Source of the DNA: Hyaloraphidium curvatum SAG 235-1
Taxonomy: Eukaryota > Fungi > Monoblepharomycota
NCBI GenBank assembly: GCA_025558095.1
Contig: JAIVFI010000005.1
Location: forward strand, 682,001-746,000
Length of the DNA: 64,000 nt
Reading direction: 5' to 3'
The translations under genes and the position numbers were made by a program. How positions within the stretch are numbered: the first letter of the stretch is position 1; every line of letters begins with the position of its first letter. The notes beneath the pieces are model-generated. The model saw nothing but the letters and a program-made list of their open reading frames with translations. It had not been told where the DNA came from and searched no databases. Below, piece by piece: positions 1 to 64,000 of this stretch.

Positions 1-537
1 GGAAGCCGGCTCGGCCGCGGCCCGACCGACCAACTGTTCCCAGGACCAGGCGGCATTGAGCGCCGGCGTTGCGGGCGCAGCAGCATGCGAGGGCTGTGCG
101 AAAGTGTCATTGCGGTTGTCCGCGCCCTCGGAGGTGGCGGTCTCCATGAGGTGCACGTCGTCGCCGGCCACGAACGAGAAGGGGTCCGTGGCCCCGAGTC
201 CGGTGCGCTCGCCGTCCTGGCGGACAGAGTTCTGAGCGCACATCGAGTCGACAGCGCTGAGGCGATTGTCATCGGCTTGCCCGGCGCCGGCGTGGTGCAC
301 GGCTGCCTGTGCCGTCTCGGAGTGCAGGCTCGCCTGCGAGGCGACCAGCAGCTGCGGGAACGGCTTGAACGGGAGCCGCGGAGCATAAGGGGGCTCATTT
401 GCGAGGTCCTTGAGGGTGACGGCGGCGACGGCAGCAGAAATGTCCGACGTGAGGTGCAGGTCGTCCCCGGGCACGAAGCTGAACTCCCGGGACCACCACA
501 GCTGGTGCTGGGGAACAGCGCGGCGCAGCGTGTGCAT
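1..537 (-). CDS. Hypothetical protein, 5' part (runs off left edge)
   Basis: Open frame from ATG at 537 to position 1 (MHTLRRAVPQHQLWWSREFSFVPGDDLHL...FSFVAGDDVHL...AAWSWEQLVGRAAAEPAS). Coding-like codon use; absent from the ORF track because there is no stop in the window. Confidence 0.55.
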   Translation of the reverse strand, partial: MHTLRRAVPQHQLWWSREFSFVPGDDLHLTSDISAAVAAVTLKDLANEPPYAPRLPFKPFPQLLVASQASLHSETAQAAVHHAGAGQADDNRLSAVDSMCAQNSVRQDGERTGLGATDPFSFVAGDDVHLMETATSEGADNRNDTFAQPSHAAAPATPALNAAWSWEQLVGRAAAEPAS

Positions 538-1790
538 TGTCGCGATGCGGTCGAAGCGCAGAAGTCGCGGTAGCTGCCGAAGTCGCCGCGGGAAGGGCGG
601 GAGTCGGTTGAGTGATAAAAGGAAAAAGGGCAGGCAGGGGTCCAGCGCAAGGTCGCAAGGTCGCTCCAAACTCATCGACCATCGACCCGTCCCTTCGATG
701 AGTGACACAGAAGACCGAAGGAATGCCAGAGAGATCCGCTTTCGCAAAGTCCGCCCGACTTTCAACCGCGCGGTCTGAGCTTCCTCGGAATGAGCGAGCG
801 GCGTAGCAGCACCGGCGATCTCCTCTCTCGTTCCGTCATTGAGCCTCATTCAACGGCCAGCAAACGGCCGATTCGAAACTGTCAGCGAAGTTTGTCCAAG
901 CACGCATCGTCAGCGTTCATCGACTCGAGCGCCACCTCAGCTTGTGGCTTACCTGAACGCCGATTCCTAACGACGCCTCCCCGACGCGTCTCCGTCGTTT
1001 GAATTGCCCATTCTCACGGCCCAATGGCCGCATACACTTCTTTGGACCTCCGTGGCTCGCGGGAATTGGGAAGCGGCCCGCACATCTGGCTCCGGGAGCA
1101 ACTGCCAGGGACGCTCAAAGGCGAAATGCCTGCCGTCTTTCGCCTCCAGACCTTCCTATGCGAAGCTTCATTGCTTCCTTCCTGCCACAATGGTTCCGAT
1201 ACGTGCCTGCGACTTGCCGGAAGGACCTCCACGGACGAACAGTTCCATTCCCCTCGGCTGCGGCGAGAACCACGTTTTCCCGCCGTTGCCGTGCCGAATT
1301 ATCCCCGGAGACCCCATGGAGCAGCCGGAGACCCGGATTTGCTCACTCCCCACCTTGGCTTTGGAGGGAACGGGACGTTGGTGGACCGACGCCGGGCTGG
1401 TGTGTGTCAACACCGTTCACAGATCGGGGTCCCCAAATCTCTGCGGTCGGACGGGCGAAAAGTCGCTGTTTCTCCAGCTCTCTGACATCTTCGGTTTGGC
1501 TGCTTGCCCTTTGCCAGCTTTCGGACCTCGTCTGCCATCTGTTGGTCGCCAGGTGCCCTCTTCGGCCTGCGCGGACAGGAGACTCGTGAGGCACATCCGC
1601 AACTCTCATTGAGCCAACTAGAGGTCTACAGACAACAGCCCTGCATCGTCAACAATCATTCTAGACACAGTCAGGCCACCAGGACCTCGCAAGCCCGTAC
1701 ACGACTTCGCCCATCCCACATCGTCCCCGTCCGCGTGTCCGCTGCCCATCTCGGGCTCCAAGAATAGATAGCATTTGTCACTGGCACAGC

Positions 1791-2255
1791 TCACTGGGCA
1801 CTGCGGCGCCAGAACCGCAGGCGGATGTCTGAGAGGCGCGGGAAGAAGCGGCGGCGGGCCGGCTTCGCCTCGGTGACGGCAGGGATGGCGTCCGGGGCCT
1901 CGGGCTCGGCAGCGGGCTCGGCGGCGGCGACAGGCTCCGAAGCGGGCTCCTCCGCGATGGCTTGCAAAGCAAACATGTCCTTCACCGACTCGGGGCCGAA
2001 CCTCCCGCGCAGGAACGCGGCGAAGGCCTCGTGGGCGCCGGGCTTGTCCGCGGCGACCGCCCACTTCAGCCGCACCTCCTCGAAGGCGAAGAAGCCCAGC
2101 CGGTCCGAGAAGTCGTAGCAGCTGAGGTAGCGGCCGAGCGACGGCTGGCGTACGACCACCCGGGGCATCACGTCGCGGGCGGGTGCGTCGGGGTTGCCGC
2201 TGTAGAGAGAGATGTACCGGGGGGCGGCGGCGGCCTCGCAGGTGCAGAGCGACAT
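1791..2255 (-). CDS. Hypothetical protein (~154 aa)
   Basis: C-terminal part of ORF 1791..2507, from MSLCTCE. Strong GC3 bias; no family recognised. Confidence 0.55.
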   Translation of the reverse strand: MSLCTCEAAAAPRYISLYSGNPDAPARDVMPRVVVRQPSLGRYLSCYDFSDRLGFFAFEEVRLKWAVAADKPGAHEAFAAFLRGRFGPESVKDMFALQAIAEEPASEPVAAAEPAAEPEAPDAIPAVTEAKPARRRFFPRLSDIRLRFWRRSAQ

Positions 2256-2344
2256 CTTCTTCGGCGGCAGAAAGTCGCGAGGAGGCGGCGAGTCGTGGCC
2301 TCGGAGCGGAGGCGATGCGACGGCGAGAGTGTGATGAGAGGATG

Positions 2345-2410
2345 GAGAAGAAAGTGAAAAGTTCTCGAGCTCATGCCGAGAAGAAAGTGAAAAGTTCTCT
2401 AGCTCATGCC
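2345..2410. repeat. 33-bp tandem duplication
   Basis: GAGAAGAAAGTGAAAAGTTCTC(G/T)AGCTCATGCC x2, upstream of the 1791..2255 gene. Confidence 0.85.
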
Positions 2411-3372
2411 CATCACGCTGGACCCCTAGGATTCGTAGACCCCAACGCCGTGTGGCGCCAGAAGCCACGAAGCGGAGGCCGCAAGGCACATTGGCCAATG
2501 TCGCCATGCATGAAGAGACCAGGGGTGGAGCGTGGAGTGAGGAGGAGCATTCATTGGTTTCGCGAGGTTCGGAGGCAGTTCAAGGGATGCGACCATCCTG
2601 TCAGTTGCGGCCACCGCACAGGACGGCCCATGCATGTTTCGGAGGAGTCCACGCTCCAATGGACGGCCAGAGCCGACCGGGCATCGGTCCGGCCACTCTA
2701 CTTGACGAGGCGCGACGTCTCCGGGTCCCCACTTCCCACTTGCAGGCACTGAGCATGCAGAAGCATCCAATTCAAGTCAGAGAAGAGGCACAAGGATGTC
2801 GTTTCCGAGTCCGAGCGTCGCGCATGCACCCCGCCACCTTTTGCGGTGGCCGCCCACCCGTCCCTCGAGGAAGCCACGCTCGAAAGCGCCAACAAAAATG
2901 CTGTCCCCACAGGCTTCTGATGAAAGGATCCTGCTGGGAATTCATTCGCTTGTTCCAGGTGCCGGTTCGGGGGTTGGGCGGGTCGAGTAGCGTTGGCGGT
3001 CGGGCGAAGGGGAGGGGTCCCGCGGCGCCCGGCGGTTATCCCGTACAGCTTTCAGGCGCGGCCTGCCAAACATTCGGGTTCCTTTCTTGCGGCCGACATC
3101 GAAATTGGGGCCGCGGCGTCGGAATGCGCGCGAGGGATCGCTCGGTTGTGAGCGGGGGACGGAGGGCGCGCCCATACCAGGGGAGTCGGAAGACGAGGGG
3201 CATCCCGGGATTTGCCGTGCTACGGAAATGAAATGCAGATTGTTGACATGCGGAGGAGGTAGCGGTTTGCAGCGACGGGGCGGCCAACGCTGTCTCCCGC
3301 GTCGCTGACGCGATCAGTGTCGCCCGTCGAGTCCATCGGGTCCAAGGTCACCTCGTGTTCATCGAGACGACA

Positions 3373-4032
3373 ATGACGCCGACGCTGTACCACTGCATCG
3401 CGGCGCGATCCTTCCGCCCCCTCTGGCTCCTCGAGGAGCTCCGCCTCCCCTACAAGCTTGTCGTGCTCCCGTTCCCTCCCCGGGCAAAGCGCCCCGAGTA
3501 CCTCTCCGAGAACCCGCTGGGCACGATCCCGCTGTGGGTCGACGGCGGCACGCGGATGACCGAGAGCGCGGCGATCACGCAGCGGATCGCCGAGGGGACG
3601 GGGCTCGAAGTGGCCCCCGGCGCGCCGGAGCGGGGGCGGTACCTCGACTTTGTCACGTACGGGGAGGCAACCCTCACGTTCCCGCAGACGATCGTGCTGC
3701 GGTACTCGCGGTTCGAGCCCGAGCGGGGGAACCAGGCGGTCGCGGAGGACTACGCGCGGTGGTTCGTGGCCAGGCTGCGGAAGCTCGACGCCGCGCTGCA
3801 GGGGCGGGACTACGTGTGCGGGAACTTCACCGCGGCGGACGTGAGTGTGGGGTACGCTCTCTTGCTGGCGGAGCAGATCGGGCTGGCGGCGAGGTTCAGG
3901 CCCGCGGTCGAGGGGTATTGGGGGAGGCTCAAGGCGAGGGAGGGGTTCAGGAGGGCGGTGGAGAGGGAAAGGAGGGCGGCGGAGGAGCAGGGGGTCGATG
4001 CGGCGTCGTCTACCGAGGCCGGGGCGGCGTGA
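3373..4032 (+). CDS. Glutathione S-transferase, intronless, bacterial-like
   Basis: TLYHCIAARSFRPLWLLEEL..., ENPLGTIP, MTESAAI and FTAADVSVGY match GST N- and C-domain motifs. Confidence 0.93.
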   Translation: MTPTLYHCIAARSFRPLWLLEELRLPYKLVVLPFPPRAKRPEYLSENPLGTIPLWVDGGTRMTESAAITQRIAEGTGLEVAPGAPERGRYLDFVTYGEATLTFPQTIVLRYSRFEPERGNQAVAEDYARWFVARLRKLDAALQGRDYVCGNFTAADVSVGYALLLAEQIGLAARFRPAVEGYWGRLKAREGFRRAVERERRAAEEQGVDAASSTEAGAA

Positions 4033-4811
4033 ACGCTGATCGGCAGGCCGACGCGGTCGACGCTAGGAGCGGGGAGCGGAGTGACATGGTGGACGGAGGC
4101 GGGGACGGCGCGAACGGGGATCGGGGGCCAGACGCGGCCCCGCGATCTATGCATGTAATGAACGGAAGGTTTTCGGGTGGATGCCCACCACCTCGCTCTG
4201 GTTTCGGAGTCGTTTGCCGGGGGTGCCTGATCGCGAAACGAAGGCCCGGCGGCGGATTCCACGGCGTTCCGATCGCGTCCGGCGGGGATGGAAATGTTAA
4301 GGTAGGTATGAATTGGTTGCTTCCGAGGGGAGCAAGTGGCCGATGGCCGGCGACGCGGGTGCGCTGTGGTCCCGGATCTGACTCCTCGGGGTGATGTCTC
4401 CGCGGTGTTCGAGCCAGTGTCCTCACGCCTTCCCCGCGGGCCCACCCACGCCCCGCCGGCCCCGGTCCATGGCCAGCGGGCGCCGCGTTCAAGGTGAGCA
4501 CCCAGCCGCGATCGCGGGGCGCGGAGGACGGCGCGGGCGCGGGGCCGCCAGATCTCCCCGCCAGCGTCCCCGCGCGGCCGACGCCGCGCGAGCACCGGCG
4601 GGCCCGCGCGGCCGGCGCGGCGTGCGCATCGCACTGCGCGGGGCGAGATCGCGTCGCCGCGGCCCCCGCCGGCCGCCGCCCCGCCCGCCGTGTCGCGCGC
4701 GCCGCTAACTCCGTTCGCCCCAGGTCGCACCCTCCTCCGCCCCACACCCCGCACCGCCCGTGCTGCCGCCGCACTTTCCCGCCGCGCATCGCCGCCGCGC
4801 GCCCCGCTTCC

Positions 4812-7800
4812 ATGATGGCGTCGGCCGCGCCCGGCGCCGCCCGGCACCCCGTGCCCGCCCCGCCGGGCCTCGCCTCCTTCGGCCCCCTCGGCGCCCCCCC
4901 CGCACCGCCGTCAAAGCTGCCGATCGGCGCCCACGTCAAGCACGACTCGGTCGACACGATTTTGCAGTCGCCGGACTCGAGCGTGACCCTCGCAGACGAG
5001 GGCTTTTACGCCGCGCCGCCGATGGGGTACGTGGATCGGGCTCCCCGCCCCCGCACGCCCGCTGATCTCGCCCGCCGCGCCTCCAGCTTCCCGCCGCTGC
5101 CGATGGTGCTGCCCGTGACGCTGCCCGCGGCCGCCGTCGTCCCCGCCTACGACGGCCGCGACGTGCTGCACTCGTTCCGGCCCCCCGCCGAGCAGTTCCC
5201 GATGCCCGGCCCGGCCGACGACGATCCCGCGGCCAGGTTTGAGCAGCGGCCGTCGACCCCGGTGCAGAACACGGTGGCCGCCGGCGTCGCGGGCGCCCGC
5301 AGGTCGCCCGCACCGCACGTCCTCGGCACCTCGGCCGACAGCTCGTCGACCACCGGCGGGTCCGGCGGCATCGGCTCCAGCATCTGGTCGTACGGGCCCC
5401 GCGACGGCACTTTCACGTCGCCCAAGCTGGGCTGGTCGACCGTCGACGCCGACCGGTCCGCCTCGCGCAACGAAACCGCGCCCAACGGCCGCTTCTCCAC
5501 GCAGGACATGCGTCCGGAGGATGCCATCGCTGCAACGCCCAACCTCGACCCGTCGAGTATACCCGATTTCGACGGCGAGATCAACAGGAGCTTCGAAACC
5601 CTGGCCCTCGACGACAGCGCATCGGTCGCATCCGGCTACGCGGCCATGCAGGCCTCCTCGTCGCCTTACCTCGGCGAACGCGGCCCCGTATCGGGTTACA
5701 GCACGCCGACCCGTCAGCACAGGGCGTCCTTCTCGGGCGTGGGCCCCGCGAGGAACCTGCTCGCCACGCCGCCCACCAAGAACGCCTACCCCGGCAGCGC
5801 CGACAGCAGCCCCATGACCGTCATGTCGGGCGGGTCGAGCTACCTGCTCCCGCCGACCACGCCGCCCGTCAACCTGCGCCGTTCGAGCCTCGGCCAACCC
5901 GTGTTCTCGCCCGACACCTCGGCCGGTTCGCCCACGGTTCGTCCCGCCGGCCTCGGCATCTCGATGCAGCCGCGCCCCGCCTCCGCCACGCCGTACTACG
6001 TCGAGCAGCCCTTCCGCCCCGCCGGCTCGCCCTACCTCGGTTCCGGCGACTTCTCGAGCTGGTCCGCCGCCGACCCTTTCCAGCAGGCCCAACCCCGCTA
6101 CCCCGCCGCCCCCCCGCGCTTCGACCCCCACGCCGACCAATCCCCCACGCGCTCCCTGTGGATCGGCAACCTCGACCCGCACGTGGACGCCTCCACCCTC
6201 GCCGCGGCCTTCCGCGGCTTCGGCCCGATCGAGAGCACCCGCGTGCTCAGGGAGCGCGACTGCGCCTTCGTCAACTTCCTCGACCCCGCGCACGCGGTCG
6301 CGGCCAGGAACGCGATGCAGGGGCGGGCGATCGGGGGGATGCCGGTGCGGATTGGGTTCGGGAGGGTGGAGAGGGGGGAGAGGGAGGGGGCGGGGGAGCA
6401 GGTGCCGACGAAGAGCGTGTGGATCGGGAACCTTCCCGGCGGGGTGGAGGCGGAGGATCTGAGGAGGATCTTCAGGCAGTTTGGGCCGATGGAGTCGGCC
6501 CGTGTGCTGGTGGGCTCTCCGTGGTCGTCGTCGCCCGCGCACCGTACTCACCCTGCCCCTCGCAGACCCACAAGAACTGCGGCTTCGTCAACTTCGAGAA
6601 CATCGAGCACGCCATGGAGGCCGTGCGCGCCATGCACGGCACCCAGATCGGCCCTAACTTCGTCCGCCTAGGCTACGCCAAGGTGCCAGCGCGGGAAGGC
6701 TTCCCCCGCCCGCTCGCCGACGCGGGATACGGGTACCCCGCCGCTGGCACCTGGCAGGACGAACAAGCGTACCGCGACGACGCGGCGTTTGAGGGCCCGG
6801 AGCCCGCCCCCTTCCCGGCTGCGCCGGGCGGTGAGGACTACATGTCGGCCATACCGGAGCTCCCCGACCCCGCGCCGCACCGGAGGCCGGACCAGGCTCG
6901 GCTGCGCGAGATGAGGAAGAAGCTCGAGGGGCAGGGGCACGCGGGGGTCGGGCTCAGGGAGCTCGACGCCATGTTTGCCGAGTGCGAGGACGACTTTGTG
7001 GGGCTTTCCACCGGTGCGTATTTCCGCGATGGGTCGGGGCGGCAATCCGGTAACGCGGCACCTTCGACAGACTACATCGGCAACGTCGTCCTTCAGAAGA
7101 TACTGGAGCGCGTGGGCGACCACTACCGCCAGCGCTTCATCAACCAGGTCGCCCCATACCTGGCCGCGATCGGGGTGCACAAGAACGGGACCTGGCTGGC
7201 CCAGAAACTGATCCAGCTCTCCAGGACGCCGCAGCATGTGCGTTTCTGTTGCCTTCGCCCGTGGTTGCATGCTCTGACCGGTCCTGCCGCAGATGGATAC
7301 CATCGTTGCCTCAATCCGGCCGTACACCTACCGCCTCCTGCAGGATCAGGTCGGCAACTACGTGGTCCAGCAGTGCCTCAGCTTCACCGACGGGCGCAAC
7401 CAGTTCGTCTTTGACGCCATGTCGGGCCCGCGCTGCCGCGAGATCGCCACGGACCGCTACGGCGCCCGCTGCATGCGCACCTGCCTCGAGCTCCCGCAGA
7501 CGTCGCAGCTGCAGCAGCGCCAGGTGGCCGCGGCGATCATCAGGAACGGCCGGCAGCTGGCCGTGAACCCCAACGGCGTGCTGCTGGTGACGTGGCTCCT
7601 CGAGACCAGCCAGCTGCACGGCAGGTACAGGCTTCTCGCCCAGCAGTTCGAGGAGGAAATGGCCGGCCTGGCATGCGACAAGCTGGCCAGCACGATCATC
7701 GTCAAGCTCGGTGCGTCGTCCGCTCGCTTTGGGCGGCGAGCTTTCCTGATCATCTCCCTGCAGTCAACCAGCGTGTCGAGCTCGATGCCCGCCGGATCGT

Positions 7801-8338
7801 CTTTGATGCCCTATTCTTCAACGACGGCTGGAGGTCCGGCATCCAGCACGTGCTCAACGACTTTGCCCACGGCGTCGCCCTGCTCCAGAAGTTCCTCAGT
7901 TCGACATACCTTGATCACGAGGAAAAAACCCGCGTCGCGGACCGCATCAGGATGGGGCTCGCCGCGGCGGCCGCCGACGTCGCACGCAACGCCAACGCCG
8001 GGTACCGCCGCCTGATCGACGAGCTCAGGATGCTCCCCGTCGGGCCGGACGGCGTGCAGGCGGTCGCCACGCTCGGCCGGTTCGGCGTCGACGCGGGGAT
8101 CGGCGCGTTCCCAGGGTACCACGCCATCGACCAGATGGCAGCCCAAGGGGAGGCACCCGTGGTCCTCGCTTCGGCCGGGCCGTCGTTCAGGGATGCACCG
8201 GCGATGCCCGATTTCGCGCCGTTCCAGATGCAGCCGCCGGCCCAGGACCTGCAGGCAGGATGGAACGGCATGCCTGCCTACCCGCCCGCCCGCGGGCAGT
8301 ACAACCAGTCCGCCGACCCGGACGCCCTCCAGCTTTGA
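4812..8338 (+). CDS. JSN1: RRM + Pumilio-repeat RNA-binding protein (Jsn1/Puf1/Puf2-like), multi-exon
   Basis: Two RRMs (PTRSLWIGNL..CAFVNF; PTKSVWIGNL..KNCGFVNF) followed by PUF repeats (DYIGNVVLQK, HKNGTWLAQK, DQVGNYVVQQC, DRYGARCMR). GT-AG introns at 6510-6565, ~7014-7070, ~7238-7292 and ~7710-7763. Confidence 0.9.
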
Positions 8339-8524
8339 ACTCCCACCACCAGCTCTACAGCAGATCTTGGCCTTGATATCCAGAATCATTGTCGCTCGCG
8401 CATGTACACACATCACCATCGAGTTACTGTAGTCAAGATATTATAGCTTGTACAGGATTCTTTCTTTTGGTCGGTACTTATGTAACTTGTAACATCAACG
8501 GCACGAGTACATTTTTTGATTTGA

Positions 8525-9951
8525 CTACGTCTCGCAAATGACCTGAGGACGGTGTTACGTTGACCTGTCAGACCCAGGCAGGAAGAGCTTACCTCTGTCT
8601 GACCAAAGAAGATGGGCGCCCATGCCCCGACCGCCGTGCGAGTAGAGTTTCGGACCTCAATGATCCTCTTGAAAAGCCTCATCACCGTGCCATCCGCAGC
8701 CTCGTAGGTCCACACCATCCCTTCCCGCCCTCCGGTGTGCTCATCCGTGTCCTGATCGTCGTCCGGGCGCAGGAATAAGCGCACCGTCGGGACTCCCTGC
8801 CAGATCATGCCCAGCGCCGGCTTCGTGCCGCGAGGCACACCCTCGTCCCGGGCCGACACTGCATGATTGACGACCTGGTGCGCGGTCAAAGCACGGCAAT
8901 CCAGGCACGGCGTCGGGCCCACCAGGACGGCAACCCCGTGGTTCGCGGCGATCGACCTCATCATCCTCGCGATTGTGGCGGCGAGCATCTGGCCCGTTCC
9001 TTGCTTCATACTGAGCACAGGCGAAAGCACGGATGCCACCGAGTCGATCACGAGAAGCTGCATGCGCGAATAGAAGTCCTGTTCCGGATGGAGGTGAGGG
9101 CTGCTGTGCTAGGCTTCGAGGGCGTCGACACGCACATTGCCTTTGGAAAGCGCCACGTCCAGCTCCTCCAGCATGCCAATCATGGCGTAGGCATCGTAGC
9201 AATCCATGACGCGAACGCAAGATAGGATCTCCTGGTTCGTCTTGTTGCCGCTCAACAAAGGCACCGCGCGTTGGAATGGGCCTACTCACTACACCACGGC
9301 TCCGCGCCGACGCGAATCTATCGCTGCCGTTGAAGAGCTCCAGGATTCGTGTGGCGCTAAAGGAGTTGGCGGTGTCGACGTAGACAACGGTACCCAAAGG
9401 TTGCCGCAATGCCCCCTCCGGATCAGAGAGAACCACGGCGCAGACGGCGCTGTAGAAGCAGAGCTGGGTCTTGCCTTGATTGCTCGGCCCGGACAGCTCG
9501 ACGACGTCCCCGTGGTGGATTCCGCCGTCCAAGAGAGCGTCAACGCTGCGGGGGGCCGTCGTCATGTGCAGTCAACACGGGCGGTGGCGGAACAAACCCC
9601 TCGCAACCCATGGTCCAGGCTTTGAGCGCTCCCGTATCCGCCAAAGATGCTGCTGCTTCCAGAGCCTCGCTGCCCGTGCGGCAGTTCGCACTGTATGCCT
9701 CGCTCAGGTGGGCCCGGACATCCCGAGCCAGTGCGGCGTCGATTCCCGCCCTTGCAGCGAGGTCCCGCTCGTCCGCAAGCAGCACATCGCGGTCTGTTCA
9801 AAGGGAGGAGGAAGTCGGATCGCGTTCGAAAGGCGCTGTCCTCGAGGCACGGACCCGTGAGGATACCAACGGCGGCGAGCTTCTCGAGGGCCGAGTTCAG
9901 GACCTGGTTCCCGGGGTTCAGCAGCTGCCTAATGTCCTGCAGCGGCGGCAT
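8525..9951 (-). CDS. RAD51D: RAD51 paralog (RAD51D-like), multi-exon
   Basis: DALLDGGI..VVELSGPSNQGKTQLC (Walker A), YVDTANSFS, LLVIDSV (Walker B), KPALG..W. Several short introns; last exon and stop approximate. Confidence 0.85.
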
Positions 9952-10114
9952 CGGATGCTCCGGATCCCGTGCCGGCCGTGGCCATGTCCTTGAGCTTCGG
10001 CGATCGAGTCGGCGAGCGGGACGCGGGACGCGGATCCCGGGGCCGCGCGCGGCACATCGCGCTCAATTCCCGGCACGGCTAAGCCCCGGTTGTCCAATAC
10101 CCACAGATGCCCGG

Positions 10115-11931
10115 ATGCTGGATGCAATCGAACAAGGAAAGCCGGAGCGCACCAGTGCAGCACCTCGAATCTGCCATTGGCGTGGGCAGAACCCTCGATT
10201 CACGCTGTTCCTTCAAGCATCCCTGGCACTCAACGTGTTCTGGCTGACCAGCTTCCTGCTCGTCCTCCGGAACGATGAGCTCGACTTCAATGCCAACATG
10301 GCAAAGGCCTTGCGGCTCTTTCCGCAACCTCGGGTCGCTGGAGGCCCGTACACCTGGGTCTGTGTGCTGTTCGTACTTTCTACCATTCAAGGCGCCGCGT
10401 CGCTTCACCTCTGGCCGAGGTTGGCTTTGCCAAGGACAGTATACATTGCAGTGGCTCTGCTCGACGTCCTTTTCTTCCTGTGGCCGTGTTCTGTGACGGC
10501 TGTCTTCTTGTGGCTGCAGATCTGGGGCGTCTACGACGTTTCCCTGTGGATTTCCTGGCTGTGCTTCCATGGTCCGATACTGCACCTCCTGATCCCACCG
10601 CTAAGTGGTGGACTGTTGATTATTCGTGATTTGCGACCGGGGAGTCTCCCTTGGGTCGCAGCTTCACTGTTCCTGGCGACCGCGGTCGCGGTCCTTTCCC
10701 ACCCGACAGTAATCTCACTGTGCGGAGCTACCTCCCTGGTGACACATATGGACCGGAACTGGACTGCGTCGAAACCCGCCCTTTGGGCTCATGCAGGGGG
10801 CCGAGCCGAAGCGCCCGAAAACACCGTGCAGGCATTCGGGGCTGTGGCCCGGAACCCCTCCGTTTACGGCATCGAAAGTGATGTGGTGCTGTCTGCTGGC
10901 TGGGAGCCTTTCATTATGCACGGTGAGCACATTTGCACGGTATCATGCCCGTTTCTGACCCGTCGGTTGCATGCAGATTGCCGGGCAATCGGCCGCACGA
11001 CGGATGCGTTCACCGTCTTCAACGCTACAACCGCCAGCAGGCCGTGTTTTGAGTGGGATATATCCCAAATCAACCGTCTGGATGCAGGCAGCTGGTTTGC
11101 ACCGCAGTTTGCGGGCACCGGTGTGCCTGCGTTCTCCGATCTGCTCCGGGTGGCGAGAGAGAGCGGAAAGAAGGTCATTCTCGACCTCAAGTATGGCGAC
11201 TCCGGCCCGGTGCGTACGTTCGGGATTCGGGCTTCCGGCAATCGTTGCGCAGCTCTGCTCACACTCTCTTCGCTCCACAGTACGCTGCATTCGTTACCTT
11301 GCGCAGCGTTCTGGAGATGGACATGCTAGATCAATTTGTCTGGCTAAACTACGGCTTCGGTGCGAACTGGGAAGAGCTGTACGCGCCCGTTTTCGACTAC
11401 TTCGGCGTGCGCGAGCGTATGACTTTTGGCATGAACGCCCCCGCACCCGAGAAGTGGGACTCGGTGTTGGCGATCGGACCGCGCAACGTCACCGTCGTGG
11501 TTCTTCCCTGCGGCGCCCCTGCCAGCTCGTTCCTTTTCTACCGCCAGCGCAATGTTACCGTGCTCACCTACACTGTCAACGCTCAATGGCTCTTTTCGTC
11601 CCTGTGGCTCGGAAGCCTCTCCGACGGAGTCATATCCGACGACCCAGCCGCCCTGGCAGATCTTGCAGCCCCCATCCACCTCCCATGGGACACTTTTGCG
11701 TACTGCGCGGCTGCGAGCTACCTGTCCGCTGCGCTCTTTATCGGAGCTCTTGCGTGGCCCATTGCTCGGAGAAGAATGGCGGGAGCCACGGCTGACGCAG
11801 ACTGCAAGGAATCCAGCGAGGCCTTGGCGCCAATCGAGGAACATCCGCACCGCGACGGCTTTGCGATGAGGCCGCCACTGCTGAGGATGAGATCTGTAGT
11901 CCGAAGCGGAAGCGCGAGGCTCGAGCTGTAG
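10115..11931 (+). CDS. Membrane glycerophosphodiester phosphodiesterase (GDPD; GDE2/GDPD5-like topology)
   Basis: Several N-terminal TM segments, then WAHAGGRAEAPENT, GIESDV, LDAGSWF, ILDLK, YTVNAQWLFSSLW..SDGVISD, and a C-terminal TM. Introns at ~10923-10977 and ~11210-11279. Confidence 0.85.
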
Positions 11932-12184
11932 GAATCAGCCAACTCCTTCTCATCTTACCAGCCCTGGGATTGATCTTTTATTTGGGAGGAGAGCAAGCTG
12001 ACTCTGCCGGACTCATTTTTGCTCCAAACTGGTCGAAAAGGCCGGGAGGATAGGAGTCATGTGTGATGAGTCCTACGGGCACTTGACCAACCGAAACCGA
12101 CAACACAGCGTCCGTCGTCCGGCAGCTCACGAGGAACCGCGGCCGCGCCGAAAGCAGACTCGGAATCAAATCGACTACCATCGC

Positions 12185-12951
12185 ATGTCCACTGATATCT
12201 CCAACCTCAAGAGGTGGGCCGACGAGGGGCGCCCACCGGGTGGAGACAACCGCGCTCACAACCCCACAGTTACGATCCCTTTGCCGACACAGGGGAGGAA
12301 GAGCCCGCTGTTTCCGGCTACATCCGTAAGTCATCTATCGCCAGGCCCTCTGCGAGGAGGCGGGCGGCCGCAGAGAGGCCCTCCCGCCGCGTCGCTGGTG
12401 GGGGTACAGCTGGATGAGAGACTCTCGGTGGAGCGGCCGGACACGGCTTGGAGGACGCGGCCGCGTGCTGCGCTTCCGTCGCCATGAAGATCTGCCAAAA
12501 TGTCATAGTTACACTGACTGTTGCCGATGGGCCGGTTGCGGGGAGCTTGACGACTCGGACACGCGTCAGCTAACGATGCGCCGTCCTCGCAGACATCCGG
12601 ATCCAGCAGCGCAACGGGCGCAAGACCCTGACTACCATTCAGGGTCTTCCGGAGGAGCTGGACCAGAAGAGGATCCTCAAGGCGTTCAAGAAGGTGGGTC
12701 GAGCTCCATTGTCGTACCTGAGCGTTGGCCTAAGGTCGGGGGCCAGGAATTCGCCTGCAACGGCACGATTGTCGACGACGAGGAGCTCGGCGAGTGCATT
12801 CAGCTGCAAGGAGACCACCGCGCCAAGGTGCAGCAGTTCCTGATTTCTGGTGCGTTCTCTCCTGTTGCCGCACTCTGAGTGTCTGAAGCGTTGTATCCGC
12901 TTCGCAGAGGGTATCGCCACCAAGGAGCAGGTCAAACTGCACGGCTTCTAA
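12185..12951 (+). CDS. SUI1: Translation initiation factor eIF1 (5 exons)
   Basis: Spliced product MSTDISNLK/SYDPFAD...YI/HIRIQQRNGRKTLTTIQG...KAFKK/EFACNG...IQLQGDHR...VKLHGF*. Confidence 0.96.
12406..12521 (+). ncRNA. snR63: Intronic box C/D snoRNA, snR63/SNORD46 (U46) orthologue
   Basis: Lies in eIF1 intron 2. Terminal stem ACAG/CTGT, box C-like TGGATGA (12411), box D CTGA (12514-12517) preceded by GTCATAGTTAC, which is antisense to LSU rRNA GUAACUAUGAC. The D+5 rule gives the second A (yeast Am2256). Confidence 0.9.
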
Positions 12952-13296
12952 GCGTGCAGAATTTTGGTGGTTGTGTTCCATGACTTGCTAGCCGTCGGGT
13001 CGCTTTGCTTCGCTTGGTTGGGCCTTTTCTTACCGTGGATGATGAGACGAAGATCAGGGCGTATGAGCATGAATGCTTCTCTGGACATTTCTGGACCTTC
13101 GTTGCCGACCTCTGCGGCGGCATGCCCGGGGGACAGATTAGCACCACGACTAGTTCGCCGGTGACTGGATCTCTGTACAGTAGTCTCAAATGTGACTTTT
13201 CTTTGCAGCCATCTATGTGCAAAGCATCAACCTCGGCAGAGAAGCTCATGGGTATGGCCTCCGAACCCCCCCCCCATCCGCCAACTCCCCCAGCCC

Positions 13297-13332
13297 CGCC
13301 GCGCGACCTGGAATCAGTGAACCAGACTCCGC
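13297..13332 (-). repeat. 36-bp dispersed repeat, copy 1 (possible transposon terminus)
   Basis: Exact reverse complement of 36364-36399. Confidence 0.8.
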
Positions 13333-13342
13333 TTCAACGCCG

Positions 13343-14511
13343 TCAGTACTCGATTGCGTCATCGTCACCGTCGCGATCAAGGGCCATCTCATCATCTTCC
13401 TTCACGTCCTCCTCCTCCTTCACCGTGCGCGACTGCTCCTCAGCCGCGCCACTGTCCGGCTGCTGCTCGGCCGCGCCAGTGTCCAGGTCTCCATTGTCCT
13501 CGCGCTTGACCGTCCGAGCGTCCTCTGTCCGCATCATGTCCAGACCCGCATCACCCGCTTTCACAACGGCGTCGGGGCTGCCCTCGTGGCGGCGGTTCTC
13601 CTCGACGGGTGTTAGAGGCTCCGAGGCCGCCGCGGCGGCCCTTGAAGCCTCCATGCTGACTTCGGCAGCTTTCCTCAGGAGCTCCTCCTTCCGTTTCTCC
13701 AGCATTTGACGGGTCGTGTCATTGTGCTTCGCAGGCAGGTAGGAGATGCTAACGCCCTCGGATGGCGAGGTGACAAGGTAGTTGGCATGCGAAGACAAGT
13801 AAGAAACCTTGAGAGCGACCTGGGACGCGAGGGGTGAGCTAACAACACCCGGACACGATCGAAGTCACTAACGGCAGCGGCATGTCGCCTTTGTTCCTCC
13901 TGCTGGCGTTCCCGCGTGATCCTCTCCCGCTTGTCGGTCTGTTCCTTCTTGACGGTAGCTTCCAGTTCCGCCTTTTCCTTCAGCAACTTCTCCTGCAGCT
14001 TCTTGTCAAGCTCTTCGCGCCTTTTCTCCTGCGGATGTCACCCAGTCAACAAGTCGGGTACTCCCCACAGGCAGAGGTCGCTCACAGCTTCAGTCTTCTT
14101 CGTGAGGTCCTGCTTTGCCTGCCGCAACGTTCCTTGCAGCAGCTGCCCAAAGAGGCGCGAACCCCCCATCGGAGTCCTTCCAAGCGGTTTCCGGCCCGCT
14201 CTCTCCTGCGGCGACGTCTTGGCCCGGTTGTCCGAGCCACCATCGGCGTCAACGGGATGCTCGGCCTCCTTCCCGTTCGGAACCACGGCCTGCGTTTCAG
14301 TGTCCATTTCCACATGGTCTCCCGCGTCCTCTCGGGCTTGGCCGGGTTCCGGGCTCCGCGAAACCACGGCTTCGCCGTTTCGTCGCTTCTTCGGGCTCGA
14401 TTGCTCCCCGGGGTCGTCGCCTCCCCGTTTCAGGTCCTTAACGGAATCCATCGTCTCATCGGCCGGGTCACGAGCTGCCGAGCCTCCCTCGGCCGGAGGA
14501 TCCCCGGCCAT
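13343..14511 (-). CDS. PNN: Pinin/SDK/memA-domain protein, multi-exon
   Basis: SRLFGQLLQGTLRQAK, charged coiled coil, ..ANYLVT..ISYLPAKHNDTT (pinin-domain pattern), acidic tail. Confidence 0.75.
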
Positions 14512-14575
14512 TGTGTTGTTCAGAAGACGGACTACCAAGGCTTCCCGCGATAGTAAACAAATCGACGCCACGACA

Positions 14576-17500
14576 ATGTCGTCCTTCCAAGTCGACATTG
14601 CCCCGGCTCTGCGGAAGCTCGGTGCGATTCTCGGCAGCCCGGTTAAGAATGCGAACGAGCCGGGGCGAACTGCTGGATCCGCTGGCCAGTCGGGCCCGGA
14701 AACTGCGCGTGAACATGCGCTCTACTTGCAGCCTCTCGAGGACGGTGTCCCGTCATTGAGGAACTTTTGGACCTCATCGCGGACAGCGGACAGTGCTCCG
14801 CGGCAGTACCTTTCAACCGTTCTGGAGGCAGTCCGCACGCTCGACGAGGAGCCCCCGAGCAATGCGGCCCGGGAGGCGATTTTGACATCGCTTTCTGAGC
14901 TCATGCTGGAACCAGGGCTCACCATGGACATTGCACGCTTGTTCAGGCCTTTAGTGATTGACCTGGTGGCCCGGTGGACACTACCCGGTGGACACGCTCA
15001 GAGCAGCGGGCAGGACACCGCCCACACCGGCACGCCGTCACCTCCTTGGGCGGGTTTGGGATCTGAAGCAGGTCCACAAGGCAAGCTGGTCGCCTCCGTG
15101 CTTATTGTCGGACCTAATCGCAAGCCACAGGACCTGGGACGACGATGCCGGAACGCGGACGGAAACGAACACGTGACGAAGCGGAGGACGGGTGGAGAAC
15201 AGAAGGCCAAGCGCCATGGGACTCGCCGCAGCTGCTCCGCGTCGAGCGCATTGCCATTGCACTGTGCCAGCTGCTGCCAAATGCTCCCCAAGTTGCAGGG
15301 TTGGTTGTCTGCTGCCTCTGCGCGTTGGCGGAAGGTTCACGCAATGGACAGCTTCGCCACCGCATATCTTTACCGGAGTCCCGATTTCTCCGCGTACGTG
15401 AAGGAAACCATTGCTGCTCTGTCGCGCGCGGATTGGACCGGGCCAGATTCGCTTCGCGAGGTACGTCGTCGAGCATACCAGGTTGCGTGACGTCGGACCT
15501 GATCTAGCTTTCCCCGCGCCACCGGAACAAGTCGCACATCTACGCCGCACGCCGTTTGACCAGGACAATCTTCCGACTCGTGCGGTGGTCATCGGGCTCT
15601 TACGACACTGCTGCTACAAATCTGCGCTGGTCGTCGGTCGTATCGGGACTACTGGCATTCCCGGATAATGAGACGCGTTCCTATGCCGCATGGGCCATTT
15701 CGTTCGCCAACAACCTCTCGGAGGCGCACCGAAAGGAGCTCTTCGCGACGTATCGTGTAGGCCTTGAACCGCAGGAAGGCCGGAATGGGACCTCCTGCTT
15801 CCCACTGTGGGTGTCGTGGGCGCCACCGCTGTGGACTGCGTTCTGACGGGCTGCCTGCCGAAAGGATGGACGAGGAAGATCTCGATTTTTTCAACCGCGC
15901 AGCTTTATCCGCCGAACGAGCGGCGTATGACGCCATGGAATTGGATACAGATGCGCACGGAGCATGCTGGATTACGGCGCGCCACCTGTGTAGCTCTGTG
16001 ATTGACGTCAGCGGCATTCTTCTTTTCCGAGAGCAGCTGCGACATCCGGCAGTGGCTTCGCCGCCCCTTGTTGGCACTGCTTCCACTCGGCGAAACATGC
16101 GTGCCGTCGCCTTGGCGGTATCGCAAGGGAAGCCAGTGCTTCTGCAAGGACCAACGGGCTCCGGCAAGACGGCTCTTGTCGAGGAGCTTGCTCGCCTCAC
16201 GGGCCGCGGGGGTGCGTGGCCCTTTGTTGTTGCAACAATTTGCTGACCCGCCCCACCCGCAGAGCTGATAAAGGTACATCTCGGAGACCAAACCGACTCC
16301 AAGCTGTTGCTGGGAAGCTACTTGACCACCGCGGTTCCGGGCGAGTTTCGGTGGCAGCCCGGCATCCTCACCCAGGCGGTTCAGCGCGGAAGCTGGATTC
16401 TGTTCGAGGATATCAACCGTGCTCCGCCGGACGTCATGACATCGCTACTCTCCTTGCTGGACAGTCGTCGGTTGTTCATCGCGGAACGTGGGGAAACCAT
16501 TCCTGCTCCCCGATCGTTCCAAGTCTTTGGTACCGAGCGAACATTGCGGGTCCCGACCGGGACCCTGCGATCGGCACATGGGAAGGTTGGGGGAGTTGCA
16601 AAGGGAGTCTTTGGGACGTGGACGGCGGTCACCGTGGAGGAGGCCTCGGACGATGAGGTTGCGTCTATTGTGCGGCAACGGTATCCCGAACTCGGCCACT
16701 TGTGGGACACGATGCTGAAGTGCTACTTTGGGGCCATCGGGGCAGGGCGAGAAAGTGGTGAAGGGAAATCCGTACACGCACAGCTTGGGCGCTCCATAAC
16801 GCTGCGTGATCTGATCAAGTGGTGCGATCGCACGAGCAGCGCTGCGACGGGGGACGGCTATCGCGACCCTAGCATGGATTCTGGTTCCGCGATCACGATC
16901 ACATGGGGCGCTCGCCAACGGCTGCTTTCGGATGCCATCGATTGCTTTGTTGCCATGGTGCCTGATGGAGCTCATCGATCACGAATGATCGAGAGACTGT
17001 GCGATGTGCTCCAGGTTCAGGTGCCAAAGGTGGAGCGGGATCCGAGCACGCGAGAGGTTCGCGCGTGGTCTTTGAGCGCTGCGGACATTGGTGGCAGCGC
17101 GCAGGGCACACAACAAGTGGCACCCACCGCTCGCCCTTTTGCCTACACCGGCCTGGCAGTGGCACTGCTACAACGGCTTGCTGCCGGTGTGAGGCATAGG
17201 GAGCCGCTACTTCTCGTGGGGGAGACGGGGGCGGGCAAGACGACGGTCGTTCAGCATCTCGCGGAGCTGGCAAACAGGAAGCTGGTGGTAATCAACATGA
17301 GTCAGCAGAGTGATTCGTCCGATCTTTTGGGAGGATTCAAGCCCGTGGAAATGAGGACCGTGATGGCGCCAATCAAGGACCAATTCGACGTGCTTTTCGA
17401 GCGGACGTTCCCGCTCAAGAGCAATGCGCCTTTCCTCAATTCTTTGCGGAAAGTTTACACCAAGAGGAAATGGGACAAGGTCCTTTCCGCGTTCACTACC

Positions 17501-20500
17501 GCTTGCCAAATGGCCCGGAAGGCCCTGAACAAGCCGAGAGCGACGACGAGCCCTGGGGTTGACGAGTCTGGCTCGGGGCAGCGGCCGGTGAAGAGGAACC
17601 GCGAGTTGTCTGCGGCGGGAATGGGATCCGGCCCGGACGTCGAGCTTGAGCGCGACGCGCGGATGGAAGAGTGGGATTCGTTTGGCGATCAGGTCGCGGC
17701 TTTGGCACGGCAGTACGATAAACTGCGGACTGGCGTGATGTTCTCTTTCGTTGAAGGACTCTTAGTCAAGGCCGTGCGTGAAGGTCATTGGATACTGCTG
17801 GACGAAGTCAACCTTGCGTCTGCCGAGACTTTGGAATCGCTTTCGGGGCTTTTGCAGGCTTCGCACGAATCCTTGTTGTTGACGGAAAAGGGCGACATCG
17901 AACCCGTTCCCCGGCATCCGGACTTTCGCCTTTTTGCTTGCATGAACCCTGCCACGGATGTCGGCAAGAGAGACCTTCCGCCGGGTCTGAGGGGCAGGTT
18001 CACCGAGATCTTTGTCGAATCCCCGGAAGGCGATCGGGAAGACCTCCTCCTGATTGCGGAACGGTACTTGAAAACCGTAGCCGGATCGGACGCCGGAGTT
18101 TGCGGGAATGTGGTTGATTTGTTCCACGAGCTCATGACCCTCGCCGCCAGCCGCCTATACGATGGATCCGGTCACCGACCTCATTTCACCCTTCGTACAT
18201 TGACGAGGGCGCTGTCGTTTGCCGCGAACTTGGCGTCGACGTACAGCTTGAGGCGCGCATTGTATGAAGGCTTCGGGCTGACTTTTTCGACCGCCTTGGA
18301 CATGCCTTCCCAGGAGATCATGGAGGAGGCTGTGTTTCGGCACCTTTTGGGCGGGATTCGGGATCCCAGGAGTTACGTCGGTCAGGCCCCGAAGAGGCCA
18401 GAGGGTGCTTCGGATTCATACGAGCTCTTTCAAACGTTCTGGGTGGAACGAGGCGCCACCGCGGGCAGGGCTCCGGCTGCGGATCTGGAGCACTACATCC
18501 TGACGCCGTCTGTCAACGCCAAGCTAAAAAACCTCGCTCGGGCGGTGCTCAACCGGAGGTTTCCGGTCCTCATACAGGGTCCGACTTCCAGCGGGAAGAC
18601 GAGCATGATCGAGTATCTTGCGCGGCGAACAGGGCACAAGTTTGTTCGGATCAACAACCACGAGCACACCGACATCCAGGAGTATCTGGGCAGCTACGTC
18701 TCGGACAGCGAAGGCGGGCTTGTCTTCCGTGAGGGCGTACTGGTCGATGCCGTTCGGAACGGATACTGGGTCGTTCTGGACGAGCTCAATCTGGCGCCCA
18801 GCGACGTTTTGGAAGCCCTCAACAGACTGCTCGACGACAACCGCGAGCTGCTGATCCCGGAGACCCAGGAGCTGATCAAGCCGCATCCGCACTTCATGCT
18901 TTTTGCCACACAGAACCCGACAGGAATATACGGAGGTCGGAAGGCGCTGTCTCGTGCTTTTCGGAACCGCTTTTTGGAGATGCATTTCGAGGACATCCCG
19001 CAGTCGGAACTGGAACACATCCTGGAGCAGAGATGCAAACTAGCACCCTCCTACTGCAAGAAGCTCGTCAACGTGTTTCGCGAGCTGCAGGACCGGCGTT
19101 CAAGCTCGCGCGTCTTTGAGGGGAAGGATGGCTACATCACCCTCAGAGATTTGTTCAAGTGGGCGATGCGGGGCGCTGTCGGGTACCAGGAGCTTGCAGA
19201 GAACGGTTACATGATCTTGGCCGAACGGGTGCGCGCTGCGGATGAGAAGGCTATTGTGAAGCAGATCCTCGAACGGGAGTGCAGGGTCAAGATCGATGAG
19301 CAAGCTCTCTACGGCACCGACAGCTTGGCCGTGTCGGTTGGCTCGAGCAGCGGCATCGTGTGGACGAAGGCCATGCAGCGGCTCGCTGTCTTGGTCTCTC
19401 GGTGCCTGGAGAACAAAGAACCGGTGCTCTTGGTCGGCGACACGGGCTGCGGCAAGACTACCGTATGCGAGGTGCTCGCATCAGTAACGGGTCGTCGGCT
19501 ACACATCGTCAATTGCCAGCAGCACACCGAGACGTCCGACTTCCTCGGAAGTCAGCGGCCCGTCAGGGATAGGGCGCATCTGCTGAAAGAGTTTCAGAGC
19601 CGGCTCCTTCAGTTTGTCGCGAGCTTGCCGGAAGGAACAATGCCGTCTCCGCAGCTCCTTGAGGATTCTGCGGTGGACCCGGAAATAGCCGTCCGTCTTT
19701 TCGCGGAGCACAAGGACCGACTGGCAAAGGCTTTGCCGCCGGAAAGCTTGGTCGACTTCGGCGAGATTGCTGCCTTGTACGCCAAGGCGCGGGCTCTTTT
19801 CGAGTGGCACGATGGCCCGCTTGTGCAGGCCATGAAAGATGGCGATTTCTTCCTGGTCGATGAGATATCGCTTGCCGAGGATTCGGTCTTGGAAAGGCTC
19901 AACAGCGTGTTGGAACCTGGGCGCAGTCTTGTGCTGGCGGAAAAGGGAGGCTCTGGAGCTGCATCTCTAGTTGCGCACGAGGACTTCCGCATCCTCGCGA
20001 CTATGAACCCCGGAGGGGACTTTGGCAAGAAGGAGCTTTCGCCTGCGTTGCGCAACCGGTTCACGGAGATTTGGGTACCGCCGGTGGACGAGCGCGAAGA
20101 TGTTCTTGCCATCCTCCAAGCACGCTTCGCCAAGGAACCATTTCATTCGGAGTTGGTTGAGTTCCCCCGTCGGATGCTCGATTTCCTTGGGTGGTTGAGC
20201 GCCGAGCTGGAACGACGTACGGGCTCGCAGAGAACGTTTTACAGCCTCCGCGACCTCCTCTCTTGGGCGGACTTTGTGGTGCACTTGGCACCGCGGCTCG
20301 GTCCCGAAGCAAGTCTTGGCCATGGCCTTTGCATGGTTTTCCTCGACGGTCTGCAGGTGAATCCTTCGTTGGGAATGGTCGGGGCCTCCGCCGACGAGAT
20401 TCGCGACCTTCGGCTGCAAGCTCTGTCGGCTCTGTCCGCTTCCCCGGTTTCTGTCGATCCCGATGCGGAGGAGAGCATCCTGCGAGGTTTCGTTCTGCGG

Positions 20501-23500
20501 GGCTCCGAGATTGGCATTGAGCCTTTCTTCATTGAACGAGGCCCGGAGCCGCGGGACGCTCTGGGCTTTCAGTTGGACGTTCCCACCACAGCGAACAACC
20601 TCCGGCGCGTGCTGCGGGGTCTGCAGTTGCATCGTCCGGTGCTGATGGAAGGAAGCCCCGGCGTGGGGAAGACGAGCCTCATTCTACAGCTTGCGCGATT
20701 GGCTGGGAGGGAGGTCGTTCGCATAAACCTGTCGGAGCAAACGGATTTGATGGACCTGTTTGGCAGTGACCTGCCGGTGGAAGGCGGTGCTCCGGGTCAG
20801 TTTGCTTGGAAAGCCGGACCTTTTCTGGTTGCGATGGAGCGGGGACATTGGGTTCTTTTGGACGAGCTAAACTTGGCTTCCCAGACCGTTTTGGAGGGCC
20901 TGAATTCTTGCTTGGACCACCGTTCCAGCGTTTACATTCCCGAGCTTGACCGGACGTTTCATTGCGCGCCGGGCTTCAGAGTTTTCGCTGCCCAGAACCC
21001 TCACAGACAAGGGGGTGGTAGGAAGGGCCTGCCACGTTCGTTTGTGAACCGATTCGTGCCGGTTCATCTGGACGAGTTGGATGCGAACGACTTGAAGCTC
21101 ATCTGCACGTCCCTGTACCGCACCCTGGCTCCGGACCTCGTTGCAAATGTGGTTGCGTGCAACCTTGCTGTTCACCGCCGGGTGGTTCTCGAACGATCGT
21201 TCGCGCATCATGGCCAGCCTTGGGACTTTAACCTGCGGGATGTGTTTCGCTGGTTGGAGCTCGCGCGGGACGGTGTTGCTTTGCGGAAGGCAGCAGACTT
21301 AGTCTACGTGCGGAGGATGCGAACCAAAGGGGATCGTGCTGTCATGAAGCAGATTCTGGCGTCCTTCGGCTTCGCAGACGACGCGCGAGAAGCCGAGCGG
21401 TTGTGTCTGAAGGTCACGGATCGCGAGGTTTCGCTCGGGGACGCTCGGCTTCAGCGTGAAGGACGTTCCATTGAGCCTCACACCGCCGCGGAGGCGCGCT
21501 TGCGCCCTCTCTGCGGCCACTTGCCGGCGTTGGAGGCTCTGATGAAGGCCGTCCAAATGGGATGGCTGGCCATGGTGAGCGGCCCACAGGGTTCTGGAAA
21601 GACTTCACTCGTAAGGTTGCTGGCCCAATTGTGCGGGAAGGAGCTCGTGGAGTTCGCGATGAGCAGCTCTGTGGATACAATGGAGCTCGTCGGTGGCTAC
21701 GAGCAGGTCGATCTGCGCCGGGAGCTGAGCACGGTGGCAGAAACAATGGGCTCCGTCGTGCGCGACTACATGGACGAGCATGCGATCCGCTTGGACTCTG
21801 TGACCATTTGGAAAGACATGCAAATGGTGCGATCTCGGCTCTCGTGGGATTTGGCCCAAGAAACCGTTGGTGCAGCCGTAGATTCGATGATCTCGGAGCT
21901 CAGGAAGATGGTTTCCGTGCTCTCGACGCTGAATGGCATGGAAGACAGCAGTTTTCGACTCGCGGCGCTTCAGCAAGCGTCGAGCGAGCTGGACCGGCTA
22001 AGGAAGATGAGTGGCGGGTCAGTTGGAGCTTTCGAGTGGACTGATGGCGTCCTGGTTCGCGCCGTCGAAGAGGGGCACTGGATGCTGCTGGACAACGCCA
22101 ACCTTTGCAGTCCTTCGGTGCTGGATCGCCTCAACTCGCTCCTCGAGCCCGGCGGTTCCTTGATTCTGAACGAATGCGGCACTGTGGACGGTGCGGTCCG
22201 CTCCGTAGCTCCGCATCCGAACTTCCGCCTCTTCATGACCATGGATCCCGCGGCGGGTGAGGTGTCGCGTGCCATGCGCAATCGAGGCATCGAGATTGCC
22301 CTTTTGGGAAGCGACGTGCTTGAGAACCCCGCGGACCTGGTACGCGTTGCCATATCGCGTGGACTCGAGTGCGGGCTTGCAGATGCCACAGCTGCGAGTT
22401 CAGTGGGCTATGCTGCAAATGTCGATGGGCAGGTGACACTGCGCCAGTCTGCGGACTATGCTCGAGCAGCGCTCGAGCGATGCCAGCGCGGCCTCGACTC
22501 CGGCCTTGTCGCCGAACTGATGCTCGAACTCGTCCGGGAACCCGATGTGTATGGTCTGCAGGATTCGTTCCGCGAGCTGGGCATCGGATGGCCTTTCCTT
22601 CCGACCATCGATCTTATCCTTCACGAATCTCATGTGGCCTTGAGCTTGGAGCTGTCTGCGGCTTTCCTTTGGCTGGGCGCACGGCATGGCGTGCTTACAG
22701 ACGAGGCTCGGAAGGAGACGAACCTACTCATGCTGCGCTGGGGAGCCCTGTGCGTTGCCGCGCAGTCAAAACGTTGGGGTGTGATCGGGATGGCGAAGGC
22801 TACTCTGAGGAGGTTCATGGCCAGTTACGGCGGCTTGGACGGCCATGCGAACGAGGTGCTCGATCGTTGCTACACCCTCTTGGAGACGCTGCAAGGACCC
22901 GATTTCGACACACAAGATCCGCGCGGCTTTCTCGAACTTGCACGGCATGCATCCGCAGGTGTCGAACTACAAGGGGAGTCAGCGGCTGCAGAGGATGTCA
23001 GCATGTCAATGTTTCGGCAGTCCCATCTTCTGCGGGCGGGAGACCTTATTCTCGCCGAAGTGGAGCATCCGGCCATCGCTCACATTGCCGAGGTCCTGGA
23101 AAGCCTTCACACGTTCATCGGCCACGTGAAGAACATGGTGGGTCAGTCGATATTCCCATTTGCAGGCGCCATTGACCATTTGGAACAGGGCGCCTGGTTT
23201 CGCTTGTGGGACCGGTTTTGGCGGATAGCACGAGGACCGCGGACCGGCTTCCGGGAGAACGAAATGGCCGTCTTGCTGCGGAAGATCTCGAAGGATTTGT
23301 CCAAGGCGGAGTTGATTTCTTCTGAGGAGCTGCAGTCGGCGGGACAGCTGCAAAATGCCGTCGACAGAATGGCGTCCAGGCTGCAAATTGACTACTTGCC
23401 AGCCATGGTTGCGTTTTGGGAAGCTGGGCATGCTCCGCCCATGCGTTCTCGTGCTGCGTCGGACCTCGAGCATGAGTTTCTTCGGATCGATGAAGCGCTT

Positions 23501-26500
23501 CGTTTGCCGAGAACTGCTTCAGGTAAGGCGCACTGACACGGTTTCCTCGAATGCTGGGCCATTGACTTTGCTGCGTTCAGACTGGGAACACTGCGTCGGC
23601 GCTTTGTGCGATGCAAGCACCAAGCGCGTATTGTGCGACGGACTTGCGTCTCTGTATTCTCTTGACCGTGTTAGCGACGCCGGCAAAGAGGATCTGTCAT
23701 GGATTGAGGCTGGCCTCCCGGTGGGTCGGGTTCCGGTTCGTTGGTTTCGCGAGCTGACATCGAACCGCGGTCTAGCTCGTGCGCAAGGCCATTTCGGAAG
23801 AACCAAGCGCCGATCAACGCCGAGATGCTGCATCACGGTTGCTATCTTGGCCGTTGCTGGACTTGGTGGTCCTTCGCGATCGCAGTGCCTTGCTGCGCTG
23901 GGTGCTCGCAACCGACGCGGTGGGGAAATTCGGGATAGCGTGCCGCCGCAGTTTCTGATCTACATTGTAGCGTTCGGCGGACGACAAGGCGATTCTGGCT
24001 GGGCACCTCAAGCTGCACATCGCCAGGGAACTGGGCCTTTCTTCGTTTTCGTTCGTTGACAGCGCAAGGCTCCTTCAGGTCGTATGGTCACTTGAATCCG
24101 CAGGCAAGTCCTTCGCAGTTCTGCGAAGCGGGCGGATCTGATCGTGGACCCCATTCACAGACAACGACTTGACCGCTTTGGCTGACCTACGGCACGATCT
24201 TGTTCTCGGATGGCTTCGCGCTTTGTGGGAAGGTGCCTTCAACGCTCGCCAGGACGGGAGCAGCAACACGGATACGGTGGTTCGTTACTCGTGTAGGTGA
24301 CTTATCAATCGTGCTGACACGTGCATCCGCATCATCCTCCAGGGACGACACCAGACGCACGTTCGCGGGCCACCACATGTCTACGGTGCTGCGTTCGTGC
24401 ACCATGTCAACCACCTTCTGTTGGTTTTCGTTATTCGATGACACGCGAGATTGTTCTGACATCTGTGAATACCGCAGGCAGCGAGTGCAGAACGCGCCGA
24501 TGGAGGATCTCTTGGCCATGCGGCATGCCTTCGACGCTGCAAAGGTCGGACTGGCCACTGCAGTGACGTCCGTGCACGACATGCATCTGGCCGAAATGGA
24601 CTTGCTAGCCTCTTGCGCCTCCCAGGTACGCAATCACAGCATGAGAAACGCCCGGATAACATTGTTGATCTCGTCACCGCAATTCAGGTTCTCGACTGTT
24701 GTGCTCAGTTCCCAAAGTTTGATCGCGGCTTGCTGAACGGGCTGCGAGACAACCTTGAGCGGAGCAGCTCCGCGTTTCGTCTGTTCCAAAGTTGCGGATC
24801 ACTCCTCGATCCTATAATCCAACCGCTCCCCGAGGACTGGCGTATTTTGTGCGGAGATCCCTGGCTTGCCGTTGCTGTTGAAGGCGTCACGTCTGCCGTA
24901 ACCCTGCTGGCCGGGATGGACGCCGCAGAGGAGGAAACCAGGATGGAAAGAGGCTCGTGCTGGATTCTCCTCGCCCTCGCAATCCTGCGGTTCATCGTGC
25001 CCATGATCCCCGTGGACCCTGCGTCCGACGCTTCTATGGAGTGCGCGCTGTTGGAGGACGAACTGGTGGACCTTCGGGCGCGCAAGGGTCTTGCGGATCT
25101 GGACGTCCTTCTTGGCAGCAAGACCACCGTTGGAATCGCAGTCTCCGATATCGACGTGGAGCACATCAGCAACGCCTTTGATGCAGCAAGGAGGCGAGCC
25201 CCTTTGCGTCCCCCAAGATCCGTCCTAGCGCAGATGTTTCAGGACCTCAGGAGCTTTGGGCTGGAGTTTCTCGGTCGTTCGCCCGACCATTCGAGGATCC
25301 TCATTTTGCGGAGCGCTCTTTTGAATTTCGTTGCCGAAGGCACCGCAGCATCGGCGGAGGTGTCGGTGATGCAGGACATGCTCGATCGCGTCTGTGATCG
25401 GCTCTCGGCGTACAGCGATTGCCGGGACGTGGTGGACCCGGTGCGGGCGCATGTCTTGTGGCTGAAGCATGGCCTCGCTTTGCTTGCATCGGCTCCTGCA
25501 CTTCGTCGGTCTGCAGAAGAGCGCGGACCGTTCCGTTGGATGCGTTTCCCCTCTGTTCAAGACCACGAGCCGCTCGATTCTGGCAGATTGGCCGAACCTC
25601 GTGACTTTGATCGCACACTGCTCTTCAACACTGTGGCTGCGTACCGCATGGTAGCGGCTTACCGTGGCGAACCCATTGCATTGCTTGGTGCACTGCATAC
25701 GCTGCTGGGTTCCACGGCCGACATTTGCATTGCAAACGAGGCACGAGACAGGGAAGCTGAAGGGGCCAAAGACGGCTCAATCTACCGTTACAGAGAAGAC
25801 GCGGCCGGAGACGACGAGAAAGTCCGAGAACTTTTTCCTGACTACGCGGTCGACGTGAAGGACTTGGCTGACCAGGACGTCGCTGCCGGCAATGTCCAAA
25901 GTGGCGATCCAACAGTGAATGGCACGGGTGCTCGGCGTTCGACCGGGCAGCCCGACAACTACTGGGAACTTGCTGCCGTTCATTCTCTGGCCATTGGAAT
26001 CGCCTCGGGTCGCCAGGGCGATGCGCATCTGAAGCCATTGGTGGTCCCTTCGGAAGTTGCGGCATTTGGTGTCGGCCTCTCTGCTTTCTCCGTCGCGCTA
26101 GGAGACACAGAGGACCCGATTCTCCTGCCTGCATCGGTGGATCGAGACTGCTTCTACGGTCTGTGTCTTGCTGTGGCCGATGGTGCGGTGAAGATAGGTG
26201 CGAATGGCGGGCTGGGCGGGGAGCCGCTGCCTTCGCTTGGGGAGGCGCTCGGACGCCCACACAACTTCTATGAAGATCCCAACGTCGCAGAAGCTAGACT
26301 TGCACTCGAACCTTTGGTTTCCTTACGCACAAGAGTACGCGATCTCCTGGCCACGTGGCCGGACCACGCTGTGCTCCTCGACTTGGACCGAATCTGTGGT
26401 CGCGTGGCATCGTTTGCCTTGTCTGCACCCGTCATGAAGTTCTTGACGGGTTTCGAGCTAATTCTGCGCAAATGTGACGATTGGGAATCGTACGCCAGCC

Positions 26501-29500
26501 GGGAAGTATCGATCAGACGGCAAATGGACGACCTGTCGTCAATGGTCATCCGCTGGCGAAAGCTTGAGCTGCAATCGTGGAAGGACTTGTTGCTATGGGA
26601 GGACCATAAGTGTGCGAGGACGACGTCAAAGCTGTGGCCGCACCTCTGGACCAGTTTGCTCGGGTGGTCGCTCAGTGATCGTGGAGAGCATGTTCCCGAG
26701 GAAGGCGACGTATCTTCCTTGGTTGCCACGCTCGACCAGTTCATGCTCTCGGCAACTGCGGGGGAGTTTGCAGAGCGTCTCCGCTTGCTCGGCACGTTCC
26801 GCACACACTTGATTGAGCTCGAGCGACTTGAGTTGCGCTCGGATCTGCGACGTGTTGTTCAATTGCTGAGCAACCTGGCCAGCTACTATGCACCGTTGGC
26901 AAGCTACGTGGCCAACCAGATTTCGCATCGTCGGCAGACCATAGAGAAGGAACTCAATGACTACGTTCGTATTGCCTCATGGAAAGACGTCAGCGTGTTT
27001 GCGCTGCGCGAAAGCGCGGTACGCACGCATCACCAGCTGTTCAAGTTCGTGAAGCGCTATCGGGAGGTTTTGGACGTGCCTATGGTTGCCATGGTGCAGC
27101 AGTATCTTGCGGCAGGTTTGGAAGCGCCCAAGCAACTCCCTGTCGCGCTGGACCAAGGCCGGACGGAGTTTGCCACTGATTCGTTGGGACATGACGATGC
27201 TGTTATTGACGTGGCGCTATCTGCGAGGCTCGGCAGTCACCGCCTCCCGGAAGTTCCTCGTTTGCTTCCCAAAATCCGTTCCGTCGGCAATAGCGTGCTT
27301 CGAGGCCTTCACGAACGTTGCGCTTCGACGGAATGGGACGAATTCGCCACGGACATTATCCGGACTACGACCACGTTCGCGGCGGAGTCCAAGGCGCTCG
27401 ATGCAAGCAACGTGCCCGGTCGGAGCAACATGAAGGCAGTGAGGAAGAAGGCGCTTGTGGATCTTTTCCGGCACATGCAGTGGCTCGGTTTATCCGCCCG
27501 ATCTGCCCCAAACGCAGAAGTTGAGGCAACCGCAAAGGTTCTCACCAGTCAGAGGCCTTTGTTCGATGAAGGCTTGCTGGAGCCCGTGAGGATCCGTATG
27601 CGCGAGCATTCGGGATGGGAGGCGGCAGATCGGTACTTCTTTGCTGTCCATTCTTCAATCTCCAAGCTACAGGGCTTACTGGGCAGGCGATCTCCCGATT
27701 TGACGGACTCGGAAGCAAGCAGAGCGCTCAACTTCGCGCGCAACCTTTTCTCGCTGTTGCTGCACCAACGTAACCAGCTCGCTGTGATCGAGGAGCAACT
27801 TTCGTCCATGTCGACCCTTTCCGATCTGTTCAGGGCTGGATTCCGCGCTGGACCCGACATGTCCGTTCTGGAATGGCGAGCAGCTTCTGATTTTGCTTTG
27901 GTGCGCACAGCCGTGCACTCTCTCGAGACCATTCGTTCCATCCACACCCAAGTCAATCACTTGTTTGCGGCATTACCGGAGAGGTTCCCCAAAGCGGACC
28001 GGATCAGACGGTTGCTGACCGTGGATGTGGAACAGATTCTGGGGTCTTTAAAGGCGCTTCTCCCCGCCGGTGGCGGTGAAATGCAGGCGGGCGGGCTCGT
28101 GTTTGAGGATCTGGATTCCTTAGTGAATCGGGCCGTGCAACTCATACGAGACGTCGGAAAGGGAGCAAACCTTGCAGTGTCAGAGGACCCAGAGAACGCC
28201 AGCCTCTATCGATCCATACAGGAACACGCCAGCAACATGGAGGCACCGCTGCTTCGGCATCGTAGTGCCGCCGTTGAGGCCGAAACAGAGGACAGTGATT
28301 GGACACTTCTTGCAGCCCGGATCGACGGACTTATTGATCAGATCTTGATCAGCTATCAAGCATCGCTAGCCGAAGTGAAGGACGAGGAAGCAGGTGACGA
28401 TGAAGTCGACCAGTACGGACTGGCGCATCGCCAGCTCTTGATATCGCATGCGCTGGTGAACGAATGGGCTCGCAAAGCTCGACTTGCAGAGGTGAAAGAT
28501 TACAGTGCGACCTTCGTGAGCTACCTTCGCAACCTGGATTTGCCCGCAACTGGACGAGACTCGCGCCGGAACGTGGGCTCCATGCTTGGGGCGGTTCGAC
28601 TGGTTTACATCGCCTTCGAGGACCACTGCAATCGGTCCTTCGTGGAGCTTTTGCGGCTCCACAGAGCTTTCTGCAAGCTTTCACACGTACTCTGCCAGAC
28701 CTTTACCGGGCTCTTTGAGAATGGCTTCTGCCTCCCGACGGTCACGGAAACCGCGGCGAGGGACGAAGAGAAAGGGCAATCGGGAGCTGGATTTGGAGAC
28801 GGCAGCGGGGAGCGAGATGTTGGCGACCAGGTCGAGCACGAGGATGAGCTCGAGGGCGGTCGCGATGAGGGAGGTCGAGACAACTCGGGGGGCAAAGAGA
28901 TGCAGGCTCGGTCTTCTGAGGACAAGGACGACGTCTCGGTGTCCGAGGACTTTGAAGGCGACCTCGGTGACGTCGACGAGAAGCAGACGGAGGACGAGCC
29001 GCGGCAAGGGGAGGCCGATGCGGAAGAGCAAATGGGAGATGTCGGTGCGGATGGTCCGGAACGAGTGGACGAAGAGCTGTGGAACGCGATCGACGAACAG
29101 GGTGGGGAAAGCGGCGAGGAGCAAAACGCTGACAAGCCGGACGGCGGAAGTGCCGAAAAGGCCAGCCCGGAAGATCGACTGGAGAATGCAAGGGATGACG
29201 CCGCTGGCGGTGACGATGCATCCCTCGACGGGGAGGCCGAAACGGCAGCAGCAAGAGATCCGACATTGGAAGCGGAGAACGAAGGCGAGATGCGAGAGAA
29301 GCTGGGGTCGCCAGAGGATGACCAAGACATGCGAGACGATGGCGAGCCCCATGAGGACACGGCATCCAACGAGGGTCTGGATGGTGACGAAGAGATGGAG
29401 GTCGAAGGTGAAGAAGGCCAGATGGATCGGGAGGAGGGAGGACGCGACTCCGTCGCAGGCGACTCCGCCGAAGTGGACCAAGAAGCTCCGGAACCCCAGG

Positions 29501-31410
29501 GGGAGTTGCCATCGCAGGATCTCGATCTGGGAATGACTCCCGACGAAGAGGACGCAAGATCGGAAGCCAGTGCTTGCCAACTTGACGACGAGGCTGGGCA
29601 GAGTGGCAACGAGGACGCGGGCGCTCAGGCGGCTGGAGAGAGCGCAGTCAACCTCGCGGATCCTGATACCAAGAGCGCACGAAGTGCCCCTCCGTCGTCC
29701 GGTGCCGGGGCTTCAGCCCCAAACGCATCGTTGGATGAAGGAGGAGCGGCAGATTTCCAGGCAAAAGCGGCGCCGCATCCTCCCGAGCAAGACAACAGTA
29801 ACGAAGTGACCTCGGATGGTGACGCGCAATTCAGGGACACGCCGAATCCGTCTCGAAGTCTTGGCGATGCCAAGAGGGCGTGGAAGCGGAAGCTTCAAGT
29901 CATCGAACGAGAGCAACGGAGTAAGCGGAATGCGTTTCCGAACCTGGAAACCTCTCTGATGTGCTCAAGCAGCGCAAGCCGATGGCCGCAACGATCCGGA
30001 ATCTGAGCAAGGAGGCAGCCTATTCGAGCACATACCGATGGACGCTGTGACTGGCTCGACGACACAGACGCTCGGTGCCGCCGAGAAGGAACAGCTGGAA
30101 TCGAGCGCGGTAGATGAGCGTGAATCGCGCGAAATCGGAGGCTCAAGCAACCAGCACCTGGACGTTGCAAGGGATGTGCTCCCCGAGGATGATGCCGCTA
30201 GCACCGATGCAGCAGCCCCGCTGAGTTCCCTCAGAAAGGACGCGCGCGGTGGAAGCGAGGATGAGGCTGCTGCCGAAGAGGATCAAGGAGCATCCCAAGA
30301 TGCCACTCGCGCTGACGATGAACAGAGCGCGCGCCCTCGCTCGCTTGCTGTGTCGAATGCGAAGCAGTCTGCATTCGGCGATGATGCAGAGGACAGCAAG
30401 GTTGACAACGCACCGGCGGAGCCAGACGAGGCGTTGAGGACGGAGCTCGAGGCAACCGAAAGCTTCGGAGACGGCGCCGAGCATGACAACGCCCGCAGAA
30501 CTTGGGCGCAGTTCGAAAATCGAACTGCCCACCTGTCGTCTTCTCTGGCCGAGCAGTTGAGATTGATCTTGGAACCAACGTTGGCCTCGCAACTCCGCGG
30601 CGACTACAAGACCGGGAAGCGTCTAAACATGCGCAAGATCATTCCATACATCGCGAGCTCGTTCAAAAAGGACAAGATATGGTTGCGGCGGACACGGCCC
30701 AACAAGAGGCAGTACCAGGTCATGATTGCGGTCGACGACTCCAAGTCTATGGCAGAATCCCGATCGGTGGAGCTCACGTACCAATCGGTGGCGGTCATAT
30801 CGAAAGCTCTGTCGAACATTGAAGCCGGGCAGCTCGCGATCGCGCGCTTTGGAGAGGACGTTCGCCTGCTCCACGACTTTGATTCGCCGTTCAACACGGA
30901 TTCCGGAGCATCAGTGATCCGCCGTTTCACGTTCCAGCAATCGCGCACCGACGTCAGATTCCTGCTGCAGCAGTCGCTGGCCATCTTCAGCAACGCGAGG
31001 ACCTCCGCTTCCGCCGGGATTGGCAAAGCTGCGGACCTGTGGCAGCTTTTGATCGTGGTTTCGGACGGCATCTACGAGGACCACCCGGCCGTCAGGTCGC
31101 TTGTGCAGCAGGCCGCGGAGCGAAAGGTGCTCGCCCTTTTCGTGGTGATCGACAATCGCTTGGAGAAGGATTCGGTGCTTTCAATGACGAACGTAAGCTA
31201 CTCATATGTCGACGGGAAGCCGGCCATCAAGTTCAACCGGTGAGGGTTGACAGATCCGCGCGAGATTGTCTCAACTCACCCTCGTCTGTCCTCAGCTACA
31301 TGGATACCTTCCCGGCGGAATACTACGTTGTGCTGAGGGACATTGAAAGTCTGCCTTCAGTGCTTTCCTCGGCGCTGCGGCAGTTCTTCATGGCATCCGC
31401 CTCTGATTGA
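14576..31410 (+). CDS. MDN1: Midasin (Rea1) AAA+ ATPase, multi-exon
   Basis: Six AAA modules ([48 protein letters not shown]), long linker, D/E-rich region and C-terminal MIDAS domain ([30 protein letters not shown]). Confidence 0.98.
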
Positions 31411-31447
31411 GCTTTTGTATTGAACGCTGAAGAGCCAAATGTATCCA

Positions 31448-33215
31448 CTATCTGCGTATCATGGCATCTCGGCCGGCGCCGACGCCGATCCACTCCACTG
31501 CGGGCCGACCCATCAGAACAGTCCGATGCCTTGCCGCCAGACACGGAGGACCCACTTTTGACCCCCATAAGCTCTTCGATGCGCTCCACGTACTTTCTGG
31601 CGTTCGCGGGGAGTTCATCGTACCTCCTCACCTTGCTAATGTCGGTCTGCCAGCCAGGCAAGGTCTCGTACTCGACCTCTACCTTCGCAAGTACGCCCAG
31701 GTCCGCTGCGACGCACGGACGTTGGTGGCAGGTTCGGGAAGGCGTCAGGACTTGCACACACCAGGGAAGGCTTCGAGCCGCTTTCCATTTAGCTTGTAAG
31801 CAACTCCGATCTTGATCTCGGGGAGCTGGTCCAGCACGTCCAGCTTTGTAAGGTTGACACTGGAGGCAGACCAATTGGCATCAATTGCGCCGCTGCTCAC
31901 AGGCCAGGTTGACCGACCTGGAGTAATCGTTGATCATGTGGCTCCAGCGCAACACCACCATGTCGAGCCAGCCGCATCTGCGCTTGCGACCAGTTGTGAC
32001 CCCGACCTCGAAGCCCACCTTTTGAAGGTGCTCCCCAATGTCCTTTGCGGCTCGCGTCAGCTTCGCTCCTCGTCATCAGGCGCAAACTGGGGCTCCTTAC
32101 GTTGAGCTGCTCTGTCGGAAAAGGTCCGGCGCCTACGCGCGTCGTGTAGGCCTTTACGACGCCAAACACCTTGCCAATGCGGCTCGGCGCCACTCCCAAG
32201 CCCGTGCAAACGCCTCCCACCCCGGTGTTTGACGACGTCACAAAGGGGTATGTGCCTGGTGTGGCGGAGATGAGGTACTGAGAAAAGAAGGAGTGTGGGA
32301 CGGTCCCTGCCCACCGAAGTCAATGTCGAGCATGATGGCGTTGGCACCCTCCACAAGGATCTTCTTCCCCTCGGTATAGGCCTTGTAGAGATAAGTCACC
32401 GAATCAATAACGTACGGGCGAATCCTTTCCGCGTAGCCCTGACAGGTTTCAAACGTAAGCCCGGTGTCGGATGATCCCCCAAACGGGCAAACCTTGTACC
32501 GCGCGATCTCCGCGTCCACGTCGTACTCGAAGTTGCCGAATCGCTTTTTCTTGTTTGCGACCATCGATCGCACCCTCCTTTCGAACTCGGGGAAATCCTC
32601 CACGAGGTGGTGGACGCGAACCCCGGAACGGCTTGCCTTGGAGCTGTACGTTGGGCCAATGCCTTTCTTGGTCGTTCCGATGCTGGAGCCCCCGAGCTCC
32701 ACTTCCTTCAGGCCATCAATCATCTGATGGACGTCGAGAACCAGATGGGATCTATCCGAGAGGAACAGACGCCCTGCGCAGGAGATCCCTGTGCGACGCC
32801 GTTGTCACCCAGCTGTCAGGGCGTGAGTGTCAACCATCCCTGCCTTTCTTCTCCGTGGTTTCCAGCTCCTGAAAGAAGGATGGCAGGTGCGTCACAACGC
32901 CGTTCCCGACGATGGAAATGCAGTTGGGCTGCACGAGGCCGGAGGGCAGCATGTGGAAGTCGAACTTGACCCCGTCCACGACGATGGTGTGCCCGGCATT
33001 GTTGCCACCCTAGAAACCGTAGCAGCAACGTGATGCGCAGTACCGGATGTCGGCAATTCCGCGAGGTGTCAGGGCCCGACTAGGTAGCAGGGTCAGGGAC
33101 CAACCTGGCAACGGACGACGATGTCCACGTCCTCGCAGAGCACATCAACCAACTTGCCCTTGCCCTCGTCTCCCCATTGGCTGCCGAGCACCACGTCTAT
33201 CGGTTGCGGGGCCAT
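31448..33215 (-). CDS. ADE12: Adenylosuccinate synthetase, multi-exon
   Basis: [86 protein letters not shown]. Confidence 0.98.
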
Positions 33216-33366
33216 TTGGCCGGCGATTCAGCCGGGGCCGCCGACGTTTGCTTGTGGGGGCCGGCACTGGCGGCGGGCGCTGCGGCGGCGCGCGTCGCGC
33301 GCACAGGTGGCCGGGCCAACTTCTCTCCCTCTTCGCCCGCGATGTCCACGCGGCGCGGTCTCCACC

Positions 33367-36184
33367 ATGGCAAACTACAGCAGCTTTGAGGAGCTCTTCA
33401 ACCTGCCGCCCGGCCCGGAGAGTGCGTCGCGCGGCGGCACGGCTTCTTCCGGGCCGGGCGGGGACGGCCCGCAGCCGCGCGTGCACGCCGGGGGCGGCGA
33501 TGCAAACGCAGCGCTCCTTGCGGCACTCAGCTCCGCGGCTGCGGCGCGTGCGCGGCCCGCCCGCGCCCTCGAAGCTGCGACCAACGGCCTGGGCGTCGCG
33601 GGCTCCGGGGGAGCAACGTTTCAACCGGACCGCCCGGCGGCCGTTCCCTTCGCGCGGACGCAGGACCCCGGTCTGCCTGCCGACGTTGACCAGCAAGATG
33701 CGAACTCGGCGGCCAACGGCAGGACGGCGCAGGGCGGCACTGGCGGCACGAAGCGGAACCCCCAGTTCCAAGACATTCAGAAGAGCTTGAAGCGGCCTCG
33801 GCGAGACGCGGAAGCCGTGTCAAACGGGGATTTTGGCGACACGGGAATGCTGGATTCGACCATGGCGGACACCGTTGTGGATGTCGCGTCCGCAGCCGAC
33901 GGCGATCTGCCAAGACCCACCGGCGCCGGAGACCCTCCTCGGACACCGAATGGCGACGTTTTGGCCTTTCGGAGTCAAAAATCCGCCGCGTGGGGCAGCA
34001 CTCGCCCTGCTGTATCGTTCTTCTTGGATTTTCAAGAAGCCTCCAATGTTTCCCCGCCGCCTAGCGCCTCGGTGCCGAAGCCCAAGCGCCAGGTCGCACT
34101 CTCGAAGCGTGCCCTCCAAGTATACCGCTTTCGCGAAGAGTACAATTCGGAGGCTCTCCAGCGTCAGCTGGCGTTCAACGAGCGTCTCATGGAGGAGAAG
34201 CAGGCCGAGGCCAAAGACGTGGAAGGCTCCAACAGTGCTCGAAACAACGTGGTGCAAGATGCAAAGGTCCAGGCTGCCGTTTCCGGCCGGCGCAGCGGCC
34301 AAGGAAATGCTCCCCGCTCACGACCGGCCTTTGAGGTCGTGCTGCCTCGGCAACGGAAGGCGTGGAGGAAGATGTCGCGGGATCTGTTCGTGTAGTGGGT
34401 TCCCGGATGGATTGCGCGGCGCTGGGAGGTGTTCATTTCGCCTTCATTAGCTCCGAGGACCAGGTCAAGGACGTAGCGGAGCGGGAAGAGCTGCTTGTGC
34501 CGATTCGGCTCGACGTTGAGTTCAATGGGTTCAGGCTGAGGGACACGTTCACCTGGAACATGAACGGTACGTCTCGTCGCGCGCCATGGGAGCGTCTCGA
34601 TTGAGTTCCTTGTCACGCTCGTAGATCCGCTCGTGAACCCGACCTCGTTTGCCGAGATCCTGTGCGAGGACCTCAAGGTCCCGGACAGCACCGTCTTTGT
34701 GCCCCTCATTGTCCAGCAGATCGTGGAACAGGTTGAGGACTACAGAGTGAACGCTCCTGTCGTCATTTTGGAGCGGAGCACCTTGACGGAAGGACGCATG
34801 GCCGAAGGAGCCGACGGGGACGACAAATGGGCGGACAATCTTGGCGAGCTGAGGATCCCCATTCACTTGAACATCGTCGTCGACAAGATGCATCTGCACG
34901 ATCTGTTCGAATGGGACGTGAGCTGTTGGCGCAACAGCCCCGAAGCCTTTGCGGAGATCCTTGTTCGCGAGGAGCGCCTCGATCCCGAGTTCAAGTGCGT
35001 GCCGCACCACGTGACCCCGGCGACACGTCTGACGCTGATTTCCTTGCAGGACCGCCATCGCACATCAGATCCGGGAGCAAGTGCAAAGCTTTGCAAAGAC
35101 TCTGATGCACGTGGGCTATGCTTTCGACGGATCTGCCGTGGAAGACGAGGAGGCTGCCGAAACCATGCTGGCCGCTGTCTCCACTCGGGACGGCGTCGCG
35201 AGAGACGCAAGGAGCCAGGCGCTGCACGGTCCCACACTCATCGAGCTTCGCCCGGACGAAATCGAGAGGCTGGAGAGGGAGCAGCGCGAGAGGGACAGCC
35301 GTCGGAAGCGCCGCGGAGGTCGAAGCCGGCGGTCCGCAGCTGCTCCGTCAGGAGCGGACCGAGATGGGACCCTGACGAACCGCTCGTTGCCCGAGATAGT
35401 CGTTCAAGGCAGTGTTCCTCCCGCGGAAGCAGCTCGGACCGGTGCTTCCTCTCCTTCGCTCGCGTCGGTTCCCGCGGAATCGGCGTCGGGGGGCAATCGC
35501 CGCAATCGCAGAGCGGCGGCTGTAGCGGCGGCCTCGGCCACAGCGGCCATGCTCGCCGCCGACCGCGCTTTGGACCGCGCCGAACGCGAAGGCCGCGACT
35601 TTGAATCCGACGACGAGGACGCATCTTCGGGGCGGAGTCCTGCCCCTCGCCCGATGGTGCCTCGCGGTATGTTAATGGCGTTTCGCAGTCGATCTATTGT
35701 TGCGAGCGACTGACTCCCCCCCCCCTTTCCAGCCCCCGCTGCAACCCCATTGGGTTACACGCTGCCCAACAACTACCAAGCGTTACGGACTCCGCTGGTC
35801 GCCCAGTCTGCTGCTGCTGCAGCTGCAGGAGCTGGGCAAGTGTTTCCTAGAGTCAGCCAGGACATTGCCAGTCGGGCCGAGGCAGTGGCAACGTTGATCT
35901 CACCGTACCAGGAGACGGTCGATGAACGGGAGCTCGCTCCTTGGCTGCAGGAAGCCCTGCTGATGCTCCGGCGGCAGTATCCCAACGATCTCTTCTCCAT
36001 AGCGCGGAGAGCACGGACCACCCAGGAAGTCGGCTTGCCGGATGATTCGTTGCTTCGCTTGCGCTGCCACGACTGCCCGGGACGGCAGTATGCCCTGGGA
36101 CCCCAGATGTCTCTGAGCAACTTTGAGGTGCACCTCAACAACAGGGCACATCGGCAGGCAGTGGCGTCCAGGGCGGCCCTGTAG
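33367..36184 (+). CDS. SNF5: SWI/SNF subunit Snf5, multi-exon
   Basis: Snf5 repeats (LVPIRLDVE..LRDTFTWN..FAEILCEDL; LRIPIHLNI..DLFEWD..PEAFA..TAIAHQIREQ) and the fungal C-terminal zinc motif RCHDCPG..NFEVHL...H. Confidence 0.93.
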
Positions 36185-36363
36185 CTGGCACCGCAGTTGG
36201 GCGGCCAGAGGATCAAAGTTGGTGTGCGGAAGCTTATCTTTTGGGCACGGTGTTTTGTGGCTAGTTCCTGGATTTGTTGCAAGGCAGGCACGCTGAATCT
36301 AGAGCCATTGATCCATTCCTCCGAATCGCGCAGCCGCGAGCGGCGATTTCGACCGACAGTCCC

Positions 36364-36399
36364 GCGGAGTCTGGTTCACTGATTCCAGGTCGCGCGGCG
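36364..36399 (+). repeat. 36-bp dispersed repeat, copy 2, at the left edge of the repeat island
   Basis: GCGGAGTCTGGTTCACTGATTCCAGGTCGCGCGGCG, followed by a partial second copy (CTGATTCCAGGTCG, ~36408-36421) and a C-run. Confidence 0.8.
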
Positions 36400-36994
36400 A
36401 ATGGTCTCTGATTCCAGGTCGTTTGGCTGCTGGTATCGCCCCCCCCCCCCCGCCGCTACCTGCCATGTAGCTTTGCCGCGGAGCGGCCCGCGAGCGCCAG
36501 CGAGCCCCGCGCCAGCGGGCACGTACCCCACCGCCGCAGGCAGCAGGCGTATATGACTTTTCGCGGGCAGTTCTTTCCCCCGGGGACGGCCGCCGGCGGC
36601 GCGCGGGACTTGGACCTTGAGATGTAGGAGCATGCTTTTCATGCAATAAAACCCGTTGGGAAATGCATGGGTAGTGAGATCCCCTGCGGGGGGCTTCCGG
36701 GCCGGTGGTGGCCGGACCCCGGGTGGAGCGCGCGCCCAACACCCCCTCGCCCAAACCGGGCTCCCCGTCCACCCGGACGGCGCGTGCGTTCCTGTGCGGG
36801 GGCGGCGCGGCGCGGCGGCGGGACGAGGCGCGGTGGGGGCAACCCGGTGCCGCTCCCCGTCGGACGTCCCTCACGCGCTGCACCCCTCGCCGCCCCTCCC
36901 GCGCAGCCACTGTCGACGGCGGCGGACAGCAAAATGGCGGACATGAAGGGGGACGGCGGCGGAAACACGGCTGAGGGGTGGGAGGGCGGGCGGC

Positions 36995-37402
36995 ATGCCG
37001 GGACCGCGGTACCTTCTCACGGCCGACGCTCCCCGCGACAGTTTCGACGTGCAAGGGGCCGGGGCAGACAAGGAGAGCGAGGAGGAGGAGTACGACGACC
37101 TTCCCTCGCTCGAGTACATCTCGGAGGGGGGAGTAGAGGAGGAGCATGGCGAGGACGGTTCGGACAAGGGCGACGCTCCCCGGCAGGAGCAGGCGGTTCG
37201 CCCCTCTCCCCTCGAGATCTACACCCTCCTCGCCAGGAAGGACGGAGCGGGTAGGATCGGCGGGTACGGCGCGGCAGGACGCGGGGGCGATGCCATGCTG
37301 TCCAGGGCGACGGGCTTTGATTGCGGGCGTGGTCGGGCGGAAGTCGGGCGGAACCGCGACTACCTCTGGCGGACCCGAACCCTCCATTTTCCCGCACGCT
37401 GA
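36995..37402 (+). other. Acidic ORF fragment, possibly a TE or gene relic
   Basis: Coding-like acidic stretch (ESEEEEYDDLPSLEYISE); no family recognised. Confidence 0.3.
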
Positions 37403-38063
37403 GTTCTTCCGCTAGCCAACGCCTCACTCAAACGAGCACGATGATAATTCGGTGCACTGCTCGTGGATTGTATCCAGAAGCACCCTCGGGTTTCGTTGCT
37501 GCGGCGGACCTCAATAGCCACAGCACAGGCCTGTGTTCCAAGTTCACCTCGTTTCCGCAGCCCAGTAATTCCAAATTAAACTGGTCTGAGGCTTGCTGCA
37601 CGGCTATGTTTGGAAGCATGTCTTTTTCTACGCGGATACAGGAGCCGCAACAGTGTCCGCCGCCATCGTGAGGTGCCTTTCGGGTTTAGGGCATTGGGTG
37701 CGCATGCAGTTGCACAGCCCGTCCCACGCTGCGCCACGAAACCGCGACCGAAGCCCCGACGTGAAGGAAACTCGCCTTCGCAGACGTGCGACATGAATGG
37801 CACCGCAGACGTGCGACATGAATGGCGCCGCTGTCCGTGCTCAACCCGATGGAGAGCGCGCGCAATGAGCTGTACGGTTTCGGCCCGCAGTCGGTCTTTG
37901 TCGCAAGGATCCTTGGCCTCGTCGCAATTGCCATTGCCGCCATCGCCTACTTTGCGTCTACCATCATGGATTTTGGGACCTTCCCATCCAGCGGGCACAA
38001 TGTCAGGCATGCAGCTTCATCTAGGTCCTGAAAAGTTCAGTGTTGGTTCTGGTCAAAAGGTGC

Positions 38064-38293
38064 TGGAGTCGCCGTGTAGGCGAGCAAAGAGCCGTAGGGC
38101 TCCTGCCTTCATTCCCCGTGCGTCTTGGAGTCGCCGTGTAGGCGAGCAAAGAGCCGTAGGACTCCTGCCTCCATCCCCGTGTGTTTTGGAGTCGCCGTGT
38201 AGGCGAGCAAAGAGCCGTAGGACTCCTGCCTCCATCCCCGTGTGTTTTGGAGTCGCCGTGCAGGCGAGCAAAAAGCCGTAGGGCTCCTGCCTC
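38064..38293. repeat. 61-bp minisatellite, ~3.8 copies
   Basis: Unit TGGAGTCGCCGTGTAGGCGAGCAAAGAGCCGTAGGACTCCTGCCTCCATCCCCGTGTGTTT starting at 38064, 38126, 38187 and 38248. Confidence 0.95.
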
Positions 38294-38321
38294 TGGTTCA
38301 GAGCTGCTTCCTCCGCAAGAG

Positions 38322-38516
38322 CATGTTCATGACCATGAGTCGGCTCTCAAGTTCCTCATGCACATCAAAACAACTGACCCCGCATTGTACCTGCTCTACA
38401 AGGAGCTCGAGATCGAGGCACTGAAGGGGTGCTGGAACTGGGCTGCCTTCCTGTGGGAACTACTTGTATACTATGGTGGAGAGGAGGGGAGGGAGATGTG
38501 GGAGAAGGACACCTTT
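38322..38516 (+). mobile_element. Diverged LINE fragment, inverted relative to the array
   Basis: VHDHESALKFLMHIKTTDPALYLLYKELEIEALKGCWNWAAFL...MWEKDTF is homologous to the array ORF with many substitutions. Confidence 0.9.
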
Positions 38517-41500
38517 TAATGGGCCATGAATAGAACAGTCAACACAAAATCCGCTCTGAAACCACAGCTGATTTTTGACAAACCACGGATGAATTACCAC
38601 AAACCACAGACAGCACACTTTGACCCACTCAAAACAGGGACGCGCAGTGTCTGGCCCCAGTCATCCATCTTGACGCCATTGAGCACGTCATTGAGGAGGT
38701 TGACAACAGCTTGCTTCAGTACTGCAGTCCCGTACTTGACGAACTCGAGCCGGATCCCATCCTCGTCCTTTGCCTTGCCGTTGGGGGCCTTCTTCAAGAC
38801 CCTCTCCAGCTCCTTGAGGGTGATGGGCGCAGCAGGTCTCCAGAAGGCGTGATCGTGGCCTTGGGAAGTGGTGGAAACGTGAGCCTTGGATCCTCCTCGA
38901 TCTTGGTCACGTACTCGGCGCTGGCGGCCTAGAATAGAATAGTATTGGTGACCCGGACCTGCCCCTGGCTTGGCCGCTGTTACACCATGAGTTTGCTGCT
39001 AATTGCAAAGTTCATTGTCGTCGTGTGTCTTTTTCATTTTCCCAGTTTTCCTGTCCTTCATGGACTTTGAGATGAAGCTGGCAATGGAGTTGAGGGCCTT
39101 CTCCTTCTGCCGCCTCGCTTTGATCGTGGGCTCGAACTCCTTGATGCTAAGAGCCCAGAGCCAGGTCTCCATGTTCCACTCGCAGCCTAGTGCTTCCAAT
39201 CTAATCTGCAGCTTCTGGCGCCGCTCTGCATTTGCTGAACAGTGAAACAGAAAGTGTTGTTCGTCTCCAATGTGCTCAGGGTCATGCTTGCACGTTCTCT
39301 GCTGCACCTCAAGTCCTTGGTGCCTGCCTGTCTCCACCTCCAGGTCGTGGGTAGAGCACAGCAACTTTTGGACATCCCTCCGGTGCTTCTCCACCCGGAT
39401 CAGGGATGGTCCGATGTGGCCAAAGGTCATGTCACACATCCTCCAAAAGTGCAGTTTGTCGTTGTCCTTGAGCCTCTGGGCATTGATCTCCCTGAACTTG
39501 CCCTTCACAAGATTCTCCACAGTCTCCTTGGGCCATGAGAAAGTGTCCTTCTCCCACATCTCCCTCCCATCTTCGCCGCCATAGTATACAAGTAGTTCCC
39601 TCAGGAAGGCGGCCCAGTTCCAGGACCCGTTCAGTGCCTCGATCTTGAGCTCTTTGTAAAGTAGGTACAGCGCAGGATCCGCTGTTTTGATGCGCATGAG
39701 GAACTTGAGTGCCGACTCGTGGTCATGAACTGCAAGGGGGTACTGGCCAGTGATCGCATACAGACAGGCCAGGGAGGTAGACTTGGGCAGATGAGTGACG
39801 GCACGAAGAGCCATGCATGTCACTTTGTCCCTGGTGCTTTCCCCGGCAAGGTACTCCTCCTTCGGCAACTCAACAATGAACGGGTTCCCATATTGGCCCA
39901 CTGCCTTGACCTTTGTGTTGTAGAGCTTGAGCTGGAGGTCAGGACTCATCCCAGGCTGCTCCCTGATGTCACGGAGCCAGAGCCCATAAGCAGCGTTCAT
40001 CTTGGCCTCTCTGCCATGCACATGGTCCTTGCTCCGGCCGGTTGAGGTCAGCTGATACCCCAGAAGCTTGAAGCTGTCAACCCTCTTCAGCTCCTGGTCC
40101 CTGTACATGAGCTTTACACGGTGATGAGGTATCCTCCTGGCCATTCACTCTGTCTTGCTGACGTTGATCTCCAGCCCATTGGCACTGGCATATGCAGACA
40201 AAAGATCCAGCTGCATCTTGGCATCCTTCACCGTCTTCGAGATCAAAGTGGTGTCGTCTGCAAAGAACAGAGCCAGCAAGCTGACCATCCTCTCCTGATC
40301 CTCTTCCTCCTCAGACACCATGCCCAGATCCATCCCTTTTGCACCATTGGCCTCCATGAAAGCAGTGATGTCGTTGATGAACAAGATGAAGAACAGCGAC
40401 GAGAGAGGGTCCCCCTGCTTCACTCCGGTCAGGAACTTGATGAAGTCTGACTTGGTCCCGTCTTCATCCCGGAGCCGTCCCCACACGCGCCCGAACGCCA
40501 TCTTGAACATGTCAACAACCTGTTTGGGTACTCCCATCTCCTCCAGCTTCTGCCATAACCTGGGGCGCTCCACCGTGTCAAAAGCCTTTGTGAAATCTAC
40601 AAACACCATGATCAGCTTCTCCTTGCGTGCCTTGGCCAAGGAGAAGAGTGCCTTGGCGAGGAACACTGCATGAAGGGTCGATCTCCGTGCACGGAATCCA
40701 AACTGCGAGCCTTCCAGCAGCTTGTTGCACTCAGCCCAGGGAGCTAGCCGAGCATTCCAGACCAGGGAGAAGACCTTCTCCAGCGTCCTCTCTATGCTGA
40801 TGCCTCGGTAGTTGCCAGCCACGTTCTTGGGCCCCTTCTTGTGCAGCATCACCAGCAGTGTCTGGCCCCAGTCATCCATCTTGACGCCATTGAGCACGTC
40901 ATTGAGGAGGTTGACAACAGCTTGCTTCAGTACTGCAGTCCCGTACTTGACGAACTCGAGCCGGATCCCATCCTCGTCCTTTGCCTTGCCGTTGGGGGCC
41001 TTCTTCAAGACCCTCTCCAGCTCCTTGAGGGTGATGGGCGCAGCAGGTCTCCAGAAGGCGTGATCGTGGCCTTGGGAAGTGGTGGAAACGTGAGCCTTGG
41101 ATCCTCCTCGATCTTGGTCACGTACTCGGCGCTGGCGGCCTAGAATAGAATAGTATTGGTGACCCGGACCTGCCCCTGGCTTGGCCGCTGTTACACCATG
41201 AGTTTGCTGCTAATTGCAAAGTTCATTGTCGTCGTGTGTCTTTTTCATTTTCCCAGTTTTCCTGTCCTTCATGGACTTTGAGATGAAGCTGGCAATGGAG
41301 TTGAGGGCCTTCTCCTTCTGCCGCCTCGCTTTGATCGTGGGCTCGAACTCCTTGATGCTAAGAGCCCAGAGCCAGGTCTCCATGTTCCACTCGCAGCCTA
41401 GTGCTTCCAATCTAATCTGCAGCTTCTGGCGCCGCTCTGCATTTGCTGAACAGTGAAACAGAAAGTGTTGTTCGTCTCCAATGTGCTCAGGGTCATGCTT

Positions 41501-41806
41501 GCACGTTCTCTGCTGCACCTCAAGTCCTTGGTGCCTGCCTGTCTCCACCTCCAGGTCGTGGGTAGAGCACAGCAACTTTTGGACATCCCTCCGGTGCTTC
41601 TCCACCCGGATCAGGGATGGTCCGATGTGGCCAAAGGTCATGTCACACATCCTCCAAAAGTGCAGTTTGTCGTTGTCCTTGAGCCTCTGGGCATTGATCT
41701 CCCTGAACTTGCCCTTCACAAGATTCTCCACAGTCTCCTTGGGCCATGAGAAAGTGTCCTTCTCCCACATCTCCCTCCCATCTTCGCCGCCATAGTATAC
41801 AAGTAG

Positions 41807-44800
41807 TGTTGGAGTGGCTATGGGGCGTGGGGAAGACGTAGCCCCAGTGGTCTGAACCGGGTCAGAACTCAGATGGACGGGATGGGGAGAGGGACAGTTT
41901 CACGTTGACCCGTTGTCCATTCCCTTGTGATGACAAGTCCCTAGATGACCCCTCCGGTCGTACCCAAGTATCCCCACACGCCAATAGACTCCCTATTGAG
42001 ATAGAATCGAAGCAACAATCCATTCCAACACTCCCCCTTGTTGCAAGATTCCCTCCAGTGCATATCAATCCCAACAACGTAGCAATGCATAGGTTCCAAC
42101 ACTCCCCCTCGTTGCAAAGTTGTCTCCCAGATGTGATCTCCGTTGCAAACCAGTTGCAATTATCAAGTCACTTTCAATACTCCCCTCCTGTCAAGAATCC
42201 CTGAGAAATCTCCAGTTTCACTTTCAAATCTCCACAAATCCCCTAAGTGCTTTGAAATGCTCAAACTTAGCTATCCACTTTTGGTCCTTCAAATTCAGTC
42301 ATTTGCATCACAGTGTTATGCACCTCTTGCTAGTTTCCTGCACACAGACTGGTTCTGCCTCGTTGCACATTGCACAGATCCTTCTGCTGATTCTAAATCA
42401 AAGCTCAACAGTCCCATTGCATGCGTGGTTTCTCCAGGTCCTTCCACCTGGTCAGTTTCCACCATTCCAGAGTCTTCCTAGAATGTCTGGCTCTTCCATT
42501 GGTCACATGCTCTGCTCCTTTAGAGTCCATCCAGTTGTCCTTCAAGCTTGTTGGCAAAGCACTCTGATGATGTCCTTGCAACATCCAGTTGTCCTTCAAG
42601 CTTGTTGGCAAAGCACTCTGATGATGTCCTTGCAACACCTCCTCCACGTGTCCCGTGTTGACTGGATCAAAAGCACATCTCCCAGAAAGTGATTCACCAA
42701 CAGCAAGTCTCCCAGAAAGTGAGTCACCCTTCATCACTTCCCCTGAATCGCTTTCTTCTGCTCCTTCCAGGAATGGGTCATTGCCTTTACAGTGTCCAAG
42801 AACATCTGTATCACCAATACCCTTTGTCTCTGGTTCATCACCCTCAGGATCCATTGTGTTGCAAGTACCCAAAATCAAAGACTGCTCATACAACTCCACT
42901 TCCTTCTGAATCATGTCTGTTCCGGAATGATTGTCCTTCAAGATCCCCATGTCAATTTCGCAAAGCAGCTGTCCGTTTGCATCTTTAGTCTCCTTTCCCA
43001 AGTCAGCAACAAAATCTGTTTCAGCATCTCCATTCTGAACCAAATTCAAATCCCCCTGGTTATCCGGCATGTTCAAATCGTCTTGCATGAGTGTCTGCTG
43101 CATCCCTCCATATGATGCGTCCAATTTCTCAGCTCTGCTGAAGGTACTTCCACTTCCACAGTCAGGCCCTCCTCTGGTCAAGTCACACACCTCATGTCCT
43201 TCGAAATCTGAGCCTCTAGCTCCCTCTGCAAGGTAGGGATCATCCTTGACGATCTCTGCGTTCATCTGATACGAGCCGTTGTGCAAACTCAGTGTTCCCA
43301 TGAGTTCACCCTCTGGGGAAAGAATATTGCCACCCTCTGGGCCCAACAGCACCAGGAATCCCATCTTCACCACGCTCTCAATCGATGGCAATGCTCCACA
43401 TCGATCTCCAATGTTTGCATCCTCCATCAAAGTGATGATCTTCCCTGTCAAGAACCTCAGTTGTGTCTTCTGAATACCGCCCGCCATCGCCGATCCCTTC
43501 GTGGTCCCAAAGTCACGTAGGCCACAAACATCCTCTCCAAAAAGTGGTTTCTCGACCTCCAACACGTTCCTAGACGCGTTATTTTCCTCCATGGTCCTGT
43601 CCCCGAGAGCATTCACGTGTGCTGCCTTCCTGGAATCCTCCAGCACTTCATGCTCACGTTCCTCTCCTTGGAACGCGTTCTCCTTCCAATCCTTGACTCC
43701 CAGTGCCACTACCATATCCACGAGGTTCTCCTTGATCAGATTATCGTCCAAGGTAAGCTCCATCTGCTTCTCCTCACGCGCATTGGTCTCCGCGATCCTC
43801 TTACAGAGTGTCTCCCAGTGTCCAGGTTCCCCGCAACGAAGACACGCGTTTCCGCGGTGTAAGCAATTCCTGGCGTAATGCACAACCTCTCCACACATAT
43901 AGCAAGCGTTTCTCGACGCGTTTCTCGTGCTTCCACGTGATTGATCACCACCTCGCTCGACACCGCGTCGTTTCTGACCTCTGACACGTTTTCCATCGCC
44001 ATCTCGGCCTCCCTTGGATGCTCCTCCATCTGATCTTCGAGTTTCCACGGTCGATTGTGCTCCCTGGCACTCCTCATTGGCGCTCCGTCCCGCTGTGCCT
44101 TCAGACGTGTTCCAGAGTTCGTTCTCCCTCGCGAATTTCCTCTCCAGACCGTCCCAGATCTCCCTGGCAGTGTCCACAGAGAAGAATACACGTTGCAGTG
44201 CCCTTGGTAGAGTCTCCAGGATCAATCCCTGGGCCACTTGGTCGTGTGCAATCCAGTCGTCCATGTCCTTGGTCGTGGCCCCTGCCACACCCACAGTTGG
44301 CTTTGCCATTGCTCCTGTCACGTAGGGCAAGAGTCCTTCTATCTGGAGCTTCTTTTCCATCGCAAGCTTCCAGTCTCGGAGGTTCCTTCCGTCCTCCCTG
44401 AGAATGGTCCCCTGTACCACTCTCCATATTCTGCCTCCCATCGTGAACTCAATTCCACGATCCCGCAAGCTCCTCATCTTGAGCACGCTCTCTTTCAGCG
44501 TTCTCCAACCTGTCCAGGCAGTTCCAGAACCAGCGTTGGTAGATTGCGGCTCCCCCGGCTATGTGCGCCACCCGGCAACTTCACAGCCGCATCTTTCGTC
44601 TTTCACAACCCTTTGGGCTCATAGACCTGTTTGAGTGGCTATGGGGCGTGGGGAAGACGTAGCCCCAGTGGTCTGAACCGGGTCAGAACTCAGATGGACG
44701 GGATGGGGAGAGGGACAGTTTCACGTTGACCCGTTGTCCATTCCCTTGTGATGACAAGTCCCTAGATGACCCCTCCGGTCGTACCCAAGTATCCCCACAC

Positions 44801-44849
44801 GCCAATAGACTCCCTATTGAGATAGAATCGAAGCAACAATCCATTCCAA
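41807..44849 (-). mobile_element. Non-autonomous Ty1/copia LTR element nested in the LINE
   Basis: Near-identical ~224-bp LTRs (41807-42030 TGTTGG...CCAACA; 44628-44849), PPT (AAGGGGGAG) next to the 3' LTR, half-tRNAiMet-type PBS GGTCTATGAGCCC. Confidence 0.95.
42405..44486 (-). CDS. Copia gag (UBN2-like + two CCHC knuckles) with degenerate pol remnant
   Basis: NLRDWKLAM..DQVAQGLI..AREIWDGLERKF; CYMCGEVVHYARNC; CLRCGEPGHWETLC. No intact integrase or RT motifs. Confidence 0.85.
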   Translation of the reverse strand: MLKMRSLRDRGIEFTMGGRIWRVVQGTILREDGRNLRDWKLAMEKKLQIEGLLPYVTGAMAKPTVGVAGATTKDMDDWIAHDQVAQGLILETLPRALQRVFFSVDTAREIWDGLERKFARENELWNTSEGTAGRSANEECQGAQSTVETRRSDGGASKGGRDGDGKRVRGQKRRGVERGGDQSRGSTRNASRNACYMCGEVVHYARNCLHRGNACLRCGEPGHWETLCKRIAETNAREEKQMELTLDDNLIKENLVDMVVALGVKDWKENAFQGEEREHEVLEDSRKAAHVNALGDRTMEENNASRNVLEVEKPLFGEDVCGLRDFGTTKGSAMAGGIQKTQLRFLTGKIITLMEDANIGDRCGALPSIESVVKMGFLVLLGPEGGNILSPEGELMGTLSLHNGSYQMNAEIVKDDPYLAEGARGSDFEGHEVCDLTRGGPDCGSGSTFSRAEKLDASYGGMQQTLMQDDLNMPDNQGDLNLVQNGDAETDFVADLGKETKDANGQLLCEIDMGILKDNHSGTDMIQKEVELYEQSLILGTCNTMDPEGDEPETKGIGDTDVLGHCKGNDPFLEGAEESDSGEVMKGDSLSGRLAVGESLSGRCAFDPVNTGHVEEVLQGHHQSALPTSLKDNWMLQGHHQSALPTSLKDNWMDSKGAEHVTNGRARHSRKTLEWWKLTRWKDLEKPRMQWDC

Positions 44850-47800
44850 GAGAAAGTGTCCTTCTCCCACATCTCCCTCCCATCTTCGCCGCCATAGTAT
44901 ACAAGTAGTTCCCTCAGGAAGGCGGCCCAGTTCCAGGACCCGTTCAGTGCCTCGATCTTGAGCTCTTTGTAAAGTAGGTACAGCGCAGGATCCGCTGTTT
45001 TGATGCGCATGAGGAACTTGAGTGCCGACTCGTGGTCATGAACTGCAAGGGGGTACTGGCCAGTGATCGCATACAGACAGGCCAGGGAGGTAGACTTGGG
45101 CAGATGAGTGACGGCACGAAGAGCCATGCATGTCACTTTGTCCCTGGTGCTTTCCCCGGCAAGGTACTCCTCCTTCGGCAACTCAACAATGAACGGGTTC
45201 CCATATTGGCCCACTGCCTTGACCTTTGTGTTGTAGAGCTTGAGCTGGAGGTCAGGACTCATCCCAGGCTGCTCCCTGATGTCACGGAGCCAGAGCCCAT
45301 AAGCAGCGTTCATCTTGGCCTCTCTGCCATGCACATGGTCCTTGCTCCGGCCGGTTGAGGTCAGCTGATACCCCAGAAGCTTGAAGCTGTCAACCCTCTT
45401 CAGCTCCTGGTCCCTGTACATGAGCTTTACACGGTGATGAGGTATCCTCCTGGCCATCCACTCTGTCTTGCTGACGTTGATCTCCAGCCCATTGGCACTG
45501 GCATATGCAGACAAAAGATCCAGCTGCATCTTGGCATCCTTCACCGTCTTCGAGATCAAAGTGGTGTCGTCTGCAAAGAACAGAGCCAGCAAGCTGACCA
45601 TCCTCTCCTGATCCTCTTCCTCCTCAGACACCATGCCCAGATCCATCCCTTTTGCACCATTGGCCTCCATGAAAGCAGTGATGTCGTTGATGAACAAGAT
45701 GAAGAACAGCGACGAGAGAGGGTCCCCCTGCTTCACTCCGGTCAGGAACTTGATGAAGTCTGACTTGGTCCCGTCTTCATCCCGGAGCCGTCCCCACACG
45801 CGCCCGAACGCCATCTTGAACATGTCAACAACCTGTTTGGGTACTCCCATCTCCTCCAGCTTCTGCCATAACCTGGGGCGCTCCACCGTGTCAAAAGCCT
45901 TTGTGAAATCTACAAACACCATGATCAGCTTCTCCTTGCGTGCCTTGGGTACTCCCATCTCCTCCAGCTTCTGCCATAACCTGGGGCGCTCCACCGTGTC
46001 AAAAGCCTTTGTGAAATCTACAAACACCATGATCAGCTTCTCCTTGCGTGCCTTGGCCAAGGAGAAGAGTGCCTCGGCAAGGAACACTGCATGAAGGGTC
46101 GATCTCCGTGCACGGAATCCAAACTGCGAGCCTTCCAGCAGCTTGTTGCACTCAGCCCAGGGAGCTAGCCGAGCGTTCCAGACCAGGGAGAAGACCTTCT
46201 CCAGCGTCCTCTCTATGCTGATGCCTCGGTAGTTGCCAGCCACGTTCTTGGGCCCCTTCTTGTGCAGCATCACCAGCAGTGTCTGGCCCCAGTCATCCAT
46301 CTTGACGCCATTGAGCACGTCATTGAGGAGGTTGACAACAGCTTGCTTCAGTACTGCAGTCCCGTACTTGACGAACTCGAGCCGGATCCCATCCTCGTCC
46401 TTTGCCTTGCCGTTGGGGGCCTTCTTCAAGACCCTCTCCAGCTCCTTGAGGGTGATGGGCGCAGCAGGTCTCCAGAAGGCGTGATCGTGGCCTTGGGAAG
46501 TGGTGGAAACGTGAGCCTTGGATCCTCCTCGATCTTGGTCACGTACTCGGCGCTGGCGGCCTAGAATAGAATAGTATTGGTGACCCGGACCTGCCCCTGG
46601 CTTGGCCGCTGTTACACCATGAGTTTGCTGCTAATTGCAAAGTTCATTGTCGTCGTGTGTCTTTTTCATTTTCCCAGTTTTCCTGTCCTTCATGGACTTT
46701 GAGATGAAGCTGGCAATGGAGTTGAGGGCCTTCTCCTTCTGCCGCCTCGCTTTGATCGTGGGCTCGAACTCCTTGATGCTAAGAGCCCAGAGCCAGGTCT
46801 CCATGTTCCACTCGCAGCCTAGTGCTTCCAATCTAATCTGCAGCTTCTGGCGCCGCTCTGCATTTGCTGAACAGTGAAACAGAAAGTGTTGTTCGTCTCC
46901 AATGTGCTCAGGGTCATGCTTGCACGTTCTCTGCTGCACCTCAAGTCCTTGGTGCCTGCCTGTCTCCACCTCCAGGTCGTGGGTAGAGCACAGCAACTTT
47001 TGGACATCCCTCCGGTGCTTCTCCACCCGGATCAGGGATGGTCCGATGTGGCCAAAGGTCATGTCACACATCCTCCAAAAGTGCAGTTTGTCGTTGTCCT
47101 TGAGCCTCTGGGCATTGATCTCCCTGAACTTGCCCTTCACAAGATTCTCCACAGTCTCCTTGGGCCATGAGAAAGTGTCCTTCTCCCACATCTCCCTCCC
47201 ATCTTCGCCGCCATAGTATACAAGTAGTTCCCTCAGGAAGGCGGCCCAGTTCCAGGACCCGTTCAGTGCCTCGATCTTGAGCTCTTTGTAAAGTAGGTAC
47301 AGCGCAGGATCCGCTGTTTTGATGCGCATGAGGAACTTGAGTGCCGACTCGTGGTCATGAACTGCAAGGGGGTACTGGCCAGTGATCGCATACAGACAGG
47401 CCAGGGAGGTAGACTTGGGCAGATGAGTGACGGCACGAAGAGCCATGCATGTCACTTTGTCCCTGGTGCTTTCCCCGGCAAGGTACTCCTCCTTCGGCAA
47501 CTCAACAATGAACGGGTTCCCATATTGGCCCACTGCCTTGACCTTTGTGTTGTAGAGCTTGAGCTGGAGGTCAGGACTCATCCCAGGCTGCTCCCTGATG
47601 TCACGGAGCCAGAGCCCATAAGCAGCGTTCATCTTGGCCTCTCTGCCATGCACATGGTCCTTGCTCCGGCCGGTTGAGGTCAGCTGATACCCCAGAAGCT
47701 TGAAGCTGTCAACCCTCTTCAGCTCCTGGTCCCTGTACATGAGCTTTACACGGTGATGAGGTATCCTCCTGGCCATCCACTCTGTCTTGCTGACGTTGAT

Positions 47801-48323
47801 CTCCAGCCCATTGGCACTGGCATATGCAGACAAAAGATCCAGCTGCATCTTGGCATCCTTCACCGTCTTCGAGATCAAAGTGGTGTCGTCTGCAAAGAAC
47901 AGAGCCAGCAAGCTGACCATCCTCTCCTGATCCTCTTCCTCCTCAGACACCATGCCCAGATCCATCCCTTTTGCACCATTGGCCTCCATGAAAGCAGTGA
48001 TGTCGTTGATGAACAAGATGAAGAACAGCGACGAGAGAGGGTCCCCCTGCTTCACTCCGGTCAGGAACTTGATGAAGTCTGACTTGGTCCCGTCTTCATC
48101 CCGGAGCCGTCCCCACACGCGCCCGAACGCCATCTTGAACATGTCAACAACCTGTTTGGGTACTCCCATCTCCTCCAGCTTCTGCCATAACCTGGGGCGC
48201 TCCACCGTGTCAAAAGCCTTTGTGAAATCTACAAACACCATGATCAGCTTCTCCTTGCGTGCCTTGGCCAAGGAGAAGAGTGCCTCGGCAAGGAACACTG
48301 CATGAAGGGTCGATCTCCGTGCA

Positions 48324-48971
48324 CACAAACTAATGGGTGTCAGCTGCTCTGCACCTTACATCTAAAATTAGGCTGCGGGGGTGGGATTAGAAAAAAATCA
48401 GTTGGCGCTGCGCAGCGAAGCCAAAACCGTGCATGCCCGGGAAATTGGCAAACTTAGCCTAAATTTTGGCGAACTTGGCTCAAATTTTGGCGAACATGGC
48501 GTCTGGGGGCCGACGACGCTGGCTCAAGTGGATCGGTGGGGCCAGAAAAGGCGGAAGGTAGCTCATCCACTCGCATTCAACTTAGAGTGTTTTGCTCGAG
48601 CGAGGCTCGGGATCTTCAAGCCCTTGTACTTCCCGAATAATGAGCAAGCTGATCATCCCAGGAAAGGCGTCGGAAAAGCGAGCACGAGCTTGAAAAGCTG
48701 CAAGCTACATTGATCTGTTGAGGCAATTGAGTGGCACGGTGCAGCGGACCCTTTTGTGCGGAATCACTAGTTTCAGTGCCCTTTTTTTGGCGAACTTGGC
48801 CCTGATTTTGGCGAACTTGGCATCCATCCGGACGGACACGGGCACGCAGGGTTCTAGGCCCCCTGCGCCGGCGCAATCACAGGAACGCCAGTCCCACCCC
48901 CCGCGGCCTAATTCTAGGCATATCTCAAGCTTAAATATAGATGTGGAGCAGCTGATGCCCATTAGTTTGTG
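48324..48971. mobile_element. MITE / non-autonomous DNA transposon (~650 bp)
   Basis: Imperfect TIR: left CACAAACTAATGGGTGTCAGCTGCTC, right (reverse complement) CACAAACTAATGGGCATCAGCTGCTC. Further inverted match AATTAGGC(T/C)GCGGGGGTGGGA; internal TTTTGGCGAAC(T/A)TGGC direct repeats. Confidence 0.85.
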
Positions 48972-49070
48972 CGTGAGGGGCCGGGGAACGGGTTTGTGCG
49001 CCAGCCCTTGCGCATGCAACACCCGCCCCAGAATCCCCAAAGATTCGCGCCTCCTGCGGCCCGCCCCGCC

Positions 49071-51246
49071 ATGGCTCCGCCATCTCTGCCGCGGAAACTT
49101 CTTGCGGAAGATGTTGCGGCCGGGATCGTTGGGGTCGCGAAGAGCTCGCACCCGAAGGACGCGTCCGTCAACTATGTTTACGGGACCGCGGGGTTCCGCA
49201 TGAAGTCAGTGTCGCCAGAACCCCGCTGGCCTTTCGCGCACCATTGACGAAGCGCCTACGGATCGCTTGGGCTTGCCGCATCGACCGGGCCAATTTCATT
49301 CGTGCGCGGTTCTGGTCACGCCGGGTGGTGTCTCGGACTCGGATCCGCGCTCGACGTGGGCCGGCAGAGCGTCCCTTCTGGACCCTGTGATGTACCGAAT
49401 GGGACTTTTGGCTGTCTTGCGCTCACAGAAACTAGGAGGAAAGGTCATCGGTGCCATGGTCACGGCGTCCCATAACCCCGCCGAGGTAGCATGCGACGCT
49501 GCAGTTACCGCGAGCGACTGGCGCTAACGCGCTCGCAGGATAATGGAGCCAAACTCGTGGAACCTCTGGGAGAGATGCTGCTTCAAGCTTGGGAGGGCTA
49601 CGCGACGCGCATCGCCAACGTGCCCGAAGCCGACCTCCCCGAGATGATAGCCGACCTGATCGATGCCGAAGACATCGACACGTCAATCGAGGCAAACGTT
49701 GTCATTGCCAGAGATACTCGGTATGGACTTGACAAGGTCGAACCGATGTTTGCGTGACTGGCTTCCTCCCGAAAGAGCGTCCGGTCCCGCGCTTGTTCAA
49801 TCCTTTGCCGATGGCGTGCAAGCCATGGGGTTCGCCGTCAGCGACTACGGAATCTTCACCACTCCGGAGCTCCATTACGTGGTCCGGTGCTTGAACACGT
49901 GGAACACGCTGGACGCGTACGGCTTTCCCTCTGAGGAGGCGTACATCTTGAAGCTCGCCAAAGCCTACCGTCGAGTGGTCGGCGAACGCGTACCCTCGAA
50001 AGGTCAACTGGTGATCGACTGCGCGAATGGTGTGGGCACGGTCGCGATGGGCAAGATGTTGAAGGCTCTTGGTAGCTCTGTCTCCGCCCGTTTGGAAAAC
50101 GTGGACGTCGACAACTATGAATCACTGAATCACAACGTGCGTAGGAAGCTGCCGTATCTCCTCCGCTTGCTACTGGATCAACGCGCCTCAGTGCGGGGCA
50201 GATTTCGTCAAGCTGTACCAGACCAAGCCAAAAGGCATGGAGACCGAGCCCGGGCATCGCTACGCGTCATTGGACGGCGACGCCGATAGGGTCGTCTTCT
50301 ACTACGTTACAGAAGGCACGGTTAGCTTGCCCGAGATTTTGTGCCGACGGCTCACCATCAACTGGCCTCAGACGGCTCCTTCCGACTCCTGGATGGTGAC
50401 AAGATCGCCACGCTCCTTGCTGCGTTCATCATCGATTTAGTGAGAGACGCCGGACTGTCCGACAAGATCGCCGTCGGCCTCGTGCAGACAGCGTATGCAA
50501 ACGGAAGCTCTACCCGCTATGCTAGGGAGGCTCTTGGTGTCCCGGTTGCCATGGTCCCCACGGGGGTCAAGCACCTGCATCACGAAGCCCAGCACTACGA
50601 CGTCGGAGTCTACTTTGAAGCCAACGGCCACGGTACGATACTGTTCAGCGACAATGCGACAGCGATGCTGAGGGAGCCCAGAAGGTGAGCTCCTCTTGTT
50701 CGCACTTCGCCCATGGCACCTGCGAGCTTTCTTGTTCGTAAGCAACCCGACGGAGGCTTCTGCCGCGGCGAGCCTTCTGGCCCTGGCGGACCTGATCAAC
50801 CAGGCCGTCGGCGATGCTGTTTCGGATCTGCTTGCCGTCGAGGCGGTCCTGGTTTGCAGAGGTTGGACGCTGCCGGACTGGGACTCTGTGTACGACGACG
50901 TGCCAAACAGGCAGGAGAAGGTCAAGGCAAGTGTGGCATGCGGCGTCAGGCGTCCAATCGTGTAACCTGGTTCCAGGTCAAGGATCGATACGCCTTCAAG
51001 ACCACCAACGCGGAGCAGACACTCACTGCGCCCGACGGCCTGCAGGCTCGCATCGACGCCGAGGTCTCAAAGTACTCGAAGGGGAGATGCTTTGTCCGCC
51101 CGTCGGGAACCGAGGACATCGTGCGGGTGTACGCGGAAGCAGACACCCGGGAAAACACGGACAAGCTGGCCTGGACCGTTGGGGCCGTCGTCTTTGACCA
51201 GTACGGGGGTACCGGAGAGCGCCCAAAGCATTTCCCTCAGTTGTAG
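49071..51246 (+). CDS. PCM1: Phosphoacetylglucosamine mutase (PGM3/AGM1), multi-exon
   Basis: [64 protein letters not shown]. Confidence 0.97.
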
Positions 51247-51355
51247 CGTTGTACCCGGCAGGTTTATCGATGCTTTTATCTATGTCCCGCATCTACAATT
51301 CCAATCACGTCTTTATTTTCTCATGAGCCCCTTCGCGCACCGTGCTAGAGTCAAC

Positions 51356-53599
51356 TCAGTACCGGAGAAGGTGCCACCGGCGAATGTCCTCGATGCTCTT
51401 GTCCTTGAAGTACTGGGCTTCGTTCTGCCTCGCCAGAATAAAAACTTTGCGCATCTCCTCCCCCAGAGCAGTCTTCCAGAGCGGATCCGCAGCGAAAAGC
51501 TCCAGCGACTTTTCCATGGTGTTGGGCAGCTTGACGATGCCCCGAGCCTGTCAGGAAGTCATTAGCCTGCCGCACATGCCCAGGGCGTGCCCGATCTCCG
51601 AACCTTCTGCTCCTCGGGGCTCAGATCAGCGGGATCGCATTGCGTGTTGACGGGCAGCGACAGGCCGCGCTCCATGCCGTCGAGGCCGGCCGCAAGGATA
51701 ATGCCCAGAGCGAGGTAGATATTGGAGGTGCCCTGGAGGCAATCGGCGTCAGGATGGATTGCGGCCTGTTTCGCGACGGCCCGGAGCTCACGTCGATGCA
51801 CTTTATCTCAACGTTGTTGACCTTGCCAAAGGTGTCCTCCGTGACGCGGACGGGTGTCTCCTTGTTCTCGTAGCCCCACGCAGTGTACACGCCCGCCCAA
51901 GCGGAGTCGACCACGCGGAACTGCGACGCAGCCGAGGGCAAGGTCACCGCGACAAGGCTGGGAAGGTGCTCCAGGATCCCGGCCATGAACGCCTGCCCGT
52001 GCTTGGAGATTCCTGCGGGGGTAGACATCTCTCGTCAGACCCGAAGGACACAACGAGGTCGACCCGGACGTAAACTACGTACCCAGTTTGTCGTTGAAAT
52101 CCGGGTAGACGTTCTCTGGAGGTGCAGCAGGGCTTCAGAGGCGTTCGCAGCAACTGCCTCAACCAACGTACCCCCGGTCTTGATGTCACGGAAGGAGAAG
52201 TGAACGTGAGATGCCGAGCCTGCCTGATCGGCGTACACCTTGGGGGAGAAGGTGGCTTTCATTCCGTGCTTGGCCGCGATCGACTTGACGGCATCGCGGA
52301 TGAAGATCGTGGCGTCGGCAAGCTCCATGGCCTCCAGCGGCGACGTCGTGATTTCGTACTGCCCGTCGCTGCACTCCGTGTGGTACTGTGGACGACGGAC
52401 GTGAGCACGAGCGGCACAGCGCGTCTGTGATGGCCCCTCAAACCTGGTTCAGGGCTGCGACGGCACCGTCAGCTCGTCCCCAACGGGAACGCAGCATTAG
52501 ACTCACGAATGCCGACATCAATCATCGCCGTCACAATCTCGTCCATGACCGCAGCCATGTTGCCCATCAGGCCGGCCGTCTCGGAGTAGTTGCACTTGTT
52601 GACGGCAATGGCGCAGCCCTCCGCGTCAACGTCGGTGTAGAAGATGAACTCGTTCTCCACGCCGGCAATGACCTCGTAGCCGTACTTCTCTTTGAAGACT
52701 GCCAGCTGCTTAGCAAGGAAGGTGCGGGGGCAGAGGCCCCAGGGCTTGTGTTCTAGCGGTTTCCCGTCAGCCGTTTGATTTCGAAACCCACAGAGTCCCA
52801 GCAGACACTAACCCGATGTGTAGAGGTTGCCCATCACCATCGAGTGGTTCTTGTACCACGGGATGGCCTTCATGCTCTTGAAGTCTACCGGGAATGATCA
52901 GCCGTGATCCAGGCTTGTTTTCGCAAAAGTACCCACCGGGCTTCATGACAACGCCACCAGAGACACCAGCATCGCCCATGCCAGGAGCCACGCTGTCGTA
53001 CATCATCGGCAGGGACATGGCTGATGGGGAACGGAATGATCAGCAACGAACGTAACCGTGTGATCCACATGACCGCCGGAAGCGATTGTGACCCTCCTAA
53101 CGCTTCCGACAGGCGCCATGAGACACGAGAACCGTGCCACTAACCTCCACCAAAGACAGGTGTGCCCTTGTCGGCCACGGACGAGAAGATCCGTTCGGCG
53201 GGGATCACACGGCACCGGGTGAGGGCCCTGGAGCACAAAGCAGCGGGGGAAGGAAAAGAAGGAAGGTCAGAATCATCGGAATCACGACCGGAAACAGCCC
53301 AGGCCGAGCGATACGCGATAGAGCACCGGGAGACGCCCGCGTGGCGGCGGAGGCAAGCTCTTGCCCAGAGCCCGCTGCTACGGTTTCCCCAGAAGCGGGG
53401 GGGGGAGCAGCCTCCTTGTCCTTCGCCTGCCGGGTCTGGCGCCCGCGCCAACACGTCGCGCAGGACACGACGCCACCGCGCGAGTATCAACCCACGCAAA
53501 GTCCGTCCAGAGGAGGCGGACAAACTTGCTGCCGGCATCGGCGACAATCTTCTCGGCCTTGGCCGCGTCCTCCGACTTGGTGGGACCGTTGGCTGCCAT
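51356..53599 (-). CDS. Glutamine synthetase type I-like gamma-glutamyl ligase (FluG C-domain-like), multi-exon
   Basis: KFVRLLWTD, CPRTFL, GVENEF, QYEI, FSPKVY..AGSASHVHFS, AWGYENKETPVRV, VEIKCID/GTSNIYLAL. Confidence 0.88.
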
Positions 53600-53760
53600 C
53601 GCGTCGACTGTGGAGTGTTCGAAGTGGGCTCGAAGAGGCAAAGATGCGGGACGGGATTGGCGTTGGTCTCGAACCCAATCTGACCGATCGGTGCGATTGC
53701 ACAGCCGCACCCGAACACCCGATCATCCGCCGCGAGCGGAATTATGAGAGCGATCATCAA

Positions 53761-55513
53761 TCAGAGGGCCGAGGCGCGTTCTACGATAAGCATCCCCCAA
53801 GCGGCTCCATCACCCAGCGCTTCGTCCAGATCGATCGCGTGACGGATCTGCGGCAGATCGAAGATTGAGGAACCACCTTGGTGTGTAAGAGTCTGCTAGC
53901 AAGGACTCACCAGGTGAGGAAACGTCGCCCTGATCTGCCTGAACCACTTGAGAGCGGCGGGAACGACGATCAAACACACGGGCTGCCCAGCATGGCGGCA
54001 ATCGACCCCTCCTCCGATCGCGGGTCCCGCCCTCATCGCCGCAAGCATCGCGCGAGCGACCTCGGCCGGCTGAGGCGAGAAGGTAACGAACTCGACGCCG
54101 AGCACGATCGGGTCCCCCAGGTGGAACAGGAGGAGATCGAGGCGGATGCTGCCAAGGCGGAGGATGTCGCGATCGCCAACCGAGCCGAGCGCAACGGGAG
54201 CGGTGCTTGATGCGCCCAACGGATCGACGATGCGGAGCATCCTTGTGACGCAATGCGAAGTTCCGAAGGCGAGCGTAATGTCTTGCGCTACAGGCTCGAC
54301 CGCGAGCAGGGTCGGCCGGGGCTGAAGCGGGACGAGGCCCGGAAGCTGCATGGCCCAGGTACCCGAGGCCTGCGAAAGCGGGACGGCGCTGGCGGCAGGT
54401 TCCGAGACCAACGTCATAGATGATGCCTGTCGTTCTGCGTCGTGAGTCTTCTCCAAACGTTCTTTCGTAGTCATGCTTTTCATCATCTCGGTGATTGAGC
54501 TCAGAAGCTGCGTCTGCTTGGCAAGCTGGCTTTCCGGTATCCTCGCATCGCGTTTCGAAAGCTGCGTCTGCTTGGCAAGTTGGCTTTCCGGGATCTTTGC
54601 ATCCCGTTGTTTGCGGCCCTGCCGATCGGCACCGCGTTTCGCAGCTTCCGACTTGATCGAGTCCTTGCCACGGTCGGCATCCGTGGTCGACTTTCGCCTC
54701 GACGCGTTGCCGCCCGAAGAGTCCACTTTCGTCCCCTTTGTTTTGGCCGCATCAGGCTGCACCGCCGTGGGTGACTTGGGAGACGGCGGGGGCGCCTCCG
54801 GATCAATGTCCGTGAGGCAAACGACCTTCCCTTCCGCCGCCCAGGCCTATCGATCGAACAATCAGTGTGAGGAAGCCGACGTGGTCCTCATTGACTCACA
54901 GGCTGCCTCCTCGCCGCGTAGGCCATTGCCCTGGCCCCCGCATCGGGATTGGGGAAGAGCAACGAAGCCGACGTGAAAGGCACCGAAGCGTCTTGAGGAA
55001 CTACTCCTGGGCGCCGGACAAGCCTGCGAATAGCGATTCGACAATGAGCACAGATCGCTTGGCAGAGATCGCGACCCACTTGTGCTGGGGCTGTGAGATC
55101 CACGATTCGACCTGCGCCGCGGTGGTCGACGAGGGCAGGTTCGTGGCAAAAAGACGGTTGCTGTCCGGATAGTGGAAACCACCAAGAGTCGGCTCTGTCT
55201 TCGCCTGGTCAAGGAAGCTTGCCGCCGACGCGTGGTCGGGAAACATGAGGACCGCCTGGCCCCCGTCCTCGATGATGCAGAGGTCCTGAAGCTCCCCAAG
55301 GCGCTTGCATGTGTCCCAAAGGTGCGGCAAGGCCGCTCCCGCGGGGACGGAGCCGAGCAGGACTGCCGAGTCGCCCTCGAGGTCGCGGACTTTCGGCACC
55401 GTAACGGCCTTGGACGGCGGTGAAACCGTCCGCTCCGGCGCCTCCGCAGCTGGAGACACGTTGTGCATAGAGGACGATCGCTGGCTCGCAGCCGGCTCAG
55501 TCGCGTTGGACAT
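53761..55513 (-). CDS. Hypothetical protein with degenerate RRM-like domains, multi-exon
   Basis: ORFs 55001-55513 and 53896-54762 plus a short last exon. RRM-like segments (AVLLGSVP..AVLMF; RLFATNLP); 42-bp coding tandem repeat at ~54506-54605. Exon joins uncertain. Confidence 0.5.
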
Positions 55514-55616
55514 GACGGTGAATCGAGTGCGAGAGGCGTCTCTCGTCGCGCCAAGTCACCCTCGCCGCCCGCCGCCCTCCAACGACCCCCCCAACGTCAC
55601 GCCGCATCCCGCCGCG

Positions 55617-56428
55617 ATGTCGCTACTTCGCCGTGTGATGTCTCATTTTTGGGTCCCGACGAGCTCCGCGGATTTGAAATGGCTTTACTTGGTCAATCCG
55701 CGGCACTACGACCTTCCCCTCCTCCCCGGCCCCAACGAGTGGGTGAGGGCGCTGTTGGGGAAGAAGCGGGTCTTGATGCCGTCTCTATGCAGATACCGGT
55801 CGCCGGCCCCCGCTTCGCAGGCTCCGTACAAGAAGCCGGTCGCGAAGGATTCGCGCCACTCGGGCGTCGACCCCGCAACCTCGGTGAGTCTCGGAAGATG
55901 GCATCCTACGCGCTCTTCCTTACGCCGTACGAACGTTACCTCGCTGCAGCACTACTATTGGCCTCGGGATCTTCGTCGGTCATACCCCAAGCCGGCAGTC
56001 TACACGCAGGGTGACATCGCCGGCCTCCTTGCCGGTTCCGCCGAGAAGCAGTGAGTATTGCGCGGCGCTCTGCCACGGGAAACCCGAAGACAATCAAGCC
56101 CTCCTGCGAGTGGAGGCGCTTGCAATACTAGTTGGGAAGATTCCAGTCAACGCCGGCCTATCTCCCGCGGCTCTCCTTGCGACACGAGCCCCGGGTTAAA
56201 TACCCGTCGAAGATTCGCCATCCTGGAGGTGCAGCAGTATTGATCACGTGCCCGCACCGCAGGCTTTCCGGTGGCGAGGGCGGTGCCGTCACTGCCGCCG
56301 GCCAGTACTCCGTCAGCAACCTGCCGCCGACGCCAGGCAACGGTCGCAAGTGGGGGAGCAAGCCGCACCCCGACGTCGACCAGCTTCCCACGGCGGTGTG
56401 GCCGTATCCGTTGGTGCTTAAGTCGTGA
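55617..56428 (+). CDS. NDUFA7: Complex I accessory subunit, 21.3-kDa NUZM/NDUFA7-like, multi-exon
   Basis: YRSPAPASQ..., YYWPRDLRRSYPKPAVYTQGDIAGLL and LPPTPG resemble the fungal NUO-21.3a family. Confidence 0.75.
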
Positions 56429-56649
56429 TGGAAGCCATGACATCGATCTCCCCCAATTTTCCCGACCCCTGGCCCTGCCGCAGTCTCCACCGCAGCGACC
56501 ACAAGAGGCTCGTCCTCGTCCGAGTCCGGAATGACGTACGCCGGCGCCGCCATTCCTCCCGGAGCGTGCGACGCGTCGAAGCAGTGTTTGCATGAGACCG
56601 CGCGCGGCGGGCGTGAGTTCCAGCGTACGCGCGGACGAGCAGCGACTGC

Positions 56650-59600
56650 ATGAGTTCCCATACCAGACGACAACGTTTGCCCTTCCCGCACGGGGCCGAT
56701 GGGTGAGGTCCGCACGCGTGCCACGTGCCCGTGAGGGCGCAGCGTCGTCCTACGCCGCTTAGCGGTCAGGTTCCAGATGGGCAAAGAGTCCCGGCGTTGG
56801 CACAAAATCCGGCCGCCGCGTGGAATGAAAAAGGATGCCGGATCTATTCGCACATCGCCAAGGACGAGCTCGGCCTCGAGTTCAGGAAGAACACAACCTC
56901 GGACAAGGAGATTGCCGACAAGGACAAGTCGCTTTACCTGCACCGCAGCATCCTGCGACTCGCGCCCTTCGCCTCGTGGGCCCCGCGAGCGCCCGTGGAG
57001 AAAGGTTCCGCTCTCGGAATCCCGGAGGAGCTGGACCTCGCTACCTATTTCCGCCCGGCACCACCCGTCGACGAGGGCAACGCCGTCGGGGACGCGGAGC
57101 CGCCGCCGGCTACGGCTTCCACGACCGCGGAGCTCAAGTTCACGGCGGAGCCGTTGACGCCGGCGCTGAGGCAGGAGTACCTCGACGCGACGCGCAATGG
57201 ACACCTCGCGCAGGCCATGCTGGGAGTGCTGTCGGCGATGGAGGCGGCTGCCGGGCTCGGCGGCAACGAGTTCATGACGCGCGTTGAGGCGGTGTACCGG
57301 ACGACAACGATCGGGGGTCTGGAGCCGCGGCACGGGAACCCGGCCGACGCCGGTGGCCGCTGGGTCTACGGGGACCTGTCCGAGATCGTGGACCCGCGGC
57401 TGCCGACGACCGAGATCTGCGCCAACTGCCCCAAGGGCGACGTGGTGCTGGGCTCCCGCCGCTACTTCCTTAACGCGACCAACAGGATCTTCTTCACCGC
57501 CCTCGACACCACCGCTTTGGACCGGCTTCGAGGTCTGCTGGCCGAGACGACGGTGGGCTCGCCTCCGCCATGGACGCGCTCATGTCTGATCCGCGCACGG
57601 CCGTGTCGCAGGACGAGGCGACCAAGACGGCCATCGGCAACGACATCGCCGTCATTGAGTTCGAGCTGCATTTTGCACGCCCGCGACACGCAGCCCGCCG
57701 ACTTTGACGATCAGCACTGGCCCAAGGCGACTCGCGCCCGCGCCCGCGTGATGGGCAACCTGGTCTTCACGGACGCTGGCAAAACCTGCCCCCTCCTATT
57801 CGTGGGCATCGTGCGCACACTGCCTCTGATGCGTTTCCTGACAGCCCTTTTGCGCCCAGATCGACGGCGACGATGATTGTTGCTGTTGCGACAGCATGTC
57901 TAAGATGATGGGAGGCGGCGAGTGGGATGCCGACGTCGCCAAGCGAGCTCTGCTCCTTCACCGCCGCATCCAGCTCGAGCACCTTCGGCTGGAACTCGCA
58001 GCATTCCGCCCGACCTTGGTCATCGGCTTGGGGTCAAACATGGCCCGGATGCTGTGCTCCACGAGCGGGAGCCCTCACCTGCCCAAGCGCTCCCTTCCGT
58101 TTGCGACCGGCGGCATCCTCAACGTGGAATTCAACGTGCGCGGCTCCGATCCCGCAACCGCCTTCCAGCTCGCGGTCGCGCCGCACCCTGTGGCATGCGC
58201 AATGCTGCCCTCCCACCTGGCCGACTCGGTCACCGCCCTCTGCCTCCTCCCGAACCCTGCCAAGGCGGAGGCCGGAGCGGTGTTCGACCCGTCGTCGTAC
58301 TCGGCGGTCGCCGCGCTGGACGCCGCGTCTCGGCTCGCGGCGCGCACTATCGTCCCTGAGGTCTTCACTTTCTGGCCCGAGCGGGGCACCGAGGGCGTCA
58401 CCCACCTGGAGTCGCTCCCCGCGGCTCACCAACGGATCCCTGAGTCGTTCATACCCAGCTGGCTGATATCGAGCTGCGCCAACCTCTTCACGTCGGGCTT
58501 CAAGGAAAAGTTCAAGGACCGGTTCCAGGCCTACCTTGAGATCTTCGCTGCGAATGGCCTCCGCGACCTCGCCTTCGGGAAGTCCCGCACGTACCTGGAT
58601 CGGGCCACCCGCGCGCGGATTGGGCAAGATGCGCCCGCACCGCCGGCAGGCCTCCTGGGCGCGCTGGCCTACCGGCTGCGGTGTCTGCTGGTCCCGCGGT
58701 CCGGTCAGGCGGCGTCTGCTGCGGTCGCCGAGGATGGGGATGAGGTTGCCGTGCTGCTCGAGGACGACGGGCAGGACGCGGTGGCGCTGACGCCGCGAGA
58801 GAGCGTCGCCGCCATCTACGGCCTGAAGCCGCAGGTTGCGGATATCGTCAAGGATCTGGATGGCCTCGGGCGGCATTTTCTGGAACGTTCGTCGGACAGG
58901 ACGCGCGCCAGCACCCAGTCCCTCCTGGATGCCGCGCGCGACCTTCTCTTTGGAGCTCCGGGCGGTGCCGCGCGCCTCCGTCCGATCGCCGACATCCGCC
59001 GCGACGCCGGGCTCGGCGAGGTCGCGTTGACGGACCTGAAGCTCGACGATAAGCTGGGATTTGTCCGGAGCGCTGTCGTGGCTGGGGACCTGAACCAGCG
59101 GCTCACGCCGAGGCTCCATGCGGGCGATCGCTTCTCCAACCTGGACAACGCGGTGTTTGGGAAGTGGCTTGCAGCGTACGTCGGCTTCCTGCTGCGCCAA
59201 GACGAGGGCGGGAAGGACGAGTTCGGTGCTTCCGTGTCGTTTGGCCTGGCGGACTCCCTGGACCACTGCAGGATCCCTGGGGCGGCAGACGGTAGGGTTC
59301 TGGCCAAGGTCAAGAAATGTCTCCGGGACCAGGATCCCGGCGTGAAACTCGAAGGAGGCGACGTGTCCACCCTCCTCCGCAACTATGCCTTGCCAGGCGC
59401 CGTGGCGCTTGGCGCCGGCTCTCCCCGAGATCGACTTCATCGTGAATCGAGCAACTACATCGCGTCGAACGGTGTCGCCACCAGGGTGCTCTTTGAGCAC
59501 CCGCATCATACCAAGGGCTTCAACCGGCTGGGTGGGGCGCGCAGCGCAGTCAAGGTAATGGCATGCTCGCAGCCAAGTTGATGGTCCGCTGACGGTCGAC

Positions 59601-61526
59601 CCACCTTCCTCGCAGCCGGGTCACGGTGATCTGCCTCAAGATGCCAAGTGGGTGGCTAGTTGCGTCGGGTGCCAAGGAGGAAGGGGCTGCGATCGCAAGT
59701 ATCCGAGATGCGGGTGAGCTTTGCCCCAGTCAATTGGTGCTCATTTCCTCCTAATCCTTAACTATCTACTCACCCGTAGCGCCTGCACCAACGCGAATCG
59801 GCAGTGCATCTACAAGATGCCTGTGTGCGAGTGCTGCAACAAGGCGCGTCGCGTCTGCGACGGCAGAATGCCCTCGTGCGGGTAGGTTTCCGTTGTTGAC
59901 ACCTCCTCGCACCTCGTGTTGCTGACTGACACGCTTTCGAACATCAGGCAGTGCACGTATGCAGGGGACACCTGCTCGTGGGAGTTCTTGACAGCCAAAG
60001 GAAGGCGGAAGGCCGGCGACGCCGAGGACTTTGAATGGATCTCCCACGCGCACCACCGCACCATCCCCGAGCTCGCCGGCTGGCACGTTCCCGGCGCCGG
60101 CGCCTCGTCGACGCACGCCTTCATGCGTGGCGTGGTGCTCGAGGGCGAACTCTGCACCAGCTCGGATCCCGGCCCCCGGAACGGCGTCTTTTTCCAGAAG
60201 ATGAAGCAGGGCGAGAAGGACGTCGTCTATTACTTCGACCACAAGCCGAGCGTCGAGACGGCCACCGACGTCGCCTACAACATCGTCGCGGCCTCGGTCG
60301 ACCCGGGTGCCAAGGGCGACACGATTTCGGTCACGGCCTTTGCTGTGGGGAAGGACGGCAAGCTCGAGGAGCTGACGCTCCACCGCTTGTTCCGGCCGCT
60401 GTCGTCGAAAGGGTACAGGGCGAAGGACGAGGCGGCGCGGCCCGACGAGTGGTGGACGGAGCACGAGGACCTGTCGACGCTGATGGCCGAGGTGTCGAAG
60501 TCGCCGTACCCCGTCGACGGCATGCTCGCAGGTGGGCATTGACGAAGCTGCTCTGGCTCGTGGTCGCTCACCCGCTCCTATATTCGCCGATCCGCCTCGC
60601 AGCGTCTGCGTTCCTCAACCACGCCGGCTCGCTCCTCGACCACGCGCAGAGCCGCCACGCCCAGCTCGCCAAGGAGTACCGCTTCCGCGAGAACCAGGCC
60701 CGCCAGGCGGCCATGAAGAACTGGATTCTCGCGGCCGGGGAAGCGGTGTGGCGCCAAAAGGTCTACCTGGAGGCCTTCAACGCCCACGTGGAGAAGGAGC
60801 GGCCGAAGCTCGGCGAGCCGCCGCCTGACCGCGACCACGCGCGCAAGATCGAGGAGGGTGCGCACGCAGCGGGCAGGGACGCGGTGGCGGCGATCGAACG
60901 GATCCCCAACCCCATCGTCCTGTGCGGTGCCGGCCAGGGCACGGGCTCCCGCATGCCGTACGTCGGCAGCATCGCCGATTCTCGCGGCCGGGGAAGCGGT
61001 GTGGCGCCAAAAGGTCTACCTGGAGGCCTTCAACGCCCACGTGGAGAAGGAGCGGCCGAAGCTCGGCGAGCCGCCGCCTGACCGCGACCACGCGCGCAAG
61101 ATCGAGGAGGGTGCGCACGCAGCGGGCAGGGACGCGGTGGCGGCGATCGAACGGATCCCCAACCCCATCGTCCTGTGCGGTGCCGGCCAGGGCACGGGCT
61201 CCCGCATGCCGTACGTCGGCAGCATCGCCGAGTTCCTCTCCCGCCACTTTCTCGTCTTCTTGCTGGGCGAGTACTTTACCTCCCAGCTGTGCCCGACCTG
61301 CCTCGCCAAGCTCGAGCCCAACCCGCTCAAGCGCGGCGACGTCGTGCACAAGCGCTGTGCGACCTGCAAGCGCAACCCCGACCGCGACGGCTTCGACGGC
61401 GAGCTGGTTCTCAACAAGAACCGCTCCGCCACCCTCTGCCTCGTCAGGATCTTCCTTCACATCGTCGCCACTGGCGACCGGCCCGCAGTCTTCACCCATC
61501 GGGCCGCCTCTCGCAACGCCGGATAA
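56650..61526 (+). pseudogene. Fanzor1 (TnpB family) fusion: UDG-like domain + 2x Zn2Cys6 + RuvC; 8 exons, ~1396 aa when repaired
   Basis: Exons 56650-56702 (tentative), 56763-57552, 57612-57810, 57860-59554, 59616-59713, 59780-59881, 59948-60531, 60603-61526. RuvC-I AASVDPG (D at 60300), RuvC-II GEYFTSQLCPTC (E at 61269), second CxxC, RuvC-III NKNRSA, terminal GDRPAVF. Disrupted by a +1 at ~57671-57674 and a 253-bp duplication. Confidence 0.85.
60724..61229. repeat. 253-bp tandem duplication inside the last Fanzor exon
   Basis: Units start at 60724 and 60977 with GA microhomology; the length is not a multiple of 3. Confidence 0.95.
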
Positions 61527-61673
61527 ACCTACCCGGCACTTATCTGAATGAGTGAGTCTCGCGCCCATAGATGGGGTATCAGGGTGTTGCGAGTTTTTGA
61601 TGGGGGCGGTTAACTGACGGAAAGCACGCCCCCCTCCCCCTTCTTCCTCCCCCGAAGCCATGACATCCGAATG
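61527..61673 (+). ncRNA. Putative Fanzor omegaRNA (scaffold to 61653, guide from the flank)
   Basis: Lies between the Fanzor stop and the element right end. Stems CTCGC/GCGAG enclosing CCCAT-AG-ATGGG, and GGGGGCG(61602-61608)/CGCCCCC(61627-61633). Confidence 0.55.
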
Positions 61674-61682
61674 AGAAGAGGT

Positions 61683-62855
61683 TTATTGGACCCCAAACCG
61701 GCCCATAAGCCGCTGGAAAAGCCCGCCGCTCTTCTTCTTTGGTTCCGCTTTCTCCGCATTCCCACTGTCCTCCTCAACCTCCTTTTTGGCCTTTGGAGAC
61801 GCCGGTGCCGGCTTCGCGGCGGTCGGGCCTACAGCCCGGGCCTTCACGGCCTCGATCAGCTCCAGTCCCTTCTGCTGCCGTGCCAGCATCTCCTCCAGCA
61901 GAGCTCGCTTGTTATCCCCGGCCTGCACTTCGCCCGTGGCCAGGTACGTCGTCCAATCGTCCCACGAGATGCGCGCTTTCCACGCCAGGTCGTACTTTCC
62001 CCGTTCGATGATGCTACGAAGGTCGTCGTCCGAGATCGACGCATCCAGCCTCGCGTAGGCTTCCAGCTTGGCCTTGATGTCGTCCATCGCCTCCTTCCGC
62101 GCGGCAACCTCGCGCGAGATTTCCCACTCGGCCCAGTCGACCCGGGTCTGGTCCGCCTTCCGCTTGTCCTCCAAGGCGTGCTCCAACCGCGTCACCAGCC
62201 GCTCCAAAAAGCGCTCCCGCGTCGACAGCTTCGCTTCCTCCTTCTTTTTGAGGTACCGCGCGTACCAGTCCGGCTCCTTCTTCTGCTGCGAGGCAAGGAG
62301 CCGCAGCCGCACCAGCTCCAGTTCCCGCCGGACCTTGGGCAGGAACTCCAGGGCAAACAGGCTGTGCGTGTCCGTCGGCGAGTCCACGAGCTCGATCAGG
62401 GCGCGCTCGCCCTGGTCGCGCTGCCGGTAGCCCGCGAGGGTGACGCGGGCAAAGTTCTTCTTGCGGTCGCGGTAGCGGAACCGCAGCTCCCCGAGCAGCT
62501 TGGGGACCACGGTCTCTTGTTGCTGCAGGATGGCCGCGGCGCGATGCGCCCGTGAGCAGGATTCCGGCGCCGATCGCGGCGGGCACCCACGTAGACCTTG
62601 TAGCGGAGCGCCCACCGCGCGTAGTCCGTATCGCGCTTCGCCAGCGCGATGGCCTGCCGCCACATGAGCCGTATTAGGGACATCGAGGCGCGCGGCCGGC
62701 GTTCCCACCTTCTCGGCCACCTTCTGGACCTCGCGCGCCTTTGCGTTTGTCGTGATTATCTGCTCGTGCACGACGAGCTGGCCGAGCAGCGTCCGCAGCA
62801 GGTCGCGGCGGTGCAGCGCCGTGCGGCCGAGCTTCCGCATTCGCTGCATCGGCAT
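61683..62855 (-). CDS. MRPL17: Mitochondrial ribosomal protein bL17m with long C-terminal extension (2 introns)
   Basis: RKLGRTALHRRDLLRTL..LVVHEQIITT.AKAREV...AEK/AIALAKR...PKLLGEL..RY..R...ALIELVD. Confidence 0.93.
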   Translation of the reverse strand: MPMQRMRKLGRTALHRRDLLRTLLGQLVVHEQIITTNAKAREVQKVAEKVGTPAARLDVPNTAHVAAGHRAGEARYGLRAVGAPLQGLRGCPPRSAPESCSRAHRAAAILQQQETVVPKLLGELRFRYRDRKKNFARVTLAGYRQRDQGERALIELVDSPTDTHSLFALEFLPKVRRELELVRLRLLASQQKKEPDWYARYLKKKEEAKLSTRERFLERLVTRLEHALEDKRKADQTRVDWAEWEISREVAARKEAMDDIKAKLEAYARLDASISDDDLRSIIERGKYDLAWKARISWDDWTTYLATGEVQAGDNKRALLEEMLARQQKGLELIEAVKARAVGPTAAKPAPASPKAKKEVEEDSGNAEKAEPKKKSGGLFQRLMGRFGVQ

Positions 62856-62957
62856 CGTGGCGGCGATGCGCGGGATGGCGCGCGGGGAGAGGTGTGCGGC
62901 GGTCGCGCGCCGCGCGCGCTGCGAGTGATGCGGGGAAGACGCGACTTCAATGCGCCA

Positions 62958-64000
62958 ATGCCCACGGCCGCCCTGCTCTTCAATGGAGCGGTCGTCTTCT
63001 GGTGCGAACTGTTCCGAAGCGGCGATCGATCTCCCCTGAGTTTCCGCGGAGCTCCCTCGCCGTGTTCTACCTCTTCGGCTGGGTCTTCACGGAATCGAAG
63101 CTCTTCGCCAACTACGCGGTCCACAACAATGTCGTCCGCGTCGTCTTTGCCCTGCTCTTTGCGCTGTCGTGCGAGGTGTTTGAGCTCATCATCTTTGAGA
63201 TCCTGGACGTGCTGAACAGGGAGTGGGTCGGTCTCCCGGAGCTTGTGTTCCCGAGCTGACGTGTCGTCCGCAGCTTCCGGCGCTGGCACTGGTACGAATC
63301 GCTTCCTTTGGCGCTTGACTCACCCGTTCGGATCGCTGAATGGCCGTTCCGCCGCTTGTTTTGGGAGCAGGAAGTTCTCCCTCTTCCTCATCCTCACGAT
63401 CACCGTCTGCGTGGTCCCGTTCTACCAGTTCGTCATATTCTTTTCTAATCGCCGCTACGGTGCGTTGTCAGACGTGCTCTTTACTCCCTTGGAGGAGCGA
63501 AGGGAGGACCAACTGACTGGGATGCCGGCCAACAGCATGGACAAGGCGGTACCGATATCACCTCTCGTCCCTCTTCTTCATCCCCTACGCTTTCCTCTTC
63601 TGGAAGGTCGGCGACTGGTTCCCGATCCGCTCGGACGGCGATGCGGGGAGAAGGAGCTCCTGTGAGCACTGCAACGGGCCCATGGCCAGGGGGCACACTG
63701 ACAGCCGTGGCAGACCTCGGGGAGGCGCAGATTGAGGCGACCATGGGCCGTGTGGGGGTGGTCGGGGTCACGATGATGGCTCTGCTTTCGGGCTTTGGCG
63801 CGGTGAACGCGCCGTACACGTCTCTTTTCTTCTTTCTCCGGTGCGTTGGCTTCCGTCGGTCATCAGCCTCGCACTCACTTTCGGGACAGACCAGTGACTG
63901 CCGCGCAGATCACTGCCGCGGAGAAGCGTCTCGCCCTGGCGGACGACCAGCTGGCGCACAAGCGCCGCAAGATGGAGGCGGCGCGGACCAAGGTGCAGGA
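62958..64000 (+). CDS. GPR89: Golgi pH regulator / GPR89 family, 5' part
   Basis: FALSCEVFELIIFEILDVL, FWKVGDWFP, GRVGVVGVTMMALLSGFGAVNAPY. Confidence 0.93.

Follow-up and report, generated by a model that had tools for sequence, protein, structure and literature searches.

The 64,000-nucleotide stretch of Hyaloraphidium curvatum DNA analysed here (the window), located on C5, very probably contains at 56836–61640 (+ strand) a 5′-truncated, frame-broken copy of a low-copy unit of 12–13.4 kb. In its intact form, this unit harbours a single long gene, spliced and of about 2,450–2,800 codons, with a C-terminal divergent Fanzor/TnpB module preceded by two Zn2Cys6 clusters. The window locus is a relic, for which neither annotation as a complete gene nor a glycosylase label is warranted.

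An earlier note, made from the sequence alone, had proposed that a complete gene, for about 1,396 aa, starts at 56650 and ends at 61526. ORF pieces are present on the + strand (56725–57876, 57896–59581, 59721–59885, 59916–60542, 60035–61081 and 60858–61526); the limits of the gene did not hold. Alignment to the sister copy at C14:247701–252247 (92–97% identity; blastn, and MAFFT against L019) starts only at 56836, and an RNA contig derived from C14 departs from the window sequence at the same position (a loose end), while the C14 frame extends more than 700 codons upstream of the equivalent point. Because the similarity starts there and the sister frame continues upstream, the proposed gene is a fragment of a much larger one. 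It corresponds to some 1,353 codons out of a gene for 2,450–2,800 aa, and at least the first 1,100 codons of the intact form are missing.

Downstream of this point the proposed splicing largely held. Six of the seven claimed GT–AG introns are joints in transcript contigs (run X1), with no confirmation of the seventh. The first retained exon piece (56836–57552, frame 1, with no assigned function), which extends about 720 codons further upstream in the sister copy, is followed by intron A (57553–57611, 59 nt, ends checked), exon 2 (57612–57801), intron B (57802–57859, 58 nt) and a large exon of 565 codons (57860–59554). This large exon, identical to residues 18–582 of the NCBI protein DFJ74DRAFT_474603, contains the DGDDD-CCCC motif, LVIGLG..N, APHP..PSHLADS and a region that had been read as REC-like. 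Intron C (59555–59615, 61 nt, joined in two contigs) leads to micro-exon 1 (59616–59713), intron D (59714–59779, 66 nt, phase 2), micro-exon 2 (59780–59881), intron E (59882–59947, 66 nt, phase 2), the RuvC-I exon (59948–60531), intron F (60532–60602, 71 nt, phase 1) and the last coding exon (60603–61526, stop codon 61524–61526), all on the + strand. RNA joints bound both micro-exons, which the earlier note had picked out as hidden pieces. Once its six introns are removed, the C14 sister copy is stop-free over 2,073 codons and leaves no base over, an outcome whose chance probability is estimated at about 1e-23. Together, the RNA joints and the open C14 frame place the middle region, the zinc clusters and the RuvC parts in one spliced frame, as had been claimed. 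No single full-length transcript was found among the contigs, which are short.

Two lesions disrupt the window copy. Relative to the sister copy, exon 2 has a 2-bp deletion near 57669–57673, seen in the alignment and in RNA contigs, which shifts the frame and leads to a stop after 31 codons. The earlier note had recognised this defect as one extra T, the removal of which gives the same frame. It had correctly described the second lesion, a perfect tandem duplication of 2 × 253 nt in the assembled sequence (60724–61229, + strand; 60724–60976 = 60977–61229) that is not present in the C14 copy. The duplication lies ahead of RuvC-II and shifts the frame by +1, and the unrepaired frame ends at 61081. 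Given its 5′ truncation and both lesions, we regard the window copy as a pseudogene fragment; judged by its sequence, it cannot yield an intact protein, nor the RuvC-II/TNB/RuvC-III part.

We consider it very unlikely that the truncated copy is instead a functional, domesticated gene encoding a shorter protein, with frame defects that are assembly errors or tolerated. The copy is transcribed, with contigs that match it exactly where the sister differs by about 8%, and NCBI annotates a 661-aa protein at the locus. Furthermore, dN/dS against C14 is 0.21 for the first retained exon piece and 0.17 for the large exon (0.17–0.21 at dS 0.17–0.27), about 0.2 and not the roughly 0.5 expected with one branch always neutral. 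However, so low a ratio is equally expected from recent copying of an active lineage without surviving representatives. The 2-bp deletion occurs in the RNA contigs too (one contig has 2 extra nt, the others do not), the duplication takes RuvC-II, TNB and RuvC-III out of frame, and the annotated 661-aa model is itself out of frame past micro-exon 1.

The pseudogene fragment in the window belongs to a small set of copies. Full-length or longer copies are found on C14, C8 (two) and C31, and 5′-truncated ones on C5 (the window), C17 and C15, with the parts colinear in all copies. The paralogue P0003 (C8) is modelled by NCBI as one 2,449-aa protein reaching the Fanzor end. C8:319067–332501 and C31:147040–133551 share 91–95.6% identity with sharp ends, and the repeated unit is 12–13.4 kb long. 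The substitution pattern identifies the lineage as one under purifying selection, and the multiple sharp-ended copies suggest that the unit is mobile. Neither terminal repeats nor target duplications were found at the C8 and C31 unit boundaries, and the search of the unit for empty sites and a transposase, and of the copies for a common 3′ flank motif, returned none. Retrotransposition as the source of the 5′ truncation was rejected because the truncated copies retain all introns.

By its sequence, the long N-terminal and middle region belongs to no recognisable family. Exons were searched singly; searches that required a contiguous protein relied on the annotated paralogue models P0002 and P0003. 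The middle region had no match outside H. curvatum among 1.84 billion representative proteins, a homologous-protein search with the 573-aa exon returned solely the window's own annotated protein, and four pieces of P0003 had no match in NCBIfam. The DNA here is 65% GC, and tblastx run with no filter on score gave nothing informative. The N-terminus of the intact copies lies outside the window and by eye shows YVDGPVVL, V.EADGH, SSDRDLLYM and SVL.SGSHNT. An XPG/FEN1 identity was considered for this N-terminus and rejected: there was no Pfam match at E ≤ 10, the PDB profile search (A6) gave chance rows only, and a six-frame scan with PF00867 matched six other loci and none of the Fanzor-fusion loci.

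The glycosylase-like domain that the earlier note had placed at 57724–58262 (+ strand, crossing intron B) gained no support from Pfam, PDB profile search or Foldseek. The UDG fold is four-stranded alpha/beta and is marked by motifs A (GQDPY/GEAPG type) and B (HPSP type). Motif A is absent from the region, its site reading LLF-IDGDDD-CCCC; a motif-B-like APHP..PSH is conserved, and the overall strand-helix pattern LLF..DGD / LVIGLG / APHP..PSH loosely recalls the two motifs. A weak language-model lead comes from the ESM Atlas, where a UDG cluster stands at rank 8 with a score of 0.90. The PF03167 profile had no match at E ≤ 1–10 to the exon proteins or to P0003:1150–1560, and in a six-frame genome scan at E ≤ 10 it detected the true UDG gene at C20:148610 and none of the Fanzor-fusion loci. 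The PDB profile search with the region (A5) gave chance rows only. Its AlphaFold2 model was unusable (mean pLDDT 44) and returned no Foldseek match in the PDB at E ≤ 0.001; the best TDG row had an E-value of 0.22 and an rmsd of 16 Å.

It is therefore very unlikely that 56650–61526 is a complete gene encoding an RNA-guided base-excision or regulatory effector of about 1,396 aa that combines UDG-like, zinc-cluster and Fanzor parts. The splicing and the Zn2Cys6 and RuvC parts are real, but sister similarity covers only the part from 56836, the frame of the intact copies lies open far upstream, and the window copy is frame-broken twice. Since the glycosylase is unsupported and the gene was wrongly delimited, there is no evidence for the programmable base-excision effector that had been suggested.

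The two tandem Zn2Cys6-type clusters fared better. They span 59661–59975 (+ strand), with cluster 1 at 59661–59807 and cluster 2 at 59826–59975, about 100 residues ahead of RuvC-I. Micro-exon 1 encodes Cys 1–4 of cluster 1, micro-exon 2 its Cys 5–6 and Cys 1–4 of cluster 2, and the run continues from 59948 onward, so that in each cluster a phase-2 intron follows the fourth Cys. The canonical Zn(II)2Cys6 spacing (PF00172) is CX2CX6CX5-12CX2CX6-8C. In the window, the spacings are CX2CX5CX6CX2CX6C and CX2CX6CX6CX2CX6C, with X5 in cluster 1 at a canonical X6 position. PF00172 matched the C8 paralogue (P0003:1960–2080) above its cut-off of 21, at 26.4 bits (E = 7.7e-6) and in two stretches. No dimerisation coiled coil was detected, nor was the middle homology region of fungal transcription factors.

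The C-terminal motifs reported by the earlier note (SVDPG, KEYRFRENQARQ, IVLCG, GEYFTSQLCPTC, CATC and G.RP..F) were all found, and its assignment of this end to the Fanzor/TnpB type is borne out by three lines of evidence. First, Fanzor proteins carry the motif D-X(125,275)-[TS][TS]-X-X-[C4 zinc finger]-X(5,50)-RD (Bao & Jurka, 2013; PMC3627910), and the C14 sister has it as D(VDPG)-X217-TSQL-CPTC..CATC-X5-RD. The window holds the same residues, with the RuvC-I Asp codon at 60300–60302 within SVDPG, the RuvC-II Glu codon at 61269–61271, CPTC at 61290–61301, CATC at 61356–61367 and RD at 61383–61388, split between frames because of the 253-bp duplication. Second, hhalign of the C-terminal 410 residues (A4) against an alignment of the genome's own PF07282-positive Fanzors gave a probability of 88.1% (E = 3.1e-6, score 52.7), compared with 1.8% for a reversed template and 0.1% or less for five column shuffles; against a single sequence, the probability was 40.7%. 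Third, the best ten family-bearing ESM Atlas neighbours of the C-terminus, at 0.96, all have PF07282.

This module is an atypical member of its type. The canonical Fanzors of the same genome, with which it has the G.RP..F tail in common, exceed the PF07282 (Cas12f1-like TNB) cut-off, whereas the fusion proteins did not reach its gathering score of 26.3 (17.1, 16.7 and 14.1 bits; E = 0.006). The RuvC-I Asp and RuvC-II Glu are invariant across copies, while the canonical RuvC-III D-x-N-A-A is replaced by N-R-S-A-T in every copy, with Asn at the usual third-Asp site. The RD five residues past the second CxxC, and the DRD at canonical spacing after the CxxC, occur only in the window/C14 lineage; the C8 and C31 paralogues have SDK where that lineage has RD. 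PDB profile searches with the last exon (A1) gave chance rows only and a homologous-protein search with P0003:2040–2449 gave no match, nor did one with a canonical Fanzor ORF (L035), probably owing to its low-complexity head. AlphaFold2 of the 410 residues was unusable (mean pLDDT 38; no Foldseek match in the PDB at E ≤ 0.001), with a secondary-structure order that is compatible with a RuvC fold and no more. That the module is a zinc-ribbon protein of other origin, its motifs matching by chance, would agree with the lack of significant Pfam, NCBIfam or PDB sequence matches, of a usable structure and of homologues, yet it is extremely unlikely given the ordered motif, the common tail, the hhalign margin over controls (2% or less) and the uniformly PF07282 neighbours. 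We conclude that the last roughly 400 residues of the intact product are probably a divergent module of the Fanzor/TnpB type, a putative nuclease whose RuvC-III region is atypical.

Guide RNAs of Fanzor/TnpB elements are normally encoded between the stop codon and the unit end, and the guide portion derives from the flanking DNA. In the window, the conserved non-coding 3′ end occupies 61527–61640 (+ strand; alignment of seven copies), and about 115 nt past the stop codon are conserved across lineages. It has a GCCGG/CCGGC stem about the stop codon, a GTGAGT donor at 61552 and a branch-like TTAACTGAC at 61610–61618, followed by a pyrimidine tract up to the element end. In the C14 transcript, this donor is joined to sequence of that copy's flank (loose end at 61551). 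RNAalifold with the seven 3′ ends gave mostly invariant helices and no convincing covariation (covariation term +1.16), and so offers no evidence that the 3′ ends encode a structured RNA. Rfam had no match at three loci.

The intact protein may provide an element-encoded RNA-guided DNA-binding or DNA-cutting module, to which the zinc clusters would add sequence-specific DNA contacts. Its large N-terminal part would supply the DNA-processing activity that ordinary Fanzor elements obtain from a separate transposase. A more speculative scheme, which we rate as unlikely, is that intact members move autonomously by means of a single giant protein that processes DNA and is aimed by its Fanzor module, with a guide RNA made from the terminal intron. 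The element would give the donor of the terminal intron (25 nt past the stop codon), its branch point and its end pyrimidine tract, and the first AG in flanking DNA would be the acceptor; the excised intron would therefore hold the conserved 3′ scaffold plus 4–20 nt of flank. Copying begun at the 3′ end would produce copies that keep this end and lose the 5′ end.

The interest of the lineage is that one polypeptide joins a transcribed, purifying-selected Fanzor-type module, two zinc clusters and about 2,000 more residues, in a unit without a recognisable transposase. Should intact copies prove active, it could be tested how a eukaryotic RNA-guided module combines with protein-based DNA recognition, whether an element moves without a classical transposase, and how a guide RNA arises from a spliced polymerase II transcript.

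The Fanzors described so far are compact, at about 400–800 residues, and travel as passengers on ordinary transposons; a fusion of Zn2Cys6 clusters with a Fanzor-type module was not described in the literature searched. The Fanzor1 example SPu-1-1p/SpuFz1 of the chytrid Spizellomyces punctatus is a 633-aa omegaRNA-guided endonuclease (PMC3627910). The H. curvatum module resembles Fanzor1 in its motif order (RuvC-I D, about 217 residues, [TS][TS]-x-x-C4 zinc ribbon, RD), in occurring in multi-copy DNA units of an early-diverging fungal host, and in the conserved non-coding stretch from stop codon to unit end. In contrast, its protein is four to five times larger: about 2,000 additional residues at the N-terminus belong to no known family, and two Zn2Cys6 clusters stand ahead of RuvC-I; its RuvC-III helix reads N-R-S-A-T, not D-x-N-A-A, and has a 10–11-residue insertion. 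Moreover, the gene is intron-rich, and the unit, in which inverted repeats, target duplications and a partner transposase were not seen, terminates within an intron pyrimidine tract. Among prokaryotes, exapted or rearranged TnpB derivatives include clades with a rearranged RuvC-III and inactivated TnpBs that are associated with other proteins (PMC10691335). These likewise combine a TnpB-type scaffold and an atypical RuvC-III with added functional modules, but mostly as separate operon genes and not, as here, in one eukaryotic polypeptide; the RuvC-I Asp and RuvC-II Glu are invariant in H. curvatum, so that inactivation is not established. Finally, the zinc clusters resemble those of GAL4-type factors (PF00172) in their six cysteines, canonical spacing and Pfam match in the paralogue, and differ in being internal, in tandem and within a nuclease-type protein.

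The stretch contains a relic, a still transcribed copy, truncated at its 5' end and frame-shifted twice, of a giant gene family with a Fanzor-like end. The earlier note was largely right in its observation, and the architecture is unusual; its idea of a glycosylase is unsupported. The ORF pieces that it listed lie on the + strand of the window from 56.7 to 61.5 kb, at a G+C content of ~65%, and it joined them into one gene through seven GT-AG introns. One public sequencing run containing the stretch (X1) was used for assessing this model; its kind is marked 'RNA?', which is a guess, and its contigs are transcriptome-like. Those placed on 56650-61650 contain six short skips with GT..AG ends, which, after shifting of the cuts and checking of the ends, correspond to + strand introns at 57553-57611, 57802-57859, 59555-59615, 59714-59779, 59882-59947 and 60532-60602. 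These joints connect the first exon piece, exon 2, the large 565-codon exon, two micro-exons, the RuvC-I exon and the last exon. Six of the seven introns thus stand and the seventh is without support; as the contigs are short, each junction is proven and one full transcript is not. Contigs with 0 mismatches to the window over 283-387 nt were found alongside others differing by ~8%, so that the window copy and its sister copy on contig C14 both appear to be transcribed.

Colinear relatives were sought in the genome assembly (31.9 Mb, 55 contigs). The C14 copy is 91-92% identical, two copies on C8 and one on C31 show ~38% amino-acid identity, and partial copies lie on C17 and C15. The part of the window that resembles C14 begins abruptly at 56836 and runs to about 61640, and a C14-derived X1 contig departs from the window exactly at 56836. 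In C14 the frame extends upstream of the equivalent point within a 1,026-codon open segment, and its additional upstream exons are conserved in the C8 and C31 copies. This comparison marks the window copy as 5'-truncated, and it leaves the proposed gene start at 56650, along with the seventh intron, unsupported. Two observations, a contig depth at 56650-56983 about twice that within the element and loose ends at positions 56695 and 56796, suggest that an exon of a separate transcript lies immediately upstream of the truncation point.

The partial copies, three in number (the window copy on C5 and those on C17 and C15), have without exception kept the 3' end and lost the 5' end. Their introns are still in place, which rules out an origin by retrotransposition of a spliced mRNA. 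C8:319067-332501 and C31:147040-133551 have 13.4 kb in common at 91-95.6% identity with sharp ends, and neither terminal inverted repeats nor a target-site duplication were seen at the boundaries of this unit. A non-coding block at L025 2900-3250 (C14:240900-241250) and L026 1200-1550 is ~75% identical between lineages with only ~38% amino-acid identity. Located 2-3 kb ahead of the first coding exon that is conserved, it includes a GTG(A/G)GT...GGCTGAC pair and probably represents a 5' UTR exon that has been conserved together with its intron.

When the six RNA-supported introns were transferred to C14, they proved to be GT..AG there too, and their removal left 2,073 codons open from L019:1538 to the stop at 8136, with no internal stops and no leftover bases. 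In the window, the equivalent exon chain is broken at two places, exon 2 and the last exon. Exon 2 lacks 2 nt near 57669-57673 relative to C14; at this site one X1 contig has two extra letters that are absent from all the others, indicating both forms in RNA. As assembled, the window also carries a perfect tandem duplication of 253 nt (60724-60976 / 60977-61229), which shifts the frame of the last exon to a stop at 61081, ahead of RuvC-II; X1 provides no independent check on this duplication, because unitigs collapse exact repeats. Compared between the window and C14, three exons give a dN/dS of 0.17-0.21 at a dS of 0.17-0.27; for most of the time since the two diverged, therefore, the lineage leading to the window copy evolved under purifying selection, and the lesions of that copy are probably recent. 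Against this background, the dS between 60605-60976, a stretch that includes the duplicated 253 nt, and L019 7468-7839 is only 0.023, suggesting a recent exchange (gene conversion) between the two copies.

Conservation at the 3' end continues past the coding region. Some 115 nt beyond the stop codon are conserved even between lineages with only 38-58% amino-acid identity, and an invariant 5-bp stem, GCCGG...CCGGC, surrounds the stop codon (window 61513-61545) in 7/7 copies, including lineages ~40-58% identical in protein. Being the same throughout, the stem shows no covariation; with RNAalifold the 3' ends had no covariation support either, and Rfam, run on three loci, was without a match. The conserved stretch contains a GTGAGT donor 25 nt past the stop codon, followed by a branch-like CTGAC or CCAAC and a pyrimidine tract, at which the similarity between sister copies stops. 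In the C14 transcript, splicing joins this donor to an AG in the C14 flank (X1 loose end at 61551, continuing in C14 flank sequence). The unit therefore ends inside an intron, with the acceptor supplied by flanking DNA 4-20 nt further on. This arrangement spans window 61527-61660, L019 8137-8270 and L020 7900-8010, where the last element bases are the branch-like site and pyrimidine tract and the flanks differ. That the excised terminal intron might act as a guide RNA is speculation. A convergent ORF of 390 aa (window 61683-62855, - strand), the start of which looks like mitochondrial ribosomal protein L17, has its stop ~45 nt past the end of the element copy, so that any transcript reading through the end of the element would run antisense to this ORF.

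A homologue search with the large exon turned up a single database protein, annotated by NCBI as 'hypothetical protein DFJ74DRAFT_474603 [Hyaloraphidium curvatum]' (P0001, 661 aa); it equals the window across all 565/565 codons of that exon and follows a different frame beyond micro-exon 1. An exhaustive HMM search with the large-exon alignment against 1.84 billion representative proteins matched just three family proteins, P0001, P0002 (1,772 aa, from the C31 copy) and P0003 (2,449 aa, from the second C8 copy), besides a bacterial Ig protein that is a spurious match. On the evidence of these databases, the middle region is restricted to H. curvatum. The public model P0003 already covers the entire protein in one piece, through to the Fanzor-like end.

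Read in phase, the exons encode two six-cysteine clusters with GAL4-type spacing. Pfam gave no zinc-cluster match on single exons of the window; on the contiguous model P0003, PF00172 passes its cut-off over two stretches (E 7.7e-6), which bears out the tandem Zn2Cys6 clusters of the earlier note. Each cluster is interrupted beyond its fourth Cys, at '...C-G|x-C...', by a phase-2 intron, and this repeated split layout suggests that the two derived by exon duplication.

The UDG-like region does contain real conserved motifs (LLF-IDGD(D/E)-CCCC-D, LVIGLG.N and APHP..PSHLADS.TA). PF03167 had no matches on the exon or model proteins, and its six-frame scan of the genome found the true UDG and did not match the family loci. 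A PDB profile search with the region was blank; its AF2 model (pLDDT 44) had no significant Foldseek match, the TDG match standing at no better than E 0.22, with an rmsd of 16 A. The sole hint toward a UDG came from the ESM Atlas, where one UDG cluster ranked 8 (score 0.90), a lead only by the tool's calibration. A UDG-type fold is unlikely, though its chance is appreciable, and a glycosylase is much less likely still. The D-G-D-(D/E)-C-C-C-C-D motif, with four consecutive Cys (window 57860-57900; columns 4-14 of the alignment), is present in 4/5 aligned copies, the second C8 copy having the variant DDCCCDDCC; we know of no family with such a motif. At the N-terminus of the intact copies (L025 6368-7595 = C14:244368-245595; P0003 residues 190-560), the motifs YVDGPVVL, V.EADGH, SSDRDLLYM and SVL.SGSHNT gave, by eye, an impression of XPG/FEN1 5' nucleases, and Pfam and PDB profile tests for this identity were negative. 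The literature searched contained no paper linking Fanzor with Hyaloraphidium and none on Fanzor fused to zinc clusters, glycosylase or XPG; fusions are not mentioned by Bao and Jurka (PMC3627910).

For the C-terminus, direct sequence tests are weak. PF07282 (Cas12f1-like TNB) reached E 0.006 on the last piece of the window (17.1 bits against a cut-off of 26.3), the only Pfam match on the window ORF pieces, and fell below cut-off in every family sequence tested, window pieces and paralogues alike. There were no matches in NCBIfam (four pieces of P0003), in a PDB profile search (last exon) or in a protein homologue search (P0003:2040-2449). Canonical Fanzors of the same genome pass PF07282 and touch TnpB NCBIfam models (e.g., L035:1180-2979:-). 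Four lines nevertheless agree on a Fanzor-like identity, as the earlier note had proposed. The defining Fanzor motif of Bao and Jurka (PMC3627910) is present in the C14 copy as D-X217-TSQL-CPTC..CATC-X5-RD, and the window encodes identical residues. Profile-profile alignment of the family's C-terminal 410 residues with a profile of several canonical Fanzor families of the genome gave 88.1% probability (E 3.1e-6), covering the IVLCG strand, GE.TSQ.C, both CxxC pairs and the G.RP..F tail; a reversed template gave 1.8% and five column shuffles ≤0.1%. In the ESM Atlas the closest neighbours, at a score of 0.96 with 178-182 shared features, are clusters from eukaryotes and giant viruses that carry PF07282, and the RuvC-I Asp and RuvC-II Glu are unchanged across all copies. 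The AF2 model (pLDDT 38) was too poor to inform the fold. The genome has further Fanzor families (C2:397473-398345, C2:426577-427461, C5:336026-336172 and more than 10 near-identical loci, e.g., C3:632898, C6:426117 and C7:383875); some pass PF07282 with a canonical NRDxNSARN RuvC-III motif, and at least two are multi-copy with identical matches.

The RuvC-III region is atypical, reading N-(R/V)-S-A-T in every copy where Fanzors have (R/N)-D-x-N-A-A. An insertion of 10-11 residues separates it from the Asp that follows the second CxxC, which lies within DRD at canonical spacing in the window/C14 lineage and within SDK in the other copies. RuvC-III rearrangements comparable to this one, as well as inactivations, have been described in prokaryotic TnpBs (PMC10691335), and the family may accordingly be either competent or inactive as a nuclease.

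Follow-up and report, generated by a model that had tools for sequence, protein, structure and literature searches.

The locus examined here raises the question of whether a Fanzor-type element of the freshwater fungus Hyaloraphidium curvatum carries a uracil-DNA glycosylase (UDG) superfamily domain and, if so, what that domain might do. The window is a stretch of 64,000 nucleotides of contig JAIVFI010000005.1. An earlier note on its sequence had placed a UDG-like domain at the N-terminus of a Fanzor protein encoded there.

Element architecture and genomic copies

The window was found to contain a 5'-truncated copy of a giant element, 92-97% identical in DNA over 56836-61640 to an intact twin (locus L008, contig C14) and matching only residues 1636-2987 of the twin's protein, P0004. 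Features are as follows:

56836..61640, +, 5'-truncated giant spliced Fanzor1-like element (blastn to twin locus L008 on C14)
57361..57552, +, UDG-like domain part 1: strand 1, motif 1, F-L-N-x-T-N segment, hairpin start
57424-57435, +, motif 1, x-N-C-P-K (NCP at 57424-57432)
57466-57483, +, F-L-N-x-T-N segment (N-A-T-N at 57472-57483)
57553..57611, +, intron, 59 nt, GT..AG (joint in RNA-type contigs)
57612..57801, +, middle exon: hairpin end and strand 2; holds a 2-nt deletion near 57670
57772-57774 and 57787-57792, +, invariant Asp and Cys-Pro of the middle exon
57802..57859, +, intron, 58 nt, GT..AG (joint in RNA-type contigs)
57860..58255, +, last part of the UDG-like domain, with beta-hairpin and closing helix
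57878-57886, +, CCC cluster
57974-58039, +, helix-Pro-strand-GLG signature (GLG at 58025-58033)
58178-58189, +, motif 2, P-H-P (APHP)
58256..59554, +, remainder of the long exon, mainly helical, with lower conservation (18-35% between families)
59555-59615, 59714-59779 and 59882-59947, +, introns around the Zn2Cys6 exons (joints in RNA-type contigs)
59616..59990, +, small exons with Zn2Cys6-type clusters (Pfam Zn_clus, E 1.1e-5 in the P0003 counterpart)
60300..61526, +, Fanzor-type RuvC/TNB region (PF07282, Cas12f1-like_TNB, E 0.006)
60300-60308, 61266-61283 and 61410-61430, +, RuvC sites: DPG, rearranged Glu in GEYFTS, N-type third site; stop at 61524-61526
60724..61231, +, 253-bp perfect tandem duplication, shifts the RuvC frame (comparison with the twin; real or assembly artefact)
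61515..61640, +, 3' end: conserved hairpin across the stop codon, splice donor near 61552, branch-point and pyrimidine tract (alignment of 6 copies)

Copies with the UDG-like domain (n=5) fall into three families that are ~45% identical. The complete NCBI models are P0004 (2,987 aa) and P0003 (2,449 aa); model P0001 is mis-spliced in part, and searches used single exons or the stored models P0001-P0004. In P0004 and P0003 an N-terminal extension is followed by a region with XPG/FEN motifs (V-D-x-P, E-A-D, S-D-R-D; motif evidence, with no match by database search), a long linker, the UDG-like domain, a helical region, the Zn2Cys6 clusters and the Fanzor-type RuvC. The UDG-like domain occupies ~1805-2075 of P0004 and is therefore mid-protein, downstream of the XPG/FEN-like region and upstream of Zn2Cys6/RuvC; it had seemed N-terminal because the window copy is 5'-truncated. 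The element encodes a single transposon protein of 2,450-3,000 residues that unites a Fanzor1-type RuvC with what is very probably a diverged glycosylase domain. Residues 290-460 of P0004, in the N-terminal extension of the C14 family, include two segments with L-R-G-G-like ends that are ubiquitin-like in look and are missing from P0003.

Assignment to Fanzor1 is indicated by a RuvC with rearranged Glu, characteristic of Fanzors (PMC10530073), and a TNB zinc finger in 3/3 families. As in SpuFz1 and GtFz1, the protein has DPG, Gly at canonical RuvC-II with Glu further downstream, the zinc finger, introns and a conserved 3'-end hairpin, and it shares the Asn third site of GtFz1; unlike them it includes XPG/FEN-like, UDG-like and Zn2Cys6 modules, is 4-5 times longer and gives no sequence match to solved Fanzors. 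Within the D-E-N triad, E and N are invariant and D is present in all three families. Asn at RuvC-III was considered as an inactivating change and dropped, since GtFz1 is active with D-E-N (PMC11423790). Four more distant RuvC-like loci (C2:953071, C30:190341, C13:280755, C11:497135) had no UDG-like domain match nearby by HMM.

The 61515-61640 segment is a candidate guide-RNA scaffold plus terminal intron. An RNA contig departs from the window at 61551, and in the C14 copy its continuing sequence follows CAG just past the common element end, so that closure of the last intron falls at the element boundary or past it; flanking DNA could in this way provide a guide. The matching 3' end in the twin lies at L008:7825-7975. 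No transposase was recognised in these elements. Three copies are 5'-truncated at differing points (window 56836; L012:4900; L019:3490-3950) with the 3' end common to all, which suggests copying that starts at the 3' end.

The window copy and the C14 twin are both transcribed and spliced, as judged from RNA-type contigs, in which four further joints downstream connect the UDG-like exons to the RuvC exons. The window copy lacks two nucleotides near 57670 relative to the twin, which breaks the middle exon and cuts motif 1 off from the remainder of the domain. RNA contigs carry both forms at this site (depth ~340 and ~380) and a DNA run carries the window form, so the frameshift is real; it also accounts for NCBI model P0002 of the window copy beginning downstream of it. 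The window copy is unable to make an intact UDG-like domain, and function of this particular copy is unsupported; the earlier note had missed the 2-nt deletion. The 253-bp duplication may be an assembly artefact, and RNA-type contigs are uninformative on it. Directly upstream of the truncation point, 56466-56796 contains two short pieces, covered by RNA-type contigs, that have further matches on this contig at 92-98% and may be what drives the truncated copy's transcription. A ribosomal protein L17 gene (61683-62855, -; Pfam E 5e-18) lies tail-to-tail, ~45 bases from the element 3' end. Further upstream, 38064-48324 holds a cluster of direct repeats (1-2 kb each, 99.5-100% identical, lower GC, strong skew), either a mobile element array or an assembly duplication.

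Fold and conservation of the UDG-like domain

The three peptide stretches on which the domain had been proposed were found in order on the + strand, in a three-exon region with both introns spliced in RNA-type contigs. Searches of Pfam (PF03167 cut-off), NCBIfam and PDB sequences returned no UDG match for the domain, and profile-profile comparison with Mug and family 2, 4, 5 and 6 alignments gave probabilities below 3% throughout. An ordered chain of five UDG blocks, built from bacterial UDGs only, scored 7.1 bits against 100 column shuffles (mean -19.7, sd 3.5, max -7.8; z ~7), although the motif-1 block alone scores negative. ESM features of the segment return PF03167, and AlphaFold model 1 matches family-4 UDG/TDG over the domain, with no single structural score significant. 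A second structure model gave no UDG match, and wide structural searches were swamped by an inserted helical (coiled-coil) hairpin of ~55 residues.

These lines are individually sub-threshold and converge, and on that convergence a UDG-superfamily fold is likely, with high confidence, in keeping with what the earlier note had claimed; the segment is likely a strongly diverged UDG-superfamily domain with an inserted coiled-coil hairpin. Likeness to a generic alpha/beta three-layer domain, rather than UDG homology, is considered improbable. Such an account would fit the sub-threshold structure scores and the second model, and it draws on the spacing limits of the motif chain having been set with the target known and on column shuffles destroying secondary-structure periodicity; against it, one and the same superfamily is indicated by the sequence motifs, by the language-model features and by model 1, 290 non-UDG decoy ORFs scored no higher than 5.1, and the protein's other alpha/beta parts gave no score.

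The motifs are also conserved in the homologous copies, so neither of the refuting outcomes named in the earlier note (another predicted fold, or motifs lost in homologues) was observed. Ninety domain positions are identical across all three families, including N1832, C1833, P1834, N1848, N1851, D1929, C1934, C1945-1947, G1996 and H2047 (P0004 numbering), and five Cys are invariant. Between-family identity is 38-53% in the domain, near the XPG-like and RuvC peaks, versus 18-35% on either flank. The dN/dS of the domain is 0.16 (window vs C14) and 0.27 (second family pair), with alignment rows L009 and L010 including one in-frame intron read through and their out-of-frame RuvC row left out; these values resemble the rest of the gene, and the domain evolves under purifying selection.

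Active site compared with UDG families

Residues were compared by motif register with the roles known for UDG families (PMC5387724). In motif 1, the Asn of x-N-C-P occupies the Q63/E41 position, and its Cys stands in for the water-activating Asp/Asn of families 1 and 2; the motif-1 Gly is lost in two of the three families and the stacking aromatic is not invariant. Strand 2 ends in Asp at the position of the family 4 uracil-binding N80, as in family 6, and motif 2 retains an invariant His (H2047) following the last strand, as in families 1 and 4. The Mug-like L-P-N-P that follows shortly afterwards was weighed as a candidate motif 2 and set aside, because both models put it behind a helix and P-H-P behind a strand.

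Family 4 (UDGa) and UdgX provide the best structural matches and share the helix-Pro-strand-LG signature, a beta-hairpin followed by the His-Pro motif 2, and Cys-Pro after strand 2; the best family HMM match falls in the UDG-like domain in 4/4 proteins. Unlike them, the domain has x-N-C-P instead of G-E-(A/G/Q)-P-G and Asp instead of N80, lacks a recognisable motif-3 Asn, and adds the hairpin insert and the CCC cluster. A four-Cys Fe-S ligand pattern is typical of family 4/UdgX; here the N-terminal CxxC is absent and the five invariant Cys are located elsewhere in the domain, where they could bind a metal.

With family 2 (Mug/TDG) and family 6 the domain shares an Aromatic-x-x-x-x-Asn segment after motif 1. 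TDG is among the whole-domain VIA structural matches, and D-V-x-x-x-C on strand 2 matches the family 6 consensus. Neither G-I-N-P-G of family 2, at whose catalytic Asn the domain has Cys, nor G-S-M-P-G of family 6 is present, and both families lack the motif-2 His that the domain has. Among the family 6 features G-S-x-P-G, W-D-V and P-S-T-S (TIGR04274), agreement was limited to D-V-x-x-x-C and the Asn segment; TIGR04274 gave no match, and the family 6 profile alone misses the domain. This mix of residues fails every family definition, which by sequence places the domain outside the numbered UDG families and makes uracil specificity doubtful.

Possible functions and precedents

A flap-nuclease-like region lies in the same chain, and a base-excision module working on cutting or copying intermediates is the most economical reading. 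In intact copies the domain would retain a working base-flipping pocket and excise uracil, or some other non-standard base that is deaminated or modified, from DNA left single-stranded or as a flap after an RNA-guided RuvC cut, during element copying into the target or repair at it. Trimming of the intermediates would fall to the flap-nuclease-like domain, much as happens when long-patch base excision repair proceeds, and excision would accompany cleavage, not replace it. Taken whole, catalysis included, this is the best explanation, tentatively put at somewhat less than an even chance.

A UDG fold without glycosylase activity, serving to grip DNA, flip bases or bind metal (Zn or Fe-S) and so to hold the target or aid processivity, is rather unlikely. 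Poxvirus D4, with its non-catalytic role, is a model for such use of the fold. The reshaped motif 1, variable stacking aromatic, invariant Cys, large hairpin insert and selection no different from the rest of the gene are consistent with it, whereas the His of motif 2, the Asp of strand 2 and the two Asn do not vary among families of 45% identity, and families 4-6 are active though they also lack the motif-1 catalytic residue (PMC5387724).

The earlier note had proposed that the domain could act on the DNA strand displaced in a Fanzor R-loop, abasic sites or mutations replacing double-strand breaks; such a protein would be a natural RNA-guided base editor. The UDG-like and RuvC parts do lie in one polypeptide (P0003, P0004; RNA joints), and His-containing UDG families work on ssDNA (PMC5387724). 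The RuvC D-E-N triad and zinc-binding Cys are, on the other hand, among the best-conserved parts of the protein, with D-E-N active in GtFz1 (PMC11423790) and no hint of nuclease loss, so the replacement of double-strand breaks is unsupported; normal displaced DNA would be no substrate unless a standard or host-modified base were cut, and the protein showed no deaminase. This proposal is accordingly judged distinctly improbable. A bolder reading, also unlikely, is that intact copies encode a natural eukaryotic RNA-guided base-excision enzyme. A guide RNA would then aim a new UDG-superfamily glycosylase at a chosen locus; the glycosylase, which might rely on the unusual Cys of motif 1 or on a metal bound by Cys, would remove a base there, modified or standard, and so nick, mutate or demethylate the DNA together with the flap-nuclease-like domain.

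If active, the domain would be a UDG-superfamily enzyme whose active site differs from those of families 1-6 and an evolved counterpart of engineered base editors, in which glycosylases or deaminases are attached to RNA-guided proteins, and it would bear on how elements without a recognised transposase copy themselves. The existence of an intact, transcribed twin (P0004) makes the claim directly testable.

Within the limits of the searches, no homologues were found outside the H. curvatum genome (1.8 billion representatives; word-index searches; bacterial, viral and metagenome contigs), and no paper was found on a natural Fanzor or TnpB fused to a glycosylase or flap nuclease. The nearest precedent is the PolA of SP15/YerA41-type phages, which carries a fused active UDG (PMC13697223). 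There too a UDG domain is part of a large enzyme that handles DNA and belongs to a mobile genome, but the partner is a polymerase and not an RNA-guided nuclease, PF03167 is recognisable, and the host genome is that of a prokaryotic virus. Polymerase-UDG fusions appear among the Atlas and BFVD structural matches. The H. curvatum genome also encodes a Mug-type glycosylase (C20:148598-149077; L013/L032), whose identity to bacterial Mug proteins reaches 59%. Derivation of the Fanzor domain from this gene was considered and is unsupported, PF03167 and Mug searches both missing the Fanzor loci; the gene was probably acquired horizontally and is unrelated to the Fanzor domain.

Follow-up and report, generated by a model that had tools for sequence, protein, structure and literature searches.

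The 64-kb stretch of Hyaloraphidium curvatum DNA analysed here (the window) carries on its forward strand a multi-exon gene copy, whose homology to a sister copy (locus L007 on contig C14) starts at position 56836. One or more upstream coding exons were located in 56836-57876 by blastn and by tblastn of the paralog ORFs, and from 56836 onwards blastn of the window against L007 gave 92.4% identity. A large exon with 553 open codons in the ORF list follows at 57896-59554; it gave no match in Pfam, its second half forms a helical REC-like part, and it closes with TRVLFEH (59480-59500), a conserved strand that lines up with the REC/WED boundary of SpuFz1. Intron 1 (59555-59615; 61 nt, GT..AG, phase 0) leads into micro-exon A (59616-59713), and intron 2 (59714-59779; 66 nt, phase 2) separates this from micro-exon B (59780-59881), which in turn is joined across intron 3 (59882-59947; 66 nt, phase 2) to exon C (59948-60531). 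Exon C also encodes the conserved strands FMRGVVLEGEL (60120-60152) and the RuvC-I motif VDPG (60297-60308), and after intron 4 (60532-60602; 71 nt, phase 1) the last coding exon (60603-61526) runs to a stop codon at 61524-61526.

Micro-exons A and B and the start of exon C together encode two six-Cys motifs, with the peptides exactly as a first-pass annotation of the window had written them. Cluster 1 has the spacing C-X2-C-X5-C-X6-C-X2-C-X6-C, with Cys1-4 in micro-exon A (59661-59711) and Cys5-6 in micro-exon B (59784-59807). After a linker of six residues, cluster 2 (C-X2-C-X6-C-X6-C-X2-C-X6-C) begins in micro-exon B with Cys1-4 (59826-59879) and is completed by Cys5-6 in exon C (59952-59975). 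The identical phase-2 split of both clusters, also proposed in that annotation, was confirmed, since each is interrupted by a GT..AG intron two bases past its fourth Cys, the exon/intron borders reading GG/GTGAGC in cluster 1 and GG/GTAGGT in cluster 2. Across the six reading frames of the 64-kb window, the four-Cys half-pattern is present at only four places, and this rarity argues that the Cys motifs are more than chance.

Splicing of the module was evident from an RNA-like run (X1), the contigs of which carry all four predicted GT..AG joints (59555-59615, in two contigs, and 59714-59779, 59882-59947 and 60532-60602), while a contig from a DNA run (X2; 59692-59969) was unspliced and identical to the window. 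At least one of the joint-carrying X1 contigs has the alleles of the sister copy (A>C at 60034/60035), and splicing is thus demonstrated for the near-identical copy pair, not for the window allele by allele. In the NCBI gene model of the sister copy (P0149, 2987 aa), the module is spliced just as the first-pass annotation had proposed. Each of the six paralogous loci of H. curvatum, the window included, retains the 12 Cys as well as the position and phase of the two introns, even though the other five loci have protein identities of 40-93%. Skipped or unspliced micro-exons, or their absence from every sister copy, had been named as observations that would speak against the module, and neither was found. 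Hence, the 12 Cys in two motifs are real, expressed coding sequence.

The proposed Zn2Cys6 type was assessed with Pfam Zn_clus (PF00172; gathering cut-off 21 bits), and membership was scored with two annotated paralogs in spliced form, P0149 and P0001. Both passed the cut-off with two stretches each, the sister protein with 23.1 bits (P0149:2500-2595) and the second paralog with 28.4 bits (P0001:1965-2050), which supports the assignment. When the clusters of these two proteins were scanned alone, cluster 2 scored 21.4 and 20.9 bits, and cluster 1 remained under the cut-off with 16.6 and 20.2 bits. Scanning the window exons one at a time with Pfam produced no Zn_clus match, as they are too short. 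Compared to the spacing used for PF00172 (C-X2-C-X6-C-X5-12-C-X2-C-X6-8-C), cluster 2 conforms in the window (X2, X6, X6, X2, X6) and in all paralogs, with a last gap of X7 in P0001, whereas cluster 1 departs at the second gap, which is X5 in the window and X4 and X7 in paralogs. Judged by spacing, we class cluster 2 as canonical and cluster 1 as divergent. The six-Cys spacing, the Asp after Cys3, the Pro before Cys4 and the Pfam score are all shared with the Zn2Cys6 domains of GAL4, PPR1 and HAP1. These are, however, single N-terminal clusters of transcription factors, while here two clusters lie six residues apart within an enzyme, the Cys2-Cys3 loop of cluster 1 is shortened or variable, and some loops are acidic. 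When the module was compared with solved structures by phmmer, the Zn2Cys6 proteins HAP1, RSC3, PPR1 and LAC9 matched at non-significant levels only (E 0.24-0.38); the top match, the Vav C1 domain, was likewise non-significant (E 0.026) and was discarded.

The first-pass annotation had placed the clusters inside the body of a Fanzor, and this part of the claim stood in the form of a Fanzor1-like module at the C-terminus, while the host turned out not to be an ordinary Fanzor of 600-700 aa. With a narrow family profile (A1) the PDB yielded no match, and the wider profile A2 was required for the Fanzor1 link, with PpFz1 (9cf0, E 8.9e-15) followed by SpuFz1 (8gkh, 5e-8), GtFz1 (3e-5) and TnpB (6e-4). 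Foldseek with a model of the sister protein (P0149:2080-2987) ranked PpFz1 first (E 7.4e-7) and SpuFz1 next (E 1.8e-5), and VIA against SpuFz1 gave Z 12.1 and rmsd 4.3 over 243 aligned residues, model residues 397-901 corresponding to chain residues 268-633. Fold and feature neighbours in the Atlas were DUF8286/Cas12f1-like_TNB clusters, covering model residues 83-901, and Pfam PF07282 gave a sub-threshold score only (17.4 bits). The sister protein has the split RuvC fold of the TnpB/Cas12 type with a TNB zinc finger, with Fanzor1 proteins as the nearest solved structures. Fanzor1 (SpuFz1 8GKH, PpFz1 9CF0, GtFz1 9CER) thus provides the best matches by sequence profile as well as by fold. Common to both are the DPG of RuvC-I, a Gly at the canonical RuvC-II position, the alternative Glu, a CCCC zinc finger, a fungal host with several copies, and a repeat unit that ends around 100 nt past the stop codon. 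We conclude that the C-terminal ~830 aa of these giant proteins are a Fanzor1-type, TnpB-derived nuclease module. In contrast to Fanzor1 proteins, most of which have 600-700 aa (PMC11423790), this module makes up the C-terminal third of proteins of 2449-2987 aa, and it has a Zn2Cys6 pair in the segment equivalent to WED. That the zinc module is real, of Zn2Cys6 type and located inside a Fanzor1 body is, in our judgement, highly probable.

The catalytic residues point in the same direction. Besides the DPG of RuvC-I, the last coding exon encodes a Gly at the canonical RuvC-II position (IVLCGAGQG, 61167-61193), an alternative Glu six residues ahead of the first CxxC (GEYFTSQLCPTC, 61266-61301), a CxxC-X18-CxxC zinc finger (61290-61367) and a RuvC-III motif with Asn (NKNRSAT, 61413-61433). 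DPG at RuvC-I and a Glu six residues ahead of CxxC, here combined with loss of the canonical Glu, are published signatures of Fanzors (PMC10711439, PMC10530073). The strict published pattern was, however, not matched, as the gap between Asp and Glu is 212-214 residues compared to 120-160, and the RuvC-III Asn lies 17 residues past the second CxxC compared to 4-8. The RuvC-III Asp is replaced by Asn in all six paralogs and in the metagenomic relatives P0002, P0003 and P0006. GtFz1 is active with Asn at this position, and SpuFz1 D606N is more active than the wild type (PMC11423790), so the missing Asp excludes neither membership of Fanzor1 nor activity. A dead nuclease, suggested by the RuvC-III Asn and the missing canonical Glu, was therefore rejected, the shifted Glu being a hallmark of Fanzors. 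Since the set of Asp (DPG), alternative Glu and Asn equals the D-E-N triad that is active in GtFz1, the intact paralogs may be active nucleases.

The origin of the zinc pair had been explained by duplication of an exon module. Only the common position and phase of the two introns favour this; no residual similarity remains between the introns as a trace of duplication in place, as 119 of 500 shuffles reached the score of intron 2 versus intron 3, and the similarity between the cluster exons is accounted for by the Cys, Asp and Pro codons that they have in common. Zn_clus domains paired in tandem are frequent among host genes of the H. curvatum genome and, together with the lack of intron similarity, this makes capture of a ready-made pair a rival to in-place duplication. 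A search for the six-Cys module across 130 representatives of the wider family recovered the Hyaloraphidium protein and no other, and the nearest relative outside the Hyaloraphidium genome has at its place a CCHC knuckle instead of Zn2Cys6.

The window copy itself is damaged. The sister gene extends around 1650 codons further upstream of 56836, and a perfect 253-nt tandem duplication (60724-61229, composed of 60724-60976 and 60977-61229), which the sister copy lacks, shifts the frame ahead of RuvC-II and RuvC-III. The 5' truncation and the frame-shifting duplication indicate that the copy is probably a pseudogene, one that is transcribed, since X1 contigs match the window allele without a single difference over 58631-59006 and 60156-60443, and one that preserves the module. 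We lean towards the view that the module is functionless at this locus, which would then be a decaying partial duplicate, with only the full-length paralogs on C14, C8 and C31 of importance. Consistent with decay, micro-exon A differs from the sister copy by seven replacement and no silent changes, a pattern that may reflect relaxed constraint on the non-Cys residues, and the C17 locus is likewise a frameshifted 3' fragment of 2.6 kb. Against it, the window copy is transcribed and has lost none of its 12 Cys or splice sites, and the duplication might still be an assembly artefact, as the single DNA-run contig that crosses its junction (X3; 60949-61231) covers no more than 28 nt to the left and is suggestive only. 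Loss of function would in any case concern the window locus and is compatible with the explanation proposed below for the family. Beyond the stop codon, a conserved 3' tail (61527-61640) reaches the end of the sister homology, and homology between copies stops sharply 100-115 nt past the stop codon. An invariant hairpin surrounds the stop codon (GCCGG at 61518-61522 and CCGGC at 61533-61537), and the tail contains GTGAGT, a splice donor, at 61552 as well as a branch-like TTAACTGAC; an X1 contig has a loose end at 61551. A search of the 3' tail for covariation indicative of omega RNA structure found none (term -0.06), the hairpin being invariant.

The first-pass annotation had located the clusters between the REC-like part and RuvC-I. 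This position was upheld and could be refined to the equivalent of the second WED segment, since the module lies within the stretch aligning with SpuFz1 residues 268-383, as judged from first-to-last aligned ranges, in a region modelled at low confidence (pLDDT 30-50). In SpuFz1, the WED residues R291 and Y345 touch the TAM and initiate unwinding, and contacts to the omega RNA are made by K312, R315 and R317 (PMC10432273). We propose that a tandem, divergent Zn2Cys6 pair has been inserted into a Fanzor1-type module, lengthening its WED-equivalent segment by around 97 residues. Since the corresponding region of Fanzor1 touches both the TAM duplex and omega RNA stem 2, the pair would most likely be an accessory nucleic-acid-binding module, and in addition to RNA guidance it may supply protein contacts to TAM-adjacent DNA or the element end. 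Taken as a whole, we give this explanation an even chance. DNA binding near the TAM is a more tentative proposition that falls somewhat below this.

It is also conceivable that the pair is a structural or interaction insert and not a sequence reader, acting as a spacer in the WED segment that is stabilised by zinc and would stiffen the fold, bind the omega RNA or recruit a host protein. The Cys2-Cys3 loop of GAL4-type domains is usually basic and contacts DNA, and the corresponding loops here are QGGRG (cluster 1) and NKARRV (cluster 2) in the window, KKGK with an acidic EAAERD in cluster 2 in the C31/C17/C8 subfamily, and an acidic ETDGNDE in cluster 1 with QKKNRV in P0001. Acidic loops in some paralogs, a cluster 1 loop varying between X4, X5 and X7, and strict invariance confined to the Cys, the Asp after Cys3 and the Pro all favour a role other than reading sequence, as does the knuckle of the relative at the equivalent place, since CCHC knuckles typically bind RNA or ssDNA. 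On the other hand, at least one of the two loops is basic in every paralog, though not both, and the Zn2Cys6 domain is known overwhelmingly as a binder of dsDNA (GAL4, PPR1, HAP1) and is here inserted next to the TAM. The Cas12f N-terminal lobe also carries a zinc-finger insert, a small zinc module in the WED/REC lobe of a TnpB-family effector, which is, however, prokaryotic, of another zinc-finger type, and structural or guide-RNA-binding in role. Moreover, the adjoining WED residues of SpuFz1 bind omega RNA stem 2 as well (PMC10432273), and PpFz1 provides a precedent for a lineage-specific accessory domain of around 100 aa within a Fanzor1 core, and for recruitment of a host protein by it, in its Fanzor RuvC Insertion (FRI) domain, which is located in RuvC and not in the WED-equivalent segment and has cyclophilin as protein partner (PMC11423790). 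We consider a structural or interaction insert a serious candidate, yet with distinctly less than an even chance. The weakest alternative, that the micro-exons are noncoding and the Cys-rich frames a product of chance or of the gene model, could appeal to the blank ORF-based and exon-by-exon Pfam scans of the window itself, but has a negligible probability, as six loci conserve the Cys positions, the reading frame and the splice sites, and as the spliced contigs, the independent NCBI gene model and the above-cut-off Pfam score of the spliced proteins contradict it.

The size of the host proteins had been missed in the first-pass annotation, as had the truncated and frame-broken state of the window copy, and its interpretation as a whole is partly supported. 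The annotated paralogs have 2449 and 2987 aa and are thus not stand-alone Fanzor1 proteins, and for one copy pair the gene lies within a repeat unit of around 13.5 kb with sharp ends. The N-terminal 1600-2100 aa gave no match in Pfam, NCBIfam, PHROGs, the PDB or a word search, and a second structure model (pLDDT 39) was too poor for use. Two candidate motifs in the upstream or N-terminal part, one UDG-like (LFVG...HP) and one PIN/FEN-like, were dropped, as Pfam, NCBIfam, PHROGs, PDB, Atlas feature and word searches provided no support for either. A bolder interpretation would be a single giant mobile-element protein in which Fanzor1 and the Zn2Cys6 readers in the TAM-binding WED combine protein and RNA target codes into an extended or composite TAM, the N-terminal ~2000 aa supplying the mobility of the ~13.5-kb element; we regard this as unlikely.

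Fanzors are eukaryotic RNA-guided nucleases under development for genome editing, and little is yet understood of how they recognise the TAM or of their natural biology. Our literature search found no paper linking Fanzor with Zn2Cys6, GAL4, binuclear clusters or Hyaloraphidium. If our reading of the zinc pair is correct, H. curvatum would harbour a natural Fanzor1 with a eukaryote-specific DNA-binding domain in its TAM-proximal domain, fused to around 2000 further aa, and two full-length annotated paralogs are at hand as concrete proteins for tests. The Fanzor family would then be able to gain accessory domains and fusions, providing a natural route toward longer or altered target motifs.

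Two six-cysteine motifs, each spread over micro-exons, were confirmed on the forward strand of the window. An open frame ending at 59554 is followed directly by intron 1 (59555-59615, 61 nt), exon A, intron 2 (59714-59779, 66 nt), exon B, intron 3 (59882-59947, 66 nt) and exon C, all three introns being GT..AG and introns 2 and 3 in phase 2. Translated singly, exon A ends in ...WVASCVGCQGGRGCDRKYPRC and exon B reads ACTNANRQCIYKMPVCECCNKARRVCDGRMPSC, each followed by GG/GT, while exon C opens with QCTYAGDTCSW. The resulting spacings are C-X2-C-X5-C-X6-C-X2-C-X6-C for cluster 1 and C-X2-C-X6-C-X6-C-X2-C-X6-C for cluster 2, and a phase-2 intron breaks each motif two bases past the fourth Cys, all as the first-pass annotation had written them. 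The four-Cys half-pattern occurred only four times in the six frames of the whole 64-kb window.

Contigs of X1, a public run with RNA-like contigs, carried GT..AG joints at all four predicted introns, including intron 4 (60532-60602, forward strand), contradicting the possibility, raised in the first-pass annotation, that the micro-exons are skipped or unspliced; a contig from the DNA run X2 (59692-59969) was unspliced with 0 differences. The intron 2 joint was seen in two different contigs, most simply one per copy. Since one joint contig carried alleles of the sister copy (60034/60035 A>C), splicing is shown for the near-identical pair of window and sister copies, and is probable for the window allele itself. 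When 1.8 billion representatives were searched with a last-exon profile (A1), 130 proteins matched, the best being KAI9027716.1, a 2449-aa hypothetical protein of Hyaloraphidium curvatum whose last exon is identical to that of the C8 locus. Another search brought up DFJ74DRAFT_668209, an H. curvatum protein of 2987 aa that is annotated for the sister copy on contig C14 and holds the tandem zinc-cluster module spliced exactly as proposed.

Searching with exon C revealed six loci in the same genome: the window copy (contig C5, the query), its sister on C14 (93% identity), a second subfamily of three copies on C31, C17 and C8 (48-49%) and a third subfamily with a single copy on C8 (40%). Both clusters with 12 of 12 Cys were present in all six, each with a donor GT two bases past the fourth Cys of either cluster and acceptors restoring C-X2-C, and absence of the module from sister copies is thereby contradicted.

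The window exons scanned singly gave no Zn_clus match in Pfam, the exons being too short, and the annotated spliced paralogs P0149 (the 2987-aa sister protein) and P0001 (2449 aa) stood in for them. Against the PF00172 cut-off of 21 bits, the two stretches of the module reached 28.4 bits in P0001 and 23.1 bits in P0149; cluster 2 alone scored 21.4 and 20.9 bits, and cluster 1 alone 16.6 and 20.2 bits. In a phmmer search of the module against solved structures, all Zn2Cys6 matches were non-significant. Judging from sequence, we conclude that cluster 2 is probably a canonical but divergent Zn2Cys6 cluster, and cluster 1 probably a degenerate Zn2Cys6 cluster whose second gap varies (X5 in the window, X4 and X7 in paralogs).

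Against solved structures, the narrow A1 profile found nothing, and A2, a wider profile of 51 family members, matched the Fanzor1 proteins of Parasitella (E 8.9e-15), Spizellomyces (E 5e-8) and Guillardia (E 3e-5) as well as ISDra2 TnpB (E 6e-4), placing the family NKDxSA on the RuvC-III Asp of Fanzor1 (Fz1) and DEYxTSQxCxxC on the Glu and zinc finger of the same proteins. An AlphaFold model of P0149:2080-2987 (mean pLDDT 60.6; 70-94 over most of the RuvC part) best matched PpFz1 (7e-7) and SpuFz1, of Parasitella and Spizellomyces, in Foldseek, and the same two in VIA (Z 12.1 each), with Cas12 variants next (best Z about 11). ESM Atlas neighbours by protein-language-model features and fold were Cas12f1-like_TNB/DUF8286 clusters of giant viruses and early-diverging fungi. 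Published Fanzor signatures are a DPG motif in RuvC-I, a RuvC-II that has lost its canonical Glu, and an alternative Glu located six residues ahead of the first CxxC (PMC10711439; PMC10530073); all three are present in the family, with Gly in place of the canonical Glu.

In the model, the conserved strand TRVLFEH lies at 400, the module at 440-500 and the RuvC-I Asp at 609. The VIA alignment of model residues 397-901 with SpuFz1 268-633, whose RuvC-I Asp is D383, supports placing the modelled module in the equivalent of SpuFz1 268-383, a stretch about 97 residues longer here; this placement is taken from aligned ranges only, with the module itself at pLDDT 30-50. In SpuFz1 this is the second WED segment, in which R291 contacts the TAM, unwinding starts at Y345, and omega RNA stem 2 is met by K312, R315 and R317 (PMC10432273). 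Atlas fold matches cover model residues 83-901, and the Fanzor body therefore starts well upstream of the module. Both ranges support the earlier claim that the module is inserted within the Fanzor body, after the REC-like part and ahead of RuvC-I. Its zinc-cluster identity is supported as well.

Nucleic-acid binding by the module is plausible, given the domain type, the TAM-proximal insertion point, the strict conservation of Cys, Pro and the Asp that follows Cys3, and the fact that each paralog keeps at least one basic Cys2-Cys3 loop. Several features speak against a simple CGG reader: one subfamily has acidic loops in cluster 2 and another in cluster 1; loop length varies in cluster 1; the nearest relative outside the genome has a CCHC knuckle at the equivalent place; and replacement change is fast in micro-exon A, where the two youngest copies differ by seven replacement and no silent changes. 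The same comparison gave five replacement and two silent changes in exon B, and pN 0.034 and pS 0.154 in exon C. A structural, RNA-binding or protein-recruiting insert is a serious rival, with a precedent in the FRI domain of PpFz1 (PMC11423790). The outside relative (L012, an ENA metagenome contig, 519-2015) has Asn at RuvC-III, and its knuckle (CSGCGSFDHDLRKC), which replaces the Zn2Cys6 pair, is flanked by conserved NRxGGxR and FxRGxxLEGEL strands.

An in-place doubling of cluster plus intron, the exon-module duplication suggested earlier as the source of the pair, is consistent with introns identical in position and phase, but introns 2 and 3 share no residual similarity. Because of this dissimilarity and of tandem Zn_clus ORFs in the genome (at least 111 uninterrupted matches, two in tandem in a dozen ORFs), a ready-made pair may instead have been captured. 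Tandem domains 45-80 aa apart occur in at least 12 host ORFs (e.g., C35:41043-41303, C35:28125-28361, C16:611926-612165 and C26:525547-525858), and such pairs seem common in H. curvatum.

Asn occupies the RuvC-III position in each of the six paralogs and in three metagenomic relatives. The catalytic triad is compatible with nuclease activity because Guillardia GtFz1, with the same Asn, is active and SpuFz1 D606N exceeds the wild type in activity (PMC11423790), and a dead-nuclease reading was dropped on these grounds.

Sister-copy homology begins only at 56836, and about 1650 codons are missing from the window copy. The last coding exon contains a perfect 253-nt tandem duplication (60724-60976/60977-61229), a length not divisible by 3. 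It shifts the frame ahead of RuvC-II and RuvC-III and does not occur in the sister copy, which is 97% identical; the duplication junction is spanned by one DNA-run contig (60949-61231), with only 28 nt on one side. Some X1 contigs are identical to the window allele, showing transcription, and the copy at this locus is probably a pseudogene that is still transcribed. At C17, a frameshifted 3' fragment of 2.6 kb is present. Both partial copies (the window copy, from 56836; C17, L009 5900-8507) keep the 3' end, lack the 5' part and retain introns, and are therefore not retrocopies.

Between C31 and C8, two copies are 94.9% identical across 13.5 kb. The ends are sharp, the 3' one lying about 100 nt past the stop codon, which fits a large mobile or recently duplicated unit almost wholly filled by the giant gene. 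In these copies (C31 about 133550-147040, - strand; C8 319067-332501; 5' end CGCAAACAGCCAAACC...), neither terminal inverted repeats nor a target-site duplication was obvious. In every paralog a splice donor (GTGAGT or GTACGT) lies about 25 nt past the stop codon (window 61552-61640 onward; sister locus L007 8160-8300; equivalents in L008, L010 and L011), and a branch-like GTTAACYRAC with a pyrimidine tract comes after it; one X1 contig skips from 61551 to the downstream exon of the sister copy. Since the unit ends inside this 3'-UTR intron, each copy takes its acceptor from different flanking DNA; once excised, the intron would hold the final ~90 nt of the element together with flank, the place expected for a Fanzor guide. 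The hairpin GCCGG-N10-CCGGC around the stop codon (61518-61537) is invariant in six of six paralogs and, its sequence being conserved, shows no covariation. A 390-codon ORF (61683-62855, - strand) runs toward the Fanzor-like gene in convergent orientation and has an N-terminus that looks like mitochondrial ribosomal protein L17.

Whereas Fz1 proteins are mostly 600-700 aa (PMC11423790), those of the H. curvatum family are 2449-2987 aa long, so the host is no ordinary Fanzor, and for the N-terminal 1600-2100 aa neither Pfam, NCBIfam, PHROGs and PDB sequences nor an Atlas feature search or a word search yielded a match. Just 5' of the large exon's conserved helix (~57860-57895, and in paralogs), a conserved acidic stretch precedes a Cys run (DGDDDCCCCDS in the window, DGDECCCCD in the C8/C31 subfamily, DDTDDCCCDDCC in P0001). 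Further long proteins from ENA metagenomes, P0030 and P0033 and their clusters, are 1548-1648 aa, nearly fill contigs of 5-6.7 kb, and end in the same Fanzor1-like C-terminal motif set (LVLCGAGDG / DEYLTSQLCPAC); giant fusions of the module may thus be more widespread. The six-Cys module was found only in the Hyaloraphidium protein among the 130 family representatives, and the literature searched held no paper joining Fanzor with Zn2Cys6, GAL4, binuclear clusters or Hyaloraphidium. We class the family as a Fanzor1 that carries an accessory zinc-cluster insert and forms part of a giant fusion protein.
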